Source: an uncultured virus (IMG/VR IMGVR_UViG_3300020050_007563) (taxonomy: Duplodnaviria; Heunggongvirae; Uroviricota; Caudoviricetes). From it: DNA of 20,000 bases. Both the position numbers and the translations under genes were made by a program. The stretch is taken from the IMG/VR virus record IMGVR_UViG_3300020050_007563; one strand, written 5' to 3'. Shown piece after piece: positions 1 to 20,000 of this stretch (the stretch's first letter is position 1; every line of letters starts with the position of its first letter). Under the pieces are notes generated by a model, which was given only the letters and a program-made list of their open reading frames with translations, did not search any database and was not told where the DNA came from.

Positions 1-3000
1 GGCTTCTCTAACCCCTACAACGCTACCTATTACAAGAGCGCCCAGAGGGGCGAGCAATATGGGTATGGGGTCCAGGCATGGGATGGGGGCTTCGGGAAGT
101 ACCCCGTGCAGCCCATCGCGGGGTTACAGAGTTATCAGCATCCGAGCCAGCGCGACATCAAGGGCGAGAACGGAGCGTGGGCTGGGGCTACGGATCCTGA
201 CGGATGGGGCGAAGAGAGCGACACATACTCAGATGACCGCTGCTGGAACACGACCACTGACGTATCGAACCTGACCCCGGAGGGTCCGGTCGGTCGCACC
301 TTCTCCTCCTTCACACAAGGTCAGGGTACTAAGACCGACACGGAGAGTGTCGTGAACGTGGCGCTCGCCAACGGAAGCTCCCTCCCAGGAACCGGCGTTG
401 GCCGCATTGGCGAGCAGTTCAACTTGTACGGAGTCACGACGCCTTCCGGAGTCACGAACGTTCCGGGCGTCCTTGGGGCATTCTACCGACCCAACCAGAA
501 TGGATATCTCCCATGGACCCCGCAGGACAATCAAGGGGGCAGTGGCGGCTACAACATTCCTCCGGTCTCCTCCCGGATGACCACCTCCGCAGGTAGTGGA
601 GGGGATGATCCGTACAACAACGGCAATTTCTACACCAATGGATTCGCCGATCAGGTCAATCCCTTCAATCCACAGGACAATCGCGGAAAGGTCTTCGCGC
701 CTACCTATCACTCCCTCGGGCTCCTCTTGGGTGGCATCACGAACATCCCGTCTTCAGCAACAGCCATCACCATCACCCGTACTGCGCCAGCAGGCCGCGT
801 TATCGCCCAGGGGTTCGGCAGCTATGTCCTAAGCGCCTCCATAGACCCTAGCCTTGGCGGAACGACCATCCCGCTAGTACCGGCCAATAAGAGTACGACC
901 GCCTTGGATGTGTACTTCCCGGAGTTCGCAGCCGGGATCACTGATCAAGCTACGCTGATCGACATCCAGACCAATCCGCAGAACTACCGCCTTCAAATGC
1001 AATGCGGAGTCGGGTTCTACGACGAAACCTATGCCTACTCCGGAGAGGAGTTCTCCAATAACCTTCTTCCGCGCCCTTGGGTCGGAGACTGCGTAGCCGC
1101 TCATCTGATCGACACCATTAAGTATGGTCGTATCACGGAGGATCATGGCCAAGTGAATCAGGGCGAGTTCGGCATCGGAGGGATGGGGTATCAACCAACA
1201 TCAGGAGCCCCTCCGGGCAATTACGTGGGTTTCGACAAGTGGAGAAGCAACCTCACTATGCAAGGAGGTAGTGCCGCTGGGTATGATTACTCATTCTGGC
1301 AGCAGCAGCAGACTGGCAATGCGATGTTCGACATCACCTCCTTCGTGCCTGTCACGAGCGGTCGATCGAACTTCTACCGCCTCACGAGCAATCAATTCAT
1401 CTACTCCCCCGAGACCAATGATGTCTTCGAGGGAGGTACTCGATACACCTCCTTCTACGATACGGTGGTCCGAAACTTCCACCAGCCGTGGTTCATCGTG
1501 AATCTTATCCGGGTGAATGCCGAGGTGCCAGACGCCAACATCGCTCCGTATGTCAATACTGGAGCGACCTTCGCCACACGAACCACCATTGGGATCTACA
1601 ATGCCCCACTGACCTCCCCGGAGCAGAACTTCCGACTGGAGGATGAGTACGAATACTACAACAGCGTCGGGTATCTCGGCACGGATTACAGATATGCCTA
1701 CGTGAGGCTCTCAGGCATTGAGCGCCGATACCTCTGCGTGACCAATAACACTCTCATCAACGTTGCAGCCATCCTGGCCGACATCACCTCTCAGGGCTAT
1801 TGGGTGGCTCCGGATGGCGATCGCGTGTACGGCCTTTATGATGCCATCACTGATGCCGACAATATCGACTACCTCCGCTTCGGCGTGTATGGGACTATTC
1901 CTGAGTCCGGAAGTCGCGTTATAATCAAGTACCCAGAGGGGACGCCGATCCGAGTATGGGGCCATGATCGGACCATTGCTCCGGTAGTTCATTGCGTGCA
2001 GGACGCATCCATTGTTCGCGACGATGTTGTGAATGGGGTTGCTCCCGATGGTATTCAGTTGGGCGGCCTGCCGCTCCCTTATGCGGGCTTCGGAATGAAC
2101 CCCCGATACTTCATGCCGGAGAAGGAGTCGCAGACCGAGGAGCAGATCTTCATCAACTATTGCAGCTCGATCCGGCAGATGTGCATCATGTGGGATGCTG
2201 AGACGCTCGTATATCCGGATCTGTACGTGAACCTCAACAGCACGGATACGCAACTCAATAGCGCCTCGCAGACCTTCCCGCACGTCCACTACGTGTGTCG
2301 TCCAATGAACTTCGACGGCGGCCCACAAGATCAGCCTCCTACCGGGTTCTTCCCGCAGTATCAGACGGACTATCCACTGGAGTGGAACATCTTCACATAC
2401 GGCGGTACTCGATTCCAACCGGGCCTGAATCTGGACTACTGCAAGCAACAGCCCGTGGAGTTTTTCGGGTACCCGCAGGCGGGATTCGTGGACAATACGG
2501 ACTACTGCACCGGCTACATTGCCAGCGAGGAGTTTGACCCACTTCTGCAAGACAGTCCGGGACTCAGAACCTTCCTTTCCCAGAACCTCCGAGTGCTATC
2601 CGAGGAGACCGGAGAGATCAAAGTCGGAGCCACCTATCTAGGGCCTGCTGGCCAGAACACCGTGGTGTGGACCCAGAAGGGTGTTTGTCGGATCTTGACG
2701 AACAAGAACGTCTTGACCGGGGCTTCGGGGGAGCAGGTATCCACCCAAAGCATCTCGAACTACTGGGGTGAGGTCATGTTCCTGTCACGGGACATCGGAT
2801 GTCCGGACCAGTTCTGGCGCCTCTGGGTCAAGGCGTATGCAACCGCTGGCGACTCTTACGTGGACACCTTCTACTGGCCCAACCGGAAGGGCTGGTATCG
2901 TATGCGCGGCGATCAGATCGACGACATCAGCCGCAACAAGGTGCTGAAGAGGGTCCGCCCGATCCTGGAGGACCTCCCTGCTGGATATGCGCCACAGATG

Positions 3001-3585
3001 AGCGCCTTCTTCAACGTGAAGTATCAGGAGATGTGGGCCAGCATCAGCCCCTATACATCTGGAGGCGTCAGTCACGATCCTGTCCTGCTCGTCTACTCAC
3101 CTCAAAGCAATGAGTGGCTTGGAGAGTACAGTTATCGGTTCGATGGGTACGTCAATACCCCCGATGCTGTCCTGGGGATGCGAGATGCGTCTTCATGGGA
3201 ACTTGATACAGGTTACACGATCAGCGGCAGTATGCGAGAGGCGTGGGTCTACCTCCCGATCATCGGGGACCTCGGAAAGTGGAAGGAAATGGTGCGCTTC
3301 CGTATCGTGGGGGATAAGCCCGACGGGATGCAGCTCTTCAACAAGGATGGTGTGATGATCTCCGATCAGTCCGAGGCCATTCAAGAGGCGTTCGACCCTG
3401 GAACCGGATTCCTTTGGGTGAAGCTCTACGATAGCTACGAAGGGTGGTGGTGGGCTGTGATGGAATCGTATGATCCACTGCGTCCATTACCGCAGGATGT
3501 GCGTTTCTTTGTGAAGGTGCTCTACAATACCACTGGCGACAAGATGCTTGTGGCGCTCGAAAACGAATTGAAAAACATACGCTGA
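1..3585 (+). CDS. Tail stabilization/nozzle protein, crAss-like (P22 gp10-type); 5'-truncated by the window edge
   Basis: Frame 1 is open from base 1 (GFSNPYNATYYKSAQRGEQYGYGVQAWDG...), so the ORF-track start at 106 is not the true start. The NP..Y.K...RGE.Y..G...DG segment and the C-terminal 'RTFLSQNLRVLSEETGEIK...VVWTQKGVCRI' segment resemble crAss-like tail stabilization proteins. It is beta/Gly/Tyr-rich and lies directly upstream of ejection-type genes. Confidence 0.7.
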   Translation, partial: GFSNPYNATYYKSAQRGEQYGYGVQAWDGGFGKYPVQPIAGLQSYQHPSQRDIKGENGAWAGATDPDGWGEESDTYSDDRCWNTTTDVSNLTPEGPVGRTFSSFTQGQGTKTDTESVVNVALANGSSLPGTGVGRIGEQFNLYGVTTPSGVTNVPGVLGAFYRPNQNGYLPWTPQDNQGGSGGYNIPPVSSRMTTSAGSGGDDPYNNGNFYTNGFADQVNPFNPQDNRGKVFAPTYHSLGLLLGGITNIPSSATAITITRTAPAGRVIAQGFGSYVLSASIDPSLGGTTIPLVPANKSTTALDVYFPEFAAGITDQATLIDIQTNPQNYRLQMQCGVGFYDETYAYSGEEFSNNLLPRPWVGDCVAAHLIDTIKYGRITEDHGQVNQGEFGIGGMGYQPTSGAPPGNYVGFDKWRSNLTMQGGSAAGYDYSFWQQQQTGNAMFDITSFVPVTSGRSNFYRLTSNQFIYSPETNDVFEGGTRYTSFYDTVVRNFHQPWFIVNLIRVNAEVPDANIAPYVNTGATFATRTTIGIYNAPLTSPEQNFRLEDEYEYYNSVGYLGTDYRYAYVRLSGIERRYLCVTNNTLINVAAILADITSQGYWVAPDGDRVYGLYDAITDADNIDYLRFGVYGTIPESGSRVIIKYPEGTPIRVWGHDRTIAPVVHCVQDASIVRDDVVNGVAPDGIQLGGLPLPYAGFGMNPRYFMPEKESQTEEQIFINYCSSIRQMCIMWDAETLVYPDLYVNLNSTDTQLNSASQTFPHVHYVCRPMNFDGGPQDQPPTGFFPQYQTDYPLEWNIFTYGGTRFQPGLNLDYCKQQPVEFFGYPQAGFVDNTDYCTGYIASEEFDPLLQDSPGLRTFLSQNLRVLSEETGEIKVGATYLGPAGQNTVVWTQKGVCRILTNKNVLTGASGEQVSTQSISNYWGEVMFLSRDIGCPDQFWRLWVKAYATAGDSYVDTFYWPNRKGWYRMRGDQIDDISRNKVLKRVRPILEDLPAGYAPQMSAFFNVKYQEMWASISPYTSGGVSHDPVLLVYSPQSNEWLGEYSYRFDGYVNTPDAVLGMRDASSWELDTGYTISGSMREAWVYLPIIGDLGKWKEMVRFRIVGDKPDGMQLFNKDGVMISDQSEAIQEAFDPGTGFLWVKLYDSYEGWWWAVMESYDPLRPLPQDVRFFVKVLYNTTGDKMLVALENELKNIR

Positions 3586-4346
3586 TGGCTCTTGCAGATG
3601 TACTTGGTGCGGCCCTCCCGGCCCTAGGAGGTGTGGTTGGCGGAGCCCCAGGAGCCGCTGTTGGGGCATTCGCGGGCGGTCTCTTCCAACAAGGAGAGGC
3701 CAATCGTAAGATGAAGGAATGGAACCGGCTCGACCGGAGCATTCCCGAGAACGACCCGATGCAGCAAGCCCTCCTTGGGAAGATCCAGCGACAAGAGAAT
3801 CAGTATCGAGCCGCCACGGACCCGGCGAGCAGTCTTGCGAATCGACTCGCTCAACAAGCAGGAGCGCAGACGCAGGCCAATCTCTCGCGGGCGGGTGGTC
3901 CTGGGATCGTCCAGAACCTCCTCTCTAGTCAGAACGCCACCCAACGCAATCTCGCTCAGGTCGGAGCCAATGCAGCGCTTCGGGCGGACCAGATGCTCGG
4001 GATGGAGGGGCAACTCACGGGCCTCATGGCGGAGCGTCGCTATGATCGCCAGCGCTATCGTCGTGACCTTGCTTTGATGCAGGGACAGCAACGCCAGCAG
4101 GATGCGAACAACCAGATGATGAGCGCCATCCCGCTGTTGCCGCAGGTACAGATCGGACAACGATACCAGCGACCGGCGGGGATCCCGTCAGCACAGCCCG
4201 GAGGAGCTTATGGACCCGCTTGGCGCAATCAAGGAACTGGGCTTCCGGTCCCGCCATCTCCGAACTACGCTCCTCAATACGCCATGATCCCAGAGCCCAT
4301 GAGCGCCACCAGTACCTATGAGCCCGGCACACCAGTGAACCTATGA
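3585..4346 (+). CDS. Putative DNA ejection/pilot protein (P22 gp7-like position)
   Basis: Gly/Ala-rich hydrophobic N-terminus (LGAALPALGGVVGGAPGAAVGAFAGGLF) followed by Gln/Ala-rich helices; TGATG overlap with the upstream gene; typical podovirus gene order. Confidence 0.6.
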   Translation: MALADVLGAALPALGGVVGGAPGAAVGAFAGGLFQQGEANRKMKEWNRLDRSIPENDPMQQALLGKIQRQENQYRAATDPASSLANRLAQQAGAQTQANLSRAGGPGIVQNLLSSQNATQRNLAQVGANAALRADQMLGMEGQLTGLMAERRYDRQRYRRDLALMQGQQRQQDANNQMMSAIPLLPQVQIGQRYQRPAGIPSAQPGGAYGPAWRNQGTGLPVPPSPNYAPQYAMIPEPMSATSTYEPGTPVNL

Positions 4347-6004
4347 TCGGAGGACCATTCACACAACAAGCCGCAGGGGGTGACCTTGGTGAGTTGAGCG
4401 CCGAGGGGGTCGTTGCTGGGCAACAAGCAGCCTCTACGCCTATTCCGCTAGACCCTTCCTATCAGGCGCCGCCGGACACCTCGCGACCGCAGTATGCAGG
4501 AGGTGGTATTCGTGTGGTTCCGAGGGAGCTCAATCCGAACCGCGCCTATTCGGCACAGGAGTTCTATCCAGGACAGGAGCGCCCGAACGAATCGAGGGCT
4601 TCTGGAGGGGACCCGATCTTCGCCGCAAGTTCCGGACGCATTCCATGGGGCATCCTTGCCGACAGTGCCAATCAGGTCAAGCGGCAGCGTGCCGACTTGA
4701 TGAAGATGGTGCAGGGGAATGCCAATCAGTTCAAAGGAGTGGCGGCCCCTCCTTACGACATCGCCTACCAGAACTACGTCACTGACGAGTACAACAAATT
4801 CAAGCAGGCTCGCGCTGACGCGCTGCACGGCGGAGATCTGGATGCCGCCACTCGTGAACTCTACACGAACCCGCAGGCAAACGAGGAGTTCCAAGCATTC
4901 AATAGGAATCTGCTCGCCTACGGCAATGCGAACAAGTATCAGTTCGACCAAGTAGCCGACCTTCTGGAAAAGCAGCGCACCGGGGAGGAGTTTGTTTCTC
5001 CGGACACACTGGAGTATGCCCAGCGATTCATGGGAGGGAAGATGCCTTTCGATGACAAGGCCACACTTGGTGAGCGGGCCTACGATACCCAAGTCCTCGA
5101 CCGCAAGATCAGCCGGGACAAGCTCTGGAATACGGTCTACCTGCCGCGCCTGAAGCAAGAGATGGACACCCTTCAAGCCGAAGGCAAGGTCATCACCAAG
5201 GGCGGACGGCGTTTCCTTAGCGAGACGGAGACCCGCTCCCTTGATCGCATGAAGGAGCAGGTCGTCAAGGACATGGTTCACAAATACGGCCTCGATAGCG
5301 AGGATGAGGTCCGCCGTTTCGTTGATGCCAATACCCCTCGCTACGAAGTCACAGATCTGTCTCAACTTTCTCTGGGAAGTTCCGGTGGTTCCACTCCAAC
5401 AGAGAAGACATGGGCGGGCGGCGTGCAGTCCATTCCTAATAAGATCGCTCAGAACGACCCAACCACTGGTGTGAGGCGGGTCATTTCCGGACTGGAGCGT
5501 ATGCCGGTAGGGGCTGTGGTGGCGGGACGCCAAGTACCATTCAAGGACCCTGTGCAAGTATCGGATGGACGAGATACTCAGACCATGGTGGTCAGCTACA
5601 TAGACCGGAACAAAGATGGCGAGTTCGTCATCACTGGTTACGACCCGAACAATGTGTCAACGAGCGACAACTCGGATGAGATCAATGCAAGGATCGGAGA
5701 CCTTAATGCTGTGATACGGTCTAATAATACGCCTGCCGCCGATATCTCGAAGTACATAGCCAAGCGGGACTCCCTGACAGAACAACTGCGGACTTCGCAA
5801 AAGAGCAAACGCATGTTCTCAGTTCCGCTGCGAGACAACGAGCAGTTGATGAACGGCCTGCTCGGCGGAAATCTCCAGCGAGAACTGAATAAGTTCGGAG
5901 ACACGGCGAAGACCACACCGGAAGACTTCAGTGCCAAGTGGGCCAAACTACCCAAGGGTGGTAAACTTGTAGGCCCTGATGGTATTGAATACGAGAAGAA
6001 ATGA
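4343..6004 (+). CDS. Putative internal virion/ejection protein, 553 aa
   Basis: ATGA overlaps on both ends; helical composition; C-terminal 'WAKLPKGGKLVGPDGIEYEKK' resembles the LP.G.....PDG tail motif of phage ejection proteins. Confidence 0.55.
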   Translation: MIGGPFTQQAAGGDLGELSAEGVVAGQQAASTPIPLDPSYQAPPDTSRPQYAGGGIRVVPRELNPNRAYSAQEFYPGQERPNESRASGGDPIFAASSGRIPWGILADSANQVKRQRADLMKMVQGNANQFKGVAAPPYDIAYQNYVTDEYNKFKQARADALHGGDLDAATRELYTNPQANEEFQAFNRNLLAYGNANKYQFDQVADLLEKQRTGEEFVSPDTLEYAQRFMGGKMPFDDKATLGERAYDTQVLDRKISRDKLWNTVYLPRLKQEMDTLQAEGKVITKGGRRFLSETETRSLDRMKEQVVKDMVHKYGLDSEDEVRRFVDANTPRYEVTDLSQLSLGSSGGSTPTEKTWAGGVQSIPNKIAQNDPTTGVRRVISGLERMPVGAVVAGRQVPFKDPVQVSDGRDTQTMVVSYIDRNKDGEFVITGYDPNNVSTSDNSDEINARIGDLNAVIRSNNTPAADISKYIAKRDSLTEQLRTSQKSKRMFSVPLRDNEQLMNGLLGGNLQRELNKFGDTAKTTPEDFSAKWAKLPKGGKLVGPDGIEYEKK

Positions 6005-9000
6005 GCGACTGGACACCACCAAAGGACGCCCAGCCTATTGGATGGACGCCACCAAAGGACGCCGCTGCCGTCCCAAAGCCACAAGCCCAGACACCCCCGA
6101 ACACTCCGCAAGGAGCGGTGGCTGGGCCTACCACATTGGCTACGCCTGTGGTCGCATCACAAGGATTGTCCGAGGCGCCGCCTCCTCCATCCGCCGGGGC
6201 TTTCACGCCGGGTGCGCTCCAGACGAGCCTTGAGACCCAGATAGGGTCGAGTGCCCGCCCAAGGGGGCTCCTAACCTCCGAGCAGCGCCGACAGTACGCG
6301 GCGGAGATGAAGAAACTCCAGGCGTCCTTGCAGCAGCGATACACGACCGGATATGGGGAGTATGCAGAAACACGCTTCCGTCAAGACCCAGCCGTTGCGC
6401 AGAAAATGAGGACGCTCGAAGGGGCTCTCGTGCAAGATGCTGCGTTGGATCCCGAGGGAAGCCGTCGCGATGTGGAGATGCTCGAAGCGGAAGAGCGCGG
6501 CAAGAAAGAGATGAAGAACGCCTCTCTGATGGAAATGAGTCCAGAGGGGCGCGGTCGTCTGCGCGAGATCGCCGACAAGATGGATGCGCTCGATCCTCGT
6601 CGCGAGGAGACCTTCCTAATGAACCGAGACTACAAGCCACAAGGTCTCACAGAGCAAGACCCACGGATGGCGAAGCTCTATCAGGACTTTGAGCTTGCAG
6701 CGCATCCAGATCTGAACGACAAGAAGACCCGTTTCGACTCCAGAGAGATCACCGAGCGCCGTCTTGCTGGAGCCCTCGACCCGAAGGACGACATCGAACA
6801 CCAGATGGATGTGCTCCAGTTCGCGGGAAGGCGCCTGATGGGCCGCTACCTGCGGGCAAAGGATCTCATCGAACAGGGATCCGATGACCCCCAACTCCAA
6901 GTAGAGGTACAAGACATCGAGGAGGGCATGAAGTTCGTCCGCGACCGGGTTCGTCAGGAAGCTGAACGAGACCCTCGATCCTTCCAAGGCAAACTGAACG
7001 AACTCTCTCAGCGCATCTCTGAACAGGAGAACGAGATGAGTCGTGGCGATGTGAATGCGTGGCAAGAGAAGGCGCTACGCTCGGGTACGTTCGGCTTCAC
7101 CGACATGACCCGCAGCACCATCGCCGGGCTTGGGCGGCTCGTGGATCCCTCCGAGGGCTACTCCTTCAGCGACAAGCTCTCGGACTGGGCCGAGGAGATG
7201 TCGGGCGTCCAGGATGCTGCTCGCTCCAAAGAGGAGAAAGAGAGCCTCATGGGTAAGCTCGCTTATGGAGCCGGAGGAATGGCGGCCCTCATTGCCCCGA
7301 CCATCGCCACCGGAGGTAGTGCTGGCGCCACTCGCGCTGCCACAGTGGCGACATCCCTTGGCGCCGAGTACGAAGGCTATACTCGTCAGGCCATGGAAGG
7401 CGGAGCCACTGAGCAACAAGCCGAGCGCGGGGCGCTTGTGTATGCTCCGATCGCTGCTGCTATCGAACTCCTGAACCCCCAAGCGTATCTCGCGAACGGA
7501 GAAATGCGAGCACTCCGTCAGTCTGTCATTGAGGGCATTAAGGGAGGGGCTACCCCGAAGGGCGCCCTGAAGATGGCCCTCGAATCGGCTGAAGCGGGCA
7601 CGAAGGAAGCTATCGAAGAACTCTCCCAGACGCTCACAGAGCGGGCCACGAACGCCGGGGTGAACAAGCTCTCGGGGACTGACCTGAATGATGATGCTCC
7701 GACTGCCGCAGAGGCCGCAGAGACAGTTCTGGTAAGTGGCATTCTCGGGTCAGTATTCCACACTACATCCTTTATTGAGCCAACGCGGGCCGACCGAACG
7801 AAGTTCCAGGCGGAGTCCATGCAGTGGGCTGCTAAGAATCCAGAGAAGGCATTCGGCCTCATCAAAGGACAGATCCCGGAGGCCCAGCACAAGGTCGCTC
7901 AAGAGAGACTCGCGAACCTTGCGCGCACCTACAAGGGCAACGAGCTACTGGATATGGATCCAGTCAAGGCGGCGGAAGTTGCGGACATCGTGGAGCGAAA
8001 GAACGCCGTAGAGGAGGAGATCAAGTCGGCCCCCATGGATCCCGTGCTGGAGGCCGCGAATGGCGACCCCCGCAAGCGTGAAGCCGCCACCCTCACCACC
8101 GACATGATCGAGGCGCTTGGTATCCCGGCCAACAAGGCCAAAGCAGCCCTTGCATCCTCCGGCCTAGAACAGATGCCCGAAGGCACCAAGGCCATCACGA
8201 ATCCCGATGGCTCAGTGACCTTGGAGAAGAAGCCAGAAGCCGGAGAGAAAAAGAAAACCAAGGCCGTCGAGTCAGTCATGACCGAAACGGCCACCGAAGA
8301 AACACCAGCGCCAAATGAAGAACCAAGTTCAAAAGGGACGATTCGAGCCGATATTCGACAAATGCAACCCGCACAGGATATCGGGGGCGCTATTCGTTCC
8401 GGGGAAGGGGGAGGTGCTGGTGCGCCTAGTGAGGCGCAACCCGCCATTCAAGGACAAGTACAGCAACAACAAGCCATAGATGAAGGAGCAACAGCAATTA
8501 CAGAAACCCCAGCAGAAGCGACCACGGATCCAGGTGCAGCGCCCAGTCTTCCGCTGGACACTCCTGCCCCCGCAGGGCCAGCAATCGAGGCGGAGCCTGT
8601 TGTAAAAAGTGATGCGGATTTACAACCAAAACAGGCAGCCGATGGTGAGGTTATTCCGCAAGGCCATCCTGATGTACCGCAGGACGTACAACAGGATGCG
8701 CCAGTAGATCCGCAGCAGGTCAAGAAGACCGTCGCGACCAAGCGAGCCTACGAGGGAGAGTTCCGCGAAGGGGTCAAGCGTGAACTAGAGGCTCGCGGGC
8801 TGTATAGAAGTGTGGAGAGTTTCGAGGAGGCAGCCCAGAACGCCGCATCCCTGATCGAGTCAATAGGACTTGAGGCTGCTCTTGAGGCCGTTCGCAATAA
8901 CGACGTGAAGGGAGGCGCTGCCGCATACATCTACCGCAGTGCTCTAGAGGATCTGGATCGCCGGATATTAGCCTCCACAAACCCACAGGAGATACAGATC

Positions 9001-11901
9001 CTAGAGGCTCGTCAGGCCGAGATGGTGAGTGAGCTTTCTGACGAGGCCCTATCTCGTGGTCGATTCGGATCCGCCCTTGGTGACATATACCAGAACTCCG
9101 ACCTGAGATTCAATTCCGAGGTGAAAGCCGAGGAGTGGCGGAGGAGGTTCGGAGAGGAGCCCTCCGAGGAGGTGATGGCTGCATTTAATAAGCTGAGCGA
9201 AGAGTTCTCAGAGCTAAAGAAGAAGTTCCAAGAGGCGGAGATCCGAGCGGCACAATCCGAGGAGAAGGCACTTATTGAGGCCCTCAAGCGTATCGCTGCC
9301 AAAGAAAAGGCAAGGGGGCCGCGTGGTGAGAGAAAGCGAGTGGCTGACCGCATCCGTTCACTGAAGATCAAGAGTGATGTGGCCGGAGCCTTCATCATTC
9401 CGCCAAGTCTCTACAACGGCATCATCGAGACTGTTGCTCTTTCGGTGGAAGCTGGGGAGGCTATTGGTGCAGCAATCCAGAAGGGATTGAAGAAGCTCCG
9501 GGATAATGACGCCTATAAGAAACTGTCCGACGATGACAAGCAACTTGTCGAGCAACAGATAGGAGAGGCTGTCACCGGGGTGACACGTGACGATATTGAT
9601 GGGCGTCTCCGTATTCCGAAACAGATGGTCATCGAGGCTGTCCGCGATGGCGCCAACGACATCAACTCTCTCGTGGCGGCTGTCCGGGAACTCGCTCAGA
9701 TACCTGCCGAGGTCAGCGACCGGGAGATCCGCGACGCCATCACGGAGTACGGGAAGACCGCCGCCATGAGCAAGGATGAGCTTCTGGCGGAAGTTCGACG
9801 CATCAAGCGTATCGGCAGAGATGTATCAGCCCTTGAGGACATCCAAGCCAAGAAAAGACCCCTGCGCAGTGGCCTCCAGCGCGACAAGCTCACGGCAGAT
9901 GAGCGTGCGCTGAAGCGCAAGATCCGCGACGGCCTGAAAGATCTGCCGGTGGATCATGCTGCCCAGGAGCGTGAGCTGAAGACTGCTCTGGATGCGGCTA
10001 AGACCCGCACGCGCAACCGCATCGAGGATCTCCAACGCGAGATCGACGCCAAAGAGCGTACCCCTCGCAACACAAAAGAAGTAGAGCCGGATGCCGAACT
10101 GATCGCGCTCCGAGAGGAAAAGGACGCCCTTCAAGCTGTACACGATGAGGTGTTCAATGATCCGGCCATCACGGAAGAGGAGCGCCTGAATCGTCTACTG
10201 GCATCCACACAGCGCAGCATCGAGGAGTACGAGAAGCGCATCTCCGAGAAGAATCTCGACCCCAAGAAGAAGGCTCCGGTCAAAGAGACCCCTGAGCTGA
10301 AGGCGCTGCGCGAAAAGCGAGACGCTCTGAAGTCCGAATACCAGCAACTCCAAGAGGAGGCCGGAGTTATCGAGAAACGCCGACTCGAAGCCGCCAAGAA
10401 GGCGTCTGAGGCCCGTATTGCTGAACTCAAGCGACGGATCCAAGAGGGTGACTTCTCCAAGAAGGAGGCGCGTCCGGCTGTGGTGGATGATGAACTCACT
10501 AGGCTCAATGCGCAGAAGCTCCGTCTCCAAGAGGAGTACGACAAGGAGTTCTACAAGCATGAGCTGAAGAACCGCACCAAGACGGAAAAGGCCAAGGACT
10601 TTCTCTGGGAGGCATACGGACTGACACGAGCCCTGCAAGCCACGGGTGAACTCTCGTTCGTCTTGATGCAAGGGGGTGTTCAGACCATCAGTAACATCTG
10701 GCGCAAGCCCGGCGTTGTTGCTCGTGCGTTCCGCAATATGTGGGATGCCATGCGCAGCGAGAAGAAGTCCGACGAGTGGTTGCGTCGTGTGAAGTCGCAG
10801 CCGTGGTACCCGCAGGCTAAAGAGGCGAAGCTCGCGATCACCGAACCCCACGCGGAGGTGACGGCACGAGAGGAACTCTTCCTGTCGGACTGGACACGCT
10901 TGATATGGAATGAGATAGGCATCCCGTTGCAACTGCAAAAGAGCGGCGACGCTTTCAAGAGATGGGAGGCCGCCAACCCATTCCGCGCTCTGGAGCGTGG
11001 CGCAGCAGCGTATCTGGATACACTACGGGTGGAGCGCTATCTGGATGGACTCTCTGTGATGGAGAGGAATGGCGAGCAGCCCACCAAGCAGGACCGAGAG
11101 GATATTGCGGACGCCGTGAACACCTTGACGGGTCGGGGGTCGCTCGGGAAGTGGGGAGAGAGCAACTCTCGCGGCCTCGCGAAGATCTTTTTCTCACCAC
11201 GCCTGTGGTCGTCCACATTCAAGACCGCCACCCCATACGCCATCTACCACTTCGGCAAGATGACACCGACGGCACGCAAACTCGCCGTGCAGGATATGGG
11301 TCGATTCATCGGTACCACGATGGCCTTCGTGGCAATGGCTGGTGCGTATCTGAACAACGACGACGATGACGAGACAGGTGTGGAGATGGATCCGCGTAGC
11401 TCGGACTTCGGGAAGATCAAGATCGGGGACCGTCGTATAGACCCGTGGGGTGGCCGCATCCAACAGGTGGTGTTCTCGACCCGATTGGTGATGGGGGTTC
11501 TCGGTAAGGATGCCTACAAGAACGCCAGGGGAGAGGTCATGCCGCTGGGGGTGGATCACAGGTCTCCCACGATGCTGGATGTGGGCCTCCGGATGGCGAC
11601 GAACAAGTTGGCGCCGTCGGCATCTCTTCTTGCGGACTTCGCCTCCACCAAAACCAAAGTTGGTCGGGACGGACAAGCGACCCGCTACACTCCATTTGGT
11701 GAGGAGTATGACTTCATGGATTCCGTTACGGAAAAGCTCGTGCCGATCTTCGCGGGCACTGTGAATGACCTCGCTAAAGAAGATCCCGGAGCACTGGAAG
11801 GATTCCTTCTGTTCTACGCCTTCTTCGGAGGCGGTGTACAGGAGTACAAGGACCGCAAGAAGGAGACTTCCGATGAGCGCCGCGAACAACGCCTGAAATG
11901 A
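6001..11901 (+). CDS. Giant internal virion protein (large polyvalent-type), 1966 aa
   Basis: Uninterrupted ORF with a Pro-rich N-terminus, an Ala/Gly-rich amphipathic middle part, a disordered linker, long Glu/Lys/Arg coiled coils, and a C-terminal DPRSSDFGKIKIGDRRIDPWGG motif that I recognise from large phage virion proteins. Confidence 0.65.
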   Translation: MSDWTPPKDAQPIGWTPPKDAAAVPKPQAQTPPNTPQGAVAGPTTLATPVVASQGLSEAPPPPSAGAFTPGALQTSLETQIGSSARPRGLLTSEQRRQYAAEMKKLQASLQQRYTTGYGEYAETRFRQDPAVAQKMRTLEGALVQDAALDPEGSRRDVEMLEAEERGKKEMKNASLMEMSPEGRGRLREIADKMDALDPRREETFLMNRDYKPQGLTEQDPRMAKLYQDFELAAHPDLNDKKTRFDSREITERRLAGALDPKDDIEHQMDVLQFAGRRLMGRYLRAKDLIEQGSDDPQLQVEVQDIEEGMKFVRDRVRQEAERDPRSFQGKLNELSQRISEQENEMSRGDVNAWQEKALRSGTFGFTDMTRSTIAGLGRLVDPSEGYSFSDKLSDWAEEMSGVQDAARSKEEKESLMGKLAYGAGGMAALIAPTIATGGSAGATRAATVATSLGAEYEGYTRQAMEGGATEQQAERGALVYAPIAAAIELLNPQAYLANGEMRALRQSVIEGIKGGATPKGALKMALESAEAGTKEAIEELSQTLTERATNAGVNKLSGTDLNDDAPTAAEAAETVLVSGILGSVFHTTSFIEPTRADRTKFQAESMQWAAKNPEKAFGLIKGQIPEAQHKVAQERLANLARTYKGNELLDMDPVKAAEVADIVERKNAVEEEIKSAPMDPVLEAANGDPRKREAATLTTDMIEALGIPANKAKAALASSGLEQMPEGTKAITNPDGSVTLEKKPEAGEKKKTKAVESVMTETATEETPAPNEEPSSKGTIRADIRQMQPAQDIGGAIRSGEGGGAGAPSEAQPAIQGQVQQQQAIDEGATAITETPAEATTDPGAAPSLPLDTPAPAGPAIEAEPVVKSDADLQPKQAADGEVIPQGHPDVPQDVQQDAPVDPQQVKKTVATKRAYEGEFREGVKRELEARGLYRSVESFEEAAQNAASLIESIGLEAALEAVRNNDVKGGAAAYIYRSALEDLDRRILASTNPQEIQILEARQAEMVSELSDEALSRGRFGSALGDIYQNSDLRFNSEVKAEEWRRRFGEEPSEEVMAAFNKLSEEFSELKKKFQEAEIRAAQSEEKALIEALKRIAAKEKARGPRGERKRVADRIRSLKIKSDVAGAFIIPPSLYNGIIETVALSVEAGEAIGAAIQKGLKKLRDNDAYKKLSDDDKQLVEQQIGEAVTGVTRDDIDGRLRIPKQMVIEAVRDGANDINSLVAAVRELAQIPAEVSDREIRDAITEYGKTAAMSKDELLAEVRRIKRIGRDVSALEDIQAKKRPLRSGLQRDKLTADERALKRKIRDGLKDLPVDHAAQERELKTALDAAKTRTRNRIEDLQREIDAKERTPRNTKEVEPDAELIALREEKDALQAVHDEVFNDPAITEEERLNRLLASTQRSIEEYEKRISEKNLDPKKKAPVKETPELKALREKRDALKSEYQQLQEEAGVIEKRRLEAAKKASEARIAELKRRIQEGDFSKKEARPAVVDDELTRLNAQKLRLQEEYDKEFYKHELKNRTKTEKAKDFLWEAYGLTRALQATGELSFVLMQGGVQTISNIWRKPGVVARAFRNMWDAMRSEKKSDEWLRRVKSQPWYPQAKEAKLAITEPHAEVTAREELFLSDWTRLIWNEIGIPLQLQKSGDAFKRWEAANPFRALERGAAAYLDTLRVERYLDGLSVMERNGEQPTKQDREDIADAVNTLTGRGSLGKWGESNSRGLAKIFFSPRLWSSTFKTATPYAIYHFGKMTPTARKLAVQDMGRFIGTTMAFVAMAGAYLNNDDDDETGVEMDPRSSDFGKIKIGDRRIDPWGGRIQQVVFSTRLVMGVLGKDAYKNARGEVMPLGVDHRSPTMLDVGLRMATNKLAPSASLLADFASTKTKVGRDGQATRYTPFGEEYDFMDSVTEKLVPIFAGTVNDLAKEDPGALEGFLLFYAFFGGGVQEYKDRKKETSDERREQRLK
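6010..6063 (+). repeat. 21-bp direct repeat encoding WTPPKDA twice
   Basis: tggacaccaccaaaggacgcc (6010-6030) and tggacgccaccaaaggacgcc (6043-6063) differ only at one synonymous position. Confidence 0.9.
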
Positions 11902-12032
11902 CACACTCCACCATCACACTCGATCTGGACATCCAGATAGATATGGCCTTCTCGGGGTTCTCCGAGGGCTACCCGTATTTGGTCCTCACCTACGAGGGTG
12001 AGTGTGACTGTGAGTTCTGTCGGTCAGAATGA
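11898..12032 (+). CDS. Small hypothetical protein, 44 aa, C-terminal CxCxxC
   Basis: MTHSTITLDLDIQIDMAFSGFSEGYPYLVLTYEGECDCEFCRSE. It starts with the same ATGA stop/start overlap used elsewhere in the operon and is below the ORF-track cutoff. Confidence 0.5.
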   Translation: MTHSTITLDLDIQIDMAFSGFSEGYPYLVLTYEGECDCEFCRSE

Positions 12033-12320
12033 GGCTCGCTTCCCGGCCTCGATCTCTCGCATCCTGCCCTCTACCCCTTTGGCCCATCGCTGATTGATGC
12101 GGTGCTGCTCGGCTCGTACTCCCTTCTTCATCAGCCCGATCACCCACTCCAGCTTGTCGATCTCCTGACAGGCAATGGTGGCGTGCCTGGATTCTTGTGT
12201 CTCCTCAAAGCGAGCAAGGGCGGCATTGAACACCTTCAGGGCATCAATGACGTCGGGCGTTCCTACGGTCAAATGGTCGATCTCCGCTCTGGATGGGTCG
12301 ATGGTTCGGAAGGATCTCAC
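12024..12320 (-). CDS. Hypothetical helical protein, 98 aa
   Basis: GTG start; plausible composition; fills the gap between the terminator and the end of the virion operon. Confidence 0.55.
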   Translation of the reverse strand: MRSFRTIDPSRAEIDHLTVGTPDVIDALKVFNAALARFEETQESRHATIACQEIDKLEWVIGLMKKGVRAEQHRINQRWAKGVEGRMREIEAGKRASF

Positions 12321-12325
12321 TCCAC

Positions 12326-12359
12326 AAAGAAAAGCAAAAGCCCCGCTCTCGCAGGGCCT
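12326..12359 (-). terminator. Rho-independent terminator
   Basis: Minus strand GCCCTGC-GAGA-GCGGGGC (7 bp with one U-G, GNRA loop) followed by TTTTGCTTTTCTTT, about 20 nt after the stop of 12381..12704. Confidence 0.8.
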
Positions 12360-12380
12360 TCACATGAGCGCGTTTTGCTC

Positions 12381-12704
12381 TTACAGGGCGGTCACTACCC
12401 CTGCGGTGGACAGGGTTGCACCGTTGGTTCCAGCCTCGACGGCAGTACCCACGTTGGTGATGGCGGTGGAGACGGCGGCGAGGGTCGTCATGCGCTCCCA
12501 GCCCACGGTCGTTCCGTTGTCGTTCTTGATCAGCAGGACACCGTAGGTGCTGCTCAGGTAGGGGTTCATGCTACCGGCAGTGACGGCTCCCATCAAGCCG
12601 TTGTTGGCGATGGTCGGAGGGTAACTGGCGGTGGCGCCGGGGCCAACACTGAGGCTGTAACCGGGGATGTTGATCTGGTTTCCGCTGGGGAGGATCAGGT
12701 ACAT
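12381..12704 (-). CDS. Small Thr/Ala/Gly-rich protein, possibly a virion decoration protein, 107 aa
   Basis: Strong GC3 codon bias, with its own promoter upstream and terminator downstream. Confidence 0.7.
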   Translation of the reverse strand: MYLILPSGNQINIPGYSLSVGPGATASYPPTIANNGLMGAVTAGSMNPYLSSTYGVLLIKNDNGTTVGWERMTTLAAVSTAITNVGTAVEAGTNGATLSTAGVVTAL

Positions 12705-12720
12705 GGTGATAAGGTTTCGA

Positions 12721-12728
12721 CAAACGTA
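12721..12728 (-). promoter_or_regulatory. Bacteroidota-type -7 promoter element (TACGTTTG)
   Basis: Exact TAnnTTTG match 16 nt upstream of the ATG at 12704; no canonical -33 box seen. Confidence 0.55.
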
Positions 12729-12912
12729 TGGGGCTGGATAGATCGAAGTGTATTATACTTGTAGCGCATTGATGATTCTCTCTCCGCACCACTTCGCATT
12801 TAACTCCTCGATGGTGTGGGTGGGCTTGGTCTTGCGCATAACCCAACGTGGAATAGGGCGTCTGAAAATTCAGGGCGCCCAGAGGTGAGGCAAATGAACT
12901 AACGCAGAAGCC

Positions 12913-13122
12913 ATGACGAAAGAAGAAGCGCAAAGAATCCTGGATGCCCTTGATCAAATAGCCATCAAGTGCGGAGTCATCCGTTCGCAAGAAGAGGTTG
13001 ATCTCATTGAGCGCAACGCAAAGCTGATAGCGTCCAGAAAAGCCGCCAAGGAACGCCGCTTCGCCGACATGGTGGCCGATGCCGTTGTGCGCAAGTTGAC
13101 GGCCAATCCAATGGAGCCATGA
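12913..13122 (+). CDS. Hypothetical protein, 69 aa
   Basis: MTKEEAQRILDALDQ... typical small phage protein; ATGA overlap with the next ORF. Confidence 0.65.
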   Translation: MTKEEAQRILDALDQIAIKCGVIRSQEEVDLIERNAKLIASRKAAKERRFADMVADAVVRKLTANPMEP

Positions 13123-13250
13123 GTAACCGACCGGACCGCTGGGAAGGGTTCTTGACCAACGTAGGCCAAGGCATTGCCTTGGTGCTCATAGTCATCAGCA
13201 TCCTTGTGCTCTACAAGGGGTGTCACAACAAGCCCGTGTGGCCGCTATGA
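13119..13250 (+). CDS. Small single-pass membrane protein, 43 aa
   Basis: MSNRPDRWEGFLTNVGQGIALVLIVISILVLYKGCHNKPVWPL; ATGA coupling to 12913..13122; one hydrophobic helix; absent from the ORF track. Confidence 0.6.
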   Translation: MSNRPDRWEGFLTNVGQGIALVLIVISILVLYKGCHNKPVWPL

Positions 13251-13292
13251 TGAGAAAAAAGACGACCCCGTTCAGCGTACCAGCCATGTCGC

Positions 13293-13300
13293 TATCTTTG
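13293..13300 (+). promoter_or_regulatory. Bacteroidota-type -7 promoter element (TATCTTTG)
   Basis: Exact TAnnTTTG match immediately before the first helix of the structured region. Confidence 0.6.
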
Positions 13301-13305
13301 CGGCG

Positions 13306-13790
13306 TGGCACAAGAACTGAACGGAATGAAATCCTATGGGGTAGCCCCCTGTTCAGCGCTTGTGCCAACAACGTTCTTCAGGGCTTCCCCAATGATCCGC
13401 AAGGATCCTTACGCCTCACCAGCAATGGTGGGGCGTTCGCATTCGGTGCCTCTCAGAACGTTGAGCGTTCTTTCCGAGGGTACCATATCGTAGGCGTCAC
13501 CGGTTTTCACCTCGCCACCTCACCAAAAGGCGGGAAATACGACGCTTACACGTCCCTGTCAAAGCAAGGGTCAAAACGGGCACTGAGCCACTACCGCCAT
13601 CTCTCAACCCGGAACTGAAGTTCGCAGCAATGCAACCCTTGCGACGAAGGTCCACACAAGAAGCCGGACGGCACCAAGCCAATGCTACATGCAGAGGGGT
13701 GAGGAAGCCGGTGGAGGAAGGTGCGACAGGGTCTGAAGAGCGCACGCTTGGAACGCCGGAGGGGAACTTCAGGAAGTAAAGATGGCGGTG
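13306..13790 (+). ncRNA. Candidate large structured ncRNA (about 485 nt), family unknown
   Basis: At least 8 helices: 13306-14/13359-67, 13317-22/13351-56, 13369-77/13455-63, GATCC-GCAA-GGATC (13394-407), ACGCCTCACCA-GCAA-TGGTGGGGCGT (13411-36), 13490-98/13541-49, 13593-602/13780-89, 13615-23/13764-72. G-U pairs and GNRA loops fit the + strand. No convincing CDS. Confidence 0.65.
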
Positions 13791-13817
13791 TGTCAAAGAA
13801 GCAAAAACTACTCCAAC

Positions 13818-14093
13818 ATGGACATCAAGAGCATCTACAAGAGCACCTACGCATCAGAGTTGGCCAAGGCAAATCTTGATGCGAAACTCATCAATGAAGC
13901 GTCCGACCGCGCCCGTGAATCCCGCGAGCGGATGGAGGCACAGTATCTGTCCGACGGACAGGACCACTATCTGCGCTGCTTGGACAATGGCATGTCTGAG
14001 ACAGACGCCATGATCAGCCGCTTGGCTCTGTACGGACCAAGGGTGCAGATCAAGAGCATCGCCGAAATGACCCGCGTTCGCGTAATACGATAG
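13818..14093 (+). CDS. Hypothetical protein, 91 aa
   Basis: ATG at 13818 after an A-rich Bacteroidota-like initiation region (gcaaaaactactccaac); MDIKSIYKSTY... Confidence 0.65.
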   Translation: MDIKSIYKSTYASELAKANLDAKLINEASDRARESRERMEAQYLSDGQDHYLRCLDNGMSETDAMISRLALYGPRVQIKSIAEMTRVRVIR

Positions 14094-14170
14094 GCACCCG
14101 GTAGCCAACACGAACGTCTGATGAATCCGATGCTACAAAAAACCAAAAACGACCTTGAGCGCGCACATAC

Positions 14171-14348
14171 ATGAAGGCAGGGCGCGAGGTTCGCAGGAAG
14201 GGATCTAACTACGAGCCGGGTTCAACCCAGTGGACCTGGAGGAGTTGGTGGGGTATACGTGATCGCGGGGGCCTCGGTGTACGTCAGTGACTTCCAACCT
14301 GCGCTTTCCGACATGCTTGCGACCGACTGGGAGGTAGTGCCTAGCTAA
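14171..14348 (+). pseudogene. Frameshifted DUF2829/Tad2-like (Thoeris anti-defence 2) remnant
   Basis: MKAGREVRRKG (from ATG 14171) and SDFQPALSDMLATDWEVVPS* (14286-14348) match the two ends of the DUF2829 family pattern but lie in different frames. Confidence 0.55.
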
Positions 14349-14421
14349 CGGTGAACTTGACGCCGTGCAGCGCAGGGACTGTGCATCGGGCATGGCGGCA
14401 AGTGGTTATTGGTGGCCGTTC
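14342..14421 (+). repeat. attC-like imperfect palindrome
   Basis: GCTAAC at the upstream stop, arms CTTGACGCCGTGC (14356-68) / GCATGGCGGCAAG (14390-402), then TTGGTGGCCGTTC, which is complementary to the sequence at the end of the next gene. Confidence 0.45.
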
Positions 14422-14459
14422 TTTTTCATTCATTCGGCAGGAGGTAAAAAGGCAACACG

Positions 14460-14681
14460 ATGAAGGTTTACACGATAGCAGAGCACGGGCTTCCTGACAT
14501 GGACAAGCTCGTTGGTAGAGTTGCATTCATCTTCGATGGGTGCATCGTCAGCGGCTGGCCTCTTCGTCCAGACGAGAGCGGGAACGTACTGTGGGAAGCG
14601 GACGAGGACGTGGGGCGGCACGGTGTCTTCAACAGCGTGGAGAAGTACGTGGTGTTCGATGTCCCGGTCTGGGATCTTTGA
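14460..14681 (+). CDS. Hypothetical phage protein, 73 aa (DUF551-like pattern)
   Basis: E.GLP...V.F..DG....W....W.......V..Y pattern; A-rich upstream region; flanked by an inverted repeat. Confidence 0.65.
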   Translation: MKVYTIAEHGLPDMDKLVGRVAFIFDGCIVSGWPLRPDESGNVLWEADEDVGRHGVFNSVEKYVVFDVPVWDL

Positions 14682-14740
14682 ATGGCCACCAACGGTGGAT
14701 ATACGAAGATCGTCGCATAGCTAGCCACTCGACCCCCTCT

Positions 14741-15169
14741 ATGACTCCTTCCTTGAAGAATCGTAAGCGCATCATCCGAGCCCACGCCGATGTTCCCCGT
14801 CGGGTGTATAGCTTTACCCTCCACCCTGATAACGTCGAGCGTGTGCGCAGCAAGAAAGACAACCTCTCGGAGTGGGTTGATAGACAATTTCAGAACGAAG
14901 CCAACATCATGGACTGGAAGAACGAAGTGAGTCGGGCATGGAACCGCCTGTTGGAGAAGAGGTCAGATGCCGTCAAAGCCATCGCGACCGCATACCCTCC
15001 TACCCAAGAATACCGAATGCGCGGAGACACGAGCGATGCTCGGTATTTGATCCGCCAGTACGAAGAAGCCGATGGGGTCGTCTCCCTTCTGTGCGAGAAG
15101 ATCGAAGCGGGCTCCACCGATGGGTACGGCGTGTTCGGGGTGAAGCCACAAGACCTCGTGGCACTATGA
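14741..15169 (+). CDS. Protein with a putative N-terminal ribbon-helix-helix domain, 142 aa
   Basis: RVYSFTLHPDNVERVRSKKDNLSEWVDRQF shows the strand-helix-NLS-helix pattern of RHH proteins. Start moved to ATG 14741 because the track start overlaps the previous gene. Confidence 0.55.
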   Translation: MTPSLKNRKRIIRAHADVPRRVYSFTLHPDNVERVRSKKDNLSEWVDRQFQNEANIMDWKNEVSRAWNRLLEKRSDAVKAIATAYPPTQEYRMRGDTSDARYLIRQYEEADGVVSLLCEKIEAGSTDGYGVFGVKPQDLVAL

Positions 15170-15423
15170 GTGAGGCCATCTGGCGCCCTATGAGCGCCCA
15201 CGCTCAAGAGAAGCTCTACCGCAAGAGACGCCGCGAGATCCTCCTGATCCAAGCGGAGATCAAGACCGGAGCCAACGTCACCATCGAGCATCTTTGCGAG
15301 AAGTTTGACTGGTGTAGAACCAAAGCTCACTCAGCCCTTCAGGATATGTGGCTGCTGGGGGTGCTTAAACCCAAGAAGGATGAACCATCTGAAGACACTT
15401 CTGGATCAGGCAGTAGAGGCTGA
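15166..15423 (+). CDS. Winged helix-turn-helix DNA-binding protein, 85 aa
   Basis: RRREILLI...VTIEHLCEKFDWCRTKAHSALQDMWLLGVL matches a wHTH pattern; ATGA overlap with the upstream gene. Confidence 0.65.
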   Translation: MSEAIWRPMSAHAQEKLYRKRRREILLIQAEIKTGANVTIEHLCEKFDWCRTKAHSALQDMWLLGVLKPKKDEPSEDTSGSGSRG

Positions 15424-15865
15424 GGACTACGAGGCTGCTGCGGCGCTACGAGATAGGATCGCTGCGGGAGAAGTCGTGTCGGCTGGCCTCGCTGGTGCAG
15501 GTGCGACCTACTGGAATACTCCGATGGGAAGCATAAGTGCCACGCAGCAACTCCTGAACTACTTCCAGTCCATGGCGACGTGGGCTCAAGAGGCCGAAAA
15601 GCAGGCTAACCTCTCTCGATACCACTCCGAAGGGCTCCAGAACGAGCAAGACCGCATCCTAGAGATACGCACGCGCTCTCGGAAGTTCGTGCAGGATCAA
15701 CTCATCTCCCGCATCCGGAGGAAGTACGCCGACATGGATGCCTCGTGGGTCGCCCACAACGTCCTGCTCGTAACCGATCACCGCGACAACACTGAAAGGT
15801 ATGTGGTGGCGGGAGAGTGTCTGATGACAGTGAGGTACTCCACCAGTGGCTTCACCCTGGAGTGA
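15380..15865 (+). CDS. UVR (UvrB/UvrC) motif protein, 161 aa
   Basis: N-terminal LKTLLDQAVEAEDYEAAAALRDRI is a textbook UVR coiled-coil motif. Confidence 0.75.
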   Translation: MNHLKTLLDQAVEAEDYEAAAALRDRIAAGEVVSAGLAGAGATYWNTPMGSISATQQLLNYFQSMATWAQEAEKQANLSRYHSEGLQNEQDRILEIRTRSRKFVQDQLISRIRRKYADMDASWVAHNVLLVTDHRDNTERYVVAGECLMTVRYSTSGFTLE

Positions 15866-15964
15866 GGAATGGTGTAACTCTTCCTGGCATAAGGACAGTT
15901 GGCAAAGCACCGCGCCAACACTGGGAATGTTGAAAAACCGCGTTTCGGGGGTCAGAGGACCGAT

Positions 15965-15995
15965 TTTGGAAATGCGGGGTTCGATCGTATCTTTG
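15965..15995 (+). promoter_or_regulatory. Canonical Bacteroidota sigma-A promoter TTTG-N19-TATCTTTG
   Basis: TTTG at 15965-68, 19-nt spacer, TATCTTTG at 15988-95, ATG at 16000. Confidence 0.75.
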
Positions 15996-15999
15996 CCCT

Positions 16000-16149
16000 A
16001 TGGGATGGGATGCCGATTACCAGCGGGCTTACAGGCGTCAACGGCGTTGGGGCAACGTCATGGCGTGGGTTGGTGACCTAGTGCTCCCCGTGTTTGCTCT
16101 CGTGGTGGCGGTCGCCTTTCTAACTGTTGTGCTTGTCACTTCATCCTAA
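16000..16149 (+). CDS. Small single-pass membrane protein, 49 aa
   Basis: MGWDADYQRAYRRQRRWGNVMAWVGDLVLPVFALVVAVAFLTVVLVTSS; basic patch then a TM helix; sits directly behind a consensus promoter; absent from the ORF track. Confidence 0.65.
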   Translation: MGWDADYQRAYRRQRRWGNVMAWVGDLVLPVFALVVAVAFLTVVLVTSS

Positions 16150-16591
16150 GGAACACCAGGAGCACCCCCAGCATTCCGACGAACAGGGAACCGATAGAGA
16201 CGTAGAAGGCTATCCGGGAACGCCATATGGCGCCTTCCATCTCTCGAAACTGTCTGGTCTGGGTCCGTACCGCGATCTCGTCGCGCCAAGCATCGCACCC
16301 GGCCTTGGTTGCGCGCACCCAGAGCTTTTTAGGGAGGGGTAACCCGTCGTTGACTGCCGTTCGTTCCGCTTGCGAAAGTCCCTCCTCTGGGGAGAACTCA
16401 ACCCACTTCATGGTAACCAATGCGCAAGCGGCTTGGTGAACTTCCTTCATCGGTCGTTTGAGGTGGTCAACAGTCTGAAGCATGTTCATGAACGGCCCGG
16501 ATGCGGTGTGCCCGTATTCGATCAATATGGCCAGCAATTCGTGCGTTGCACGGGCTAGGTCCCGTTGGTCCATTCGTTCCTCGTTGCCCAT
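16136..16591 (-). CDS. Membrane-anchored protein with a wHTH-like N-terminus and C-terminal TM helix, 151 aa
   Basis: ...EVHQAACALVTMKWVE...WVRATKAG (wHTH-like), followed by IAFYVSIGSLFVGMLGVLLVFL (TM); ATG 16591 chosen as the start. Confidence 0.65.
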   Translation of the reverse strand: MGNEERMDQRDLARATHELLAILIEYGHTASGPFMNMLQTVDHLKRPMKEVHQAACALVTMKWVEFSPEEGLSQAERTAVNDGLPLPKKLWVRATKAGCDAWRDEIAVRTQTRQFREMEGAIWRSRIAFYVSIGSLFVGMLGVLLVFLRMK

Positions 16592-16601
16592 CGTCGCCAA
16601 A

Positions 16602-17168
16602 CTATTCGCCCAACCGATCGGGTACCGCAATCAACACACTTTCCCTGACCGCGAAGCAGACGATCGCGCTGTCTGTCTGCTCCAGATCATAGACCGGGCA
16701 TTTCCAGCTGTGTGACCAGTACCGCGCAACGACTTCCCAGACGGTTCCGCCTTGGGTCAGGACACGCGCACCGATGTTGAACTTCGCGGGACGCTTCCGC
16801 AGGTGGTCCACGGCGACCGGGCCTACTTTCCTTTCGGCGATGGCTTTCGCTTCGGCTTCTTCTTCGGCGATGGCTTCTGCGCTAGGAAGGATGCCAAAGC
16901 TTCTTTCAGCGTATGCCCGGACTTCAGCTTTATCTCCCCGGCTTCCTTGGCCTTGCTCATGCAGCCAAGATAGCATCTGCTTCCGGCATTCCTTGCATTG
17001 AACCAGACCAGCACGAACACGCTTGGCTGGGTTCGGCGTTATGCGCGTCATCCGCTTGGGGTCACAGTTGCCGCAATGCGGACACACTGGTCCGTCCGGC
17101 CAGATTACGCTTTCGATCAGGGTCCGGGCGTCATCTTCAGACAGGTTCTTCAGGTCGCGGATGGTCAT
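16602..17168 (-). CDS. IS1595-family transposase zinc ribbon fused to an unrelated SH3/KOW-like C-terminal domain, 188 aa
   Basis: SEDDARTLIESVIWPDGPVCPHCG...RAGLVQCKECRKQ is the IS1595 N-terminal Zn ribbon; no DDE domain follows; C-terminus KFNIGARVLTQGGTVWEVVARYW...YDL. The upstream extension in the ORF track runs through the tRNA and is not real. Confidence 0.7.
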   Translation of the reverse strand: MTIRDLKNLSEDDARTLIESVIWPDGPVCPHCGNCDPKRMTRITPNPAKRVRAGLVQCKECRKQMLSWLHEQGQGSRGDKAEVRAYAERSFGILPSAEAIAEEEAEAKAIAERKVGPVAVDHLRKRPAKFNIGARVLTQGGTVWEVVARYWSHSWKCPVYDLEQTDSAIVCFAVRESVLIAVPDRLGE

Positions 17169-17212
17169 GGCGATGGGGAAATTTGGATCGAACGGCGCTA
17201 CACAGTAGCTTT

Positions 17213-17285
17213 GTCCCCCGCCGGGAGTCGAACCCGGAACCTTGACCTTAGATGGTCGCGTTCTATCCGCTTGAACTACGGGGGA
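17213..17285 (-). tRNA. Atypical tRNA, probably derived from tRNA-Arg(UCU); 6-nt anticodon loop AUCUAA, anticodon ambiguous (UCU or CUA)
   Basis: Acceptor TCCCCCG/CGGGGGA; D arm GTTC-AAGCGGATA-GAAC; anticodon stem GACC/GGTC; variable loop AGGTT; T arm CCGGG-TTCGACT-CCCGG; discriminator C; CCA not encoded. Confidence 0.8.
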
Positions 17286-17295
17286 TGCGATTACC

Positions 17296-17337
17296 AGAAG
17301 CCGGAAAGCACTGCAATGCTGACCGGCTTCTCTTTTT
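17296..17337 (+). terminator. Terminator-like hairpin with a T-run on the + strand
   Basis: AGAAGCCGG (17296-304) / CCGGCTTCT (17323-31), inner AGCA/TGCT, followed by CTTTTT. Confidence 0.5.
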
Positions 17338-17340
17338 ATG

Positions 17341-17706
17341 TCATGAGACTTCGGTATTGAGGGCCACCCAAGGCTTCCGTCCGTTGGCTGTTTCATCTTG
17401 CGTCACGCGCTTGCCCTTCATCCGCCACAGCGCCTTGCTCACCTTGTGCGCTTCCATGCGCAGGCCGAACGCATCCAACAGGCGCACGATCTCGGGCACC
17501 TGTAACGGCTTCTTGGCGTGGCCCAGAACCTTCACGATGTCGTCCTGTGTTGCTTCCCGTGATGGGATCAAATGATCCACCTTGGGGTTGCTTCCCAGTA
17601 TGGCGGTGATCTCCGCGCTTGCTTCGTCAATGATGCGTTGAGCCTCTAAAGCCCTTGTCGTTGCTGCATGAATGCGGGCTATTTGGTCAGGCGTGAGGTT
17701 CATCAT
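17341..17706 (-). CDS. Coiled-coil plus winged-helix DNA-binding protein, 121 aa
   Basis: TQDDIVKVLGHAKKPLQVPEIVRLL...HKVSKALWRM matches a wHTH pattern; start placed at ATG 17706, just behind a consensus promoter. Confidence 0.7.
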   Translation of the reverse strand: MMNLTPDQIARIHAATTRALEAQRIIDEASAEITAILGSNPKVDHLIPSREATQDDIVKVLGHAKKPLQVPEIVRLLDAFGLRMEAHKVSKALWRMKGKRVTQDETANGRKPWVALNTEVS

Positions 17707-17713
17707 GGCGGGA

Positions 17714-17744
17714 CAAATATACACCGATCCTCCCAACTTCCAAA
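17714..17744 (-). promoter_or_regulatory. Canonical Bacteroidota sigma-A promoter TTTG-N19-TATATTTG
   Basis: Minus strand TTTG (17744-41), 19-nt spacer, TATATTTG (17721-14), ATG 7 nt downstream. Confidence 0.75.
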
Positions 17745-17745
17745 T

Positions 17746-18152
17746 CCTTGGGGTATATAATCATCCGATTGGAGAGATTACTTCTTCCTCTTCCTACCAT
17801 TCCAAGCTGGGTCGTTACCTTATCCGTCAGCGGATCGACAATATCCGCGTCGATCTCATGCCCCATCCGATAGGTAAACGAAGTTGCGGACGCTGACCAA
17901 TTGGCTACGCTAGAAAATCGAACAAGACGCGCCACGGTTGCTTGTGTTGATAAAGAGGGCGTGGAAGGATCAGTCTGAAGGCTAGAGGATTGGGTGATCC
18001 TGCTTTGCCAACGGTCCTTATGCCCTCTTCCTCTACCCACTAAGCGTTTGTTAGACGGCTAAGTTTCCCTCCTTTCTCTTTGTTTCAAAGAGGAAAGTAC
18101 CATCAAACCTCGTGCACGGATCTCCCGTACCACCATGTGAGAGAGGAGGGTT
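17746..18152 (-). ncRNA. Candidate structured ncRNA or long structured leader (about 400 nt)
   Basis: Nested helices: 18144-50/18067-73, 18022-29/17953-60, 17995-18001/17966-72, 17869-81/17812-24, 17849-55/17833-39, 17802-06/17747-51. Promoter-like TATCTTGC at 18163-56; only implausible ORFs. Confidence 0.4.
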
Positions 18153-18155
18153 GGC

Positions 18156-18195
18156 GCAAGATAGTCGGTGTTGGTGATGTGTAGTGCTACCTTCG
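18156..18195. promoter_or_regulatory. Possible divergent near-consensus -7 elements (TATCTTGC on -, TACCTTCG on +)
   Basis: TACCTTCG (18188-95) ends 4 nt before ATG 18200, the same geometry as at 15995/16000; both boxes deviate from TAnnTTTG. Confidence 0.35.
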
Positions 18196-18199
18196 TCTC

Positions 18200-19300
18200 A
18201 TGGATCGTTTTGCAACCATGAAGGCGTGGCTCGCTGATGGGTCAGTGATCAATCGCGGTGACAAGGCCGTCGTCATTCCGGATGGGTATTCTGCCTCGGA
18301 AGGCGTATTCGATTACAAGGTCGGGACCGGGGACAAGTCCTTCCGAACGCTCCCATTTGAACCAGGGAGGGCATTCTTCGTGATCTCATCGTCTTCCGGA
18401 GGTGATGTCACCATTGCGAATGTCCCTCTTCCGGTCACATCCACCTCACTTGCTTTGGAGACCACGCAGGTTGATGTGAAGGATGCTGTGGAGCGATTCC
18501 AGTTCGATCTGTCTGGGAATCTGAAGACCACGGGCGGCGGGGGCGGGGTTGTTGATCAGGGGGCTCCGGGTCTGTTGGCATGGCCTGTCAGTGGCCCACT
18601 TACGGATGTGCAGTTAAGGGCTGCGGCTGTTCCGGTCAGCACCACCGCCCTTCCTCTACCTACTGGAGCAGCAACAGAAGTCACTGCGCAGCAGATCAGT
18701 GACCGCGTAGACCTGACCAACACCCTGGTCGGCAATATGTATGCTGGCGTCAGCAACGCCGATATGCGCTTTGCCACGCAAGAGGTTCGGGATAAGCTCA
18801 TAGTGGCGCCAGCCACCGAAGCCAAGCAAACGCAACCCGGCGTGGATATCGGGGACGTTACCATCAACAATGCCTCGGGTGCGGATGCCGTGAACATACA
18901 GGACGGAGGGAACTCCATCACGGTGGATGGGGCTGTGATGGTGTCTAACGCATTGGACCTTTCCGTCACTGCCGTGGGGACAGCCGGTGCGGCGGTGACG
19001 GCCACACTGCCCGCTGTCGCTGCTAGTTATCATCTGATCTCCTTCATTGAGATCACCATGTATACCACTGCTGCTAGGACAGGTAACGCCACGCCTGTGA
19101 CCGTAACCTCCACGAATCTGGCCGGATCCATCGCGTGGACATTTCCGACAGCCGCCGCCATAGGAACTACTGCCATAAGGAACATTGACAGTGCGACACC
19201 GATCAGGAGTTCCGTCGTGAACACCAACACAACCATCGTCTGTCCAGCCACCACGTCCGTGATATGGCGCGTCAACGTCTTTTACCGAGCAGGAGCATGA
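18200..19300 (+). CDS. Phage fibre-like/structural protein, 366 aa
   Basis: Contains the VSGPLTDVQLRAAAVPVS, LPLPTGAATE and VNIQDGGNSITVDG segments seen in phage fibre-like proteins; Thr/Ala/Val-rich beta C-terminal domain. Confidence 0.6.
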   Translation: MDRFATMKAWLADGSVINRGDKAVVIPDGYSASEGVFDYKVGTGDKSFRTLPFEPGRAFFVISSSSGGDVTIANVPLPVTSTSLALETTQVDVKDAVERFQFDLSGNLKTTGGGGGVVDQGAPGLLAWPVSGPLTDVQLRAAAVPVSTTALPLPTGAATEVTAQQISDRVDLTNTLVGNMYAGVSNADMRFATQEVRDKLIVAPATEAKQTQPGVDIGDVTINNASGADAVNIQDGGNSITVDGAVMVSNALDLSVTAVGTAGAAVTATLPAVAASYHLISFIEITMYTTAARTGNATPVTVTSTNLAGSIAWTFPTAAAIGTTAIRNIDSATPIRSSVVNTNTTIVCPATTSVIWRVNVFYRAGA

Positions 19301-19998
19301 GAAAGCGCCGCACTTGGTGCAAAGCATTCGAGCATTTCTCCAATGGCTAAGGACGCTTCTGCCGACGGTCTCAAGTGCTTGTTCGCGTTGTAGAACTTCA
19401 TCCAGTCGCTTACCGCTGTGTTGAACTGCAATGACCGAACGCGCTTATCCATTGACTCTCGCAATGTGTTCACGTCCACGGCATCGCTTCCATTCTCACT
19501 CAGCCACGTTCGCATCTTGCGCAGGAATTTAGAGACGCCCTTGATCGAGCCGTCCCGCCAATCGCCACCTTCGGTGTAGGGTCCAATGAACATCAGGTGC
19601 ATCCTCAGATCGTCGGGTGCAAAGTCATCCGGGCTGATCACATTGCCGGTACTCTTGCTCATCTTGGAGCCATTCCGCGTGATCATTCCCTGATGCACCA
19701 CGCGCTTGAACGGCTCCTCAGCCGGAACAACACCGATGTCGTACAAGAAGTAGTGGATGAAGCGAGCATAGATCAGGTGTGCGCAAGCGTGTTCAGGACC
19801 GCCGACACACAGATCGACCTGCTGGTATTTGTCCAGGCCACACAGCGCTTCCGTGTTCGTTGGGTCACAGTAGCGAACGTAGTAGAAGCTACTATCGACG
19901 AACGTATCCAATGTGTCGGACTCTCCTTCGATCGGAATCGGGCATCCCCACTTGCGTTGTCGGCTCACGCACCAGTCCGTCAGGCTCTCCAGCCAGTG
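19282..19998 (-). CDS. leuS: Leucyl-tRNA synthetase, minimised form; 5' part outside the window
   Basis: Frame open to the window edge (HWLESLTDWCVSRQRKWGCPIP). Motifs DTLDTFVDSSFYY, VDLCVGGPEHACAHLIYARF, QGMI, KMSKS, FNTAVS and FAP are all diagnostic of bacterial LeuRS. Confidence 0.9.
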   Translation of the reverse strand, partial: HWLESLTDWCVSRQRKWGCPIPIEGESDTLDTFVDSSFYYVRYCDPTNTEALCGLDKYQQVDLCVGGPEHACAHLIYARFIHYFLYDIGVVPAEEPFKRVVHQGMITRNGSKMSKSTGNVISPDDFAPDDLRMHLMFIGPYTEGGDWRDGSIKGVSKFLRKMRTWLSENGSDAVDVNTLRESMDKRVRSLQFNTAVSDWMKFYNANKHLRPSAEASLAIGEMLECFAPSAALSHAPAR

Positions 19999-20000
19999 TC

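Follow-up and report, generated by a model that had tools for sequence, protein, structure and literature searches.

A candidate long, structured leader RNA at a swappable accessory-gene slot of an uncultured wastewater phage

Positions 13306-13790 of a 20,000-nt stretch of DNA from an uncultured wastewater phage (IMGVR_UViG_3300020050_007563; GC 57%; the whole stretch analysed is hereafter called the window) hold an excess of long helices that is real and statistically unusual, and for which a non-coding RNA reading is plausible. We tentatively favour, at a little less than an even chance, the explanation that the stretch is a long structured plus-strand RNA leading into an accessory-gene slot with exchangeable content; its transcription, selection on its fold and its action as a leader are what we infer from the evidence laid out below. 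Such a leader would be a lineage-specific, highly structured and mostly non-coding RNA, acting in cis as the ∼510-nt 5′ leader of an accessory or anti-defence gene slot. Transcription would start near 13306 at a host-type TAnnTTTG promoter, or else read through from two small upstream genes, and the RNA would carry, in this order, a long 5′ hairpin, GNRA-capped hairpins and long-range helices, with no terminator, before ending in an unpaired A-rich tail that may be the ribosome landing site for whichever gene comes next. The fold could stabilise the message or set its translation, possibly through a switch between two exclusive conformations, and the near-invariant 418-nt block could also provide a homology anchor for exchange of the downstream gene among related phages.

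If the fold is real, an uncatalogued RNA of ∼0.5 kb would join the few long structured RNAs of crAss-type phages, all of them without a known function, and would form a new family within a kind of RNA of which there have been glimpses in such phages. It would moreover be tied to a slot where close phages exchange anti-defence genes, which suggests a role in expressing or exchanging counter-defence cargo. If an overlapping open reading frame (ORF) is real instead, the locus would amount to an ordinary orphan phage gene plus a structured spacer. The stretch is preceded in the window by large plus-strand genes (up to 11901), two minus-strand genes and two plus-strand genes of 69 and 43 aa, and is followed by more small genes.

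Helix content and predicted fold

All six pairings listed in the first-pass annotation of this DNA, which had described a multi-domain, pseudoknotted RNA, are complementary as claimed: 13369-77/13455-63 (9 Watson-Crick pairs), 13490-98/13541-49 (8 Watson-Crick pairs and one G-U), 13593-602/13780-89 (10 Watson-Crick pairs), 13615-23/13764-72 (9 Watson-Crick pairs), 13498-507/13704-13 (8 Watson-Crick and two G-U pairs) and 13554-60/13725-31 (7 Watson-Crick pairs). The two GCAA-capped hairpins that it reported were also found, with stems of 5 bp and 11 bp. In 13306-13790 there are four perfect Watson-Crick helices of 9 bp or longer, compared to 0.38 ± 0.62 in 1000 dinucleotide shuffles, none of which reached four, and the flagged stretch had the top helix count (3) among 196 sliding 485-nt windows, making it the strongest long-perfect-helix outlier of the window.

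The fold z-score of 13306-13790 was -4.72 on the plus strand and -2.38 on the minus strand, and the plus-strand segment 13201-13600 (z = -5.96) was the strongest of 78 scanned 400-nt windows. For the part of the stretch that is conserved among strain variants (13391-13808, plus strand; hereafter the module), z was -3.67 on the plus strand (0/100 shuffles) versus -0.97 on the minus strand (18/100 shuffles), bearing out the plus-strand-specific RNA folding that had been argued from G-U pairs; in the minimum free energy structure of the module, 9 of 127 pairs are G-U. This strand asymmetry argues for pairing in RNA rather than in DNA. Domain 4 alone gave only z = -1.75. Counting stems of 4 bp or more, GNRA hairpins occur three times in the 0.42-kb module versus 20 times in the 20 kb (plus strand). 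Both general hallmarks of a structured non-coding RNA, a fold more stable than that of shuffled sequences and strand specificity, were thus observed, with the caveat that fold energy alone is not decisive because the coding window 5601-6000 also gives z = -4.5. The latter segment, noted on both strands, lies inside a 553-aa gene, folds far better than its 100 shuffles and is without long inverted repeats.

Read along the plus strand, the predicted structure begins with Domain 1 (13306-13367), a 5′-terminal hairpin whose arms are 17 nt long and which encloses a GGGG/CCCC hairpin (pair probability 0.98). Within the module follow Hairpin A (13394-13407; 5-bp stem, GCAA tetraloop, pair probability 0.99-1.00), Hairpin B (13411-13436; 11-bp stem with one U-G pair, GCAA tetraloop, pair probability 0.98), Hairpin C (13445-13484; bulged two-part stem), Domain 3 (13490-13549; closed by 13490-98/13541-49) and Domain 4 (13593-13789), which is closed by the co-linear perfect helices of 10 and 9 bp. 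An A-rich tail (13790-13817), unpaired in the predicted folds, then leads into the ATG of whichever gene comes next.

The proposed domain architecture survived only in part: each helix is complementary, but the domains do not all form together in one nested fold. When 13306-13390 was present, the long-range helix 13498-507/13704-13 (spanning 13498-13713 on the plus strand; a pseudoknot or an alternative conformation) had p = 0.89, and the closing helices of Domains 3 and 4 had p = 0 (0.00 for each at full length). When 13391-13808 was folded alone, the same closing helices reached p of at least 0.97 (0.97 for Domain 3, 0.98-0.99 for Domain 4) and the long-range helix was disfavoured. The closing helix of Domain 2 (13369-77/13455-63) had p = 0 in both folds containing its two arms. 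The competing helices could represent true pseudoknots, a conformational switch or an over-reading of the sequence.

Strain variants and the downstream gene slot

Part of 13100-13900 is present in 20 public runs from 15 studies, four of which were compared, as contigs only; the contigs from these four span portions of the module and differ from it little or not at all. The activated-sludge run X8 supplied a 7,891-nt contig that has 12700-12817, is without 12818-13170, has 13171-13257, carries 127 other bases instead of 13258-13390 (plus strand), keeps 13391-13808 with seven differences, and then has 424 bases instead of 13809-14167 before the window sequence resumes. G001, a 38-kb IMG/VR record that is 99% identical to the window except for one replaced block, shows no difference from the window over 13000-13811, with flanking DNA differing by ∼1%, and its downstream replacement substitutes 421 nt for 356 nt; the X3 contig passes into G001-type sequence at 13808. 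Breakpoints among these sequences thus fall at 12817/13171, at both module ends (the 3′ one at 13808-13811) and at 14168. Part of the stretch is kept nearly unchanged among strain variants, and since the module is near-invariant and 13258-13390 is diverged, we take 13391-13808 to be the conserved unit. The region of the 91-aa cassette described below (13859-14163) had no coverage in any of the four compared runs, which should not be taken to mean that it is absent.

The gene that follows the module was found to differ between these 99%-identical genomes. In G001 it encodes a 200-aa protein whose C-terminal 65 residues (134-198) match the Tad2-like domain PF11195 (37.2 bits versus a cut-off of 25; E = 4.4e-9), and a Tad2-like gene lies directly after the module in G001, X3 and X8. 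The swap involves 13809-14260 of the window, to which an intact Tad2-like gene corresponds in G001 (L002:11902-12504, minus strand). In the window version, a 91-aa gene (13818-14093, plus strand; gene-like codon score of 0.27) specific to the window by strain comparison is inserted, followed by a Tad2-like gene remnant (14168-14348, plus strand) that has lost its ∼130 first codons and is frameshifted by a 5-nt deletion. The 91-aa cassette is flanked by an 18-nt A-rich repeat (13794-13811 and 14136-14153, 83% alike), and its gene had no family match. The start codon stands 7-10 nt past the breakpoint in both versions, after the A-rich tail. A role of the stretch as regulator of the 91-aa gene in particular, as suggested initially, finds no support in these comparisons, that gene being a strain-specific insert. 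The likeness to Tad2 (Thoeris anti-defence 2) resides in the domain match of the G001 protein; this protein differs by a 130-aa N-terminal extension, the window gene is truncated and frameshifted, and the anti-defence role is a prediction from similarity.

Five of the seven X8 differences in the module are T13451C, G13479A, T13481C, A13539G and C13727T. Six natural substitutions are known, four of them in Hairpin C: three keep predicted or proposed pairs (A13457G changes A-U to G-U, T13481C changes G-U to G-C, and C13727T keeps the 13554-60/13725-31 pairing with G-C changed to G-U), two are unpaired (T13451C falls in the Hairpin C bulge), and one, G13479A, breaks a terminal helix pair. Introduced in silico, the five X8 changes cost +0.9 kcal/mol versus +3.0 ± 3.6 for random transition sets, 30% of which cost no more. 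The natural substitutions are therefore compatible with a plus-strand RNA, without being significant or any kinder to the fold than random changes.

An overlapping reading frame and a candidate promoter

The first-pass annotation had described the stretch as free of any credible gene. A 123-aa ORF (13247-13618, plus strand) covers its 5′ two thirds, but codon usage, substitutions and missing relatives argue that this ORF is non-coding. The corresponding rival explanation, which we regard as rather unlikely while giving it real weight, is that 13247-13618 is an orphan protein gene translationally coupled to the 43-aa gene and followed by a structured untranslated spacer of ∼200 nt, the fold in the coding part being incidental or secondary. 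The start codon of the ORF indeed overlaps the stop codon of the upstream 43-aa gene as ATGA, like the overlaps of the window's large genes and typical of coupled phage genes, and it was called by gene callers in public data (P0121 and P0123), as was a 116-aa counterpart from the diverged variant (P0122). The latter, whose longest contig is 7,891 nt, is taken as the X8 variant's translation because its amino-acid changes are exactly those that the substitutions predict. The ORF frame is open in this variant, since the 133-to-127-nt replacement is an in-frame 6-nt length change; P0122 shares 14 of 48 aligned columns with the window translation of 13258-13390, indicating that the replacement is a diverged homologue and not foreign DNA, and G, W, P and C, residues that tend to be conserved in proteins, are among those kept across this segment.

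Other properties of the ORF resemble those of wrong-frame ORFs. It scored -0.08 per codon, compared to 0.09-0.43 for credible phage genes, and 28% of 46 wrong-frame ORFs (mean -0.19 ± 0.20) scored at least as high; its GC content by codon position is flat (0.52/0.52/0.60 versus ∼0.58/0.43/0.70 in real genes). Codon usage is nevertheless a soft test for small accessory genes, because the upstream 43-aa gene also scores low (0.10 per codon, below most credible genes). None of the five substitutions known in the ORF frame is synonymous, and several are radical: S>P, G>E, Y>H and Y>C occur in P0122 and N>D in P0121. Searches for the ORF returned neither a Pfam or PHROG family nor an Atlas neighbour, and among 1.84 billion representative proteins the only relative was the variant's own ORF. 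The ORF thus lacks the phage-like codons, mostly synonymous changes and wider relatives of a protein-coding gene. AlphaFold gave a mean pLDDT of 32.8, with values below 50 at all 123 residues, although this evidence against the ORF is weak because the underlying alignment comprised just 3 rows. A deletion in the X8 variant removes the start of the upstream gene, and the ORF called there begins at a different codon. Finally, stop codons are scarce in several frames of either strand of the region, and a 99-aa minus-strand ORF was called in no assembly. Judging from these sequence properties, we infer that the ORF is probably spurious. Reading the stretch with alternative genetic codes (TAG = Q, TGA = W) yielded no more convincing gene.

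P0122 also bears on the 5′ hairpin: its fixed codon letters (G-T-Y-D ... Y-V-C-A) suggest that the basal helix of Domain 1 persists in the variant, with G13314-C13359 changed to A-U and the A13315/G13358 mismatch changed to a pair, as would follow from the protein alignment rather than from the DNA.

With regard to the promoter, TATCTTTG does lie at 13293-13300 (plus strand), 5 nt upstream of 13306, and matches the pattern TAnnTTTG of a candidate Bacteroidota-type -7 box. The promoter claimed for the stretch would be this box, but no clear -33 TTTG precedes it, and both the box and Domain 1 are inside the diverged segment. TAnnTTTG was found five times in the window versus 3.46 expected, i.e. 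without enrichment, and four of the five matches lie between genes, as judged from the ORF list. A full Bacteroidota-type promoter candidate (TTTG, ∼20 nt, then TATCTTTG, with the octamer at 15988 identical to the copy at 13293) was noted at 15964-15995 (plus strand), just upstream of a 49-aa ORF (16000-16149). Around the 5′ end of the stretch, CUGAACGG can pair with either of two CC(C/U)GUUCAGCG copies, one 5′ and one 3′ (13266-13277, 13317-13324, 13347-13358); these alternative pairings would give mutually exclusive hairpins if transcription begins upstream of 13306, and one of them places TATCTTTG in the loop of a 10-bp hairpin.

Neither a terminator-like site nor a TAnnTTTG box was found in the interval that separates the module from the following gene. 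This lack of a terminator, together with an A-rich tail that runs straight into a start codon, favours a cis-acting leader over a free-standing ribozyme or scaffold, so that of the two options offered initially the complex cis-regulator gains and the free-standing ribozyme, scaffold or decoy loses ground.

Homologues, known systems and genome context

A cmscan search of Rfam 15 matched no family at gathering score in the stretch, including GOLLD, ROOL, RNase P, tmRNA, group I and II introns and known ribozymes, in agreement, as regards RNase P, tmRNA and the introns, with the earlier failure to recognise such signatures. The sole Rfam match over the whole window was a tRNA (17213-17285), and with E up to 10 the region 12800-14600 gave five chance-level matches to snoRNA, miRNA and lncRNA families, none of them inside 13350-13808. 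Exact-pattern scans with two module stretches returned nothing from viral contig and genome contig collections, a degenerate search with the minus-strand 99-aa ORF returned nothing from viral contigs, genome contigs or a set of 5.8 billion proteins, and neighbouring proteins used as queries led to no close loci. The conserved C-terminal half of a 1966-aa protein (6001-11901, plus strand) retrieved 40 viral and 75 metagenome loci. Comparison of these loci with 11900-16500 by blastn, nhmmer and tblastx found nothing in common except 222 nt in one of them (L044); in L045, the closest relative that could be used (53%), tail-fibre-like genes occupy the corresponding position, and whole-record BLAST of the 40 viral records turned up nothing longer than 20 nt (matches of 14-20 nt, E of at least 0.03). 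Relatives in which the 1966-aa protein is 53% identical or less have none of this region. A single-sequence covariance model (R1; 13391-13552, 162 nt) matched only G001 and the window in searches of 41 viral records and 81 sources, and the upstream sequences of five Tad2-like relatives (L126-L130) were not similar. By these searches, which over 40 related viral records and 80 loci recovered nothing but the element, it is confined to one narrow lineage, and we found no published description of this RNA in the literature.

Among known phage RNAs, GOLLD (RF01998) and ROOL (RF03087) are, like the element described here, large, ornate, phage-borne and of unknown function. The element differs from them in having no Rfam match (at gathering score, or with E up to 10), in running directly into a gene and in being restricted to one lineage.

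By analogy, the closest precedent for the leader reading would be the early long non-coding RNAs of phi14:2, a crAss-like Cellulophaga phage, which come from the g004-g005 and g005-g006 intergenic regions and, in the accessible part of the report, are described as transcribed above most genes, persisting through infection and of unknown function (bioRxiv 10.1101/2020.03.07.982082). As far as that part of the report goes, both cases involve a long gene-free stretch among small non-structural genes of a crAss-type phage, the difference being that the phi14:2 RNA was observed as a transcript whereas the present element is known from DNA sequence alone. The window phage, moreover, matches the crAss family just weakly (muzzle domain at 31 bits, P22-like portal).

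The abundance of the phi14:2 RNAs late in infection, as given in the same part of that report, could also be cited for a large structured RNA of a new class (a decoy, scaffold or ribozyme) that stands alone, acts in trans and, once processed from a transcript, counters a host defence together with the neighbouring anti-defence gene. We consider this improbable. Size, GNRA tetraloops, long-range co-linear helices and possible pseudoknots do resemble those of large tertiary-folded RNAs, and the element sits in an accessory slot adjoining a Tad2-like gene; however, nested folds set the pseudoknot helices in competition with those of the domains, the element is confined to a narrow lineage, and it shows neither a terminator, a recognisable processing site nor a ribozyme family match. 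In an RNA-labelled run (X15), the only exact contigs on a 1.8-kb stretch cover 13496-13761, as a released RNA might, but this run, available as contigs only, is flagged as probably DNA. No better a chance is given to the specific version in which the 418-nt block is a new pseudoknotted RNA class that would be released and work with the Tad2-like protein, its two folds constituting a switch.

Slightly more improbable still is a DNA-level module, i.e. a conserved spacer for recombination and regulation (promoter plus homology anchor) with a functionless RNA fold: the mosaic breakpoints at both block ends and at 12817/13171, the A-rich repeat bracketing the 91-aa cassette and the analogy to cassettes that mediate shuffling in T4-type phages would fit it, but strand-specific folding and near-invariance over 418 nt are more than a homology anchor needs, the stretch shows no iterons or tandem repeats, and the helix excess is left unexplained. 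The cassettes in question, PeSLs, are mobile conserved promoter/stem-loop regulatory cassettes of T4-type phages (PMC2839356, PMC4122927). Going by the accessible portions of these two papers, the present block would resemble PeSLs in being conserved non-coding regulatory sequence that borders variable genes and at which strain differences break. The block differs in its 418-nt length, its elaborate fold and its occurrence as one copy plus a short A-rich repeat, with no dispersed family: alongside the breakpoints at 13808-13811 and 14168, only the 18-nt repeat recurred, and the module is single-copy in G001.

Three other candidates were rejected: a group I or II intron (no flanking split gene, no Rfam match), a replication origin (no iterons, no AT-rich tract) and a retron, guide-RNA or transposon RNA (no adjacent partner gene).

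The phage itself is weakly crAss-like and its host is probably a member of the Bacteroidota. In G001 the portal is P22-like, and a 1602-aa protein weakly matches the crAssvirus muzzle domain (31 bits versus a cut-off of 27). The crAss-like label is tentative because no GenBank phage matched the RNA stretch (blastn), the 553-aa protein or the conserved part of the 1966-aa protein. In this last protein the C-terminal half (residues 900-1966) is conserved across many uncultured phages of ∼70 kb, often next to varied effector domains, with 29-53% identity overall among 29 aligned relatives; the N-terminal halves of the relatives are variable and carry assorted precomputed Pfam domains. The protein looks like a polyvalent virion or injected protein.

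Several features lie in the 3′ part of the window. A class I methionyl-tRNA-synthetase-like protein is encoded at 19282-19998 (minus strand) and, as a 441-aa protein, in G001 (L002:5643-6968, plus strand; PF09334, E = 2e-39). An ORF at 16602-17396 (minus strand) encodes an IS1595-type transposase zinc-ribbon domain (E = 9e-13); as its 5′ part overlaps the tRNA at 17213-17285 (minus strand), its true start is probably downstream of the tRNA. This tRNA, which is also present in G001, has an unusual 6-nt anticodon loop (AUCUAA), and ARAGORN gives it no name; if read as CUA, it would be an amber suppressor. Nine of the ten confident genes end in TGA, and TAG is used only in the 91-aa gene.
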